64,000 bases of DNA from Selaginella moellendorffii (taxonomy: Eukaryota; Plantae; Lycopodiophyta), in the NCBI RefSeq assembly GCF_000143415.4, contig NW_003314390.1, forward strand, positions 148,973-212,972, read 5' to 3'. The translations under genes were made by a program, and so were the position numbers. Positions 1-64,000 of the stretch are shown piece after piece. Within the stretch, counting starts at the first letter, position 1. Every line of letters starts with the position of its first letter. The notes below the pieces were generated by a model. The model searched no databases. It saw nothing but the letters and a program-made list of their open reading frames with translations, and was not told where the DNA came from.

Positions 1-1515
1 CGTCCGTAGATGCATATACGGAGGTTGGGTTCGAGTCCCGACCCTCTAGTGCTTGGGTTCGAGTCCCAAATCACTAGGGCGTGGTGATGGTTTGGAATAT
101 GAGGACACTCATATTTCGGTGGTCATGGACTCTCAGTGGGGAGACTGGTTTGGGCACACCGCCAAGCGAGGGATGCCTCGGAGTCGTGATGCACGGTTAG
201 ATTGCTTAGTGTGAAAGCTCAGCATATCTAACTTGAACACTTTGGTGCAAGTGGCACAAAGGTCGTGGTGAGTGAGATGGGGACACCTAATCTCAGTTGC
301 TATGAACTCTTGGCCGTAAGGGCTAGCTTGGGTGCACCGCCAAGTGTGGGGGATGCCCCCGGGGTTATAGTCAACAACTTGGAGGTCTAGAAAACCAAGT
401 ACCTCTTGGCAACTCTGTTAAGGTGCCAAGGTGAGATCACTAGGTGATCTTATGGCCAGAAAAGGACAAGGTCCTTGGTTGGCTAAGGGATGAAGTTCCT
501 GGTTCAAAATGTTGAAATTGAACTGTTTAAGGTGGTGTGGCTTGGTCGTGATAACCAAGTGGGAAGAGCACCTAAGGGAAATAAACTATGTCCGTGCGAT
601 GGCATAGTGAGTCCGAGGAAAGTAGTCTCTATAAAAGACCCATGGGAGGGTCACGAAGTTGGGCCGTGGATAGAGCCCATAGCAGAAGATGCTAAAGAGA
701 CGTACTAGGGGTGAACATCCTCCGGACTTGGCAAAGAAGAGTCTTTGCTATGGAACTGAAACAATACCTCAAGGAGGGAGGTAGAGATTCGATGTTGCTT
801 GGTGCAACAATCAACGGATAGGAGCAAAAGATGAATGGCCAAGATAGGGCCGTGGAATCCCTTGGAAGGAATCCAAGTGACAAAGTTAGGCGAGGAACAC
901 TAATGTGTTGGACGCTAACAAGTTGCGGGAAAGTGTGTTGCGGGAAAGTGTGTTTCCAAGGAGGGATTCCGAATTGCTCCGATTTGGCAAAAGTTAACTG
1001 GAACTTTGGCACGAAATAGAAGAGAGGATGATAATGCCCTCGAGTAGAGAACTTCTTAGGATGGGAAGTGGAGTTGCACAAAAGGTGCAAGGCAAGGTGT
1101 CGGAGACACCTAGGAAATTGACTCCAAGAAGTCAAAATTCAAAGTTCCAAAGTGCAAAGGTTATATCGATGGAAATTGAGACTACTCGAGAAGGAGTAGT
1201 GGGATTGACTTAGAGAAGGGTTTCTAAGAGGTTTAGTGAGAACTAAACCAATAAAAGGAGAGAACCACTCCTTGTGGTCCAATCAGTCTCTAAGTTGGGG
1301 AGACTACCCTCCTTAGAGGATAGGCAAGGCATGGTGAGCCTTTGGTGTCAAACCATTGAGGCATATGCAAAAGGCATGGTGAGCCTTCAATGTCAAACCA
1401 TTGACAAATATTGGCTAGGTGCCAAGGATGGAAATGGTAACACATACGAGTGTTACTTTACAAAATGGTTTACCGTTCGATGAGGACATCGAACTTCGTC
1501 TATGGGTGGTGGAGT
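1..1515 (+). mobile_element. 3' internal region of an LTR retrotransposon (degenerate, no recognisable intact domain)
   Basis: Ends in a purine-rich tract (GGGTGGTGGAGT, about 1504-1515) immediately before an LTR starting TGT, as expected of a PPT; only short broken ORFs. Confidence 0.55.
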
Positions 1516-3271
1516 TGTGAGACACAAAATCCCTAGGCCCCAAAGTGGAGCCGGAAGGGCGCCACATGGTAGTGGCCGAAGTGAGAGCCAAACGAGCGTA
1601 ACACGTTTGGACCAAAAGCTCCGACTTGAAAAGTCAAGAGCGGGAGTGGAACTCCCAACGAAGTGCCCGAGGAACGAGCACGAAGCGAGCAAAAGGTGAG
1701 GCTCCAAAAAGGGACCCAAAAGGACCAACACATGACACGTGGGAGTGTCCGAGATGGACTCGAGTTGGAGTCCGAAGTGGAGTCCGAGATGGACCCGAGT
1801 TGGAGTCCGAAGTGGAGTCCGAGGTGGACCCGAGATGGACCCGAGTTGGAGTCCGAAGTGGAGTCCGAGATGGAGTCCGAGGTGGACCCGAGATGGACCC
1901 GAGTTGGAGTCCGAAGTGGAGTCCGAGATGGACCCGAGATGGAGTCCGAGATGGAGTCCGAGGTGGACCCGAGATGGACCCGAAATGGAGTCCGAGATGG
2001 AGTCCGAGATGGACCCGAGATGGAGTCCGAGATGGAGTCCGAGATGGACCCGAGATGGACCCGAGATGGAGTCCGAGATGGAGTCCGAGATGGAGTCCGA
2101 GATGGAGTCCGAAGTCGAGACCGAGACCGGGACCGAGACCGGGACCGAGACCGAGACTGAGACCGAGATCGGGACCGAGACCGAGACCGAGGCCGAGGCC
2201 GAGACCGAGCCCGAGCCTGAGTCCGAGTCCGAATCCGAGTCCGAGTCCGAGTCCGAGTCCGAGTCCGGAGCCTGAGAGGGTGAAAGCCCAAAGCGTTCGT
2301 CTCCAAGACCCTGGGGGGTTTGGTGAGCCCCAAAAGTATAGTAGGGGGAGGACTGCAGTGGAGCCAGTTTGGCCAGGAAAGGCCAGTTTGGCCCAGGAAG
2401 GCCAGACTCAGTGTTGGGTGATGAGCTGCCCACTGGGAAGTCCAAGACTAGAGTGAACACGGACCGACAAGCGGGGTAGCTTGGTGAAGTGTTCAAGAGC
2501 CGGCTCTAGTTCCCCCGGGAGATCGACTGGCCGATGCTCCCAGTCCAAGTGTGGGTGGCACTACCTACTTGGATACCTGGTGTGGCTCAATGGAACCTCG
2601 CTCTAAGCCCATGGCTAGAGCACCTAAAGGCGATAGGTGGGGAGAGTACCCAGGTGGCTCGCGTAAGGCCACGGTGTTCCGAAATGTTGTCCCAAAGGCC
2701 CAGACTGTGGAAAGGAAGAGGAGCAGTCCTCTGGGGTAGTGACCAAGGACACAGTCATGTGGTGAGGAAGTCCCAGAGGATCGTGGGACTTAGTGGTCGG
2801 GCCTGTGGGCCTCGATCCAGTGGCAGTGTTGGCAAACACGGCCAGGGGCAGAAAGGGACTTGGTAGGAACTGACAAAGGGACTATGAGGAAGGCAATTCC
2901 CCAGGTCTGTGGGCATCCTAAGGATGCTAAGGAGTGGATCCAGGATGACCACTCGTGGACACATGGCCCAGTCTTGGAGAGACGAGGTGGTGATGCAAGT
3001 GGTGTTGAACCACTAGTGCAGCAAAGGTGAATGGGCATGGCCTTAGCGTAACGGGCCGAGATGTCAGTGGTACCTTTGGGTGTCGGTCTCGGGACCGGAC
3101 ACGTGGGGCACTTGGACCAGGTGCAAGTGTGGAGTGGCATGGATGCCATTCTTGGGGCTAGCAAGTCCCAAGTCCTGAATTGGACTGATGGAGGTTGTGA
3201 ATGAGACTCCGCCAAGTAGTCGGAGGTGTGGTTAAGTGACTAAAGTAGAATGGAAAATTTAGTCGCTTACA
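1516..3271 (+). mobile_element. LTR (about 1.76 kb), probably the 3' LTR of the element upstream
   Basis: TGTGAGAC...CGCTTACA termini; closely similar inverted copy at 3805-5574; preceded by PPT-like tract. Confidence 0.8.
1745..2270. repeat. Compound minisatellite inside LTR (GGAGTCCGAGAT/GGACCCGAGAT 11-12-mers grading to CCGAGA/CCGAGT 6-mers)
   Basis: Directly visible tandem units; explains the overlapping low-complexity ORFs. Confidence 0.95.
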
Positions 3272-3436
3272 CAAGAAAGGCCAATATGACCAAGGAAAGC
3301 TATACCCACATGATGGGTGATGATATAACCATTAAGGAATCTAAAGGTAGGGTAAACACACATAGACAAGTGGGGTAATTTGGTGAAGTGTTTAAGAGTT
3401 GGCTTTAGCTTCCTTGGGAGATTGAATGGCCGATAC

Positions 3437-3755
3437 TGTAATGCACCTTATCTTTCTCCCCTTAAGCCAACTGGAAAAGGGGCAATTGCTTGATGAGAGA
3501 GCCCTTAGTGGCTATTTTATCCCCATTTATCCCCCAAGGTTCCAAAGATCCACAGTGATAGTATATCTAAATCTTATCCCATAATTACATGCGCTACACT
3601 ACTGTAGCGCATCTTATCTCTTTCCCCTTAAGCCAACTGGAAAAGGGGCAATTGCTTGATGAAAGAGCCCTTAGTGGCTATTTTTTCCCCATTTATCCCC
3701 CAGGATCCACGGTGACAGTATATTCAAATCTCATCCCATGATCACATGCGCTACA
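3437..3755. mobile_element. Two tandem short LTR-like units (3437-3598, 3603-3755) with a 5-bp TSD
   Basis: Each unit is TGTA...TACA; the second has a perfect 10-bp terminal inverted repeat TGTAGCGCAT/ATGCGCTACA; 4-bp spacer CTAC; GATAC duplicated at 3432-3436 and 3756-3760. Confidence 0.8.
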
Positions 3756-3804
3756 GATACTCCCAATCCAAGTGGAGGTGGCACTACATACTTGGATACC
3801 TAGT

Positions 3805-5574
3805 TGTAAGCGACTAATTTTTCCATTCTACTTTAGTCACTTAACCACACCTCTGACCACTTGGAGGAGTCTCATTCACAACCTCCATAAGTCCAATTCA
3901 GGACTTGGGACTTGCTATCCCCAAGAATGGCATCCATGCCACTCAACACTTGCACCTGGTCCAAGTGCTCCACGTGTCCGGTCCCAAGACCGACATCCAA
4001 AGGTACCACTGACATATCGGCCCGTTACGCTAAGGCCATGCCCATTCACCTTTGCCGCACTAGTGGTCCAATACCACTTGCATCACAATCCCGTCTCTCC
4101 AAGATTGGGTCATCCGTCCACGAGTGGTCATCCTAGATCCACTCCTTAGCATCCTTAGGATGCCCACAGACCTGGGGAATAGCCTTCCCCAAAGTCCCTT
4201 TGTCAGTTCCTACCAAGTCCCTTTTCTGCCCATGGCTATGTTCACCAACACTGCCACTCGATCCAGGCCCACAGGCCTGTCCACTAAGTCCCACGGTCCT
4301 CTGGGACTTCCTCACCACACGACTATGTCCTTGGTCACTACCTCATAGGACTGCTCCTCTTCCTTTCCACAGTCTAGGCCTTTGGGAACACATTTTGGAA
4401 CACCGTGGCCTTACGCGAGCCACCTGGGTACTCTCCCCGCCTTTCGCCTTTAGGTGCTCTAGCCATGGGCTTAGAGCGAGGTTCCGTTGAGCCACACCTG
4501 GTATCCAAGTAGGTAGTGCCACCCACACTTGGACTGGGAGCATCGGCCAGTCGATCTCCCGGGGGAACTAGAGCCGGCTCTTGAACACTTCACCTTTGTC
4601 GGTCCGTATTCACTCTAGTCTTGGACTTCCCAGTGGTCAGTTCATCACCCAACACTGGGTCTGGCCTTCCTGGGCCAAACTGGCCTTTCCTGGCCAAACT
4701 GGCTCCACTGCAGTCCTCCCCCTCACTATACTTTTGGAGCTCACCAAACCCCCCAGGGTTTGGGAGACGAACGCTTTGGGCTTTCACCCTCTCAGACTCG
4801 AACTCGGACTCGGACTCGGACTCGGACTCGGACTCGGACTCGGGCTCGGGCTCAGTCTCAGCCTTGGCCTCGTTCCCGGTCCCGGTCTCGGTCCCGGTCT
4901 CGGTCTCGGTCTCGGTCCCGGTCTCGGTCTCGACCTCGGACTCCATCTCGGGTCCTTCTCGGTCCATCTCGGACTCCATCTCGGACTCCGTCTCGGTCCA
5001 TCTCGGACTCCATCTCGGGTCCATCTCGAACTCTGTCTCGGTCCACCTCGGACTCCATCTCGGACTCCATCTCGGGTCCATCTCGGACTCCATCTCGGAC
5101 TCCATCTCGGATCCATCTCGGACTCCGTCTCGGTCCACCTCGGACTCCATCTCGGACTCCATCTCGGGTCCATCTCGGACTCCATCTCGGGTCCATCTCG
5201 GACTCCGTCTCGGTCCACCTCGGACTCCACTTCGGTCCACCTCGGACTCCATCTCGGACTCCACTTTGGACTCCATATCGGACTCCACTTCGGGTCCCTC
5301 TCGGACTCCAACTAGGGTCCGTCTTGGACTCCATCTCGGACACTTCCATGTGTCATGTGTTGGTCCTTTTTGGTTCCCTTTTTGGAGCCTTGCTTATTGC
5401 TCGCTTCGTGCTTGCTCCTTGAGCACTTTGTTGGGAGTTCCACTCCCGCTCTCGACCTTCCAAGTTAGAGCTTTTAGTCCAAACGTGTTACGCTCGTTTG
5501 GATTTTACTTCGGCCATTACCACGTGGCACCCTTTCCAGCTCCTCTTTGGGGCCTAGGGATTTTGTGTCTCACA
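3805..5574 (-). mobile_element. Solo LTR (about 1.77 kb)
   Basis: Reverse-complement copy of 1516-3271; TGT...ACA ends; perfect TSD CTAGT at 3800-3804 and 5575-5579. Confidence 0.9.
4795..5340. repeat. Compound minisatellite inside the solo LTR (reverse complement of 1745-2270 array)
   Basis: ACTCGG and ATCTCGGACTCC tandem units. Confidence 0.95.
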
Positions 5575-6781
5575 CTAGTGTGGCTTATTAGAACCTCGCT
5601 TTAGCCACATGGCTAGGGCACCCAAAGGTAGAAGGTGGGGAGAATACCCACGAGGCCTATGTAGGTCTATAGTGTTTCGAAATGTCATCTCCTAGACTGT
5701 GGAAAAAAAGAAAATCAATTCTCTTGTGTAGTATGACCAAAGATATAGTCACATTGTGAGGAAGTCCTAAATGTTAGTGGGACTTAGTGGTTGGGCCTTC
5801 AAGCCCTTACCCAATAGCAGTATTGGCAAATACAGCCATGGTAAAGAGGGATTTGGTTGGGATTGAAGTAAGGATATTGGGGAAAGGTGTTCCCCTTATC
5901 TCTAGGCATTCTAAGGATGCTAAGGTGTAGTCTAAGATGACCACTCATAAACAAATGGCTTAGTCTTTGAAAGATGGGACTATGGCATGGGTGGTCTTCT
6001 CTCTGTTTGATTTTATCTTATGTACAACCCAAAAAGAAGGGGGATTATTGTCATTTTTCACTATTGTTTCTTGTTCAACTTGCTCCACATGCACAGGGAC
6101 CTTGCTATGATTCCCTACCCTACACTAAGGCAAAATGATTTGTTAATTGTGTTGATTCATTTGTTTTTCTTAACTTTGCATATTGTGAACTGCATGCACT
6201 CACCCTTGATAACTCAGTGCAGATTCAATGCCAATCAGAACTAGTTTTCACAATGGATTGCTGGTCAATATGGTCAACATAACAGTCAAAATTCAAATAG
6301 CAGTAACAGCTGATGCTGATCTTGAAATTTTTTTCCTCTTAGATAATCTCTCAACTAACAAACTTGTCTAAATCAAAATACATTGAAGCTACCATACATT
6401 TATTATGGAATTGTTTTGCTTTGCTTATACAAAATGGGGCATGTAAACCAAATATGGATTTACTCTGAAAAAGACACAGCAACATTGACAATGACAACAC
6501 AGGAGCTTTGCATTGTTGTCTCCATCAACAATCTTTAGGGCAATTAAGAGAAAATGAAATAAGCATAGTGCGAGGACAATTTAGTGGTGGTGTGTTGCTT
6601 CACGAATGACCACTCGCTTGCGCTGTTCAGTAGAGGTGTTGTCTGCAAATCAAGGAAACATGGAAAAATATAATTCTTATGAATGATCAACTTATTTTTA
6701 ACACCAAAACTTCTTCATAAGCTAATACTAAAACCTCTGCAAGAGGTGAAATAGTTTGATGTCATTGGTTCTCCTAGTCGT

Positions 6782-7160
6782 TGTGAAACCAAGCAAGGGC
6801 CTTATAAAATAAGTAATTGCCCCTTTGTCCGATCCAGATAAGGTCACTCAACCAAGTTAAGTGTTATAACAATGAGTGAACGCGAAAGGGTTAAAAATAG
6901 TGCTTAAGTCAAATGTTACAACTTGGTATCAGAGTTAGACCCTAGTCCACAAAGGACTGTGGACCAATGGGTCTTTTCTGGGACACGTCTAACTGGAACC
7001 TAATCATCAAAGGACTGATAAAAGAATAATCTTGGAAGGTTCAATGTGGGGGTTATATAAAAAGTAGCAGGGTCGCTACCTACAGCAGAACCATGCACGT
7101 TTTTTGGTGGATAAAACACAAAACTGGGATCGAGGCCGGGTGCAAAGGTATGAGGGATTC
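6782..7160 (+). mobile_element. TRIM-like miniature LTR element (partly deleted)
   Basis: Short TGT...TACA repeat (6782-6920) followed by tRNA-Met PBS TGGTATCAGAG at 6924; short non-coding interior. Confidence 0.6.
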
Positions 7161-7169
7161 CTTTAGTCA

Positions 7170-9060
7170 CTAAATATAACGATCTACTAGAAATTTGACA
7201 ATTTTCTGTGCCTTAGGCATGACAAGGAAGTTAATGAATGTCAAAGTCATGTGGAGCAGGCTACATATAGCTTTCTAGTGTGAAACTGCCGATTGATGCC
7301 GATTCCTAAAGCATGAACTGGAACAAATCTTGAGAAAGATTGCCGAGAAAGAACCACTTCTGGTAACTCCATTCTGTTGTGGGGTGTACCTGAAACAAAA
7401 CTAGCACTGGATCCCTTCCCGTTCATAATAACAAAAGAATTCGTTAGACAAGTACCTGCCACCACTGTCGTAGTGAAGAACTTGAAGCCATAGACCTGTT
7501 GCCACCTCAACCTTTGTTTTGAAAAGCTAGAATATCTGCATGACTTCAGATGACGCATCAGCTTCACTTCCACCTTCCTTGTATATATGTTTCTGTGTGA
7601 ACGTAGCAACATGCACGGGTATCCAAATGAACCAGTGCTAACGCCTGTGTACAACAAATCTTGAGAAAGATTGCCGAGAAAGAACCACTTCTAGTAACAC
7701 TTGCCTTGATTGATGCCATAGTTGAAGAGAAACTGCCTCCTTGGCTGCTAAAGTGGCACTTGTTGGGATCATAGCTTATATAGCCCACCACATCTACTGC
7801 CATTGGCAACCTTCTCCTATCGCTGGTCCAGTAACTAACAGCTGCTGCGACTGAAGATCACCTGATAGCCCTTGTCTATGATATCACTGACAGACAACAG
7901 AATCTGGCTTATTCTTGGCACAAAATAGACCTCTGCAATCCTTCAGAGCTCCTCTGTAGGTAGTTGAACGATTAGGGAACCTTGGGCAGCCACTGGTATG
8001 GCTGCTTTGTTCACTGTTCAACTGGAGATAGAAAGTGAGGCATATCCAGCACTTCAATTTGAGGGGTCATGTGTAGTGTGGCTCTAGAATCCAGCCATAC
8101 TTCTGCTACTCTGCCTTGGAGATCTCTTGCGCCATTGTTGCGCTAGCTGTTGCTGCATTGAATGCTTGAGTGGGCAATCTCGAGCAAAATGTCCATGTTT
8201 TTCACAATGGTTGCAAATATTGCCACCTCCATAGCCGGTCATGTTGCACTTGCACAATATGATTTATTTATATGCCTTTTGTTGCTGCCTGTTATCTCCT
8301 CTTAAACAAGGAGGACGAGTTGATGGTTTCCTTTTCTCACCACTAGGGCTGTCGCTTGAGACCTCGAGGCCTTCCCATGATCGGAAAGCTTTTCCTTTAA
8401 GATTGCAGCCTGCATCTTCTGACAATCAATGTTATTCAGGGTAGTCCATAATGAATCAAACTTTGCATGCCCTCGTAGATAAATTTTTATAGAGATCTTT
8501 TTATAGCATTCAGGAGTAACGCTTGCATATCCACACCTGCTACAGTGTCACCCAGACTGGTGATTTGTGACCGCAGAGTTTTCATCCTGCCCAAAGATGT
8601 GGAGATAGGCTGTCCTGGAGAAAGCTTTAGGCCGAAGAACTCAATCTTCAAATCCACCTTCATCAATTGAGCACTCCCAACGTGTTGTGTAGTAGTGCCC
8701 AATTATCTGTTTCAGGCTTCTTGATATCTAGATGATGGTGAAAATCACGACCTAGCCCCATCCCCATTGATGACAAGGCTTTGCCATTTCGGAGTTCCCA
8801 CTCCAACGCTGCATCAGGATCTTATGGTTGTAGCTCTTTTCCTCTGATCAATGTCACACGGGTCACACGGGTCTCCTTGCTCCAATTGAAGAAGTCTCGC
8901 CCATCATAGATGGGGATTAGAATTGTTTTCATGGTGTTTAGGGACGATCTTGCTCACTTCACAGGTTTCTTGGGCCTAGATGCTCAAAGACACAGTGTCT
9001 CCTTTATGATCTTGTCAGCAACTCAACTAACATCTTTTGCATTTCTTTTGCTGCAATCCT
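7170..9060 (-). mobile_element. Ty1/copia remnant, copy A (more deleted)
   Basis: Homologous to parts of 14300-17289 but lacks the RT segment, PBS and LTR. Confidence 0.7.
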
Positions 9061-9463
9061 AGGTTGACCATGGCTATTGCTAGCTTGATCCTCTCCTCTT
9101 GAAGATCAAATCTTATAACTAGTTAGAAACAAAATAGCAAATCTTGAAGGATATCAAATCCATATTCCATCCATATGAGACGCGACATTACATCCAATGC
9201 ACAACCTGGAAACCCGGCAAGCAACAAGGCCTTTTTCGACCCCTTCTCGTTCATCAAGGTGGAAAAGCTAAGTCGGTGCCAGTTTTGCAGTTGAAATAGT
9301 TTAATGTGCTTCTCCGGGATTGAAAGCCACTGTTATTAGAAAACGAATTGGTTTACACACCGAATGTTAATACCTTTCAATTCTCCATCCAAGATTGAGG
9401 TCGGGAGCCCTAGTCGTCACACAAATTCTTCAAATTAAGAAAAGCTTACAAACCTTACACCGT

Positions 9464-10133
9464 TTATGCCAGCTCCAAGTACAGGCATAATCCGATGGAC
9501 GAGATGGAGGAGCTTGCATGAGTTCTCCTGCAACACCGAGAATTAATCATCAACAATAAGCTTTCCAGCAAAAGAAACAGGCTTTTACCCTGCACCGAGT
9601 CCAAGAACAAGCAAGAGAAGTTGAAATATCAAAGCAATTCTCCTGCAACACCTATTAAGCAAGCCTTCCAGCACAAGAAACAAGCTTACTTTGCACCGCA
9701 GCTGCTGAAAGAAGGATCTGCTGGGCCAGACCGAGCAGAGCGGAAAATCACGTAAGTTCTCCTGCATCAACGATTCATCGTCAACAATATGCTTCCAGCA
9801 CAAGAAATAAGCTTACCTTGCGAGTCCAGTAACAGGCGGGATCGGGACCAGATCCTGAGGTATCTCCTGCAATCAGCAACAAGATCGGTATGAAATGCGA
9901 TTTCGACTTGAAATCCCCCGGAAACACCATGGAAGAAGAACGACGCTCTATCGCTACCGTAATATGCAAGGAAATGCGGCGATCTGAGAGAGAAAGAAGC
10001 GCTAGCAAGCGGCCATCGATGCGTGGGAGGGAAATGATTCAAGAGGAGGAAATCGATCGATTACCTTGCCGGGAACTTCTGCCACTGGCTGCCGCTGCTG
10101 CTGCTGCCGCCGCTGCTTTCCATCCCGCATCAT
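9464..10133 (-). other. Putative spliced orphan gene or lncRNA built from tandem exon-intron units
   Basis: GT...AG introns at 10064-9867, 9816-9762, 9689-9643 and 9588-9528, the last three paralogous; spliced frame from ATG 10133 stays open for about 100 codons; TATA-like and GGCCCA motifs at 10236-10275. Confidence 0.4.
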
Positions 10134-10309
10134 GTCCACAAGCTCGATGCTCGTCGTCGCCGCTCGATCGTCGCCGCCGCGCAGGCGCATTGGCGCTGAG
10201 AAGAAGGCCCTAGCTTTCAGCCCGCCATTTCCCTCTATTTAAACAAGCCAGGCCTCTGGTACGGCTTGGGCCACATCTTCGTACGTGAGAAGTCCATTAC
10301 GGGCATTTG

Positions 10310-11320
10310 CTGAACAACACCCGTCCACGACACTCTATCTCTTTTCTGCATTGAATCCGGCACGAATTAATCTTTCGGCATCTGGATATGGCCCCAAATT
10401 CCCCCCAAAGAGTGTGTCAACCGAGGAGATCGCCCACCGGCATTGTACCAAAAGCATTCTTATCTTTATCAAAATGACCTTCTTGGGCATATGCTGCCCA
10501 TGGCACTTTGTCAAACAGCAGTTCCACAGCATCCAGCATGCTGCTAGATCCGAATGGTGCCAGCATTTCTCAGAGAGCACTACGTTCCAGGTGACCGCTG
10601 ACAAAAGGAACCCGGGCACTGCTGCTGGAGTCAAGAAGCTGGATACCTCCGGTGGCGCCTGCCGCATTTGCCATAGCTCAGGAGCAGCGAGATTGGTATC
10701 GTCACGCTGTCGATGATCTTGGCGGCGTTCTGCCATGTTCTTGGGTGATCACTCTTCGATCCAATCTTTGACAATCCAGCGAATGGAGAGAGCTCGAAAG
10801 GCGCTACAGGTAGTCTCTAGTGGTGGGATGGGACGCCCAAGGCCATGGAATTCGGCCAGCCAGATAGGGGACGTTGTTGTGTTTAAGCTCACTTTACGGA
10901 TTTCATACAAGAGATCATGCAGGATTCCGGGACACACGGCTCTGTCGTAAATCCTGGTCATGTGCAAGGACTCGAGCAGCTTTTTTTCTACCGGCCTTCT
11001 TTCCAAGTCCAAAATGGTGGAGCTTGTTTCGTGGGATGATCAGTTGCTGATCGTGACTGTGAGAGAAAAAAGGGGGAAGAATGCCCTTGGGTTTTTCGCG
11101 AGGACGAAGTTCGCCAAAAACACTTCCAATGCTGCCACCTTTACGAAGATCCAAGCTCTGTCTGCCGAGAAGAGGCTACTGGCAATCTTTCACGAGCGTC
11201 TTAGCCTCACGATCGAAAAGAGAGCTGCTTCTACAAGGTTCAAAGAATTGTTGCGTGCTCAAATGATGACCGATGACCGGGTTGAAGCTCAGAGTCTGCT
11301 TTGAGCTTACTTCACAAGCT
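10310..11320 (-). pseudogene. Decayed orphan coding-like sequence (paralogues at 18530-19520 and partly 19678-20478)
   Basis: Broken ORFs shared among three copies; no family recognised; strand uncertain. Confidence 0.3.
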
Positions 11321-11478
11321 TCCTGGTTTCTGAGCTCCAACAACTCCAAATTCTTTGGAAACTTTCTGTGTTGACAAATGCAATAAGAAATAGAGAATGA
11401 AAGACAATGCATTAACTTGTTTTTATTTTTAAACCACAAAGCAGAATCTTATTATATGTATACAATCCGTGGGCTCTG

Positions 11479-12144
11479 CTAACCAATTGCGCGTCTGGTC
11501 TGCTCGCTGAGGCGTATAGTGTGCCCATCTTCATGGCCCCATTTGCCAATCCAGTACTGCAAGCCGTGCTCATTGGTCGATTCAGCTGTTGGTCCGCTGA
11601 AGATTGGTCTCATGTACAAGGTATCCATTACGACCTCCTCACTGTTGGCCGGGTTGGGTCGAACTCTGATGCACTGAGCTTGCCTCCACAATGAGAGACT
11701 GTACTTTCCAAATGTTTTCCTCTCACCTGCAGCAAGCATGCATAGATCAAGAGGATCGATATAAGCGGATGAGGCTGATTGAATATACGTACCAGGTAAG
11801 ATTTCCACAAAACCCCCTTCGGACTGAAGCTTTTGAGTAATGAAGAGCACGGTGCTGGTTGCCCAACCTGTTGCGGTGGATGCAATTGATATACCTGAGA
11901 TGCTTGCAGCAGCAGCTGTGAAGGCCGCCAAGGCCTCGGTAGAAACAAAGAACACATCGATGACTCCATTAGCAACCAGAGCCGCGCTGAATGGTGCAGC
12001 GGCTCCAGCGGTTGCAACGACAGTGGCAACCGCCGCAAATACAGTGACAACAGTGGTGGCAATACCAATGGCTGCAGTATCAGGGCCTACCTTCACAAGG
12101 TAAGGGTCGCGAGTGTTGTTGTAGATGGAAATGTAGGAGCCCAT
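11479..12144 (-). CDS. About 199-aa orphan protein with a long Ala/Thr/Val-rich hydrophobic region; one 66-nt intron (11792-11727)
   Basis: ATG 12144 (MGSYISIYNNT), canonical GTACGT...TGCAG in-frame intron, intact frame to the stop at 11479. Confidence 0.75.
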   Translation of the reverse strand: MGSYISIYNNTRDPYLVKVGPDTAAIGIATTVVTVFAAVATVVATAGAAAPFSAALVANGVIDVFFVSTEALAAFTAAAASISGISIASTATGWATSTVLFITQKLQSEGGFVEILPGTYIQSASSAYIDPLDLCMLAAGERKTFGKYSLSLWRQAQCIRVRPNPANSEEVVMDTLYMRPIFSGPTAESTNEHGLQYWIGKWGHEDGHTIRLSEQTRRAIG

Positions 12145-13820
12145 TGCAAAATTTTGCACCCCAGCAGGCAGGCAATGCTGGCAATGTTGCTCGAGGAATC
12201 CTCATCCTGATATTTAAGGGTGCAAGCGGCATACAAGTTGCTAGTGTAAACAGAACGTGGAAACTCTAGGACATTGACAGGAATGAAATGTAACAACAAT
12301 TGAGAGCGTTGCAGCGTGCGGAAGACGTGGATGCGAGCCTCCAATTCAACATAGCACCACACACCAAATAGACCATTTGCAAGGTTGTGGCTCCTGTGCC
12401 TTGTGCTGGTACAAAGTCAGTATCAATAACCAAACAAGCTTGGGCGCCTTTTCATACCAGCCTGACCTGAACTCTCAAGTTAAGTAGGCCGCTTCACTTG
12501 GCTGGCAAATAGTTGCTCAAAGACAAAAGCCATACTGTTTGAATAGCAGTGCACGTGCATTGATGAACCACAATTCTGGAGTGTAATTTGGCCTGCAAAT
12601 AGTTGCTAAGCAGCATCACTTGTTATATGTTATATATACATCTTTTAACTTTTTAAAATTAAATGTGCATCATAATTAAAAAAATGTATATATATATTAG
12701 CATGTACTAGTTTCTCTAAATGTTTCAATTTTGTTTTAGGAGTATTTATTACATTGTTTTTATTTCTTTTTTCCTAATTACTAACACTGGGAGCCTTAAA
12801 AATATTTGTTCATATATTTGTTTATTTGTTCTTTGCACACTATCTATTCAGTAAATAATTTTAGTTTTTTTTGAATCACATTTATTTATAGCAAATAAAA
12901 AAGTTGACACTAATTAGGCATTATCTTAAACTCTAGGCATGTTCACAACAATTGATATGAGTTGAGGGAAGTATGAAACAGCAGGATTATGAAAACTATC
13001 ACAAGTAAAACAAGGTATACCTGTAAAAATAACAACTAATAACTAATGATATTCTGTTGAGACCGAGGAGTTGGAAGCATGCATCTAAACCATCGTTAAA
13101 TAGTTCCATACTCTTCTCTCTGTTTGAATTTATCTTATGTACAACGCACAAAAAAAAGGGGGATTGTTGTCATTTTTCACCGTTGTTTCTTGTTCAATTT
13201 GCTCCACCTGCACAAAGACCTTGCTATGATTTCCTACCCTAGACTAAGTCAAAATGATTTGTTAATTGTGTTGATTCATTTGTTTTTCTTAGCTTTGCAT
13301 ATTGTGAACTGCGTGCACTCACCCTTGATAACTCAGCACAGATTCAATGCCAATCAGAACTAGTTTTCACAATGGATTGCTGGTCAATATGGTCAACATA
13401 ACAGTCGAAATTCAAATAACTGTAACAGCTGATACTGATTCTTGAAAATTTTTTCCCCTTAGATAATCTCTGAACTAACAAACTTGTCTAAATCAAAATA
13501 CATCATTTTTGGGGCGACCAAATATGGATTTACTCTGAAAGAGACACAGTGACATTGACAATGACAACTCGGGGAAGCTTTGCATTGTTGTCTCCAACAG
13601 AAAAGGAAATAAGCATAGTGCGAGGACAATTTAGTGGTGGTGTGCTGCTTCACAAATGATCGCTCACGTTGTTCAGTAGAGGTGTTGTCTGCAAATCAGG
13701 GAAACATGGAAAAATGTAATTCTTATGAATTATCAACTTATTTTTAACACAAAAAAATTCTTCATAAGCTAATACTAAGACCTCTGCAAGAGGTGAAATA
13801 GTTTGATGTCATTGGTTCTC

Positions 13821-14280
13821 CATTGCCCCTTTGTCGGATCCGGATAAAGTCACTCAAAAGAAGGTCCCAAGTTAAGTGTTATAACAATGAGTGAACTAGG
13901 CCGGGTGCGAAAGGGTCTAAGAGATAGTACAATTTGGTATCAGAGCTAGACCCTAGTCCACAAAGAACTGTGGACCAATGGGTCTTTTCTGGGACATGTC
14001 TAGCCTTGGCGAATCACTGAAGGACTGATAAAAGAATAATCTTGGAGGGTTCAATGTGGGGGTTATGTAAAAAGTAGCAGGGTCGCTACCTACAGCAAAA
14101 TCAGATAAAACACAAAACCCAAACAAGGCCCTCAGAAACAAGAAATTGCCCCTTTGTTCGATCTGGATAAAGTTATTTAAAACATCTCAAGTTAAATGCT
14201 ACAACGGGGCACATAACTGGGATAGGTGAACGAGGCCGGGTGCAAACGGTATAGAGATAATGTTTGGGCCAAGTGTTACA
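13821..14280 (+). mobile_element. TRIM-like miniature LTR element
   Basis: Two short direct repeats (ATTGCCCCTTTGT... at 13822 and about 14145, the second ending TGTTACA at 14280); perfect PBS TGGTATCAGAGC at 13935-13946; about 200-bp non-coding interior. Confidence 0.7.
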
Positions 14281-14299
14281 CCTTTAGTCACTAAATTTC

Positions 14300-17289
14300 A
14301 CTACTACTAGAAAATTGACAATTTTTTGTGCCTTAGGCATGGCAAGGAATTTAATGAATGTCAAAGTCAGTGGAGCAGGGCTACATATAGCTTTCTAGTG
14401 TGAAACTGCCGATCGATGCCGATTCCTAAAACATGAGCTGAAACATTAGCAAGCCAATGATAAATGTCGGTATATTGGTGTTGATGTCAAGAAGTTTGAA
14501 TGCATCTTTATCAATATTGAATAGAGCTCCAAGGATCTAGATTTTCAACTTGAATCCATGGTTGCTTTGTTGTCACACTCAATGAGAGTTAAGCTGAACT
14601 AGAACTCTACCCTTGCTGTAGACTATGAAGATATGAGCACCTGCTTCAGATTCTCGTAGCTTTTTCCAAGTTGAAAGCCTGGATTTTACAGAGAGGAGTA
14701 AATTTCTGCTTGAAGATCCATTTGGTGGAGACCAATCTTCTATCTTCTAGCAAATCTGCCAAACTCCAAGCATTGTTCTTCATAAGAGTATAATACTCTT
14801 CTTTCATTGCTCCGCGCCATTGGGTAGCCTCCCGACTATACATTGGAGGTTCTGGAGTCATCCATCGCTCAACCCCTGCAAAGTAGAAATCAGCTCCACT
14901 GTTGGCAGCATTCTTCCTCAAAGTCGAGGTGCTGGCAGACTCCAAAGCCTTGCGAGAGTGATAACTTATGTGCCCAGATTTGGTTGAGTGAGAATGAGAA
15001 GGCGAGGAGTGAGAAGGTAACCAATTAGGAGGCTAGAGGAGAAGGAGGAGGAAGGTCGTCTGATCCGTTGAAGACATTGTTCAGTACCACTGGTGAATCT
15101 GGAATAGGATCTGGTACTAGAGGCAATGGTGAACCTGGAGCTTGATTCACTTGAAATAGAGAGAGGCTCCCCGTCAAGTAGCAGCAGCCAAGATGCGTTA
15201 GTAGAGGAATCACAAGAGATGATACCTCTAGAATGCGAAGCGAGAAGATGCTTGTACAACTTTTGCTCATCAAACAAACCATCTATCTTGTGCTTGATGG
15301 TAATAGGCTTTCATTTGCTCACTGTAGCCAATGAGGACACAACAAGAGCTCTTGGGGTCCAATTTCTGTCACAGATCGTCAGGAACATGGGTGATGGAGA
15401 TGGCTCGCTGCATGCTTATGCATGCTGGCATGCCTCGATCTTTCTGAGGCAAAGCAGTAGCCTATATACCGAGTAAGAGCATCTCCTATAATATACCTTA
15501 CGAGCTGTGGACTGGGAAGAAACCTGCTCACTTACGCATCTTTGGTTGCGCTGCCTATGAGGTCCTATTCACTGTCGTAGTGAAGAACTTGAAGCCATAG
15601 ACCTGTTGCCACCTCAACCTTTGCTTTGAAAAGCTAGAACAGCTGCATGACTTCAGATTTATGACGCATCAGCTTCACTACCACCTTCCTTGTATATATG
15701 TTTCTGTGTGAAGGTAGCAACATGCATGGGTACGCAAACATCCAAATGAACCAGTGCTAACGCCTGTGTACAACAAATCTGGAGAAAAATTGCCGAGAAA
15801 GAACCACTTCTGGTAACACTTGTGCAAGCTCCTTGATTGATGCCATAGTTGAAGAGAAACTGCCTCCTTGGCTGCTAAAGTGGCACTTGTTGGGATGACT
15901 GTGGCGTTTAGCTTATATACCCCACCACATCTACTGCCACTGGCAACCTCCTCCTATCGCTGGTCCAGTAACTAACAGCTGCTGTGACTGAATGTCTATG
16001 ATATCACTGACAGAAGACAGAATCTGGCTTATTCTTGGCACAAAATAGACCTCTGCAATCCTTCAGAGCTGTTCTGTATGAACGATTAGGGAACCTTGGG
16101 CAGCCACTGGTATGGCTGCTTTGTTCAGTGTTCAACCTGGAGATAGAAAGTGAGGCATATCCAACACGTCAATTTGAGGTGTCATGTGTAGTGTGGCTCT
16201 AGAATCGAGCCATACTTCTGCTGCTCTGCCTTGGAGATCTCTTGCGCCCCATAAGCAACTGTTGCGCTAGCTGTTGCTGCATTGAATGCTTGAGTGGGCT
16301 ATCTCGAGCAAAATGTCCATGTTTTTCACAATGGTTGCAAATACCTTTCTACCTCCATAGCCGGTCATGCTAGAAGGTGAGGCGCTGCCTGCGCGATTTT
16401 GTTGCTGCCTGTTATCTCCTCTTGAACAAGGAGGACGAGTTGATGGTTTCCTTTTCTCACCACTAGGGCTGTCGCTTGAGAACTTGAGGCCTTCCCATGA
16501 TCGGAAAACTTTTCCTTTAAGATCGCAGCCTGCATCTTCTGATACTTAAGGCCATCGATGTTATTCAGAGTAGTTCATAATGAATCAAACTTTGCATGCC
16601 CTCGCATAGCATTCAGGAGTAATGCTTGCATATCCACATCTGCTACAGTGTCACCCAGACTGTGACCGCAAAGTTTTCATCCTGCCCAAGAATGTGAAGA
16701 TAGGCTGTCCTGGAGAAAGCTTTAGGCCGAAGAACTCAATCTTCAAATCCACCTTCATCAATTGAGCACTAGCACGACTGCCCAACGTGTTGTGTAGTAG
16801 TGCCCTGCAGGCTTCTCGATATCTAGATGATGGTGAAAATCACGACCTAGCCCCAACAAGGCTAGGTCATGTGCCATATCGGAGTCCCCACTTCGCATCA
16901 GGATCTTATGGTTGTGGCTCTTTTCCTCTGATCAATGTCACACAGGAAAATAAACTCCATCTCCTTGCTCCAATTGAAGAAGTCTCGCCCATCATAGATG
17001 GGGATTAGAATTGTTGGTGTTTAGGGACGAAGCTGCCTTGGGCCTAGATGCTCAAAGACACAGTGTCTCCTTTATGATCTTGTGACTACGTCCGCAACTT
17101 AACTAACATCTTTTGCATTTCTTTCTTCTTGGCCATCCCTGGTCAAACCCGCTCTGATACCATGACAGAGAATGCGGACAGATTTTCATTGCAGGGTGAA
17201 TATGTAAGAGCTAAAAGGGGAACGTGACCCTAGACCTAGGGTGACTTGGATGATGAGTAGATGATGATGAGGCTGCCACCTAAGCAACA
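14300..17289 (-). mobile_element. Degenerate Ty1/copia retrotransposon
   Basis: 5' LTR 17289-17163 (TGTTG...TGTCA), PBS TGGTATCAGAGC at 17162-17151, RT N-terminal motif WRGAMKEEYYTLMKNNAWSL...KWIFKQK (14646-14945); many stops and deletions. Confidence 0.85.
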
Positions 17290-19677
17290 TTATGAATAGT
17301 AGATACTGAAAAGAACAAATCAAAATTTAAAAAGACTTACTCCATCCTTCGTGACAAATCTTTCATCGAAGTTATCCATTTCATCGTAATTAAAATCAGT
17401 ACCATAAGAAAATAAATCACCAAAAGGCCATAAAACGAAAGTTTATCCATAAGCTGTCGTATTGTTTTCAACGATTCACTCCTACTTTAACAAAGTATAA
17501 TCTTAGAACTAGTTAGAAACAAAATAGCAAATCTTGAAGGATATATTCCATCCATATGAGACGCGACATTAGATCTACATCCAATGCACAACCTGGAAAC
17601 CCGGCAGCCTTTTTCGACCCCTTCTCGTTCATCAAGGTTGGTGGAAAAGCTAAGTCGGTGCCAGTTTTGCAGTTGAAATGTCAAATGTGCTTCTCCGGAT
17701 TGAAAGCCACTGTTAGAGCAATCAGTAAGATTATCCCTGATACCAAACAATTGGTTTACACACCGAATGTTAATACCTTTCAATTCTCCTCTGACATCCA
17801 AGATTGAGGTCGGGAGCCCCTCCGATTAGTCGTCACACAAATTCTTCAAATTAAGAAAAGCTTACAAACCTTACACCGTTTATGCCAGCTCCAAGAACAG
17901 GCATAATCCGATGGACGAGATGGAGGAGCTTGCATGAGTTCTCCTGCAACACCGAGAGTTAATCATCAACAATAAGCTTTCCAGCAAAAGAAACAGGCTT
18001 TTACCCTGCACCGAGTCCAAGAACAAGCAAGAGAAGTTGAAATATCAAAGCGATTCTCCTGCAACACCTATTAAGGAAGCCTTCCAGCACAAGAAAAAAG
18101 CTTACTTTGCACCGCAGCTGCTGAAAGAAGGATCGGCTGGGCCAGAACGAGCAGATCGCGGAAAATCACGTAAGTTCTCCTGCATCAACGATTCATCGTC
18201 AACAATATCCTTCCAGCACAAGAAATAAGCTTACCTTGCGAGTCCAGTAACAGGTGGACCAGATCTTGAGATACCGTGCAGCTTCTCCTGCAATCAGCAA
18301 CAAGATCGGTATGAAATGCGATTTCGACTTGAAATCTCGGAAACACCATGGAAGAAGAACGACGCTCAATCGCTACCGTAAATATGCAAGGAAATGCGGC
18401 GATCCGAGAAAGAAAGAAGCGCTAGCGAGCGGCCATCGATGCGCGGGAGGGAAATGAGTCAAGAGAAGAAAATCGATCGATTACCTTGCCGGGAACTTCT
18501 GCCACTGGCTGCTCCCGCTGCAAAAGGCATTTGCTGGAACAACAGCCGTCCACGACACTCTTATCTCTTCTCTGCATTGAATCCAGCACGAATTAATATT
18601 TAGCATCTGGATATGGCCCCAAATTCCCCCAAAGAGTGTGTCAACCGAGGAGATCACCCACCGGCATTGTATCAAAAGCATTCTCATCTTTATCAAAATG
18701 ACCTTCTTAGGCATATGCTGCATATGGCACTTTGTCAAGCAGCAGTTCCACGGCATCCAGCATGCTGAATGGTGCCAGCATTTCTCAGAGAGCACTACGT
18801 TCCAGGTGACCGCTGACAAAAGAAACCCGGGCACTGCTGCTGGAGTCGAGAAGCTGGATACCTCCGGTGGCATTTGCCATAGCTGAGGAGCAGCGAGATT
18901 GGTATCGTCACGCTGTCGATGATCTTGGTGGCGTTCTGCCATGTTCTTGGGTGATCACTCTTCGATCCAATCTTTGACAATGCAGCGAATGGAGAGAGCT
19001 CGAAAGGCGCTACAAGTAGTCTCTAGTGGTGCGATGGGACGCCCAAGGCCATGGAATTCGGCCAGCCAGATAGGGGACGTTGTTGTGTTTAAGCTCACTT
19101 TACGGATTTCATGCAAGAGATCATGCAGGATTCCGGGACACACGGCTCTGTCGTAAATCCTGGTCATGTGCAAGGACTCGAGCAGCTTTTTTTCTACCGG
19201 GCCTTCTTTCCAAGTCCAAAATGGTGGAGCTTGTTTCGTGGGATGATCAGTTGCTGGTGGTGACTGTGAGAAAAAAAGGGGAAGAATGCCCTTGGGTTTT
19301 TCGCGAGGACGAAGTTCGCCAAAAAAGACTTCCAATGCTGCCACCTTTACGAAGATCCAAGCTCTGTCTGCCGAGAAGAGGCTACTGGCAATCTTTCACG
19401 AGCTTCTTAGCCTCACGATCGAAAAGAGAGCTGCTTCTACAAGGTTCAAAGAATTGTTGCGTGCTCAAAATGACCGGGTTGAAGCTCAGAGTCTGCTATG
19501 CTTTGAGCTTACTTCACAAGCTGTGGCTTTTAAGGGCAATGAACATAGCATCACTAGAACCAGGAAACACACAAGGTTTAAGGATCTACGATCAAACATG
19601 AAGCACTCGCCTTGCCACGAGCTCTCTGCCGGCTGTGTCTCTTCCAAGTATCTGAGAATTTCAGAAACCTTCAAAAC

Positions 19678-20413
19678 TCAACCTAAACGGGCATGGTGTA
19701 GAAAGCATAAAAAACATTCGTAGCTTGTTCCAAATGACCTTGGGCATCTGGTGCACGGATCGCATCTATATTTCCAGGTGTTTACGTGGCACTTGCATAT
19801 CCATCCAGCATGCGGCTTGCGCCGTGGCTCATCTGGCCTCTCTGCCAAAACTCTCCTGACGTGAGAAAGATGCCCGAAGAGAGCATATGCTGCAAGAGGA
19901 TCGAGTGAAGAAGCTGGGTTCTTGATCAAACCCAGGGTTTCAGCTAATGCCGAGACGAGAGACGATTCATGCTGCGACACACGGCGGACTGGAGACTTCA
20001 CGGCCTTCGTGGGGAATGCTGATCTTGCAGCTTTCCCTGGGTCCCAATTGGTTGGAGCGTGTTTCGTGGGATCAGTGACTGAGCTATGGATGTGGTTTAG
20101 TGGTTGTGCTCCATACGAAATTCTCGGTCCTTCCTCGAGCGTTTCCAAAGAAGTTGGAAGTCGACAAGTTTCAAAGACTTCCAATGCCGTCATCTTTACG
20201 AATACCCTGGAAGATCCAAGCAGTGCGACTGGCTGGCGAGAGGCAATCTTTGACGAGTTTCTCAGCCTCACGATTGATCGAAAAGAGAGCAAAACAGCTG
20301 ATGTGTCTGCCGGGGAGCAACTTACCGCAAGGTGGCGTTTCTCCGCGAGAAACGATTGCGTTCTTGTGACAAGAGTGAAGGATCTTCCTGTCACAATTAA
20401 GAAATCCATCCAT
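19678..20413 (-). CDS. Hypothetical orphan protein with Cys/His-rich C-terminus
   Basis: Longest ORF of the three-copy orphan family; ends WICKCH...CDPCTRC...CFLCFLHH; no family recognised. Confidence 0.3.
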
Positions 20414-22512
20414 GGGCCTGCTACTTCAAGAGTGGAGCCCCGTGGATAAGAATGCCTGGTGTACAACTTAGCACACACGAAAACGACAACGAAGCTAGCG
20501 AGGTAAGTTCTTGTTATAGATCAGTACGCTTTGATTCCGGTTCTCGTTTTCTCTTTGGGGCCCTTTCGCAGAGCTCGTGGATGACTTGTGGAAGAAGAAG
20601 AAGATGCCAAATGCAAAGAGGGCCATACTCTCTCGCTCGCCAGGGCCCAAAGATGGATTCTTCGGGACTTTCCATACATGGAGGTATGGTTGCTTTCTCT
20701 TTCTCTTTTTTTGTTTTCTTTTTCTCCTGTCTGTTCTACTGTTCACTGTGAGCAGCAGTGATTGACGCTTGCTACTCGTAGATGGCCAAACGCCGCGCTA
20801 GGCACGAAGCTCCAAATCGATCCTTTGGAGTGACGCGGCGAATCAATCAATATTTTTTTCTTTCCAGTGGCATGAGCTTTCTCGATTGACTGGACGTGTA
20901 GATGAGCAGTGCCCGACCACTGTGAGCAATGCATTGTCTATGATACTGCACGAGCAGTGGCAGGCAGCGTGGTCTGCTCAGCTGTTTAGCTCCACGACGT
21001 TTACTACGAAAGAGATTCGCGGCTGCGAGTGACGCAAAGCTGGTACTATTACTTTTCTCTCGTCTTTGTTAGCGGCAACCACGTTTTTGGTGCTGGTTTC
21101 CTTCTGACGCACTTGGTTTTTTCAAATGTTTTCCCAGATGCTCGTCTCTCTCCTCGATAGCTACGACGAGTCATTTGTTTTGTTTCCCGAAGGCGGTGCC
21201 TGCGACTAAAACAAATCGATCAGCGTCACGAACAGACCTCCAGGACCGAGGCGAGCGAAGCAACAAGTTGGCGGCCATCGCAATCAGATCCTGGAGCACG
21301 GATGATTTGGCCCCTGACGCGGACGATTGACGAGCTGAGGTGGTGCAGTATATATTGTATTTGTGGAAAGATAAAGAGGTACGTGGTTTTGCTTTCCTCT
21401 CTGCTTCTTTCGCCATAGCCTGGGAAAGCAGACAAAGTGGTGTCTCTCGCTTGGCAGGGAAGAGGGTCCTTTGTTTGCTGCTGACGCTTCCACATGAATC
21501 AAATATCGTCAGCACAGTGCGAACTCCACATGGCAAAGGTGCAGCCGCAGCAATCCTTGCAGCTTTATTCCAATGACTCCCATCGAGACTTCAGAAGAAA
21601 AAAAACCAGTCAATTTCCTCGAGAGCAGGCTAAGCTCCAAGGTACCTTTTGTTTTCTCGCATGGTTTATAGATCGATCGCTCTCTTCCCCCATGGTTTAT
21701 AGATCGATCGCTCTCTTTACAAGTGGTGGCTTTGATTCCACATCCAGATCGAGGGCGATTGCCATCGGAAAACAATGCCCTGGCGGAGATTTTTTCCATG
21801 GATAATCGATCAAATGATATAGAATTTAGAGGCACCGATGGAGCGATCGGGCGATATCTACAGCGAGCGATCGATGGAGCTGGAGAGCGTCTCATCGTCG
21901 CCAGTGAAAATAATGGCACCTAACACGGGCTCATGGGTTCCTTTCGTGGCGGCCATTCGTAGCATGTGAACGCTACGAGGGCAAACTCAAATGCGTGACG
22001 TTATTCCTGCGAATATGCGCTTTGACCCTTGGGTTGGAGGGAATCGAACCGGCAGTTGTGCTGTTAACCGGGGTTAGGGTCCCTTTCCAACGCTGCTACG
22101 GTGCTACAGTGCGCGGTTGCCCCTTTTTATAACGCGGGCACCAAAAGCATTCCAAGAAGAAGAGAGAGCGTTCTTGACGGAGGCGGCGTAGGCGACGGCA
22201 GCAGCGTCTTGGCGCAAGGTTTGATTCTTTGGTTTCTCTCATCGGCGCCGGCGCGCGATCTTAGATCGCCGCCTCGCAATCGGCGAATTCGCCTCTTTTC
22301 TCTCTGTTGCATGCGCCGATTCATCGATTGATCGCTGGTTTCGTGGCTCCTGTGCTGCGCAGGCTTGGATTCGTGCGATATTTCGTCCTGGGGAAAGGCG
22401 AGGATCCGGTTTTCTTCACATTCGAGTAGGAAATTTTTTGGCGTGGTTTGGATTGGAATGGGACTCATCCCTTGTTCTTGTGGTGTGCTTCTTCTTCTTC
22501 CAGGCGGATTGA

Positions 22513-22521
22513 ATGTTTTAA
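22513..22521 (+). promoter_or_regulatory. SAMDC 'tiny' uORF (Met-Phe-stop) overlapping the small uORF start
   Basis: ATG TTT TAA whose last A is the A of the next ATG (TAATG), just after a 5'UTR intron acceptor at 22503; the canonical plant SAMDC leader layout. Confidence 0.9.
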
Positions 22522-22738
22522 TGGCGTCGACGCGTGATTCTAGTAAATCGAAACGCGACTCTGTCCAATACGAGTCTCCTCTCGGCTACAAGATTGAGGA
22601 CATCAGGCCTGACGGTGATATTGAAAAGTTCCGCTGCGCTGCCTACTCAAACGTAAGCTCCTTTGTTTTCTCTGCGAGAAATGCGTCGCGAGCTAATTCG
22701 TCCCTTCTTCTTTGCAGTTCGTCCGAAAACCATCCTGA
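22521..22738 (+). CDS. SAMDC 'small' uORF conserved leader peptide, 50 aa, intron 22653-22717
   Basis: MASTRDSSKSKRDSVQYESPLGYKIEDIRPDGDIEKFRCAAYSN|FVRKPS matches the plant consensus YEAPLGYxIEDVRPNGGIxKFxSAAYSN|CxxKPS. Confidence 0.95.
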
Positions 22739-22960
22739 TACCCCCCAGAAAGAAGAGCCAGTAGAGTAGGCTAGGGCCTTCCCCTCGTCAAATCCTTTGC
22801 TTGGAGTCTCCTTTACCTCTTGGAGCTGGTCTGCGGCATGCTGCACGGTGGCAGATCAGCTCCCTGCTCTCGGGAGCAGCATTCTTCCCGCTAGCTAGCT
22901 AGCTCTTTAGCCGGTCTCTCCTCTCTTTTTTTTCCCCTCCGTCTCCTCTCACAAGCCAAG

Positions 22961-25423
22961 ATGGGTGTCTCTTTCATTCCCGCTGATGAAGTCATGGAGC
23001 CTGTTGTTGCCAGTCCTGGGTTTGAGGGGTTTGAGAAGAGGCTTGAGGTGGAATTCTGGGATCCTCTTGGTTTTGCCGATCCGAGTGGTCTGAGAGCAAT
23101 CCCCCGCAATGAGATTGACACTATGCTGTCAGCGGCCGAGTGCACTATTGTCTCTGCTTTGAGCAACAGTCACTTTGATTCCTACGTGCTGTCTGAGTCG
23201 AGCCTCTTCGTCTATCCTTCCAAAATCGTCATCAAAACCTGTGGAACCACGCAGCTCTTGAAGGCCATCCCCCTGCTTCTCAAGTCGGCCTCGTTTATCT
23301 CCCTGGAAGCCTGCCGCTGCAAGTATAGCCGAGGAACTTTCATCTTTCCCAGTGCCCAGCCTTCGCCTTATGGAAACTTTAACGAGGAGGTGGTGATCCT
23401 GGAGAAGTACTTTGGTCACCTTGGAAACGGAGGCAAGGCTTGCGTCATGAGTGACGCCTCTAAGATGCACAACTGGCACGTTTATGTTGCTGCGTCGGAA
23501 GTGGCCCCCTTGAGCTCTGAGACATATACAATGGAGATGTGCATGACGCAGCTTGATCGCTCTTCGGCAGCTCTCTTCTACAAGTCGCCGTTCTACCGGT
23601 CAGCTGCTGACATGACTCTCCTGTCCGGCATCCGGAACCTCCTGCCTCACTCGGAGATATGCGACTTTGCCTTTGATCCCTGCGGCTACTCAATGAACAG
23701 CGTCGAAGGCAACGCCCACTCGACCATACACATAACTCCGGAGGATGGTTTCAGCTACGCAAGTTTCGAGACCATGGGTTACAGCCCGTGCATGCTCGAC
23801 TTGGGAAGCTTGGTGGACAGAGTGCTCGGCTGTTTCAAACCAGCAGTTTTCAGCATCTCACTCTCGACGGCTGGACTCTGCCACTCACGCGACGCTGGGT
23901 CCTGGGGGGTGCCGGTTTGTCCACGAGGCTACGTGTGCAGTGGGACTACTCGCCATGAAATGCCCGGGGGGAGCTTCGTGGTGTACCACACTTATACGAG
24001 GATCTTAGGTGGCGACTCGACAGTGATGCCGCTTGCCCTGTTCCCGGCACTGGAGAAGGTGGCGAGCAATGGTTACAAGAGCAAGAACAGCGAAGCATCT
24101 TTGAAGCCGTTTCTGTACGGTGTGCAGCCCTTACGTGAAAGTGGTGGGGCGGAGGTCATCGGTCCTACTGCCAGGGACATGGATTCATTCATCAGGAAGA
24201 AGATCCAGTCCACGGGCCGAGAGGATGCGTTCTATGTTCTTGACTTGGCAACTGTTACTAGGCTGTGGAAGATTTGGAAGTCGGCCATGCCGAGAGTTAA
24301 CCCGTTCTACGCGGTCAAGTGCAACCCCGACCCGCAGCTCCTGTCCATGCTGGCGGCACTGGGAGCCGGTTTCGACGTCGCGAGCAAGGCAGAGCTGGAA
24401 GCTGTGACACAACTCGGGGTGGCGCCACGAAACATTATATTTGCGAATCCCTGCAAGCTTCCTTCGCATATCACTGAAGCTGCTAAGGCGGGGGTGGTGT
24501 ACACGACGTTTGATTCCGAGGGAGAGCTCTACAAGCTTAAGAAGTACCATCCACAGGCGGAGGTTCTCCTGAGGTTCCGTTCCGACGACACCGGTGCTCG
24601 CTGCCCGCTGGGCGTCAAGTATGGTGCCGAGTGGGACGAGTGCTATCATCTGCTGGAGGTGGCCAAGACGCTGGGCATCAAAGTCGCAGGTGTGGCCTTC
24701 CACGTCGGGAGCGGTGCCTCGGACGTGAATGCCTTTGCGGAGGGCATCAAAGCCGCGAGGAAGCTGTTCGACATGGCCGAGAGCTTGGGTCTCCCGAGGA
24801 TGACAATGCTGGACATCGGTGGCGGGTTCGTGTCGGATGGAGGAGCCGGCGTCAAGTTCGCGGCCGCGGCGTACGAGATTGGCAACGCGCTGGAGGAGCA
24901 CTTCCCGCTGGAGACGATGGCGGACGTGAGGATCATCGGCGAGCCGGGCAGGTTCTTCGCGGAGGAGGCCTTCAGCCTGGCGGCGCTCGTGTTTGGCTGC
25001 CGGGTCCGGAGGCGCGAGGAAGGCAACAAGACGGTGGTTGAGTACTGGATCAACGATGGCATCTACGGCTCCATGAATTGCTTGCTGTACGACCACGCAA
25101 CGCTCTCGGTACGGGCGCTTCCAGTGGCGAGCAGTGGCGGTGGCAGCAGCAGCGGCAGTGATTGCGAAAGCTCGTCCGAGGATGAGGAGGACGATGCGCC
25201 GCTGCTGGACGTGGAGCTCCATCCCTCCATCATCTTTGGGCCGACTTGCGATGGACTGGACACGGTGCTGAGCGATGTGTGGCTTCCGCGGCTCCAGTGT
25301 GGGGACTGGCTCGTGTTCCCTCGCATGGGGGCTTACACCAAGAGCGCTGGATCCAGCTTCAATGGCTTCGCGGTTCCAGACGCTACGTTCTACGTTCACT
25401 GTGGAGCAGCGCCAGAGATGTGA
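22961..25423 (+). CDS. SAMDC-ODC: Bifunctional S-adenosylmethionine decarboxylase / ornithine decarboxylase fusion, 820 aa, intronless
   Basis: N-half: GFEGFEKRLE, YVLSE|SSLF, KTCGTT, PCGYSMN, TIHITPEDGFSYASFE. C-half: PFYAVKCNP, FDVAS, IIFANPCK, FHVGSG, DIGGGF, EPGRF, DGIYGSMNCLLYDH, FGPTCDGLD, MGAYT, FNGF. No stop between the halves. Confidence 0.95.
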   Translation: MGVSFIPADEVMEPVVASPGFEGFEKRLEVEFWDPLGFADPSGLRAIPRNEIDTMLSAAECTIVSALSNSHFDSYVLSESSLFVYPSKIVIKTCGTTQLLKAIPLLLKSASFISLEACRCKYSRGTFIFPSAQPSPYGNFNEEVVILEKYFGHLGNGGKACVMSDASKMHNWHVYVAASEVAPLSSETYTMEMCMTQLDRSSAALFYKSPFYRSAADMTLLSGIRNLLPHSEICDFAFDPCGYSMNSVEGNAHSTIHITPEDGFSYASFETMGYSPCMLDLGSLVDRVLGCFKPAVFSISLSTAGLCHSRDAGSWGVPVCPRGYVCSGTTRHEMPGGSFVVYHTYTRILGGDSTVMPLALFPALEKVASNGYKSKNSEASLKPFLYGVQPLRESGGAEVIGPTARDMDSFIRKKIQSTGREDAFYVLDLATVTRLWKIWKSAMPRVNPFYAVKCNPDPQLLSMLAALGAGFDVASKAELEAVTQLGVAPRNIIFANPCKLPSHITEAAKAGVVYTTFDSEGELYKLKKYHPQAEVLLRFRSDDTGARCPLGVKYGAEWDECYHLLEVAKTLGIKVAGVAFHVGSGASDVNAFAEGIKAARKLFDMAESLGLPRMTMLDIGGGFVSDGGAGVKFAAAAYEIGNALEEHFPLETMADVRIIGEPGRFFAEEAFSLAALVFGCRVRRREEGNKTVVEYWINDGIYGSMNCLLYDHATLSVRALPVASSGGGSSSGSDCESSSEDEEDDAPLLDVELHPSIIFGPTCDGLDTVLSDVWLPRLQCGDWLVFPRMGAYTKSAGSSFNGFAVPDATFYVHCGAAPEM

Positions 25424-25658
25424 TCGTTCGTCCAGTTTTTCTTGTGTGTTTCGTTTTTCCGGGGAGCGTTTGATCGGTTTTGAGGCGCTCCTCGCGTTTT
25501 CGTTTCTTTTCCTTGTTTGCTTCTTTCTTTGAAAAATAAAATTTGTAGTTTAGGATATCCGTTTGCTGCCACGTCAGAAGATTGACAGCCACGTCAGAAG
25601 TGAAGATGATGACCAGGAACGTCGTTGACCAGATGAGTCAGCCCTAATATTTGAAAGG

Positions 25659-27338
25659 TCAAACGACTCCAGCCGCGACTGAGACATACGACGGAGGATC
25701 TTGGGGCTTGAGCGCCAGTAGCTCTTTTGCTGCTTGTTCCGCAAGGTCTCGGTTGCTGTAACGTTTGCATGCCGCGAGCAGCGAAGCCCACTCCACGTCG
25801 TTTGGAAGGAATGGCATGGTTTGGATGAGATCCATGGCGTCGTCGAGCTTTCCGGCCCGTCCCAGCAGATCGACCAAGCAGCAAAAGTGCTCCCTCAGCG
25901 GCTCCACCTCGTGTTCCGATTGCATCGCCAGGAAATGGTGGCGGGCGTCGTCCACGCTTCCCTTGTGGGTGCACGCCACGAGAATGGCCGCGAAGGAGAC
26001 CGCGTTGGGTCTCACCCCGGTCTGCATCATCTCCCGGAAGAGATGGCCGGCCACGTCGCTGAATTCGCTGCTGTGGGCGAGCGCTCCCACCATCGCGTTC
26101 CACGACACGAGATTCCTCTCGGGCATTTGCTCGAACGTGAGCTTGGCGTCGCTCGTGGCTCCGTTTCGAGCGTAGCCAGCGAGGAGGGTGTTCCAGGAGA
26201 CTGTGCTCCACTCGGGCATCCGATCGAACGCGAGCTTGGAATCCAAGACCCGTCCCGCCAGAGCGTAGGCTCCCACCAGCGTCGTCCATGTCACGACACT
26301 CTTGGGCTCGGAAACTCTATCAAACAGTGCCTTTGCTTGCGAGAGTTTTCCACTCACGGCACACGCCTGAATCATCGCGTTCCACGAGCAGATGTTCTTG
26401 TCGGGAATGGAGTCGAAGGTGGCTTTGGCTCGATCGTAGTCTCCTGCATTTGCATACACCGCCAGCAGCGTCGTCCACGACACAACGCTCTTTTCCGGGA
26501 TGGATTCGAACAAGATTCTCACTTCGTCGTGGGCTTCCGCGTCCGTGCATGCCTGCAGCATCGCATTCCACGACACCACGCTTCTGCAGGGCATTCTCTC
26601 AAACAGTGCTTTCGAGAGATCCAAATCTCCGGTTGCGGCACTCGCTGTGAGCATGGCGTTCCAGCACACAGAATCCCTTGAAGGCATTTCAACCAGACAA
26701 TTCCAAGCATCGCCCATCTTGCCGTTTTGTGCATAGCCAGTCAACATAGCCGTCCATGAAACAACATTCTTCTCAGGCATACTGTCAAAAATAGCTTTTG
26801 CCGCCTGCAAATGCCCTTTTCCGGCAAATGCAGTAACAATGATCGTCGACGACACTGCACACCACCTTGGCATTCTATAGTACACTAAATTTGCATGAAA
26901 GATTTCATCATTCTGTGTGAAACCTCGTATTAGTGCGTTCCACGACACGTTGTCTCGCTTTTCCAGGCCCCTAAAGAGCTGCTCTGCCTTGTAACTTTGC
27001 CCACCTTGGGCATATGCTGTTATCATCGCGTTTGAGGCCACCACGCTGCGATCCGGCATTGTGTCGTAAACCTCCTTGGCCTTGTCCATGTCGCCGTTGC
27101 TTGTGTAGGCACCGAGCATGATACTCCACGAGAAATCGTTCTTCGGATTGATGGCATCGAACACCTGCCTTGCCTCGCTTGGGCTCCCACACTTGCCATA
27201 CATTTGCACCAGGAGATTTGCGAGAAAGCGATTGAGGCATTGGCGGCTCTGGATTCGATCGTGAACACGCCGCAACTCGTCCAGGTTCTTGATGTTCTTG
27301 AGAATCCCTGCAAAGAATGCCTGCCCTGAGGTTCCCAT
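25659..27338 (-). CDS. PLS-class pentatricopeptide repeat protein (short-repeat-rich, E-type C-terminus)
   Basis: LVQMYGKCGS, many 31-aa FxxMPxxxVVSWNAML repeats, EHFCCLVDLLGRAGKL, WASLLAAC; intronless, 559 aa. Confidence 0.93.
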   Translation of the reverse strand: MGTSGQAFFAGILKNIKNLDELRRVHDRIQSRQCLNRFLANLLVQMYGKCGSPSEARQVFDAINPKNDFSWSIMLGAYTSNGDMDKAKEVYDTMPDRSVVASNAMITAYAQGGQSYKAEQLFRGLEKRDNVSWNALIRGFTQNDEIFHANLVYYRMPRWCAVSSTIIVTAFAGKGHLQAAKAIFDSMPEKNVVSWTAMLTGYAQNGKMGDAWNCLVEMPSRDSVCWNAMLTASAATGDLDLSKALFERMPCRSVVSWNAMLQACTDAEAHDEVRILFESIPEKSVVSWTTLLAVYANAGDYDRAKATFDSIPDKNICSWNAMIQACAVSGKLSQAKALFDRVSEPKSVVTWTTLVGAYALAGRVLDSKLAFDRMPEWSTVSWNTLLAGYARNGATSDAKLTFEQMPERNLVSWNAMVGALAHSSEFSDVAGHLFREMMQTGVRPNAVSFAAILVACTHKGSVDDARHHFLAMQSEHEVEPLREHFCCLVDLLGRAGKLDDAMDLIQTMPFLPNDVEWASLLAACKRYSNRDLAEQAAKELLALKPQDPPSYVSVAAGVV

Positions 27339-27996
27339 CCATAGTCCAAACTAATACAATGCTCAGCAATAACCCAATAATTTTTATTGTTTTTTGCGAA
27401 CCACTTTGCAAGAAATGGGCATGCATGATACTGGCTGTCTTGATTTATATCAAACCACAAAATATTTTGAAGATACAATCGTCGTGAAGGGTGGCCTTGT
27501 GTTCTTTTGCTTCTCTTGTGGACTAGTTTCCAGGTTCTTTGAGTAGGGAGCTCTTGTCTTTGGATGGTTCCAGCGGCAGTATTAGCGATTCACCAGTGCT
27601 GAATTCCACTCTTGCCTATGAATCTCCCAGAGAGAAGATGGATTTGTATGGGGACGAGGAAGATGCTCACAAGAGGGATCATGGTAATGGTGTGCAGAGG
27701 TGGTAAAGTGGAACACTTGGTTAAGCTAGATCCAGCAGTGGTGGTAGGAGTAGGTGGAGAGCAAATGCAGATGCTCATGTTCATCTGGGATATACTTATG
27801 CAGATAGGGCTGGTGGAGATCTTTGTTAGTGTTGTCATCAACCACCAGGATTGTTATTTCTTGTTGTTTGGCCTAGAGGCTCACATGCTCTTGAACAGGT
27901 ATGTAAGGCCACATAGTTCCTATTTTACACCACTAATGGAGAAAAGCTGAAAGTTCCCACTACAATACATTCAAACTACAATATTTGGGGTTGTTT

Positions 27997-30900
27997 TGAT
28001 GGAAAGAATGAACAAGAAAATTCTTTTGTGGGCATTCCTCTCATGGATTCCTACTGCTAATCCTAGTTGCGTGCTCCTGGCATCCTGTTACCTTGATTCC
28101 AACCGCTCCAACACTCCCCCTCGATCTGATAGTCTTTCTCAGATCGCAATTCACCAGCTCCCCCTAGAAACAAAAGGACAAGTTGATGTTGCAAAAGTTG
28201 AATTGCAATCATTGTCTTTATCAAAAGATCTACTACCATGTTGGCTGTAGAAATGTATTTAAGTTTGATCTCTCCTTGTTCCACTGTTCTTGAATGAAGT
28301 AATGGAACATCTCAAAATGCTTGTTCCTCTTGTGGTGTATTGGATTTATGATGGATTGAAGACATGCTATGTTGTCGTTGTATACATTCATCAGTGCTTG
28401 CATTTTGAATCCTATATCTCACAGCAAACAGTAAATCCACAACGCTTCCTTTACTGCTTCTGTCACCACATTGTACTCGGCTTCACATGCTACCATTCGT
28501 TGTTTGCAATTGTGCCATGACACAACAATATTGGAGAATTTAAATACATACCCAGTTGTTGATCTGTGATCATCAAGATCCCGAGCTAAATTAGCATCTA
28601 CCATTCCATATGGAACTAACATCTATGCTCCAATTTCTCCTCTATCATACCTTTAAACTTGAGATGGAGTGATAAGGTCTATGTGACGTTGAAAATATGT
28701 TCCACCGCATATTAACGTCTCCTCCCCAAGTTTTGCATGAATTGGCATACATAAGAGACCACTACTGCCATATGTTATATCCAGATGATTTGCTGTTGCG
28801 AGGTACATCAATGCTCTAAGCACATTTTGATATGGTAATTGCTTCATCTCCTTCTCCCCTTCACAACATGGTTCATTAACTCTGGAAAGCTTCTAAAATT
28901 GTAGTGTGAGGTTGAAGTTATACATGTCATGAAAAATTTGCCATATTCTTTGACAAGGTTAGAAATATACTTGTGTTGGTGAATCCTCCACCCTGTCAAA
29001 ATTTCAAGACCAAGAGAAAAGGGAATTTCATCATTTTAAGTAGTTTGATGAGTCACTCTTTTAGCCATTGTAAATTCCATGCCTTCCTGATGATGATGAG
29101 ATCATCTATATAGACACAAACAAGTATGATTGATAATTTGAACACAATACTAAAGGTTCTAATTAGCTTTTGCACAGAAAATCCAAGAGTTGGGAAGAAT
29201 TTGTTTAAAGTGTTGTACCATATTTTTGGTGAATTGTTTAAATCCATAAATCGATCGCTGAAGTTTACAAATAAAATGTTCTTTTCTATGTACTGTAAAA
29301 CCAGGAGGCTAGTGTATATAAATTGGCTGTTCCAATTCTTTGTTCAGAAAATCATTTTTGACATCCTTTTATAAGATCCAAATGACTATAGCAATGATTA
29401 GACAAATTGAAACCATTTTAACTACAAGGGAGAAAATGTCGTTATAATCAATCCCAACTCACTATTTGTAACCTTTTGCCACTTTGTAGCAATTGATCTC
29501 ACCTAACTCTTAGCTTTTTTTTTATACCCCATTATGGATGCCTCTTTTAGAACTCCTTGTGATGCCACCAAGGTCTAGGAATTATTTTCTAGTTGAGCAT
29601 TGTATTATATTTCTATCACTAGTTTCTAGTGAAAACACTATACTCCCGAAAGTGCTTCTTTAGGTTCTTAAGTAACTTATGCAACTTAGGCATAATACTT
29701 TAAAATGTTGTTTGTTGGTTTCCATGAATGAGAAAATCTCATAGGAAGAGCTGCAGCTGTAGTATCCTATGCTATTATTGTCTTTGTAATACTAACATCC
29801 CCCCTATTAAAATTATTGAGAAGATCACCTTGTATAGAGTTCTCATAATAATGTTCCTTTCGAATGAGATCCTTTGGAAATGTCATTTGATCCTCTAGTG
29901 GTGGTAGCGGAACTTTTAAAGGTGATTTAACAGGTAGTGGATACAGGTAATTGTTTGGATACACTTGTTGTAGTCACCTCTTGATTACATTTTTAGAACC
30001 AGATTTAAATAATATTTGTCACTTTTCCCTAGCTAACTAATGAAATAGAATATGCTGAACTATTTCTAGAAAGAAAATAGTTTGTTAAAAAGACACTCTT
30101 TTCTAGCTGAAGATCCATATATGATATAACCAAGCATTATACAATTTATTGCGTCTTTCTACATTTAATATATATGAAAATCCTATATAGCTATGTAAGT
30201 ATATAAGAGAAGGTTTACTATCTATCCAAATTTCATATAGTGTTTTCTCTGATGTTTTCTCTGGTTCATTCTATATGTGTATTATGGTATTCACAGCTTT
30301 GACTTAAAAGAAAATTGGACATTCATAGCTTTGAGCATTTCTCTTACTACATCAATAATGGTAAGCATTCATCTCTCCATAATCCATTTTGGCCATGATT
30401 ATATAGCATAGAGATTTGAAGTGATATACTTTGTGATGTAAGGATTGTTGGAACTTTACAAAAAAAAGATCATATCCTCCATCAACTTTGATTTATTGAT
30501 ATAACTTATAGATTTTGAAGAGCATCAGATTTTTGCCTCAAATAGTGAACAGTTGTGAAATGATTGAGATCATCCACGATTAGTAGAAAATATAGAGTAT
30601 ATGTTAAAGATTTTATCAGTGATAGTCCCCAAATATCAATATGAACTAGATGTAAAACAGTTTTACCTTGAGTGGAAGTTTTTTTTTGTAGTGGCTTTCT
30701 TCATTTTTGCTCATAAATAGCTTTCACACATTTTAAAGTTTGCATTCTATAAATCTAATACCCCTTTAAGCCAATTGAGGAGTTTTTTTTCACCCATCTA
30801 AAGCTTGTATGTCCTAATTGAAGATGCCACAACTATAATATTGAACCATTAGTAATAGAAATAGAATTTATACTTGGGAGTGTCAAAAAAAGAAATAAAT

Positions 30901-32120
30901 AAAGTCCATTTTTAACCATAGCCTGAGCAATTTGTGTATGATGAAAAGTGAAATCTGTTGTTGTGCAATGAAAAAATATGTAGATTCCTTATTTTCTAAG
31001 CTTAGAAACTGATATAAGATGTTTGGCTAGTTTCAAGACATATAAAAATTTAGAAATTTCAAGTTGAAAAGAAGGAAAAATAACTGTCCTAAAAGCTATT
31101 ATTTGCAAAGCTTCCTCAATCATTATATTTACAGATACAGTGAATGTCCTAAAACTTATCTTCTGAAACAACACTTTATTCATATGATGTGTCATACCAC
31201 TATCTACCAGTTTATATTTTAACATTTGCCTAACTCATCATCTTCCTCAATTATTGTTACATTTTCTATGAACCCTTTGCTTTTGGGATCATTTTGGCTT
31301 AAACAATCAATAATAAAATATCCAAATCTATAACATTTATTACAATGAACATTCTAATACTTCAAACATGCCTAATGCACCAAATTCCATTCACTTCTTA
31401 TACCTTGCCATTTGCTTGTTGTTCTACCAATCACTTGAGCAACCATTGCAACAGTATTTTCCTCTTATTTGAAATCACTAGTACCATCCTTTTTTTGAAA
31501 AATGTCATTTAAGCTTGTGTAATGATGGATATTAGCAATCACTTGATCGAATTCTAGTCTAAGACTATTCATCTAAAGCTCAATCTTCCTTCTAGTACTT
31601 CTCATTCAAGCCAAGAATCATAAGAGCCCTAATCATATATAAGAATGTTCATTACATATTCTGCAGCTTGTTGCCAGGCATCATCATTCACTCTATGTAG
31701 TTTTGTGCTTTTTCTTGTGGACCTTGTTTACAATTCACTATCTACCTAAAAATACTTATCTTAGTAGCCCATAACTATTTGTAATAGGAATTATTGTGGC
31801 ACTTGCGAAGCTTTAGCCATGGTTTATGAATTCTTAACCTAAACACATTCTATCAATATGATATTAGCATGTTCAGCTTTGAGAACTTTGCCTCCATAAT
31901 TAAGAACCATTTGTCATAAAAAAGGAGAGGCTCTCTTTCCTTATCTCTATCTAAAGTTATTACCCACTACTTAAAAATGATGAAGAAATGATTACTAGCT
32001 ACCTAGCTTAACAGACGTCTCATGTCACAAATCTCTAGAAAAGAAAAAACCTAGAATGAACAAAATATTCTCTAATACTATAATAGAAAGAATGAACAAG
32101 AAATTCTATTATGTGGAACA
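27997..32120 (-). mobile_element. Heavily decayed Ty1/copia retrotransposon
   Basis: PPT GAGGGGGAG before the 3' LTR (28113-27997); RNase H-region motifs DLDDHRSTTGYVF and EAEY; RT motifs VYIDDLII and PYQNVLRALMYLA; protease VDSGMTHHM; degenerate PBS at 32069-32080 next to a truncated 5' LTR (32081-32120). Confidence 0.9.
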
Positions 32121-34990
32121 TGTAGTCCTTAAATTTTAGATGTTTTTTTTTTCTCTATTGAATATTTTACATTTCTATTTCTATTTCTTTATAATTTGAA
32201 TTTATAGATATAAGAATAGGTATATTAATTGGGGTTTAGACCCCTCTAGGCGATTATAAACTACCACAAGAATTTGAAATTCCTATAAAACTATTAACAA
32301 AGTTGTTGACAATTATAATGAAATAAAACCCAAAGCCATGGGATAACCATTAGTTAACTACGGAATCTTGATGCACCAATTGCAACTCCATGTGTAACTA
32401 CCAAATGCTTAAATTAACCATAAAGCCATAACTTTGAATCAAACCAAGGGATTTCAAGAATTACTATATGTAAGTAACCAAAGGGAACGACTTGAGAGAC
32501 GATATGTTGGGGTTCAAATATAGAGGGAAAGGGCCCATGAATAAAAGTGCACCCCCTTTTCTAATCAGTTAAGGGTCTTAGGATACTTGGGGTTAAGCGT
32601 CCTTGGGTTTGAATAGTACTGGGCTGGGTGACACTATAGTCCATGAAATGCCATTGCAGCATCTTCCTTTTAAGTCTGCTTGCTAATAACCTTTTAAGTC
32701 TGCTTGCTAATAATCTTTTGAAACAACTGTTAATTTAAACTCATGACTATAATCTTTTGAAACAACTGTTAATTTAAACTCATGACTATAAGTAAAACTT
32801 ACTTTTGCATCTTCCCTTCGGTTAACATCCAAGACTCATATTAATTTAGATTTATAACTATTGTCCTTATCCAACATTGCATATAGGAGCTCGAACTCAC
32901 ACCGTTTGTCCTCCACATCCTCTTTATCCCTTGAAGAAAAAAAAGTTTTGAAGCATAGGTTTCGTTTAAACTCGTTATATTTGTCTTCACTCTACTATTT
33001 ATATTCGGCTTCACTTCACTATCGCATTCATTTAACTTTATTATGTCAGGGCCAAATGTTTCATTCAAACTTGTTATACTCATCCTCACTCCATAATTTA
33101 TGTCATTCATCCTCACCCCACTATTATATTCACTCGTCCTCACTTTATCATCGGGGCCAAACTTCTGGCTGTCCCCTCTACCCTTTCAAAGAAAAAAATG
33201 TTTGAAGCGTTGGGGTAAAGAGGAGAAAGTAAAAAAAAATTAAGAAAGAAATAGTATGGAAGAAGAAAAAATGGATAAAGAAGTATTAAAAAAAGAATTT
33301 TTAGTAGCTATCAATGTTAAAATACTTTGGCCATCATAATATAAATAAAATATTCATACCGTTCAACCTCCTCAACACATAACTCAATATCTGAGATGGG
33401 AAAATCAATGAAAATGTTCACACTCTCAAGAAAATGTATAAACTTTTTAGTAATAATGGTAAAACAAAGACTTTCAACAATACTCATAAGTGGGGATATA
33501 TATTTAATATAAAACTTTAACCAAAGTGACTCAACCTTTGGAATAAAAGAATACTTAACACCAAAATTGATTAAAGACTTTGCCAATGAAATAAAAATAA
33601 AATTTTCAACTTCCTACGCATGCTCAACATTGGGTCATAAATGACTAATATGCTATGAAAAGGAAACACTGTAGATGAGGAAGAAACACTAAGAACGTGA
33701 GAAGGTGGTTTAAGCCGAAAAGTTAAAAAAAGTTGGAAAAAAGCAAAAGGTAAATAAAAAAGATCAAATGGCAAATTGAAAGATTGACACTTACTCTACA
33801 AAATCTCTACTTCATTTCCAAAGATATCTTAAGTTTGTCAAAATAATTTGGAATCCACTCAAAGTCACACATATTGTCTTCCCATAAACTCAATTTTTAA
33901 ACATTCTTTAAGAACTAAATTGCATTATTTACAACTTGCCAATTAATGTCATAATCAATACTCCACATTAACAGGAGATGGTAGAACACGGAGAATAAGA
34001 CAAGCCATATAATCATGTTCTATAGAAGTTGGAAATGACAACACACTAAAGATGGGTGTAGCACCAATATAGTCACACCCCACAACACCCAAAGTTCGAT
34101 CTAATGGAGTAGCATTAATAGCCTTAGATAACATACTCCTTAATTGATGATAGTATGGCATAGTAGAAAAAGAAAATGCAATGAAGATTAGAAGATAAAG
34201 TAAATTGAGGCATAGCAATATTTAGAATTCTAGATTTTGCAAAAAGCTAATACAAATTTAGATTTAAAAGAGAATGAAGAAATAAAAGTAAAAAGTATAA
34301 TCTCAAGCACACACTACCAAAAAGTTTTGCCTTTAAGAGACAAATTAAGTATATTAATTGGGGTTTAAACCTCTACTTATATACAAAAATGGATAGACTA
34401 GATTTAATCCCAAATGGATTATCTATATGTTATAATACTATAATTAATGTGTTATTTAGTCAGAGTAATATATACACACATAAATATATGTATTTACAAA
34501 CCTTACAAATTTAATTTTGTTTTCCATATATTTATTAATTTTTTCTTTAATAAAATACGAAATTATTTTCTTACATAACCACACATGTTCCATTACTTTA
34601 ATTTTCCTCTTCCTCTTCTTGCCACAAGTCCCTTCAACTTCATCTTCCGCCTCAATCTCAAAGGAAATTGTGCAATCACTACCTATGCCCATACTCTGAT
34701 TATAGAAGAAAGGAACTACCTTTGTCATCTTATCTTTAGAAACCCATGATTTGGCTCATCAAAGTATCCACCTTGAAATTTCTTTGATGTTCTTACTCAT
34801 CCATCATGGCTGCAAAAGTTGCCACAACTCAGACTAGATTGCCATGTCTTTGTCATCTTCTAAATTGCATCTAGTGCACCACTCTCATCTTCTAGATCTT
34901 TGACAAAGTTAGCCTTGCCTCAAGCTAACGCCATTATGCAAAGAATTTTTTGACTCAACAAAATGTTGCTGATCATAACTTCTGCCTTAT
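32121..34990. mobile_element. AT-rich decayed repeat or transposon inserted into the copia 5' LTR; internal tandem repeats
   Basis: Starts TGT where the copia LTR breaks; tandem duplications at 32668-32790 and 32950-33150; 32510-32600 resembles 63150-63240. Right boundary approximate. Confidence 0.45.
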
Positions 34991-35051
34991 CATTATAAGG
35001 GCGTGAAAGAACCAATTTTATTTGCCTTACGCTTTAAACCTAAAATTTTAG

Positions 35052-35840
35052 AGAAAGGGATGGATGTTCAATCAAGGTGGAAAAACGCCGCAAGACTTGC
35101 TGCCAAGGTACAGTTATTTTGTGTGATCCAGCCTAAAGTTCTGTGGTTTTAGATTGGTAAAGGTTTGTCCAAATGTCCCGAAGCTATGATTCTTTCTGAG
35201 GACAACTGGCTTGAAGCTGTAAGATTCTGCTTTATTACTTAAGAAAGTTATGCTTCTCTTTTTCTACAAGCAGCATCGCAGAGGACACGATTTATATCGA
35301 AAGTTCACTACATGGCGATGGAGCAAAACAAAGGAGCCCTTTTTCCACTGGTACACTCTCTACACACACAGTTAATCCTGTCGTTCCGAACGACTTTTCT
35401 TTAACTAGGCTTGATGAAGGCGAAGGAAAGCATTGCACGATCTTCCTTACACATAAAGTTCATTATCTCAGTCCAGTAAGTGTGCTGTTATGTTCAATAT
35501 TGAGCTCTCTTGTAAACGCACAGAAGGAAAGGGAGAGATATGAAGTGAACGTCCAAGATGGTCACATGATCTTTAAAATCGATGGAAGGAAAGTTGATAC
35601 ACAATGGACTGAGTGGATGTTTGTGATGGACACTGACGACAGGATATATATTAGAGAGGTATCATACATATCTTTTGATGGGCAATTTTCTTCAATTATC
35701 TAGAAAGAGCATGGAAAGTTTCACCATTCTAGTTTTGCTGATCGATCCAAATTCCAGTGTTTAGACAATTTAAGTGGACATTATCGTCCAGAATCGGTTA
35801 ACTCCTTCCACAAGGAACTAAAGAAAAGGGGTTGCATGTT
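35052..35840 (+). CDS. IQM-family (IQ-motif calmodulin-binding) like gene, divergent and possibly a pseudogene
   Basis: Spliced short exons give SRWKNAARLAAK-IGKGLSK..NWLEA..HRRGHDL..PFFHWLDEGEGK..YLSPKERERYEV..WMFVMD..GKFHHSSF..SGHYRP; the segment between HSSF and SGHY is shortened. Confidence 0.75.
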
Positions 35841-35869
35841 AAGCAAATGTCGTGTAAGAAATGACTGTT

Positions 35870-36130
35870 ATTATTGAATAATTATGAGATTGATCTTTGC
35901 ACGGATTCTTCAAGAACGTCAAAGACTTGGACGAGCTGCGGCATGTTGAGAGCTCCTCCGACTTGAAATTTTGCCCTTTGAGACATGGTACCGTATGGCC
36001 TTCTCCATGTTGCTGTTTTTCGTGCAGGCACCAAGCATGATATTCCAGGACAAATCGTTGATCGATGGCATGCCTTGCCTCGCTTGGGCTCCATACATTT
36101 GCACCAGGAGATTTGCGAGGTTTCCGTGAC
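35870..36130. pseudogene. Rearranged fragment of a PLS-PPR gene paralogous to 25659-27338
   Basis: FKNVKDLDELRHV on the + strand adjoins ANLLVQMY..LSWNIMLGACTKNSNMEKA on the - strand. Confidence 0.75.
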
Positions 36131-37249
36131 CGGGTTATGCACAAAAGGGCGATGCTTGGCTTCAAGTGATGCTCGCAGTGCCACCACTGACCATCCCGTA
36201 AAAGAGCATTGTGTCTTGTGTGTAGGAAATCCAAACTTTGCTGCCAAACCTAGCCCAATTAAATTCTGCCTGGAATGGAAAAGAGAAGAAATTCCTAAAC
36301 ACAGAACTCGACTGAAGACATAAATATGTGCCCCTCCTCATCCAGACTACATGGCACTCCAGCCCAAGAGTACAGTGACCAACCATTCTTGGTTTTCATC
36401 CGGCTTTTAAAGGTTGGGAGCTTCAAGATGGTTAAATCCCCCAAGAGGTCTGAAACATGTCCTAGACTCTCTATTACTCTCTCTTGAGGCCATTGAGTTT
36501 ACCACAAGTCAACGCCCTTTTCCCTTGGCAAGAGCATCGTGATACGGGTCAGTGCTGTAGCTCCAAATGCTGTGTGTGGAAATTCGTCCTCTCTGAAAGA
36601 GGACACTCAAAAGTTACTCACGAAATCCCACCCTCTGGACACAAAGAGCTCTACCCACTAAGAACACACTGGTAAACGTAGGTGAGGCCCAGCCTAACCT
36701 CACAAACCAGAATTACAAACTTAATATATTCTGCGCCTACACAACATGAGCAAGGGCCACGGGAACAGCATATGCCCAAGCTGGGCAAAATCAGCTCTTG
36801 CAAGACAATGTACTACTAATATTTAGCCAGTCCGTCCCAGGCTTGAACCGCAGTGTGCAAAGCGAGGCCATCAAGAATGTTGACATCCCAGTCAGAAAGC
36901 TGGTTTAGTGTGACTCGGCAATGCTGAAATTATCTAAGACATGCTAGAGGCTACTGCACTCTCAACTCCAAGGCTTGACAGGAGACCAGCCCAACTTGTT
37001 ACATCTTGATACTCTACAAAAGTCATATGAAGCAACCTCTTAAAAGGTACTAAATCCAAAAGTGATACCTCTTAACCTTTTAAAAGGTACTAAATCTTAT
37101 GGTGCATGCTTTACGTTCTCTTGTGCCTTTGCTTCTTGCCACTCTTCTTCCATCGCATATCATGAGAGTAGATGGGCGATGGCGATGACGATGATTACAA
37201 GTAAGAATTTGTATTGCGTATAAAGGAATAAGAAATGCGCTGGTTTCTT

Positions 37250-40200
37250 CGCCTGTTTAGATGGATGTCTCAAGCTTCCCTCCTTGACAATCCCTTGACA
37301 GCGGTGCCACCGAAAGCTAAGAACGATGAAACTTACAACTGATTTGCAGAGGATTTTGATGGCGATAGAGATTGTTACAGAAATTCCGGCTTTGCTGCTG
37401 TTACTTTGAACTTGTGGTCGTTTCTCTTCCCATAGTCTCTGCTGATTATTCCAGCAAGCTTTCCAAATCTTTGGATCTGGTAGACGGGACGGCCAAAGTA
37501 AGGCTCAGAATAAATTCGGCATTCTCTACCTCTGGGATGTCTTTGTGCTTGAGAATGGAAGACATGAACTCGAGGATATGTTCGCAATGGCTGTGGAAGT
37601 AGATGTCGAGGTATGCTGGCATCTCGGTGGCTGTTCTCACGTACTTGATTCTGGAAGAATAGATGTCCGCAATTGTTTGCTTCACTACTCTTCGCGGAAG
37701 AGGCGACACTTTCTGCACGTCCAGCGTAAGGAAATTAAAGACAAGAAAATATGCCACACACAACCTTCGCCTGCTCAAGAAGATCTGCCCAGTACGTTTG
37801 AAACTCCGAGGCAGCAGCGTCGTTTTGTAGCTCAGGTCGCAGTGCAAACATCATCGGGCCTACAGTTTGCACCTCCTTTGAAACCAGCAAAGAGCCGTCA
37901 AACTGAAACAGGGAGAAACATAAGCAAACGAGAAACAATCAATTTGACGAGATACTTACATGAGCATTATACTTGTTGACAAACTCACGGATGTATTTGT
38001 CCCTCCATATTCTCGCAACTTGCTCCGACTTGAGCTTGGACTTGAGCTTCGTCATCTCAAGTTCCAGGTCTAGCCTCTCCTTCACTGAGACTTCTTCTGC
38101 TTCAAGTGACTTAGCCAGGTCTTTTATAAAACTATCAGCCCCAAGCCCGGTAAAAGGACTGCGATCATCGCCACACTTTGTTTCCGGAGCCTCATTTTCG
38201 TGTTCACGCATTTGTCTGCCTGCAATCTCCAGAAAAAGCTTCGACAAGGTTTGGCCGAGAGCTGAACACATGTCCATCTGTAGCTCAAGTCTAGACTTCG
38301 CTTCTTCCAGTCCCCGGAGCAGCTTCGAGTATCTAAGAGACTGGTTGTTGTTTTGTTTTGTGTCTTCGTCAATTAGTTTGCGAAGCTCTAAAGCACCCTT
38401 GACAGTTTCCGTGACTATTCCATGCAAGGATCTCGCAAAGTTTGCAGAAGAGTACCAAGACTGCATGAAGACGGGAGTCAGTCGACAAAGACGTAAATAG
38501 AAACAAAAAAACACAGCTTACACTCCAAAGTTGCCTTGTCAAAGACTTGAGGCTCAGAGCTGAGACGGCAGCTTGTTCTTGCACTTTCGTTAGCGAGTTC
38601 TTCATTGAGTTCATGCACTGCTCGCACTCCTCGGCTCTTTGACGGAGTTGAGGGACGAGTTTTGACGCCCGTTCCACCATTCCAGCAGTCTTTTCTTCAG
38701 CAATATGTTTGATGGTTTTAATCGGCTCCAGTAGCGTCTCGTCACCCTCACGGATGATGCCATGCAAAGCCTCCAGCAAGACTTCTAATGCCTTCCAGAA
38801 CGCTCCGGTGTCGCTTGTTCCTTGACTGGGTATCTCCGGGGCTTCACTTGCGAGCAGCTTCTCAACAGATTCAATGCCGACAAAACAAACCGCGACAGTA
38901 TCCTGAAATTCTCTGATGACCGTGCTGATCTGGTTCCTGTAGTTCTGTAGCTGTCGACCTGTCTCACTCTTAAACGTTTTCTCATGTTCTTCAGCCGCTT
39001 CTGCTTGTTGCTTCAGTGCCTCCAAGGTTTGTAACAGATGAGCTTGCGTTTTCGCATGAGCAGCCTTCTCTTCTGGAATAGAATAGTCACTGAGCATAAT
39101 TCTGGACAAAAGGAAAGCTTTTCTCTTGTACCTTCGAGAGTATGCACGAAATGCTTTGTGAGGTCGTCTATGCTCCTACTGTGTCTGTCCATGTCGTTCA
39201 TTCTGTCCGTCTTCAGAGCGGACAAGGAGCACATCGTCTGCCCGTGAGCTTTCTTTTCCTCTGGAATAGAAAAGAAAAAATAAAACTCGTAACAGAATCC
39301 TATGGTGAATATCCGGAGATCACCTTGTAGTTCAAACTTCAGCAAGCTCACGCTCGAAGTAGTTGACTGAAGATTCAGCTTCGCGCTCTCGGCTTCAGAT
39401 CTAAGAGCCTGATTCGACAACACCATCTCCTGATAGGCTAGCTCCATAGAGCGTATATGTTCTGCTGTTTTCTTCATTTTGTCTTCTAGAGAGCGACGCA
39501 GGCTGATTTCTGAGTCCAATGCAAGTTTGGATGTCTCCAGCTTTCGCTCCAAAGCCTCGAAAGACTCCAAGGACAAGGCATTTTCATTTGGTTCTGTGAC
39601 AGTTTGGACGTACTTCATCTGAAAACAGAACCAAATGAACTGTTAATTTTCTTTCCCAAGTGGACTCTTACTTCAAATTCTTGTTTGACAACATCCGTCC
39701 GCGCTTCCTCTGCGATTGACTGGCACGCCTTTTCCATTTTAATCAAGGTTGCCACTTTGATAACGTCCAGCATATCATCATGCTACAGAAAGGAAGCATG
39801 AGACATATCGAAGCACACAATTCTTACCAGATGCTTTGCGTCCAACAAATCGGCCTTCTCTTTGCTCTTTGCGTCAGATATAATCTTCAACGCATTTCCT
39901 CGTGCCGATTCTACAAGCTCCTTCAATTCTCGCGGCTCTGTACAAGCCTCAACGCCAGCATTTGTTCTTAGAAGATCGTCTAAAGCCGTCAGTGACAGCG
40001 TGCAGCTCTCCATTTCGTCCACAACATGGCCAGTCCTCTCTTTCATGAAAGAGTACGCTCCCTTTAAATCCTCCCGTTCCATATACAAACCTGATGTAGA
40101 AAAAGCAAAGCACTTACACGACTACTTCCGAAACATCACCCAAGGCGATACCTTACAGTTTTAAGTGTTGAGGCCGCGGGTTAGTGACTACACTGGTCAC

Positions 40201-41570
40201 ACACCTTCGATGACTGCTTTTAGGCTTTGAACTTCCCCTTTGTCTGCTGCAGCTGTCCTCTTTTCTAAGGTAGAACGGTAATTCTCGTTTTCTACAAGAA
40301 GTTGCTGGACTTTCTTCTGCAATGCTGCACAACATCACACTAGAGTTAGAAAACAAAATAAGAGATGGGAAAACGCTTAGCACCTTCTACTTCGGCGACA
40401 AGCTTGGCATTCATTGAGCTGCGAGTGAGAATCTCTTTTTCTTCGAGAAGTTCCTGCACTTGAAGGCGCAATGCTGGCAACAAGCAGCCCTCAGAAGTTA
40501 AAACACAATTCCACAAGAACAAACCGCTGCGTACCTGCACACCTTTTTGCTTCTTCGTGGTAGAGCTCATTCAAGGCATAGTTGTCCCTGTCTAGCTTCT
40601 CCATGCTTTCGTTGGCAGAATTAAGCAGCTTTGTCCGGGCATTGAGATCCTTCTCTGCCGTCGCTAGCATCGACGTGAGCTTCTCGTTAATCCCCTTGAC
40701 TTTTTTGAGCTCCGCAGTGTTGAAGGCGGCATCCTCGAGCTCGTCGTTCGTCCTGCGAAGCTGTCTTTCGATGTCCGCCAGCCTTTTGGATGCCAGTTCG
40801 TTCTCTTCTCTAAGCCTGACCAGCTCTTTCAAATCGTCGGGACACTCCTCCTGGAGCCTCGTTAGCTCTTCCTCATGCCGGATCATCACCGCCTTGAGAG
40901 CATCGTTCGCGAGCTTCGTATCCTTGAGGCTCTTTTTGCAGCTTTCTATCTCCTGGTCGCGCTCACACACCGTTTCTCTCAGAGACTGGATCTCCTGCTG
41001 CTTCTCCAAAACATTTGCCTCGAGCTCGCGAATCTTCGCCTCGAAAGTTTCTTTCTCCTCCGTCCGTGCAAACTTCTCCGCGGAGGTTCTCTGGACGAGT
41101 TGCATGTAGCTTACTTCCAGCTTTGTCCTCGCACGATTGCTACTAGAGCCATTTCCCATATACTTGATAGGCTCCATCTCAAGCTTTGGAAGATAGCTCG
41201 TGAGAAGCTTGAATGCTGCCATGACCTTTTGAGCCGTCTCCTCGCCTAGATTCAACTCTGTGAGCACGCGAAACATCCCGATGGAATGGAAGTAGAGGCC
41301 GCGGTAGAGCAGATCCACCTGACGCGGCTCCAATCCATTGCTCTCAATCAGCTTCTTCCTGTCCAGCCCCGACCGCTTCAATCCACTCTGGAATCCCTGT
41401 GACTCACCGCCATTGACACCGTGAAAGCTTGCCGCCGCCGCCGCGAGGATCTTGACAAGCAGCCTGTCCAGCCACGCTTCCACCATCGCCGCCTGCTCCA
41501 TCTCGATCTCCGCCCCGTCGACCCATGGCTCCCTGACGAGATCTGCCAGGAGATTACCGTCGGAATCCAT
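37250..41570 (-). CDS. Long multi-exon coiled-coil protein of unknown function (3' end approximate)
   Basis: First exon of about 1 kb plus several heptad-rich E/K/L exons separated by short GT-AG introns. Confidence 0.75.
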
Positions 41571-41985
41571 GGCGAGATCGATGGATCGCTCCGCCCTCTC
41601 ACATTCGCGAATCTCACCCAAACGAATCCCCTTGGGCGCCAATGCCAAACCCTACCACTGGAACGAATATTCACACGTCTCCGTACGAATGAGAGAATGT
41701 TCTTCCGTCCGCCTGCCGTACGTTATGAAGAACGAATATCCTTGGACCGAAAAGAGAATGTGCTTTCCGTACATTTTATTCCCTGTAATTTATTTGGACA
41801 CGGTGCTTTGCAGGCAGGATTGACCACTTGGGCGGCAGAGGCAGCGCCAGGGCAATGAGGCGCGAGGCGATCGATCGAGGCTGGAATCGCCGCGACGAGA
41901 TAGGGATCCCCCATTTCTCGCGGTAAGCGCAGATTAGGATCTTGCGAGCTACAGCGGAAGATCGGGCCTGGGGTTTTAGTCCGCC

Positions 41986-44476
41986 ATGGGGAATCTTTGG
42001 ATTGTCGCGATCAGCATCGCGCTGGGCATGGTAATCCTAGCTCCTGGCAGGGCGGGAGCGCAATGCGTTCCATCCAGGGGATGCACGGCAGTGGCCTTCT
42101 TTAATTTCACACAGAACGAGCAGCTCAACACAGTCTTCACCACTTTCAGCGTGAACTTCGCGCAGTTGCAGCAGTACAACGATCTTCGAAGCCAGGATTT
42201 CGTCCAAGCTGGGCAGTTTATCAAGATTCCCTTCCAGTGTGGCTGCATCAATGGGAGGCTCGCACATACCTTTGTTTTCAACAACGTGAGCCAGTCCGAT
42301 TCGTTTGCATCGATCAACACCAGATACTATCACGAGCTCTCCAACGTGGCGTCCATGAGCGTGGATCCTTCGCTCAACGGACAGCTCTTTCCTGGACAAC
42401 CAGTTAATGTGCTCGTGAATTGTTCTTGCGGGGATCCACGCTTTCCGGTGTTTGGGCTTTTCATGACGTATCCGGGTCAGAGAGGGGACCTGGTCCGAGA
42501 TGTTGCTACGAGGTTTAACACGACTGTCCAGAACTTGACAAACTACAATCCTTCTCTTGGAAACATAAACTCCTTGTCTCCTGACGATCGCCTCTTCATC
42601 CCTGCTACTCTTGGTGAGCTTCTTTTCTTGTCTATTGTTTGCTGATATTGTTTTGTTTCTCAGCGAATGGAACATACCCGCCATTCAGGTAAGAAAAAAC
42701 CTTTTCTGTGACAATTCTCTCAAAACGTATTTCCTTGTTAAACTCCCAGCGCTGGTAGCGATGGTAAGTGAATGACGCAGTTCGCTGTCGCTCCCTTGTA
42801 TCTGATCTCCGTGGCGCTGCAGGTTCCGGGTCAAGCAACACAGGTCTGATTGCTGGAGTCGCTGTTGGAGTTGGAGTGGTCGTCCTTGCTGCGGCGGTAT
42901 CACTGGTGTGGTTTTGCATGCGACGTTCGAAAAAGAAGAAAGTTGCCAAGTATCCCATGGACATGGAAGTGACTTCTGCCGACACCAAACATGGTTTGAT
43001 GCAATCTACGTTTCTTCGAGTCTCTTACCGGTTTGTGAATGATGCAGGTCTCCTTCACAGTCCAAGCGTTGGGTCCGTTCCCGCTGGTTTGTCAGGCTTT
43101 GCCGTGGATAAATCAGTCGAGTTTACATACGACGAGCTTTCGGCAGCCACAGGCAACTTCAGTATTTCAAACAAAATTGGTGAAGGTGGATACGGTGCAG
43201 TGTACTATGGTGAAATTCGTGACCAGGTTTGCGGCTGTTTTTCTTTTAGTTCAGCTAACAAGTTTTTTTTATCCTCCAGAAACTCGCCATTAAAAAGATG
43301 AACATGCAAGCCACAAGAGAGTTCATGTCGGAGCTCAAAGTCTTGACTCATGTCCACCACACCAATCTGGTAAGAAATGGTTCTTTTTAAAGCATTGAGC
43401 TGTATTCGCCATTCTTTCCAGGTCCAACTCATTGGTTACTGTACAGTGGATTCTCTATTCCTGGTGTATGAATATGTTGATAATGGTACATTGTCTCATC
43501 ATCTGCGTGGTTCAGGTATGCGAAGGTCATATTGGAATTCTTAATTCTCTTGAGAAACTTTCTACAGCGCCCTCAAGGCTTACCTGGAACCAAAGAATCC
43601 AGATAGCACTCGACGCTGCCAGAGGTCTCGAGTACATTCACGAGCATACTAAACCAACATATATCCATCGGGATGTGAAATCTCCCAACATTCTTATCGA
43701 CAAGAGATTACGTGCGAAGGTAAATAATTCTTCGTTTGTTTCTCATTTTTCTTTGCTGATGATTGGCACCGGTGCAGGTAGCCGACTTTGGACTGACTAA
43801 ACTTACAGAATCCGGCGCTGGAAGTGTCTCGTTAACACAGCCGACGAGGCTAGTTGGGACCTTTGGCTACATGCCTCCCGAGTAAGTCCGAGCCTTCTCT
43901 CAAATAGTGTAGCTATAAGCTGATCAATTTGTGTTGCAGATACGCTAGATTTGGTGATGTTTCTCCTAAGATCGACGTCTACTCTTTTGGAGTAGTTCTT
44001 TACGAGATCATCTCTGCAAAAGATGCTATCGTTCGTACGGTAGAGGGCGACGACTCAAACCCAGATCCCACACAAAGAGTTGCCAAGGGTCTAGTGATGA
44101 TGGTACGCAATATATAGCTAATTGTTAAACTTGATAACTTTGCTGGTGCAGTTCGATACAGCTTTGAAAAGCCCCGACGCAACGGAGAACCTCAAAAAGC
44201 TTGTAGATCCAGCACTTGGCACAGATTATCCTTTCGACTCGATCTGGAAGGTAAACAAAAGTTGAGTGCTCAGAGGTCGCGACTTGTAACATTTTCTTGT
44301 GTGATCAGCTGGCAAAGCTGGCGGAAGCTTGCACACAGGAGACCCCAGAAAACAGGCCAAACATGCGAGCAGTGGTGGTAGCTCTCATGACGCTGTGTAG
44401 CACCACGCAAGAGCTCGACTTTAGCACCAGCAGCCAGTCCAACGCTCAACTGAGAGGCCTCGTCTCCGGGAGATAG
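41986..44476 (+). CDS. CERK1: LysM receptor-like kinase, CERK1/LYK type
   Basis: Signal peptide, three LysM regions separated by CxC motifs (CGC, CSC), TM helix, [45 protein letters not shown]-terminal LVSGR stop. Confidence 0.93.
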
Positions 44477-44806
44477 CAGCAAAGGGAAAAAAAATATCCT
44501 CATACAAACTCTACTTGTAAATTTATGCGCTTTCTTTGTTCCAGGAATTTTATCATCTCTAGCGAGAGATCTTAGTCCGCAAATTTTGGAACTCTTGAGT
44601 TTAAAGCTTGAATGTGATCAAACAATGTGACACAGATAAGATATTGGGATCGCCCATTGGCCACTCTCATCCACTCACAGCCAATCCAAGCACAGGATTT
44701 CGTACGCTGTGGTCATTTCGTTTTGGGCCACCTTGTACGGAACCATATCCACTAAGCCAAACAAGCCCGCATTGTGGTGTGGGAGGAGGAACAAGAAGAG
44801 GAAGGA

Positions 44807-45616
44807 ATGGCGGCCATGTCCTCCTCGCTGGGTCTCAGAGCCGCTAAATCAAAATTCACGGGCTCATTCGATGCGAGCGAAGCCGCGAGCGCGAGATTCA
44901 ATCCCAATTCCCGCGTTGGATTCGCGCGAGCGAGTGTGAACCATGAGCAATCGCAGAGCAGGAGGGCGGCGATGGTCGGCCTGGTGGCGGTGGCGGCGGG
45001 CGTGCTGGCCGTGGAGGAATCGCGAGCGCTGACCGGGATCAAGATCAATGGGCCGCCTCCACCATCCGGAGGACTGCGTAAGCAAAGATCCATTCCTGCC
45101 CAATTTTCCCAATTCTCCGCAAGTGGATTGATCAATTCATTGCGCAGCTGGGACGGAGAATGCCGATCAGCCGCGCGACTTGGATCTGCCACTCAAGGAG
45201 AGATTTTTCATCCAGCCGCTATCGCCCGCCGAGGCAGTGGGGCGAATCAAGGACGCTTCCAAGGACATCGTGGGCGTCAAGGAGCTCATCGACAAGAAGA
45301 GCTGGCCTTACGTTCGCAACGATCTGCGCAACAAGGCCACGTACCTGAGGTATGATCTCAAGACCATCATGGATGCCAAGCCCAAGGCCGAGCGCAAGGC
45401 GCTCAAGAAGCTCACGGACAATCTCTTCGAGGTGATTGACAAGGTAAGAACTCCAAATTCACCTTCTCGAGCCGAAAAAATCCGATTTTTAACATCTTTT
45501 CTTGCTTGTTTCAGCTCGACTTCGCAGCTCGAGCCAAGAATCCCACCGACGCGGGCAAGTGCTACGCCGAAGCCGTGGCTGCCTTGGACACTGTTATTGC
45601 CAAAATCTCGGCTTAA
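44807..45616 (+). CDS. PSBQ: Oxygen-evolving enhancer protein 3 (PsbQ), two introns
   Basis: Transit peptide with twin-Arg [53 protein letters not shown]. Confidence 0.95.
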
Positions 45617-45728
45617 ATAAATCTCTTCCTCCCACCACTGTTGATAAGAAAGAAAAAAAATCCTGTCCATGGATGATCGAGTAAGAACTTAGCTGCGCAC
45701 GTAACGAAGCGACATACCTCATCTCATC

Positions 45729-47300
45729 TCACACGAGGAGATTTACGAGTAGAAGCAACAGTAACAGGAATGGAGAGTGGAGGAGCGATTGTCGTGCGGC
45801 GTTTGGAAGTCCCGGGTATGAATCTGGAGCTGGAAGAACACACTCCTCGCCATTGAATAGCACCTTGTGTGGAAAAGCCCAGCCTTTGGAGAGTGAGAAC
45901 AACGAGGGATCCTTTTGGAATAGCATCTCGGACTGGACCACTCCATTCTCTCCAGCTTCTAGTAGCATGTCGTTGTAGCTGCGAATTCCCCAGAACATAT
46001 TGGTGTCATCTGCGAAACTAAGTGTGAGAAGCGAGAAGAACAAGCGATGGCTGCTTTACGTACCACCGTGGATTGGCAACCGAGTGCTGTTGAAGCTAAA
46101 CACCTCCTTGAGCTGTTTGAAGTTGGGGTGCTGGACGACGAGGTTCCAGTGCGTGTAGTTCTGGAGGTGCCGGTTGAGAATGCTTACTTTGGAGCGCCAG
46201 TAGCCTTTGTAGTTGTTCTTGACGTGCCAGTGGATCTTGATCGGGCACATATCTTTGGAGCATTGGAACGGGGCCTGCTTGTGGAGATTCAAAGCCGTCG
46301 CTATGCCAGGAGTTTGGAATCCATCGTCAGTTCTGGAAAGTCACAGGAAAAAAGCTTAGAAGTAGTTTTCAAAATGAGGAACTCTTACGAGCTGATGTTG
46401 CACAAACGTTCTCCTGCCTTCGGTTTTTGCGTGCAGTCGCATGCACAGTCCTTGCAGGGAACGACGTCGGGATTGTAAAAGGATGAAAACGAAACGCAAC
46501 AAGATGGTGTTCGACGTAGCTTGTAGGTGCAAGAAGACTGCCATGTCACTGGAACAAAGAAAAAAACTATTAGTAAGGGAGAGGATGGCAAAGAAAAACA
46601 GAAAGAAGGAAAGAAAACAAACTGTATGCTCGGCGTCCATGTTGTCCATCCGGTATCAAGCTGGAAGTAACATTCGTTGGCGTAGAACACGAGTATCCTG
46701 GGATGGAAAACGATAGAGGAACATCAGGTGGTCTTCTCGCAAGGCCAACTTTCATCACAAACGAAGCAATGGATGTCGAGGGATCCTGCACAGCAGACGA
46801 TAACACTCCACCCCTGCAGCAATTCGCGGTCTGGAGAGTGCCAGGAGCTTCTGGCTGGAGATCTATCATCACCGGTCTCGGATGGCAGGAGTGAGGAGAG
46901 TTCTCTTCCTCGACTCGAGCACAGTCGCCTTGATCTATGGCTTGAGCGCCTTGGACTTCCCATATCACCTCCTCCTTGCTCCATTCCCAGCCGAAGCTCC
47001 ATCCCGGACGAGCTTCGATGTGCCTGTAGAGCTGCTGGTTTTCGATCTTTACAGAAGCCTGATTGATCAAAGACAAAGTTAAGCTAAGCGCACAAACAAT
47101 GAAGAAAGAACTACGAAGGAAAACTGTAACCACCAACGAAGAGAAATGCGAAGAACACATACCACATAGCCATCGCCCTGATACCAGTTCAAGATATCCC
47201 AAGTGACGACGATGCTCCCTCTCTGATCCAAAGGATCCACAGCACAATCTGCAAGAAATGCCGCCAAGATCAGCAGCGCAATGGCGCGCGGCACACGCAT
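45729..47300 (-). CDS. COBRA-like GPI-anchored protein
   Basis: Signal peptide, DPLD..GSIVVTWDI, NCCRGGVLS, CCVSFSSFYN, CPIKIHWHVKNNYKGYW, GWAFPHKVLFNGEEC, hydrophobic C-terminal tail. Confidence 0.93.
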
Positions 47301-49692
47301 TTTGGAAGGAGGAGAACTTACCTCTGGACAATCCGCCCGGGCCTGTGTCGCCATCGCTTCCTCGCTCTTGCCAAAATCTAAAGAGCCCTAATTTGTCCTC
47401 AAGGAGTATTCGCGAATATGCTCAATTGTATTACATTAATAAGTTTAAAGTCCCCCAATTTTTAATTTCAAGTTTTCTTCAGTGCTACTTATGCACACTA
47501 GCATATCCCATAATATCTATTTTAGGGTTTGTTATAATGGATCGAGAGAGTTCACATTGAAGCAGGTTTGATGTCTAGAAACTATTTGGGATAGCCCAAA
47601 TCTCTCCAGCAACGAATCAAAGACTTTCTCTTCGGTTCGAGGGAAGGCCCGTCCCACAACAAGGAGTTCCTGCATAGCATCCAAAAGAATAGATCTCCGC
47701 ATTTTGCAGATGCCCACTTGAGGCAAATGCTAGAATTGTGAAGATGGCATGAGCATGTCAATGTCCTCTCAGTCTCAAAGATTCCCTGTTATCAAGGTCA
47801 AAATGGATTTCACCTCATAGATGACCATTCTCAGCACCATCGTACCAACATGTGTTTTGACTATTTGGTTCTTCCTGTACATAGGGCGGACGCACCATAA
47901 GCCGGCCATAACTGCACCAATGGCTGGCCACATTTGATCCATTACATATTTTAGTTTTCTTGGGATGAATTTGCAGCACAATACCCTGGTTGTTGAAAAG
48001 ATGCCTGAACCCCATTGCAACCACTCAATTTAGCAAAGTAATAGATGCCCCGGGATTGAAGTATTGAAAGAAAGTTCTATACAAGAATATGATGAACCTC
48101 AAGAAATTGAAAGAGGTCGTGGATTGAGATGGCAATTTGTGCTTCAATATGTTCTTGAGATGAATTTTTCTAGATAAGTATTTCTAATCTAATAAAATGT
48201 CTCCTTTTATAAGATTTCTTTGAAGTTTTTCAGCTTAGCTTGAGAGAGCTTGTTGTTTGACAGAGGACGTATCTTAAATAAAAGCCATAGGATACGATTA
48301 GGGTTTTTCATTTTTTAGGCTGATGAAGAGAGCAAAAGTCTCAAACAACTTTTCTGGCCTTTGGAGGTGAGCTCTGACAATAGCGAGAAAGATTATAAGA
48401 TTATAACCTAATCCAAACGAGAAATACTATACACAACTCATATGACACTGTGGATTGCCGTGAGGCTTGAGCATGCCAAAGAGCCTAAGCGTAGATGTGA
48501 ACATCTCTCTATGATAATTTCAAAAAGAGAAAACAAGCAACTCCTTTCCAGGTTCAATTCTAATGTACTTGCATACTTTGAATAACGAAACTTTATTTTT
48601 CTCGATTTTCAAACCTCTTGAAGCTTAGCACTCATTGAATGGGAGTCATAGAGCTCATGGAGACACAAGCCATCAGCGTGCACAAACTACTTCCTCTTGC
48701 AGAAAAGTGGATAAAAGAAACACAGGCTAAATATCTATCCATTGGTATTTGTTCTTGGCCTTGCACTTTTGCTGGACTTCTTCTTCAAATTCGGCTGTTC
48801 TTGGGACCAACCTTCAAGTAGCAATCTCCACACAACAACCAAATAGACCAGCTTGAATCTCCCGGCTCTCAAGTAGTTTATGTGGTTCAAGGCATATGCG
48901 GAACTTTGAGAAGCCGAAAGGAGATTTGAACAGATGCCCGTCTTGGTAAAGCCTGATTTTGGCATTTGCCTTGAGAGGGCATCTGTTCCTTTTATGGTCG
49001 TGAGCGATCCTGTTACAGCCATCTTTAAAGCAGCTACGAGAAAGACATTTGATGCACAGAGAGTGGTGATTGTAGCTATCCGCAAATCATACTATGGTCA
49101 GTACTTCCCTTTGAGCTCCTGCTGAGCTTCCGATCTCAAATCTTACAGATGCCCACTCCGGCATATGCTTCTGCACATAGGCTTCCTGGACAGCCGGGAG
49201 CGTCCACTTGAGCATCCTCGAGATGGCACGCAGCTCTTGCTCATACATCTGCTGTTGCTGGATAGTGGAGCATTGATATGGTATCCATCAGGTACGAGAG
49301 CTTTCCAACCAGAATCGTGGTTTCCTCGTTGAAGAACGGCTGATACAAGTGGGACGCGTTGAAGTTCTTCACATTGAGCTTTCCTTGAGTCTCTTTTGGA
49401 TCTTGTCCTGGAACACCTTGAGCAGCTTCAGCAAATGTAGACTTTCCCTTGATCATCGAGTCCTGGAAGTTCTCGCACTAAAGAAACGAGTGCCAAGGTG
49501 CCAAGTTCCAAGAGCATGGACTGATTCATAATCCGAGGAGAGGAATTCGTCATAAGGGTTGCTTTAGTTGAATCAAGCCCGCTTTTCATCGCAACTAGGG
49601 CTAGATCGGACGGCTTTTATTGATGGAAATAAATCAACGGCTAGATTCAAAAACAAAAAAACCAATTGGAATAGGGTTTAGGGTTCTTGGCT

Positions 49693-51489
49693 ATGGCGGT
49701 GGACGAGACGAGAGGATGGGCAGCGGCGGCGCGCAAGGATGCCGCACCCCCGCCGCCAATGCCGGCGTTTGTGCCGCGAGCGAAATCGAGCGATGGTGTC
49801 AACACGGTTGTAGTGGATGCGAATGCGCTCATCCGGGGGATTTCCATCTCGGGGCTCAAGTACGAGCTTTGCACCGTCAAGGAAGTCGTGAGTGAGGTCC
49901 GGGATCCACGATCGCGAGCGCAGCTCAGCGCGCTTCCAGTGGAATTGGCGATCTTGGAGCCCTCTCCGGAATCTCTAGCCAAAGGTACGCTCGATTGTTT
50001 TGTATTTGTCTTAGTTTTTTTGTTTTTCCTGTGATAGTGGCCGAGTTTGCTCGAGCAACCGGTGATATACAGGCTCTATCCGCGATCGATCTCAAGGTTT
50101 TGGCTTTGGCTCACACTCTCGAAGCCCAGGTCCATGGTGGCGATTCTCACCTTAGAAATCGGCCGCCACCGCTCGTTCGGCGCGTAGCGAAGAAGAATCA
50201 AGAGCCCGAGCCGCCTGGCTGGGGATCAAACGTTCCAAATCTCGACGAGTGGGAGGAAATTGCCGGGGAACACGAGGATGAAGGAGACAAGAATGAGTCT
50301 CACATCCTTGGGCTCAAGGATCTCAGCTTGGGCGACGCTCAATGTCCATGTCCCGTGACAGATCAAGGAGAGGAGGATATCAAGGAATGCATGGATTGTT
50401 GCAGTGACGGCGAAGTAGCTGCCACGGATTTAAGTCCGGAGGAGGCTCGACTTCGTAGCATGCAGGAAGAAGATGGTGTTTTCCAAGATCAAGGAAAGGA
50501 CGAATGCAACGATGGTAACAGCGACGATGAAATAAACGGCGAAGCCACCACGGATCTAAGCCAGGAGGAGGCTCGACTCCATACCATGCAACGACATGAA
50601 GCCAGTGAAAATGTCTCAGAGGATCAAGAAGAGCCCGAGGGAGAAGAAGCTCCGTCGGTGACGGATGGAACTGAAAGCGAGCAAAGCTGGTCGGTGCTTC
50701 GACCGCTCTCCATGTCGAGCATCGCCTGCATGACAACAGACTTCGCGATGCAAAATGTGATCTTGCAAATGGGACTGCGTTTACTCACTCCAAATGGGAT
50801 TCAAGTTCGCGAGCTCCAAAGGTGCGTGCTTAGTTTTTTCTTCTTCTTCTCTCTGATGGATTCTTAACTTATGACCGAGTATATCGTATCACAGGTGGGT
50901 TCTCAGGTGCCATGCGTGCAACACCGTGACTAGAGACGTGGGCCGCCTCTTCTGTCCCAAGTGTGGGAATGGAGGAACTTTATCTCGTGCTTCGGTGAGC
51001 GTGGGACCAAACGGCACGGTGATAGGAGCGTCCAAGCGCAGGATAAACATTCGTGGCACGAGAGTAAGCTGGCCGAAACTCTTGTTTTGGTCACTTGTCT
51101 AACGTAACGCTTGCTCTGGTGTCTTTGCAGTACTCGCTGCCTCTGCCGAAGGGCGGCAGGGAAGGCGCTGCTCAAAATCCCATTTTGAGAGAGGATCAGT
51201 TGCCTCACAGGATCCTCCATCCCAAGAAATCGTCAAAAGCACCAGATGATGTAAGTCTCTAGCCAGATCGATCTGGTTTTGTCTTTCTGATAGCGGTGAG
51301 TGAACTAAACATCCTTGCTGGCTTTTTCTACAGGATCTGGACTACATCTCTTCCTTTGACGACGTGCTCCGGCCCAGAGGCAAAGAATCCTACCAAAGCT
51401 CCGCAGCATCAATGAGAAATCTGGCCTCCCAGTTCTCCGGACGAAGGAATCCAAACGATTCGCACTACTCGAAGCAGCGACGTCGATGA
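49693..51489 (+). CDS. NOB1: 20S pre-rRNA D-site endonuclease NOB1
   Basis: PIN motif VVDANALI, FARATGD..LS.IDLKVLAL, TTDFAMQNVILQMGL, Zn ribbon CHAC..FCPKCGNGG, YSLPLPKGGR. Confidence 0.93.
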
Positions 51490-51781
51490 AAAGAGAAAGA
51501 AGAAGAAGAGATGAAAAAAAAAAAATTTCTCCTTTCTTTGTCGAGGTTTGGTCGTTTGTATCAGACCGTTAAGATTTCTGTTAACGCCAACGGTCTTGAC
51601 AGGTGGACGGTAGAGATCTCGCCGCGTGGGCGGCGGAGCTCGTTGGAAATGTGACTAGGCAGTGAAGGAAGGGAGCGTTCTTTTTAGGGTTCTTCCTTGG
51701 TGGCCACGCAATCCACGCGAGCGCGATGGCGGGCGACGCCATCTCGCTCTAGCATCCAGGGGGGTCCATCTTTTGGATCCA

Positions 51782-53468
51782 ATGTCGAGGAAGCAGCGGG
51801 ATCCAGAGTCGCGGCAGAAAGACAGTGGCAGCTACTGCTGGAATTGGAAGAAGTGCAGCGCAGTCGCCTCTCCAGCTCTCGCCATCGCATTCGCCTGCTC
51901 CCTCGTCTATCTCCTCGTCCTGATCTTCGCAAGAAAGCCCTCTTGCCTCGTACATTCTTCCCGTTCCTCTTCTTTCTCCTCCATCGCTTCTTCCACTTCC
52001 TCCTCTTTGCCCTCTGCCAAGACCAAGCCCACTACTTTCTCCTTCGTGGACGTGGAGACCAGGCCAATCGAGGACGACGACGACGACGATAGCAGCGATC
52101 CAGCGGGCAAAATGGCGAGCTTGGGAAACATCGTGTTTGGGATCGCCGCCACTGCCCGGCTATGGGATCGGCGTAAATCCTACGTCAAGCTCTGGTGGCG
52201 GCCCAACGAGATGCGCGGATTCGTGTGGTTGGACGAGGCGATCCAGAACTACTCGAGCGGCGCCCTCCCGCCTTCCAGGATCTCGGGCAGCACTGCGGGG
52301 TTTCGCTACACGCGCCGCGGCGGGCGGCGGGCAGCCATCCGGATATCGCGCATCGTGTCGGAGACATTCCGTGTCGGGTTGCCGGATGTCCACTGGTTCG
52401 TCATGGGCGATGATGACACGATCTTTGTCCCGGACAACCTGGTCAGGGTGCTGGCCAAGTATGATCATCGCAAGCTCTACTACATTGGCGCCAGCTCCGA
52501 GAGCCACCACCAGAATCTCATGTTCTCCTACGGCATGGCGTATGGCGGCGGGGGATTTGCTATAAGCTATGCTCTCGCCAGCGCTCTCGAGCAGCGCCAC
52601 GACGAGTGCCTGGAGCGGTATCCTTTTCTCTACGGCAGCGACGATCGCATCCACGCTTGTATGTCGGAGCTCGGCGTTCCCCTGACGAAGGAGCTCGGCT
52701 TCCACCAGGTAAAAATCCGATTTTTAGTTCAAGGATCTTGTTTTGATCTCCTCCTCTTGCAGCTGGATGTCCATGGCGATGTCTCGGGACTGCTCTCGGC
52801 TCATCCGATCGCTCCCTTCATAAGCATGCATCACCTGGACGTCATCCATCCCATTTTTCCAGGCGTGGGCCAGGCAGCGGCGCTTCGCCATCTCTCCAAG
52901 GCGGTCGACATCGACCCGGCCGGGATCTTCCAGCAGTCGATATGCTACGACCGCCAGCGCTCCTGGTCGATCTCGGTCTCGTTTGGCTACATGGTGAAAG
53001 TGATCCGAGGCGGCCTCAAAGCTCCCAGGGACTTGGAGACCCCGACCCGGACGTTCATGAGCTGGAACCGGAGATTCGACGAGGACGGCTATTCTTTTAC
53101 GAGCAGGCCTCCTCCAAAGTCGCCCTGTGACGTTCCCCTCGTCTTCCACATGAAGGAGGTGGCGTACGCGAGCCGAGATGGGATGAGCGTGAGTAACTAC
53201 ACTCGGACCAGGACGAAGAAGCAGGGCGGTGACTGCCCTTCCAAGTCGGCCGAGGAACTGCGGTGGATTCAAGTCCTCAAGGAGCGCACCAAGGATTCCT
53301 GGTTTGTGGTAATTGAAGTTTGTGCTCTCCCACTTTCTATCTCTTTCTCACGGAAAGCGTTTTCGTGTATAGGCTCCGAGAAGACAGTGTTGCCAGATCA
53401 TGAGTGTCGCCTCGCACAGCATGCGCCTACTGGTAAGAGACTGTAGAGACGGAGAACTCATCCTTTGA
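51782..53468 (+). CDS. DUF604 / fringe-like glycosyltransferase (intact copy)
   Basis: Type II TM, IVFGIA, WWRP, RISRIVSE, WFVMGDDDT, MAYGGGGFAISY, YGSDDRI, GFHQ|LD, SMHHLD, APRRQCC; two short introns. Confidence 0.92.
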
Positions 53469-53888
53469 CAAGTTCAAGATCTTTCGAAGCTCTGGCTGCT
53501 CTCACTGTTCGAGGATGTGACCACGTCGGCCGCTGCTCAACGACACCATAGATACGTTTCCTGTCTGGAAAGCCCAGCGATCGTGGTTCGTTGCGAGAAG
53601 CTCGAATCAGGGGAGGAAACGTAGCGAACCTCTCGCGAGAGCAGCCAGACGCTATTTCTTTTGGACGAGCCTCCATATCATTTCCCACATTCGCCTCCAC
53701 ACGAGGGTTAACTTCGGAGAAAAGACTGATAACTTTCGAATTCAAGGATCTTAACATCTAGACCTCACAAAATGGAAGTTTTTTATAATTAATTTATTTA
53801 CTTTTTATTAATATAATACTTCTTAATCATCTCAGAATATTCTGGGCATGATATTAAAAAATCAAATTAACTACTTACTAATGTAATC

Positions 53889-55303
53889 TTAGATTAAACT
53901 GATATACAGGAAACTCTTCTCTCGAGCACACGAGCGGCCCTGTCCAAATTCACACAGCTTCTCTATCGGCTTGACAAAGGCTGGATCCGGTCTCGCTGAC
54001 TCCACCGCCCGAGTAACTTGGAACATCACCATGAACGCGTGCTCGATCTGTCCAGCGCTGCAAAGCCCCTGGATCAAAACGCTGTCGGTCGAGTCCGGAA
54101 GGCTGCCCTCGGCGATCATCTCCTCGAGGACCCTCTCCGCCTCGTCCATCCTGCCGAGCTTGCAAAACCCCTCCACAAGGCTGTTGTAAGTCGCAGTGTT
54201 TGCTCGGCACCCCTCCTCCGCCATCACCGTGAGAAATCTGGAAGCTAGATCCATCTCACCGGTTTTGCAAAGTCCGCGACGTAGGCATTGCACACCAGGA
54301 GATTGGGAGTGTAGCCACATACCACCAGCTGCTCCAGGAACGCTCGAGCTTCCACCATTCTCCCCATCTCCGCAAACTTCTGGACCATGATGCTGTAAGT
54401 CACGAAGTTTGGCTTGCACTTGCTGCGCGCCAACGTTTCCAGGAGCTTGGCGGCGCTGTCCATCTGATCGGTGTTGCAGAACAGCTCCAGCAGCGCGTTG
54501 AAGGTGACGATGGTCGGGCAGAATCCCATCTCCGATGCCGAGCGCTTCCTCGGGCCGTGCCGCCTTGCAGAAAGCGTGGAGGATCAAGTTGAGCGTCAGA
54601 CTGTTGGGCTCGATGTTCCTGAGAAGCATTGTCTCCATCACCTTGTATGCCTCATCCTGCCTCCCGGATTTGCAGAGAAACTCCACCACCGGATTGAAAG
54701 TCACAGCCGTCAGACCGTCAGAGCAAAACCAGCGCTTTCCATCACTCCCATGAGCTCGAGAGCCTCCTCGAGCAGGCCAGCTTTGCCAAGGCCCGTGGCC
54801 ATCGCGTTGTAAGTCACCCGGTATGGAGCCACGCCTCGCTTGGCCATGGCCTGGAGCTCTTCACGGGCCTCCTGGATCCTCCCGGAGCTACACAGCACAT
54901 CGATGAGCGTGTTGTAGGAGACGCCGTTGGGATTGCAATCCGTCTCTTGGCCTCGTCCACAAGCCCAGCCTCAGAGAAACCTGAGGTTGTGGAGAACGAC
55001 CAAGCTCCCGGGGCTCGGAAGCCTCGATTCCAGAAGCTTGCAAATCTCTGTCACCGATTCTTCGTCCACTCCCGCGATGTCGACTGGAGGATCGAGCTCG
55101 TCAGGCTGCCTCTTCCTCCTGTATCGAGATTTCTTACCTGGCCCCTGGCATGAAAATATTTGCTCCGTGGCAGCAGTGGCACTGGCATTCTTCCGGAAGC
55201 TCACATTTTGCTGGACGGCCTGCGCGCTGCAAGAAATCGGAGCCAAAGATGTCGAGGATGAGCTCGCGATCGCCACCGGAATGGCGCCGGCTAGCAGCGC
55301 CAT
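53889..55303 (-). pseudogene. P-class PPR pseudogene with a transit-peptide-like N-terminus
   Basis: 35-aa repeats (TYNSLVEGFCKLGRMDEA) split across three frames by frameshifts and deletions. Confidence 0.8.
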
Positions 55304-55339
55304 GGCACATTCCTCCCTGGCTAGGGTTTTTGGGATCGC

Positions 55340-55828
55340 ATGGCGGCCTTTGTCTGTTCTTCCCCAATCCTGCTCTACAATCCTCCCACGATTCGTCCAC
55401 ACCAGCGATCCAGCATCGTCACGAGAACCCTACGAACCGATGGCGGCAGTAGCAGCAACGGATTCAGCGAGGATCCAGTGAGCGGCAATAATCCCATCTC
55501 CACTCGACTGGAAGCGAGAAGGATCGATCTGCTGGAGCGATTCCGGGATTTGCCGCTCAAAGTGTTCTTGCTGCTGCTGGGATTCTACTCGGCCAACGCC
55601 CTGGCGACGGTGCTGGGGCAAACAGGGGACTGGGACGTGCTGGTGGCCGCGATCATCGTGGCTGTGATCGAAGGCATTGGATTTCTCATGCATAGGATGC
55701 CGCCCGTGACGGAGAAGCTGCGATTCCTGGTGAGAATGCTCAATTACTGGAAAGCTGGCCTCTCCTTTGGCCTCTTCGTCAAGAAGAGAAAAAACAGAAC
55801 GAAACAGAGGAAGTTTTTTGGAAGCTAG
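55340..55828 (+). CDS. Ycf20-like (DUF565) protein with altered C-terminus
   Basis: LLLLGFYSANALATVLGQTGDWDVLVA..EGIG..LNYWKAGLSFGLFV; the usual DAFKLGS ending is replaced. Confidence 0.85.
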   Translation: MAAFVCSSPILLYNPPTIRPHQRSSIVTRTLRTDGGSSSNGFSEDPVSGNNPISTRLEARRIDLLERFRDLPLKVFLLLLGFYSANALATVLGQTGDWDVLVAAIIVAVIEGIGFLMHRMPPVTEKLRFLVRMLNYWKAGLSFGLFVKKRKNRTKQRKFFGS

Positions 55829-55929
55829 AACCCTAAAAACAGAGGGGTACTTCCTGGAATTCGAACCGGTGACCTTTGTGCTAGAGCTTATATTAATAGC
55901 AATAGTAACGTGATAGTATTTCGATTGCG

Positions 55930-57199
55930 ATGAAGAAGAAAGAGGTGATATTTTCTGGGATGATCGTTCTCGTTGTTCTAGCGTATGGAGTTCTTCTTTT
56001 GTACGCTGTGACCGTCCGTCTCACCCACTACGTGAATTTCAACTCAAGAGCACGATCGCATACGATCAAACAAGACGTTTGGAGCTACCAATCTCACGAA
56101 CATGTGTTTGGGATCAGCTCCAACGCCGCGATGTGGGATTCGCGCAAAGAACCCGTCAAGGCATGATGGAGGCCGGAGGATCGAATGAGAGGCTTCGTTT
56201 GGCTGGACGAAACAGTGAATTTTACTCTACCGGACCAGGACAAGTCAAAGTTTCCAGTGACACCTCCAAGTTTCGATACACGTACGGATCGAATGGAAGG
56301 CACCACATCCGAATAGCGAGGATTGTCTCGGAGATGTTTCGTCTAGGGCTGGAAGATGTTCGCTGGTTCGTCATGGGCGACGATGACACGGTGTTTGTCC
56401 CCGGAAACTTTGCCAAAGTTCTCGCAAAGTACGACCATGGTATCTCTCCAGGCAATCGTCCAAGACCTTGTCAAGCTCCTCGGCGAGCGCGTAGCCTATC
56501 GCAAATCCGGCGCCACCGTACGCCATGTTTGTCGAGAATCCATCCACATTTTGGAAGTAATGTAGTACGGCTGCCGGTGGATTGTATAGCGCGGACGCTC
56601 GGATCCACGCCTGTGTGGCGGAATTGGGCGTGCCGCTCACGGTGGAGCGTGGATTCCACCAGTTTGTCGTGCTGGACGACGCCTCTGGATTGCTCTCCTC
56701 GCACCCTTTGACGCCGCTCGTCTCGCTCCACCACATCGAGCTCCTGGATCCATTCTTCCCAAGGATGGGGAGGATCGAGAGCGTCAAGCATCTGATCGGG
56801 AGAGCGCAGGTGGATCCCATGGGCTTGCTCCAGCAATCCTTCTGCTACGATCCCGATCGGGACTGGACGATCAAAGTGTCTTGGGGATTCGTCGTCCAGA
56901 TCCACCAGGGAGATGTTCCAGAGAAGGATTTGGAGCTTCCAGTGAGAACAATCTCTGGGTACATTCTCTGGGTGGCAACCGTGATCGCGTGGGAATCGCC
57001 GTCACGACGAGAGAGAACCCGGTGGACCTCGGCCGGTCAACTTTTATTTGACCCGGTCAACGAGGCTGGAAGGCGGGGAGTCAAGCATGGAAGAGAGGAC
57101 ACGGTGGAAGTGTTTACGCTCGGAGAAGGATTCATCCGTAGTGAAAACTATACGCGTGGTGAAGGATGTAACTCTAACTTACTTTTTAATCCCGAGTAA
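55930..57199 (+). pseudogene. DUF604 paralogue 2, pseudogene with an internal inversion
   Basis: Premature TGA at the WWRP motif; WFVMGDDDT present; MAYGG segment lies on the opposite strand. Confidence 0.88.
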
Positions 57200-57699
57200 A
57201 GTTTAGTTTAGTTTAGGCACCTAGGCACAAGCACGGGGCAACAACGAGAGAATTGATATTTTAGGGTTTTGAGGAGGTTCTATCTTGATAGTGAAGTTTC
57301 GCGCGATTGATCGCTGGTAGGGAGGATAAGAGCACAATCTATAGGGATTTATAGGCGATGGATCGCGGTCTAGAGCCGCGATTGGTGTTCTTGGGGTTTT
57401 GGAGTGATTCGAAGCCGCATTTTGCCGATCGGCACGATATTTCGAGATGGATCGCGATACAGAATCTCCGTTTTTGTTGCTTTGTCCTGGAAAATAGGAA
57501 AGCTCGTTTTGGAAACTCCACAAGTAAGTTTCGAACTCTTGCGTAGAGTGTTTTTGCTTGTTTGCTTGCGAGAGAGTTTCTTTTCTTCTCATCTCCTAAA
57601 GTAGCGCGGCAAAGAGCCCTTTTAAAAGTAGCACATTTCTCTTCGGGCCTCTCTTCCTTGTAGAATGGTTTCCAACAAATCTTTGTCTTTCTGGGTAGA

Positions 57700-59055
57700 A
57701 TGTTTCGTGCATCATGGCTGCCAGGCATTTGTTCTTTGCAACGATAATTCTTCTTGGGAACTAACTTCTCTTCACAGAAGCTCTTCTACCGTGGCTATTT
57801 CTGCGATCGTCATCTTAGGAGCTGCAGCAGCAGCAGCAGCACGACCAAAGTGGAGAATATGATGTTTGGGATCGGAGCAGGGTCACAGACCTGGGATCGC
57901 AGGAAGAACTACGTGAGGCTTTGGTGGCGGCCGAATCAAACGTGGTCTCGCTGGACAGCGCTGTGCGAGACATGCACGATGGATCGCTACCTCCGCTCCA
58001 AGTCGTCGACAACAACGAGCTTTTGAGAAACTTCACCTTGACGGGCCAGCAGATGAAGGACCAGATTAGAGTCTCGAGGCTTCCTTCGGAGTTGTTCCGG
58101 CTCAAGTTTTTCGGGGTACGACGACACCTTCTTCGTCGTGGACAATCTCGCCCGAGTTCTCTCCAAGTACGATCACAGTTCTACTACATCGGTGCTTTTT
58201 CGGAGAGCCACTACCAGAGTGTAACAGGGTTCTCGACAAACATGGCTTTCGGGGGTGCTGGGATTGCACTGAGCTACTCACTTGTGAAAGCGCTCGAGAA
58301 AATGCAGGACGACTGCATTAGGAGGAACTATCACGTATGGGGTGTCGACGGCAAGCTACAAGCTTGCATGGCAGAACTTGGCGTGCCACTGACGTTGGAC
58401 AGAAGATTTCATCAGGTAAATGGCTGGCTGCTCGAGCTCCTTTTCAAACCTTTCGTGCTCTAGCAGATGGACATTCGTGGAGATGCTATCGGGTTGCTCG
58501 ACTCTCACCCGACTACTCCGTTGGTTTCATTGCACCACTTGGATACGGTCGATCCTATTTTTCCAGGAATGAATCGGATTCAAGCGTTGGCTCAGCTTTC
58601 GCTTGCCATTCGGGCTTGCCGTCTTACATCAGTCTTTTTGCTACAACGATGTCGACAACTGGACGCTGAAAGTGTATTGGGGATTCGTCGTGCAAGTCAA
58701 CCAGAGAGCTGGAGTATCCGTCCAGAACTTTTGTGGAGTGGTTTGGCTGTACTGCAGGTTCTTGCCTTAACTTGAAGACAAGAGAGATCGATCGCAGCGA
58801 TCCCTGCTTGAGCACCGTTTCATTCTTTATGCTCAACGTGAGCCAGGATGGTCTAGACAGCAACTATTTCAAGAGAACAGGCACAGGCAGCTGCGAAGAT
58901 AGAGATCCTTTGTCGCGCCTCGAGATAATTCGTGTAAGAAACCAGTACCGATTAAGTGCACTTTTCCCGTGTTTCTGTTTACTTATTTGTCTTTTACTTA
59001 GGCCTTAAGAAGACAATGCTGCAGTATTCGCAGCAAAATGAACATGAGTTAGAGA
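57700..59055 (+). pseudogene. DUF604 paralogue 3, pseudogene
   Basis: MMFGIG, LWWRP, MAFGGAG, SLHHLD and RRQCC motifs in shifting frames; DDDT region partly deleted. Confidence 0.85.
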
Positions 59056-59239
59056 TCAAGGATTGTTGAAACGTTTTTTATTCCCTAACATGCTACCTTT
59101 CATGGTCACTTGCTTACGAAATGTCACTCTGCTGTGCAGGTGACGTAGTGGTATGTGATTCACACTAATCAGTGTGATCATGTCGACAACGTGTGACTCT
59201 ACTCTTACGGTAACTTCGAGTGAGTCGTTTTGTGGCTCC

Positions 59240-60530
59240 ATGGATGTAACAAAGCTGTTCTCTTGTGCAGTTGGAATTACAGCTCTTGTAAGCTGCTACA
59301 CGATTATTACTCAGCATTCACAGTCACTTCTTCCAAGGAGTTTAGAGACTGGCAGCTTAGATGGCGTGACAAGTTTGGAAAACATCGTGTTTGGAATAGG
59401 AGCCAGCTCTCGTACTTGAGAACACAGGAAAAGATACATAAAGCTTTGGTGGAGAACAAACGAGCCGCGAGGTATTTTTTCACTTGACAGACGGGTACCT
59501 AACTCCTGTCAGAGTTTCCGACAACCCGAAGCTATCAGCAATGTTTAGAACCAGGGGGAAGCACATGAAGGATCACATTAGGATTACAAGGCTTCCGTCG
59601 GAGCTGTTCCGGTTGAACTTCTCTCGGGTGCATTGGTTCGTTCTCTCCGTCGACGCTTCTCTGAGAGTCATCACCAGAGTGTGCTGGGCTTCTCAACCAG
59701 CATGGCGTTCGGGGGAGCAGGAACTGCAATGAGTTACGCGCTGGTGGAAGCACTAGAGAAAATCCAGGACGATTGCATCAGAAGGAGCTATCATGTCTGG
59801 GGTGTCGATGGGAAGCTGCAAGCTTGCATGGCAGAGCTCGGTGTGCCATTGACAATTGAGAAAGGATTCCATCAGATAAGAGATCCGCCTCATTCCTAAT
59901 TATCAGTTCACTCATTTATCCTTTCTCCTAGACGGACTTGCACGGAGATGTTATAAGTTTCTTGGCTTCACATCCCCACTCTCCGCTGGTTAGTCTGCAT
60001 CACATGGACGGATTCAATCCAATATTTCCCGGGATGAGTCGAATGGAGGCGCTGGACCATCTCTCCACTGCAATCCAGTCGAATCCATCAGCTGTTCTTC
60101 AACAGTCGTTCTGCTACAACCAGGAGTTTCGCTGGAGCCTCAAAGTCGCGTGGGGTACGTTGTCCAAGTGAGCAGGGGCTTCATTTCTCCTAGAGACTTG
60201 GAGCAACTTTCGCTGACTGGCTGGGGTGCCGCTATCGTCCTTGCTTCAACTTTGGGACCAGGAATCCTTCTGGCGATCCTTGTGGACGTAGCATACGGTT
60301 TTTCATGGTTAACGGATACCTCAGAGGAAACAGTTCAAGCAAGTGTCCTCTAGCAAAGCTCGAGACGATACATATATGAACCTGAAACAGACACAGATCC
60401 GGGTAAGCCAGTGTGCCAACTTTGGTAACTGACTTTGTTTTGTGGCCATGCTCTTTGGGCTCCAAGGCAGCAATGTTGCAACATTCTAAATCCACACGAG
60501 CAGATAAAACATCATTTGGAAATAAAAGAT
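59240..60530 (+). pseudogene. DUF604 paralogue 4, pseudogene
   Basis: IVFGIG followed by a stop at 59417; DDDT-YYIG region deleted; MAFGGAG, GFHQ, SLHHMD and PRQQCC remain. Confidence 0.85.
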
Positions 60531-60540
60531 TGTTAGCTCG

Positions 60541-61205
60541 ATGTATCAAATTGTTTTTGAGATCATTGTTGTAGCTTCATTTTGTTTTGCAGCTTCAGGT
60601 CGCAGTCTCTCTCACTGCTATTGCTTGCCTCACCAACGATGCTTCCCAACTCCTCCAGTTTGGTATTCTTTCAGCAAGGACATAGGTGGTCAACTGATCC
60701 AAGCAAGGTAAAGAGTCCTCTTTAACATTCTGATTCATTGGAAACACACACTTCTTTTCTCCTTTCTCTTCCAGGCCAGCTTGACGAAGAAGCCTGCAAA
60801 GTTGCCAAATGAAGTGGACCGATGCGCCATAGAGGTTGGACCAAGTTGGCGCTTCTCAGCATCCTTAGTGGGACTCGTTCAAGCAGCAGAAATGCCTTAT
60901 CAACTCTAATGACACTTGCTACCAAGGTGTTGTTTTAATCTATGTTGTGGACGTGCACTAGGCATAAATGTCAATTTATAATGTTTTTAAGGCATTTGCT
61001 TTTACTGCCAAACACAACATCCATGTAATTGTCAAAAACACTGGCCACAACTACATTGGACACAGTGACGGGAGAGGTGCTCTTAGCATCTGGGCTTACA
61101 ACCTCAAGACAATCAACTTCTCAGACAACTTTGAATGATTCCAGTGTCCATTCGACAACGAAGATGGCCAAGTGTCGGCCATGACTGTGGGAGCTAGCAT
61201 CCACT
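60541..61205 (+). pseudogene. Truncated secreted FAD-linked oxidoreductase (VAO/BBE superfamily, fungal-like type)
   Basis: Signal peptide, CYCLPHQRCFPTPPVW..IGGQLI, AFTAKHNIHVIVKNTGHNYIGHSDGRGALSIW, MTVGA; in-frame stops; GT-AG introns. Confidence 0.8.
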
Positions 61206-62754
61206 CCTAGCATCTGTTTCTACTTTTGAACTTTAGGCAAAAACAAAGAAAATGGCTTCTTTGTCAGTCAAGAGTCAAGAGGTAAAAGCTATGTTAGCCT
61301 TCCAATGGTATCTGAATCCTTCTATTTCTTTCTTTTCTATGTAGCTTTATATTACAGAAACCTCACACAACTCACGCCAGGAGTGTAGAGCAGTACAAGG
61401 CTAGAAGCAGGAGAAAGTTTGAAAGTATTAAACTTTAGTAGTCATGTTTCTTTCTCATTTAGCTTTATTTGCTTTATTTCACAGGAACTAGCATACACAC
61501 CATGAAGTGTACTAGGAGTGAAGGTGCAGTACACAAGGCCAGGAGCGCATGCACAACAGCAAGCAGAGGAAGTGTAAGTAATAATTTATCAAATTTTACA
61601 TTTATGTCTTGAGTTTAAACTTCATAATTATGTTAGATGTGCCATATAAAAGGAAGACTACTTTCCCTAAACGATTTGAATATTGTGCAACTGAAGAAAA
61701 AAAAAAGAAAAAAGAAGGCATAATGCCAAAGCTTTTAATGTTCCATAAAAAAACTATCAGTTACCATGTTATAGATGCCATAAATAATCTGCTTCATTCT
61801 CTTTCCATTCTTATTTCTTATAAAAGACTTTCTATTTTTATTTGTTACATAGGGGCAAGCAATTGTGATGACATGTATGCAAGCATCAAAAGGTTTTTTT
61901 TGTCAATATCCTAAAGAGTGTGATTGGCCAAGTAGCACTCAACTCATTGATCAATTAGGCCTAGCAAGAATCCATTTTCATGAAAATGGTGAAATAAAGC
62001 TGAGTTGGAATAACAATGGAACAATGTTGGAATAATACAAGCACATAACAACAAATAAACAAGCAATTTCCAAGTTTTGTAGAATTGTTATAAATGTTAC
62101 ATTCATTAAACAAGGTCAAAATTTATAACAAAACTACAATATTAAAACATTATAACCTCTACACATTAGATTTGCAACATTGCGGTCTCTTATGTTAATG
62201 AGGGCTAGGTATGTTATATTTATCTTACTTTTTTCTCCGTTCTTTCCTTCTTGGATTTTTGTATATCAACCTTGGGCTAGATCACACAATAAGAGAGACT
62301 TGCTAGATCTTCTTAGTGCACTCTTGGACCTTAACACCACGGATCTGGACAAGGAATAACATAAACTTTGATGAATGACCTTAGAATTCATTTTGCTCCA
62401 TTTGCTCCATAGTGATTCTATTGATGAGTACATTATAAAGAGATAAACTATTGTAGAACTTATTATTCTTCTATAACTCACAGCAAGGCATATGGATAAA
62501 AGAAGACTTTGAAAAGGCTATTGAAGAAATCAAATGACATAGAATGAGTGAAAGGGCTATATATAAAAACAATACAACATTATAAGGTTATCACTGTCAA
62601 TTTGAAGAGCAGATGTTTGCAAAAACATAACAAAAAAGACCAAAAATTGTGTTCATATTTGAAAAAGAAGAATTCCTATAGAAATTACTTGAATTTTCCT
62701 TTAGAAGTTACTTAAAACTCATCAAGAAATCAAATATCCTATGAAGAAGGCAGA

Positions 62755-63090
62755 TGCATGGAAGTAATAATTTTCTTTGCCTCTTGCAAATAAATAAATT
62801 TGTTTTTATATGAAACTACTAAAAGATCATGTAAAAAGGACTATTAAAGCACCACCTAAAGATCATATTCAAACTATAAATATTGGAAGTGAGTTATGCA
62901 AAGTTCATGAGCAAGTTTGTTGTAGATACATTCTACAAGAATATTATGAAGAATGCAAATGCATGGAAGTAATAGTTTTTTTTTGCCTTTTGCAAATAAA
63001 TAAATTTGTTTTTATATTAAACTACTAAAAGATCATGTAAAAAGGATTGTTAAAGTACTACCTAAAGATAAAGTTCATGAGCAAGTTTGT
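62755..63090. repeat. Tandem duplication (about 200-bp period) within AT-rich decayed repeat DNA
   Basis: ATGCATGGAAGTAATA...CACCTAAAGAT at about 62755 recurs at about 62959. Confidence 0.85.
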
Positions 63091-63555
63091 TGTGGATTGG
63101 GAGTATACACATATAAACAACCAAAGAAAACAATTTAAAATAATTCATAAGGGTTTAAATTTAGAGGGAAAAAGCTCATAAAAAAAAATGCACCCTTTTT
63201 TTTAATCAATTAAGAATTTTGGGATATTAAGGGCAAAAAGTCCAAATTCAATAGTTTACAATACACTAAATCCTCCTATGGCAAATGTTAGCTTTACAAT
63301 GTTCAAAAATAGTCTATACAATCAATTTATTCCACACTCAGTGAACTAATATGTAAACAAAGCCAAATAAAGTTCTATACTATTTTGACATACCAATAGT
63401 CTAACACAAAGGATATAATTCCCATGAAACTTAGTACTATATACTAAAATGGCATAAAGCTTAGTTTTATATACTAAAAGTTTGTTATCTACACGCTAGA
63501 GATGGTTAAAAAAGAAATGCACTCTTTTCTTCATAAAAGTAAGTAATCAATTGAA

Positions 63556-63858
63556 GTCAGCTGAAAGGCTTGGATAATCTTTTGAAATTTCATTGTGATG
63601 GGAATAGATAATTGCAATTATTGATTTTCAATGAGGAATTCCTAGTAAGCACAAGTCATCAGCTCGTGCTGACTACATCCCTACCTTTTGTACACACTGC
63701 TTGTCGTTTCTATCAATTGAATGATCTGGTGAAGTGTTCAAATTGTAACAATGTTAACAATTTACCGCTGGCAATGCTATGAGAAGTTTATTAAACCTTA
63801 TCAAGGAAGGAGAAAGCATAACAAAGTTTCCATAGGTAAACCTACAAAAAGATCATTA
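63556..63858 (+). pseudogene. Decayed 3' fragment of nuclear 18S rRNA, probably followed by ITS1-derived sequence
   Basis: GAGGAATTCCTAGTAAGC, TTTGTACACAC, ATTGAATG, TAACAAAGTTTCCATAGGTAAACCTAC..GATCATTA match universal SSU motifs, with many C>T/G>A changes. Confidence 0.92.
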
Positions 63859-64000
63859 ACACACATCTATAAATTGTAAACCACGAACATTATATTGTCC
63901 CCCAAGGGGCCATGCTCGAAGGCATGGCTAGCCAGGACATTCAATTTGGCTGCATACACTTGTGTAAGTGACTTTAGGCTTAAGTAATATTAGGTTGGAA

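Follow-up and report, generated by a model that had tools for sequence, protein, structure and literature searches.

We analyzed a window of 64,000 nucleotides from Selaginella moellendorffii scaffold GL377694.1, and all of the features described here lie on its forward strand. An intronless main open reading frame (ORF) at 22961 to 25423 (2,463 nt, 820 aa) encodes a SAMDC-ODC fusion, as read from the ORF itself, from transcript contigs, and from Pfam. Its AUG stands in a strong context, with A at -3 and G at +4. The SAMDC domain (aa 20 to 345; 23018 to 23995) matches Pfam PF01536 with an E value of 2.9e-103 and potato SAMDC (1mhm) with an E value of 3e-83, and it retains the proenzyme cleavage motif LSES/SLFVY. 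The ODC domain (aa 428 to 790; 24242 to 25330) matches PF02784 (E value, 5e-73) and PF00278, as well as Trypanosoma brucei ODC (1f3t; E value, 2.7e-103), and the ODC motifs PFYAVKCN, HVGSG, DIGGGF, EPGR, and GPTCDGLD are all present. The linker between the two domains (about aa 346 to 427) is poorly conserved, and there are in-frame AUG codons inside the main ORF. The junction between the domains is spanned by transcript contigs from X1 and X9. The two domains are both intact, with their catalytic motifs kept, and share a single ORF and a single mRNA. The 120 best-scoring relatives of the ODC domain include no stand-alone S. moellendorffii ODC.

The 5' leader of this ORF is spliced and at least 522 nt long. 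Leader exon 1 (22152 to 22218) begins where contig 1 of X1 begins, a 5' end that is a minimum set by the longest contig, and it contains no AUG. The contig joint 22216>22361 reads as GT..AG when the cut is shifted by +2, which places leader intron 1 (144 nt) at 22219 to 22362; this joint was present in X1 and X3. Exon 2 (22363 to 22425), defined from the contigs and by reading the sequence, also lacks an AUG and is followed by leader intron 2 (22426 to 22503; 78 nt, GT..AG), with its joint in X1 and X14. Both leader introns are additional to those in the preliminary description. The second one ends 9 nt ahead of the first upstream ORF (uORF), and an intron likewise ends just upstream of this uORF in Marchantia, Adiantum, and Closterium. 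One X3 contig carries a longer leader, reaching to at least 21852, with six further upstream AUGs (uAUGs) ahead of the first uORF. A string near 22040, 'GGAATCGAACC', had suggested a tRNA gene upstream, but ARAGORN found none and we rejected this candidate. An Rfam scan of 21500 to 23100 returned nothing relevant, the only match being a subthreshold one to ssnA (E value, 0.33).

The leader carries a tiny uORF overlapped by a small uORF. The preliminary description had placed a tiny ATG-TTT-TAA uORF at 22513 to 22521, overlapping a 50-aa small uORF with an intron (22521 to 22738), and direct reading of the sequence matched it exactly. The tiny uORF encodes Met-Phe-stop, and no AUG precedes its own in the 3,045-nt contig, which starts at 22152. 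The final A of its TAA, at 22521, is also the A of the small uORF ATG (22521 to 22523), giving an overlap of 1 nt. The tiny uORF AUG is in a weak context, with T at -3 and T at +4, and the small uORF AUG has T at -3 and G at +4; the two contexts differ at +4 only, in the expected direction, and the difference is small. The first exon of the small uORF (22521 to 22652, 44 codons) matches the PF08132 AdoMetDC_leader family with a score of 62.4 bits (E value, 3.5e-17) where the Pfam cutoff is 25 bits, a match far beyond chance. Directly after the YSN codons, a phase 0 intron of 65 nt (intron 3; 22653 to 22717; GT..AG) interrupts the small uORF, and the contig joint from 22652 to 22718 was seen in runs of all four studies that supplied transcript data. 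A second mini-exon (22718 to 22738) adds FVRKPS and a TGA stop codon (22736 to 22738), so the spliced small uORF has 50 codons and ends in YSN/FVRKPS. Only one single-nucleotide polymorphism falls within the small uORF; by our codon reading this change, 22550 G>T, is synonymous.

The plant cassette has been defined by a small uORF of 48 to 55 codons, a tiny uORF of 2 to 3 codons, and a one-nucleotide overlap (PMC2811004), and a penultimate proline in the small uORF was noted in the same account (PMC2811004). The Selaginella pair has 50 and 2 codons, a 1-nt overlap, and a C terminus of PS-stop that supplies the penultimate proline. It is a genuine SAMDC-type tiny/small uORF pair of the canonical plant AdoMetDC dual-uORF type. 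A single spliced contig of 3,045 nt (22152 to 25483) joins the leader and its uORFs to the SAMDC domain and the ODC domain, and the cassette is thus present in the mature mRNA leader of the SAMDC-encoding ORF. A third uORF of 18 codons (22838 to 22894) follows the small uORF and precedes the main AUG. Two practical points for genome annotation are that automated gene prediction reports the unspliced small uORF as an 82-aa "gene" of its own and that, in some gene models, the leader peptide is joined to the enzyme.

SAMDC-ODC fusions are widespread, occurring in liverworts, ferns, and charophyte and chlorophyte algae. Retention of the cassette by the fused orthologues, which the preliminary description had raised as a check, was complete for the small uORF but partial for the tiny one among those examined. 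In six of six species or transcripts (Marchantia, Adiantum, Klebsormidium, Closterium, Trebouxia, and the Logan transcript L007, in which it is already spliced), the small uORF precedes the fused ORF and has its intron at the same position. The tiny uORF with its one-base overlap was found in four of the six (Marchantia, Adiantum, Closterium, and L007), and a search upstream of the Trebouxia fusion found no tiny uORF. A precomputed PF08132 gene call stands upstream of the fused gene in Adiantum, Klebsormidium, and S. moellendorffii. The intron position in the small uORF is identical in Marchantia, Adiantum, Klebsormidium, Closterium, and Trebouxia and in the unfused Selaginella paralogues L009 and L010, a conservation that reaches from Trebouxia to ferns. 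The mini-exon C[VAL][RK][KA]PS-stop is common to the five genomic orthologues and L009, and the same end is spliced in the L007 mRNA. The fused S. moellendorffii gene has F in this last mini-exon, versus C in every other small uORF that we spliced.

These comparisons bear on whether the locus might be an artefact, either two adjacent genes misread as one or a chance pair of ORFs in a leader. The 2,463-nt ORF is uninterrupted, the transcript contigs come from independent studies, the same architecture recurs in many orthologues, and the small uORF matches its Pfam family with an E value of 3.5e-17. We found nothing in favor of an assembly or gene model artefact, which this evidence refutes, and we give either form of the artefact practically no weight.

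The closest known system is Arabidopsis AdoMetDC1 (AtAMD1/SAMDC1; conserved-peptide uORF homology group 3; PF08132). Both genes have a 2-codon tiny uORF, a one-base overlap, and a small uORF of ~50 codons with the peptide core Y-E-x-P-L-G-Y-x-I-E-D-[IV]-R-P-x-G and a PS-stop end. In each gene, an intron falls close to the 3' end of the small uORF, the leader is long, and the main ORF begins with the SAMDC domain. Selaginella differs from Arabidopsis in that its main ORF extends through a complete ODC domain, its leader has an additional uORF of 18 codons after the small one, and the last mini-exon has F rather than C. On the AtAMD1 small uORF, peptidyl-tRNA accumulates in vitro in a spermidine-dependent manner, and a frameshift abolishes this effect. 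The mechanism of the Arabidopsis cassette has been described (PMC2811004), and spermidine-dependent stalling occurs at the S-uORF stop codon (PMC7038982). If the Selaginella leader works in the same way, then at low polyamine levels scanning ribosomes would start at the weak-context AUG of the tiny uORF, stop two codons later, and reinitiate further downstream. When polyamine levels are high, more ribosomes would skip the tiny uORF and initiate at the overlapping small uORF, whose conserved nascent peptide would stall the ribosome at termination. The stalled ribosome would block access to the main AUG and might also destabilize the mRNA.

Among plant cassettes, repression of the main ORF that depends on polyamines and on peptide sequence is known only for angiosperm genes (PMC2811004, PMC7038982), and for Selaginella, both the response to polyamines and how strong the control would be are extrapolated here from Arabidopsis. 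The Selaginella cassette might instead repress constitutively or be tuned differently, with a response to thermospermine, to stress, or to nothing at all, and with control dominated by the third uORF and the extended leaders. The third uORF itself, the longer leader isoform with its six extra uAUGs, the F in place of C, and the fact that the unfused paralogue L010 lacks an overlapping tiny uORF would fit such a difference. However, the peptide core relevant to stalling and the PS-stop end are shared with Arabidopsis-type sequences, the 1-nt overlap geometry is retained, and the orthologous L007 mRNA has the two canonical uAUGs and no others. The third uORF is missing from L007 as well; it is lineage specific and could dampen or alter reinitiation. 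We consider a differently tuned cassette unlikely.

Since one mRNA carries the leader and both domains, any translational control by the cassette would act on SAMDC and ODC jointly, and with both domains in one intronless ORF, the synthesis of the two enzymes should fall together. SAMDC and ODC therefore probably share one polyamine-sensing brake, judging by the Arabidopsis system. ODC could escape this brake if it had a transcript of its own or were produced from an internal promoter or start, leaving SAMDC alone under uORF control. The poorly conserved linker and the in-frame AUGs would allow for this, and internal starts are compatible with the contig data, which consist of assembled contigs from runs of four studies and are not informative on the transcription start, isoform proportions, or an ODC-only transcript. 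Against such an escape stand the single, continuous, intronless ORF, the X1 and X9 contigs that span the junction, and a fused architecture maintained over hundreds of millions of years, which argues for a single polypeptide as the product. We regard separate expression of ODC as very unlikely. Our preferred reading, in which we are fairly confident, is that a canonical plant SAMDC dual-uORF translational control cassette lies in the spliced leader of the SAMDC-ODC gene, that it would repress both enzymes together, and that the arrangement was inherited.

Putrescine in land plants is also made via arginine decarboxylase, which is outside the control of this leader. The proposal that the fusion places ODC under end-product feedback is plausible as far as ODC is concerned, as the ODC domain is encoded 3' of the cassette in the single main ORF and should share any control by the uORFs, but the extension to the whole pathway is overstated.

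Other systems resemble parts of this arrangement. The Plasmodium falciparum bifunctional AdoMetDC/ODC, with an N-terminal SAMDC and a C-terminal ODC, has the same domain order on one polypeptide as Selaginella; we know of no plant-type uORF cassette in that gene. The mammalian AMD1 MAGDIS uORF is likewise a SAMDC leader uORF, with a termination stall that depends on polyamines and on the peptide (PMC2811004, PMC7038982), a kind of stall that is predicted for the Selaginella small uORF as well. It differs in being a single uORF encoding an unrelated six-codon peptide, and it is of independent origin (PMC2811004). ODC antizyme and the upstream conserved coding regions (uCC) of ODC provide polyamine feedback on ODC through translation (PMC2811004), as the Selaginella leader is predicted to do. 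Antizyme uses +1 frameshifting and ODC degradation and the uCC uses non-AUG starts, neither of which is seen in the Selaginella gene, where ODC would be controlled only through sharing the SAMDC mRNA and ORF.

The preliminary description had presented the control of ODC by the cassette as a novelty and had offered this control as a selective reason for the fusion. The distribution of the fused genes supports neither idea. The fused gene, the small uORF, and the uORF intron go back to at least early streptophytes and are present in a chlorophyte, and the S. moellendorffii arrangement is ancient in green plants and inherited, not an innovation of this genome. In a SAMDC tree, the unfused land plant SAMDCs were nested inside the fused ones, and a single unfused clade was rejected (p-AU, 6e-27) in an analysis whose rooting rests on fused sequences, the only chlorophyte SAMDCs sampled, and in which truncated gene models may account for some of the "unfused" rows. 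This nesting points to the coupling of ODC as the old state, with seed plants derived and uncoupled. The fused, uORF-controlled gene looks ancestral in this tree, and the unfused land plant SAMDC genes, which kept the cassette, appear to derive from fused genes that lost their ODC portion. At the two unfused Selaginella loci, L009 and L010, tblastn and three-frame blastp searches detected no credible remnant of ODC.

The fusion might nevertheless have been selected, as an innovation of this lineage, for bringing ODC under an existing SAMDC uORF feedback. That account is logically attractive: plants have, to our knowledge, no ODC antizyme, and the present data would allow more than one sequence of events when the fusion first arose. 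However, the fusion is not lineage specific, a chlorophyte and basal streptophytes already have it together with the small uORF and its intron, and the Trebouxia fusion lacks an upstream tiny uORF. Several lineages later lost the coupling, which was thus dispensable. We find selection of the fusion for feedback in this lineage quite improbable. In a different history, to which we give somewhat less than even odds, the tiny/small uORF sensor may have arisen on, or very early come to control, the green-lineage bifunctional SAMDC-ODC gene rather than a SAMDC gene. In Selaginella and plants like it, where no stand-alone ODC was seen among the relatives listed, one nascent-peptide sensor in one leader would then set the synthesis of both rate-limiting decarboxylases. 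ODC would be under feedback that needs no antizyme, and the seed plant SAMDC leader would be what was left after loss of the ODC half. Full-text literature searches found no description of the green-lineage SAMDC-ODC fusion or its leader; an earlier account in a subscription journal is possible.

How ODC is restrained in plants, which have no known antizyme, is poorly understood. Shared control is directly testable in Marchantia, a transformable plant whose gene is arranged in the same way. If the leader acts as it does in Arabidopsis, ODC and SAMDC would form one translational unit in non-seed plants and many green algae, and the phylogeny suggests that the uORF system of seed plant SAMDC is a remnant of a bifunctional gene.

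The main ORF of the SAMDC-ODC gene is intronless and encodes 820 aa (22961-25423, forward strand), with a SAM_decarbox domain at aa 20 to 345 (Pfam, E 2.9e-103) and two ODC-type domains at aa 428 to 790 (E 5e-73 and 5e-16). An exact protein match puts the gene on scaffold GL377694.1 of GCA_000143415.2, the assembly behind NCBI's naming of Selaginella moellendorffii SAMDC proteins. The SAMDC part aligned to the potato enzyme 1mhm (E 3e-83), and its alpha chain starts with SLFVY, immediately after the ..LSES cleavage motif. The ODC part aligned to Trypanosoma brucei ODC (1f3t, E 2.7e-103) and has the motifs PFYAVKCN (with the PLP lysine), HVGSG, DIGGGF, EPGR, and GPTCDGLD. To judge from these sequences, both halves look catalytically competent. 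Unlike T. brucei ODC, the Selaginella ODC domain has a Ser/Gly/acidic low-complexity insert (25100-25200), the site of a 9-nt in-frame insertion (GTGGCAGCA, at 25139-25140) in the transcript run X14. About 20 more SNPs are common to X14 and a second run, X3, where they occur at about half depth; they are consistent with a second haplotype.

We placed on 21500-25900 the contigs of four public runs from this organism, each run belonging to a different study. The run type is listed as "RNA?", a guess, and we took the runs to be transcripts because GT..AG spliced joints are present; as assembled contigs, they speak only to presence and splicing. The contigs define two forward-strand leader introns, at 22219-22362 (144 nt) and at 22426-22503 (78 nt), the second ending 9 nt upstream of the tiny uORF. 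Both uORFs and the entire main ORF are on one spliced transcript, since a 3,045-nt contig from run X1 spans them (blocks 22152-22216, 22361-22425, 22504-22652, and 22718-25483). The leader of this contig is at least 522 nt long, and its AUGs begin with those of the tiny and then the small uORF. A third uORF on the same strand (18 codons, 22838-22894), with G at -3 of its AUG, sits downstream of the small uORF and ends 66 nt short of the main AUG; no matching uAUG was found in the orthologous mRNA L007, a spliced transcript with a fused ORF. An X3 contig starts at 21852, continues through exon 1, and is spliced to exon 2, which extends the leader 5' end to at least 21852 and would add six uAUGs upstream of the tiny uORF. 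A separate low-depth X14 contig at 21742-21969 may come from an unrelated transcript or mark a minor start farther upstream.

At the other end, contigs of X14 and X3 extend past the ODC 3' end as far as 25806 and at least 25900, and there may therefore be a tail-to-tail 3' overlap with the convergent gene for a PPR protein (559 aa, 25659-27338, reverse strand). The stretches at 28000-36000 and 62000-64000 are strongly AT-rich (30 to 36% GC versus about 50% around the SAMDC-ODC gene) and may be repeat or transposon territory.

By its sequence features, the leader cassette is the known plant SAMDC tiny/small uORF system. The tiny uORF (ATG TTT TAA, 22513-22521, forward strand) was read from the sequence, and the final A of its stop is the first base of the small-uORF ATG at 22521. 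Exon 1 of the small uORF ends with TAC TCA AAC at 22652, followed by GTAAGC, and in contigs of all four runs 22652 is joined to 22718, with GT..AG at the intron ends. The spliced frame has 50 codons on the forward strand, with a peptide ending in FVRKPS and a TGA at 22736-22738. The coordinates, length, and intron in the preliminary description were thus all correct. Exon 1 matched PF08132 ("S-adenosyl-l-methionine decarboxylase leader peptide") with 62.4 bits (cutoff, 25 bits; E 3.5e-17). In the plant system, the tiny uORF has 2 to 3 codons and the small uORF 48 to 55, most land plants have a one-nucleotide overlap between the two, and the small-uORF peptide has a penultimate proline (Ivanov et al., PMC2811004); both lengths, the overlap, and the proline are all present in Selaginella. 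The AUG contexts are T at -3 and T at +4 (tiny), T and G (small), and A and G (main), so that the tiny AUG is weaker than the small one, the direction needed by the model, by a slight difference at +4 only. A public protein collection lists an 82-aa "gene" with PF08132 at 22521-22769 (561-809 of locus L011), which is the small uORF unspliced, with translation continuing across its intron; the Adiantum and Klebsormidium fusions are preceded by similar PF08132 gene calls.

With the 820-aa protein as query, a search gave hundreds of matches, about 780 to 1,000 aa long, that share its three Pfam domains. Their sources are liverworts (Marchantia, Riccia, and Calypogeia), ferns (Adiantum and Ceratopteris), Zygnematophyceae (Mesotaenium, Spirogloea, and Closterium), further algae (Klebsormidium, Chlorokybus, and Mesostigma), and many chlorophytes (Trebouxia, Micractinium, Bryopsis, Tetraselmis, Cymbomonas, and others). 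In some fused gene models PF08132 stands at the N terminus, the model having taken in the leader peptide. We sampled five genomic fused loci (Marchantia, Adiantum, Klebsormidium, Closterium, and Trebouxia) and L007. Retention of the cassette by fused orthologues held for the small uORF, whose peptide lies directly upstream of the fused ORF in all six (tblastn, E 1e-16 to 3e-5), but the one-base overlap with a tiny uORF was found in just four: Marchantia and L007 (ATGTTATAATGG in both), Adiantum (ATGACATAATGG), and Closterium (ATGACCTTATAATGG). It was not evident in the Klebsormidium and Trebouxia fused loci, including Trebouxia positions 2660-2940, where the small uORF and conserved intron are present. 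For each of the five genomic orthologues, the aligned peptide breaks off with the ..YSN codon, or YGD in the case of Trebouxia, before a GT donor, and the short second exon reads C-[VAL]-[RK]-[KA]-P-S-stop; L007 has the same peptide end, spliced. The intron position is common to chlorophyte and streptophyte fusions, and the intron is therefore as old as their split. Both unfused S. moellendorffii SAMDC paralogues also have the small uORF and conserved intron. The tiny uORF varies between these paralogues of one genome, since the GL377606.1 copy has the overlap (ATGTTGTGATGG) whereas none was found in the GL377623.1 copy (L010, 2620-3010).

When 39 SAMDC domains were placed in a maximum-likelihood tree rooted on chlorophyte fusions, the unfused land-plant SAMDCs all fell within the streptophyte clade, the early branches of which are all fused (Mesostigma, Chlorokybus, Klebsormidium, Mesotaenium, and Spirogloea). 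Fused and unfused genes of bryophytes, lycophytes, and ferns were interleaved. An AU test rejected a single clade of all unfused genes (delta lnL 114, p-AU 6e-27), for a group chosen with the tree already in view and with some "unfused" rows possibly being truncated models. In an ODC tree with an insect ODC root, the fused domains from Selaginella, liverworts, and ferns formed one well-supported clade within fused charophyte sequences, and a separate old clade contained the stand-alone enzymes of Sphagnum, Lycopodiaceae, and seed plants. The best 120 matches to the ODC domain included no stand-alone ODC from S. moellendorffii, which is no more than suggestive of its absence. The simplest reading is that streptophytes ancestrally had a SAMDC-ODC gene under uORF control and that unfused, uORF-keeping SAMDC genes were derived more than once through loss of the ODC half. 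The proposal that the uORF pair "now" governs ODC would then be backwards in time: the fused gene with its small uORF is widespread in green plants, and the unfused SAMDCs are nested among fused ones. That the cassette was the selective reason for the fusion cannot be shown by these data and receives no specific support from them.

In the accepted model, low polyamine allows initiation at the tiny uORF, immediate termination, and reinitiation at the main ORF, and at high polyamine more ribosomes bypass the tiny uORF and the small-uORF peptide represses downstream translation (PMC2811004). The AtAMD1 S-uORF caused a spermidine-dependent ribosome stall at termination in Arabidopsis extracts, which was lost upon frameshift (PMC7038982). 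The Selaginella peptide still has the conserved core and ends in ...PS-stop, and the leader would, by analogy, exert the same two-state control. Since the main ORF encodes ODC in its C-terminal half, any leader effect on translation hits both enzymes; this sharing follows from logic rather than measurement, and the polyamine response itself is predicted. No antizyme is known in land plants. Putrescine is also made there via arginine decarboxylase, and because of this second route the leader cannot be the homeostat of the "whole pathway" that had been suggested.

As a cassette, this is a textbook case of a known family. That it precedes a bifunctional SAMDC-ODC gene and that the pairing is ancient can both be seen in public databases, and we found no published account of either in the accessible literature. 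The finding has a corollary of moderate interest, both evolutionary and regulatory.

What the first reader, a model, noticed from the sequence alone, without database searches (positions are those of the whole stretch)
22961..25423. Land-plant bifunctional SAMDC-ODC fusion: both entry enzymes of spermidine synthesis on one polypeptide
Seen: one uninterrupted, intronless 820-aa ORF. The N-half is a plant SAMDC with its self-cleavage site intact (E79|S80, codon at 23198). After a linker of about 60 aa comes a fold-type III PLP decarboxylase with the PLP lysine (K453, 24317), catalytic cysteine (C763 in GPTCD, 25247) and the NCLLYDH specificity segment typical of eukaryotic ODC. Known: plants normally encode SAMDC and ODC separately, and Arabidopsis has no ODC; the textbook AdoMetDC-ODC fusion, in the same domain order, is from Plasmodium. 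Inference: this is an independent, convergent fusion coupling putrescine and decarboxylated-SAM supply. Self-cleavage would give a 79-aa beta chain and a pyruvoyl alpha-ODC chain that dimerises through ODC. I cannot confirm whether the plant fusion has been reported.
Basis: partly seen in the sequence, partly recalled or inferred. Interest (0 to 1): 0.93.

Follow-up and report, generated by a model that had tools for sequence, protein, structure and literature searches.

The report
Ancient SAMDC-ODC fusion gene, spikemoss
This spikemoss gene really does encode two polyamine-making enzymes (SAM decarboxylase and ornithine decarboxylase) as one protein, but it is an old gene shared with liverworts, ferns and green algae, not a new or convergent land-plant invention.

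Summary
ORF 22961-25423 (+) is an uninterrupted 820-codon gene. It has a plant-type S-adenosylmethionine decarboxylase (SAMDC) domain, a roughly 55-residue linker and a eukaryotic ornithine decarboxylase (ODC) domain, and every catalytic residue I checked is present. A spliced RNA-derived contig covers the whole ORF in one piece. All three introns lie in the 5' leader, and splicing there rebuilds the classic plant SAMDC tiny/small overlapping uORF pair.

The reading "independent, convergent land-plant fusion" is not supported.
- Full-length collinear orthologues occur in liverworts, ferns, streptophyte algae and many chlorophytes.
- Same-order fusions also occur in Cyanophora, Diphylleia, Chromera and apicomplexans.
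- On the ODC tree, a shared origin of the green and apicomplexan-type fusions is not rejected (AU p 0.85).
- On the SAMDC tree, stand-alone land-plant SAMDCs nest among the fusions lineage by lineage. They look like fusion copies that lost ODC.

As I recall (paper not held here), this kind of fusion was reported for the green alga Micromonas in 2011. I found no paper on the land-plant genes.

The scan found this before on other DNA: finding s1-332851 is an 823-codon copy, probably the other haplotype, with the same verdict.

Enzyme activity, self-cleavage and oligomer state are inferred, not shown.

The parts
22152..22216 (+). 5' leader exon 1. Its start is the end of the contig, so the true transcription start may lie further upstream.
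   Evidence: Spliced contig X1 record 1.
22217..22360 (+). Leader intron 1, 144 nt, GT..AG when the cut is read 2 nt to the right.
   Evidence: The joint is seen in runs X1 and X3.
22361..22425 (+). 5' leader exon 2.
22426..22503 (+). Leader intron 2, 78 nt, GT..AG.
   Evidence: The joint is seen in runs X1 and X13.
22504..22652 (+). 5' leader exon 3, holding the tiny uORF and the first part of the small uORF.
22513..22521 (+). Tiny uORF (ATG TTT TAA, peptide MF). Its stop shares one base with the start codon of the small uORF.
   Evidence: Reconstruction of the spliced leader.
22521..22738 (+). Small uORF of 50 codons, split by leader intron 3. The peptide ends ...AAYSNFVRKPS and matches the AdoMetDC leader peptide family.
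   Evidence: Pfam PF08132, E 3.5e-16; spliced reading frame.
22653..22717 (+). Leader intron 3, 65 nt, GT..AG, inside the small uORF.
   Evidence: The joint is seen in all four runs laid.
22838..22894 (+). Third short uORF of 18 codons; conservation not tested.
22718..25483 (+). Last exon: the end of the leader, the whole main ORF and at least 60 nt of 3' UTR.
   Evidence: One contig piece with no gaps.
22961..25423 (+). Main ORF of 820 codons plus stop: the SAMDC-ODC proenzyme.
23018..23995 (+). SAMDC (class 2 AdoMetDC) domain, residues 20-345.
   Evidence: Pfam E 2.9e-103; potato SAMDC 1mhm E 3e-83.
23195..23200 (+). E79|S80 self-cleavage and pyruvoyl-forming site within YVLSESS.
   Evidence: conserved in at least 90% of 31 fusion orthologues.
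23996..24160 (+). Inter-domain linker, residues 346-400. Residues 365-386 are predicted disordered.
24242..25330 (+). ODC domain (PLP-binding barrel plus C-terminal sheet), Pfam residues 428-790. Homology to solved ODC structures runs over about residues 401-815.
24317..24319 (+). PLP-binding lysine K453, equivalent to T. brucei ODC K69.
   Evidence: invariant in 31 orthologues.
25124..25201 (+). Ser/Gly/acidic low-complexity insert in ODC, residues 722-747. It is predicted disordered and carries an in-frame 9-nt allelic insertion after 25139.
25247..25252 (+). Catalytic C763 and D764, equivalent to T. brucei ODC C360 and D361.

Best explanation
This is the Selaginella moellendorffii member of an ancient green-lineage gene that encodes SAMDC and ODC on one polypeptide. 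It is transcribed as a single mRNA. The spliced 5' leader carries the plant SAMDC tiny/small overlapping uORF pair, so polyamine-responsive translational control probably sets the level of both enzymes at once (inferred).

By homology, the proenzyme should cut itself between E79 and S80. That would give a 79-residue beta chain and a pyruvoyl-bearing alpha chain that stays joined to ODC. The ODC part should form the obligatory head-to-tail dimer, with K453 from one subunit and C763 from the other at each active site, giving an (alpha-ODC/beta)2 particle.

The two reactions are not consecutive. The likely benefit is therefore fixed 1:1 production of putrescine and decarboxylated SAM for spermidine synthase, not substrate channelling.
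For: Gene and domains:
- The ORF and its domains are confirmed.
- All checked SAMDC residues are present: F21, E22, E25, E79/S80, C94, S244, H257, E261. R27 occupies the position of human L13, which as I recall is the potato arginine that replaces putrescine activation.
- All checked ODC residues are present: K453, D472, E478, R538, H581, GGG 620-622, E661, R664, D711, H712, C763, D764, Y792, F800.
- These residues are invariant or at least 90% conserved across 31 fusion orthologues.

Expression:
- A spliced, hence RNA-derived, contig of 3045 nt covers the leader and the whole ORF.
- Two further runs have contigs that bridge the linker.
- The dual uORF is restored by splicing and matches PF08132.

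Selection and structure:
- Allelic SNPs are 11 synonymous to 6 non-synonymous, pN/pS about 0.17, spread over both domains.
- The AF2 model has two confident domains and a floppy linker.

Orthology:
- Orthologues occur across Viridiplantae and the window protein nests among them in both trees.

Mechanism by analogy:
- The non-consecutive-reaction and balanced-output arguments come from the Plasmodium enzyme review (PMC3253432).
Against: - No enzyme assay, processing evidence or oligomer data exist for any plant fusion that I could find.
- Logan contigs are short-read assemblies and cannot prove that single RNA molecules span the whole gene.
- The runs are only guessed to be RNA, although the splicing argues strongly that they are.
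- Relative domain orientation in the model is uncertain (pTM 0.55).
- The uORF function is inferred from seed-plant SAMDC work recalled from memory.
Confidence: 0.85

Rival explanations
1. One reading: the fusion arose independently and recently in a land-plant lineage, convergently with Plasmodium.
For: Seed plants and mosses have separate SAMDC and ODC genes. In the 150-row ODC tree the myzozoan fusions fall outside the green clade.
Against: - Collinear fusions occur in liverworts, ferns, all streptophyte algal grades and many chlorophytes.
- The window protein is nested within them.
- The ODC tree backbone is weak.
- An AU test does not reject green and myzozoan ODC domains as one clade (p 0.85).
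Confidence: 0.03
2. One of the two domains is catalytically dead and serves as a regulator or scaffold, like the trypanosomatid prozyme or antizyme inhibitor.
For: There is no biochemical evidence for any plant fusion. The genome also has stand-alone SAMDC paralogues (P0298, P0304), so SAMDC activity need not come from this gene.
Against: Every catalytic and cofactor residue checked is intact and conserved across 31 orthologues. Allelic changes are mostly synonymous in both halves.
Confidence: 0.07
3. The PLP domain decarboxylates lysine or arginine instead of, or as well as, ornithine. Lycophyte L/ODCs and the chlorovirus ADC are precedents.
For: Related stand-alone enzymes of club-mosses are named lysine/ornithine decarboxylases (P0127). 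The chlorovirus ODC homologue 2nv9 is an ADC.
Against: - D711 and D764, which bind the distal amine of ornithine in T. brucei ODC, are kept.
- H712 after the aspartate is kept. As I recall, it is replaced in legume L/ODC.
- The domain sits in the fusion clade, not in the stand-alone lycophyte clade.
Confidence: 0.1
4. It is an assembly or annotation artefact, or read-through of two adjacent genes.
For: None beyond the rarity of the architecture in seed plants.
Against: - Contigs from four independent studies agree with the junction, and one spliced contig covers the whole ORF.
- A second allele carries only an in-frame indel.
- Dozens of orthologues share the junction.
- The neighbours are ordinary plant genes.
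Confidence: 0.01

Closest known systems
Green-lineage AdoMetDC-ODC fusion. As I recall, first noted in Micromonas by Green et al. 2011, Mol Microbiol 81:1109 (paper not held here). Database orthologues include the Marchantia polymorpha 'S-adenosylmethionine decarboxylase' of 859 aa.
   Same: - Same domain order.
- Same three Pfam domains.
- 40-58% identity over 96-100% of the length.
- Same clade in both domain trees.
- PMC6356823 Table 2 lists one Micromonas accession under both ODC and SAMDC.
   Different: This is the lycophyte member. I found no paper that describes the land-plant genes or tests any of them.
Plasmodium falciparum bifunctional AdoMetDC/ODC.
   Same: - N-terminal AdoMetDC, a hinge, then C-terminal ODC on one polypeptide.
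- AdoMetDC not expected to be stimulated by putrescine.
- Likely role in balanced output of the two products (PMC3253432).
- Related myzozoan fusions (Chromera, Selenidium, Cardiosporidium) are not rejected as sister to the green ODC clade.
   Different: - The Plasmodium enzyme is much larger (about 170 kDa per chain), with parasite-specific inserts. Here the protein is 820 aa with one 26-residue insert.
- The myzozoan SAMDC domains score only 53-64 bits against the window domain, whereas human SAMDC scores 164 bits.
- No plant-type uORF is known there.
Canonical plant SAMDC genes, such as potato SAMDC (PDB 1mhm).
   Same: - 283 bits to the 1mhm alpha chain.
- Intronless main ORF with introns only in the leader.
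- Tiny/small uORF pair overlapping by one base.
- R27 at the putrescine-mimic position.
   Different: This gene carries a full ODC domain after the SAMDC C-terminus. The tree suggests the stand-alone genes are derived from fusions, not the reverse.
Eukaryotic ODC (T. brucei 1f3t, human 1d7k).
   Same: 345 and 323 bits respectively, with all active-site residues aligned.
   Different: It is tethered to SAMDC and has a Ser/Gly/acidic insert before the C-terminal sheet. No antizyme-type regulation is implied.

Membership tests
Class 2 (eukaryotic) pyruvoyl AdoMetDC | Sequence match to the family profile. | tested here: met
   PF01536 E 2.9e-103, covering profile positions 3-342 of 343.
Class 2 (eukaryotic) pyruvoyl AdoMetDC | Glu-Ser self-cleavage motif and the catalytic Glu/Cys/Ser/His set. 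| tested here: met
   YVLSESS 75-81, E22, E25, C94, S244, H257 and E261 align to human E8, E11, C82, S229, H243 and E247.
Class 2 (eukaryotic) pyruvoyl AdoMetDC | Autoprocessing to a pyruvoyl enzyme, and SAM decarboxylation. | not testable with these tools
   Needs protein expression and an enzyme assay.
Plant-type SAMDC gene | Tiny and small uORFs overlapping by one base, with the conserved leader peptide. | tested here: met
   ATGTTTTAATG at 22513-22523; a 50-codon uORF after splicing; PF08132 E 3.5e-16.
Plant-type SAMDC gene | Introns confined to the 5' leader, with an intronless main ORF. | tested here: met
   Three GT-AG introns at 22217-22717; the ORF is contiguous in a spliced contig.
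Eukaryotic fold-type III PLP ornithine decarboxylase | Both ODC Pfam domains and a close match to solved ODCs. | tested here: met
   PF02784 E 5.2e-73 and PF00278 E 5.1e-16; 1f3t E 6e-102.
Eukaryotic fold-type III PLP ornithine decarboxylase | PLP lysine, the Gly-rich phosphate loop, the catalytic Cys, and the Asp pair that binds the distal amine. | tested here: met
   K453, GGG 620-622, C763, D711 and D764.
Eukaryotic fold-type III PLP ornithine decarboxylase | Ornithine-specific decarboxylase activity. | not testable with these tools
   Needs an enzyme assay.
Green-lineage SAMDC-ODC fusion orthogroup | Collinear full-length similarity and placement inside the clade in both domain trees. | tested here: met
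   (96-100% coverage); ODC streptophyte clade at SH-aLRT 96; SAMDC embryophyte clade at 97.
Plasmodium-type bifunctional AdoMetDC/ODC | Same domain order on one polypeptide, made from one transcript. | tested here: met
Plasmodium-type bifunctional AdoMetDC/ODC | Common descent with the myzozoan fusions. | tested here: inconclusive
   They are separate clades in the free trees. The one-clade constraint is not rejected (AU p 0.85). No Plasmodium sequence itself and no non-plant stand-alone SAMDC were available.
Plasmodium-type bifunctional AdoMetDC/ODC | Large parasite-specific inserts and chains of about 170 kDa. | tested here: not met
   820 aa, with only a 26-residue low-complexity insert.

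The most novel reading that the evidence does not exclude
The SAMDC-ODC fusion is a single very old eukaryotic gene, shared by green plants, glaucophytes, Diphylleia and the chromerid/apicomplexan line and therefore including the 'unique' malaria enzyme. The familiar stand-alone SAMDC and ODC genes of land plants would then be its fission products, with SAMDC copies losing ODC repeatedly in separate lineages.
Probability: 0.3. Interest if true: 0.7.

Novelty: new member of a known kind. Interest (0 to 1): 0.42.

Why it matters
Textbook plant polyamine biosynthesis treats SAMDC and ODC as separate genes, and a 2011 malaria review calls the AdoMetDC/ODC fusion unique to Plasmodium (PMC3253432). 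This locus and its orthologues show otherwise. Non-seed plants and green algae routinely make both enzymes as one protein, and here (and, from Pfam hits in the gene models, in Chlorokybus and Closterium) the gene sits behind the polyamine-sensing uORF pair.

That gives a compact, soluble-sized relative (820 aa against chains of about 170 kDa) for studying how the two activities are coupled. It also suggests where the stand-alone plant SAMDC and ODC genes came from. For this window in particular the finding repeats one the scan has already followed up on the other haplotype.

Tried and rejected
- **Literature.** Seven full-text searches found no paper describing a plant SAMDC-ODC fusion. Green et al. 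2011 could not be opened by DOI or PMC id, so its Micromonas statement rests on my memory plus the duplicated accession in PMC6356823 Table 2.
- **Large AU test.** The AU test on the full 150-row ODC tree did not finish in three runs. I replaced it with a 59-row subset.
- **ODC relic in a stand-alone SAMDC.** The C-terminal tail of stand-alone Selaginella SAMDC P0298 gives only a non-significant match to the ODC start (E 0.96), so I make no claim.
- **Taxon names.** Several divergent fusions (P0371, P0376-P0378, P0380, P0382-P0384) carry no name in the sources.
- **Not done.** I did not run fold searches because the sequence matches were already decisive. No Plasmodium sequence and no non-plant stand-alone SAMDC were among the proteins the tools returned, so the SAMDC tree has no independent outgroup.
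Full report
**What is there**

The window holds an uninterrupted 820-codon ORF at 22961-25423 on the + strand. Pfam places an S-adenosylmethionine decarboxylase (SAMDC) domain at residues 20-345 (E 2.9e-103). The two ornithine/DAP/arginine decarboxylase domains follow, from residue 428 to 790.

Against solved structures:
- The C-terminal half matches Trypanosoma brucei and human ornithine decarboxylase (ODC) at E 6e-102 and about 4e-95.
- The N-terminal half matches the potato SAMDC alpha chain at E 3e-83.

E79|S80 lies in YVLSESS with the serine codon at 23198. K453 is at 24317 and C763 at 25247, and CLLYDHA spans 707-713.

**Active sites**

From the printed alignments, every residue I checked is present.
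- SAMDC, by human numbering: F7, E8, E11, E67/S68, C82, F223, S229, H243 and E247 correspond to F21, E22, E25, E79/S80, C94, F238, S244, H257 and E261.
- ODC, by T. brucei numbering: K69, D88, E94, R154, H197, G235-237, E274, R277, D332, C360, D361, Y389 and F397 correspond to K453, D472, E478, R538, H581, G620-622, E661, R664, D711, C763, D764, Y792 and F800.

In an alignment of 31 named fusion orthologues these positions are invariant or at least 90% conserved. R27 stands where human SAMDC has L13. As I recall from the potato structure paper, this arginine substitutes for putrescine activation in plant enzymes. It is invariant in the fusions.

**Expression and gene structure**

The runs that hold this stretch are small assemblies of one organism, from seven studies. 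When laid on 21400-26400, one 3045-nt contig (X1) maps as four blocks: 22152-22216, 22361-22425, 22504-22652 and 22718-25483. Three GT..AG introns of 144, 78 and 65 nt are removed. The same joints appear in other runs.

Splicing shows that the contig derives from RNA. It covers the whole ORF and the linker in one piece. Contigs from X9 (23528-25557) and X13 (22741-24298) also bridge the linker. Short-read contigs cannot prove that single molecules span the gene, but nothing suggests a break.

All introns lie in the 5' leader. Joining the exons gives two overlapping uORFs:
- a tiny uORF, ATG TTT TAA, at 22513-22521;
- a 50-codon small uORF at 22521-22738, interrupted by the 65-nt intron. Its start codon shares one base with the stop of the tiny uORF, and its peptide ends AAYSNFVRKPS.

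The small uORF matches the AdoMetDC leader peptide family at E 3.5e-16. An intronless main ORF, leader introns and overlapping tiny/small uORFs are, from established work on seed-plant SAMDC genes that I recall, the signature of plant SAMDC. Here the same control region sits in front of both enzymes.

**Selection and structure**

The runs reveal a second allele. Of 17 single-base differences inside the ORF, 11 are synonymous and 6 are not, giving pN/pS of about 0.17. They are spread over both domains. One allele has an in-frame 9-nt insertion after 25139, inside a Ser/Gly/acidic insert, which would make 823 codons.

An AlphaFold2 model built on the 31-sequence alignment gives two confident domains (about 23-355 and 388-815). 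The linker (365-386) and the insert (726-747) have low confidence, and the domain orientation is uncertain (pTM 0.55).

**Where it comes from**

The exact protein is called as a gene on scaffold GL377694.1 of assembly GCA_000143415.2. I recognise this as the Selaginella moellendorffii assembly, which agrees with earlier scan notes. The neighbours are ordinary plant genes: PPR, COBRA-like and DUF604.

**Distribution of the fusion**

A full-length search returned more than 100 proteins with the same three Pfam domains, many covering 96-100% of the query (taxon look-ups).
- Liverworts: Marchantia, Riccia, Calypogeia.
- Ferns: Adiantum, Ceratopteris, Psilotum, Pteridium.
- Streptophyte algae: Mesotaenium, Spirogloea, Closterium, Klebsormidium, Chlorokybus, Mesostigma.
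- Chlorophytes: Trebouxia, Micractinium, Nannochloris, Bryopsis, Tetraselmis, Nephroselmis, Cymbomonas, Pyramimonas, Mantoniella, Dolichomastix, Crustomastix.

Gene models from Chlorokybus and Closterium even include the leader-peptide domain. This suggests the uORF predates land plants.

An exhaustive representative search plus domain mapping found SAMDC-then-ODC proteins outside the green lineage as well: in Chromera velia, the apicomplexans Selenidium and Cardiosporidium, the glaucophyte Cyanophora and the CRuMs protist Diphylleia.

**Trees**

In the ODC tree of 150 rows, all green sequences form one clade (SH-aLRT 99). Its streptophyte part (96) splits into two groups:
- a fusion group that holds the window protein;
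- a sister group of stand-alone ODCs from Klebsormidium, Sphagnum, club-mosses and seed plants.

The stand-alone land-plant ODC therefore looks like a duplicate of the fusion that lost SAMDC.

In the SAMDC tree, land-plant sequences form one clade (97). Inside it, stand-alone SAMDCs sit beside fusions of their own lineage:
- the window protein with a Diphasiastrum SAMDC (94);
- fern with fern;
- Calypogeia SAMDC with the Marchantia and Riccia fusions (97).

Forcing the stand-alone SAMDCs into one clade costs 411 log-likelihood units (AU p 1e-9). I named that group only after seeing the tree. Repeated loss of the ODC half, or gene conversion between paralogues, would explain the pattern. Truncated proteins with SAMDC plus a short ODC stub occur in Psilotum, Marchantia paleacea and elsewhere and fit the loss scenario.

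**Relation to the malaria enzyme**

The myzozoan fusions form their own clade (SH-aLRT 98-99). The backbone of the ODC tree is weak, and their position moves between the 150-row and the 59-row analyses. Two constraints both gave a higher likelihood than the free quick tree and were not rejected:
- green and myzozoan ODC domains held as one clade (AU p 0.85);
- all fusion-bearing lineages held as one clade (AU p 0.82).

This does not prove a single origin. It does remove the basis for calling the plant fusion convergent. Pointing the other way, the myzozoan SAMDC domains are very divergent: 53-64 bits against the window domain, compared with 164 bits for human SAMDC. No non-plant stand-alone SAMDC was available to test that domain.

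**How it most likely works (inferred)**

- Translation is gated by the uORF pair according to polyamine level.
- The proenzyme cleaves at E79|S80 to form the pyruvoyl group. This leaves a 79-residue beta chain bound to an alpha chain of 741 residues that continues into ODC.
- ODC dimerises head to tail, so the particle carries two ODC sites and two SAMDC units.
- As argued for the Plasmodium enzyme, the reactions are not consecutive. The gain is therefore coordinated, roughly equimolar supply of putrescine and decarboxylated SAM, not channelling (PMC3253432).

**Novelty**

The protein is already called in the public assembly annotation. As I recall, the fusion kind was reported for Micromonas in 2011. 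A 2018 review table lists one Micromonas accession under both enzymes without comment. A 2011 review still calls the Plasmodium arrangement unique. I found no paper on the land-plant genes.

The scan itself has already followed up an 823-codon copy on another scaffold (s1-332851) and its uORF (s1-332896), with the same conclusion. The +9-nt allele seen in RNA suggests that copy is the other haplotype of this locus.

Noticed in passing
window 25659-27338 (-) and 25296-26128: A 559-aa PPR-repeat gene lies tail to tail with the fusion gene, only 235 nt beyond its stop. One contig (X3 record 16) runs from inside the ODC coding region into the PPR gene, so the 3' ends of the two transcripts may overlap.
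   Followed up: partly
window 25139/25140: There is an in-frame 9-nt allelic insertion (GTGGCAGCA) in the Ser/Gly-rich ODC insert. It would give 823 codons, the length of the copy the scan reported on another scaffold, which is probably the other haplotype.
   Followed up: partly
window 22838-22894: A third uORF of 18 codons lies in the spliced leader, downstream of the conserved pair. Its conservation was not tested.
   Followed up: no
window 24185-25399 (-): A 404-codon antisense ORF lies opposite the ODC domain. It is probably a by-product of the GC-rich coding strand and was not searched.
   Followed up: no
proteins P0299 (Psilotum, 526 aa), P0316 (Marchantia paleacea, 562 aa), P0314, P0386, P0387, P0390, P0396: These proteins have a full SAMDC domain followed by only a short N-terminal piece of ODC. 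They could be decaying fusion copies, alternative transcripts or truncated gene models.
   Followed up: partly
protein P0298 (S. moellendorffii stand-alone SAMDC, residues 369-394): The C-terminal tail aligns weakly (E 0.96) with the WKSAMPRVNPFYAVKCNPD start of the ODC barrel. This echoes scan note s1-380565 about an ODC relic at a SAMDC stop codon, but it is not significant on its own.
   Followed up: partly
proteins P0374 (Diphylleia rotans), P0375 (Cyanophora paradoxa), P0408 (Chromera velia), P0418, P0487: Same-order SAMDC-ODC fusions exist in a glaucophyte, a CRuMs protist, a chromerid and non-Plasmodium apicomplexans. The architecture is therefore far from unique to malaria parasites.
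   Followed up: partly
proteins P0377 and P0380 (unnamed, from Logan assemblies): Their SAMDC domains nest inside the chlorophyte fusions next to Crustomastix. Their ODC domains fall far from the green clade on a long branch. This is either a long-branch artefact or a swapped domain.
   Followed up: no
window 46570-47331 (-), 51662-53446 (+), 53889-54704 (-): These are ORFs for a COBRA-like protein, a DUF604/Fringe-like protein and a second PPR protein: ordinary plant nuclear genes in the neighbourhood.
   Followed up: no
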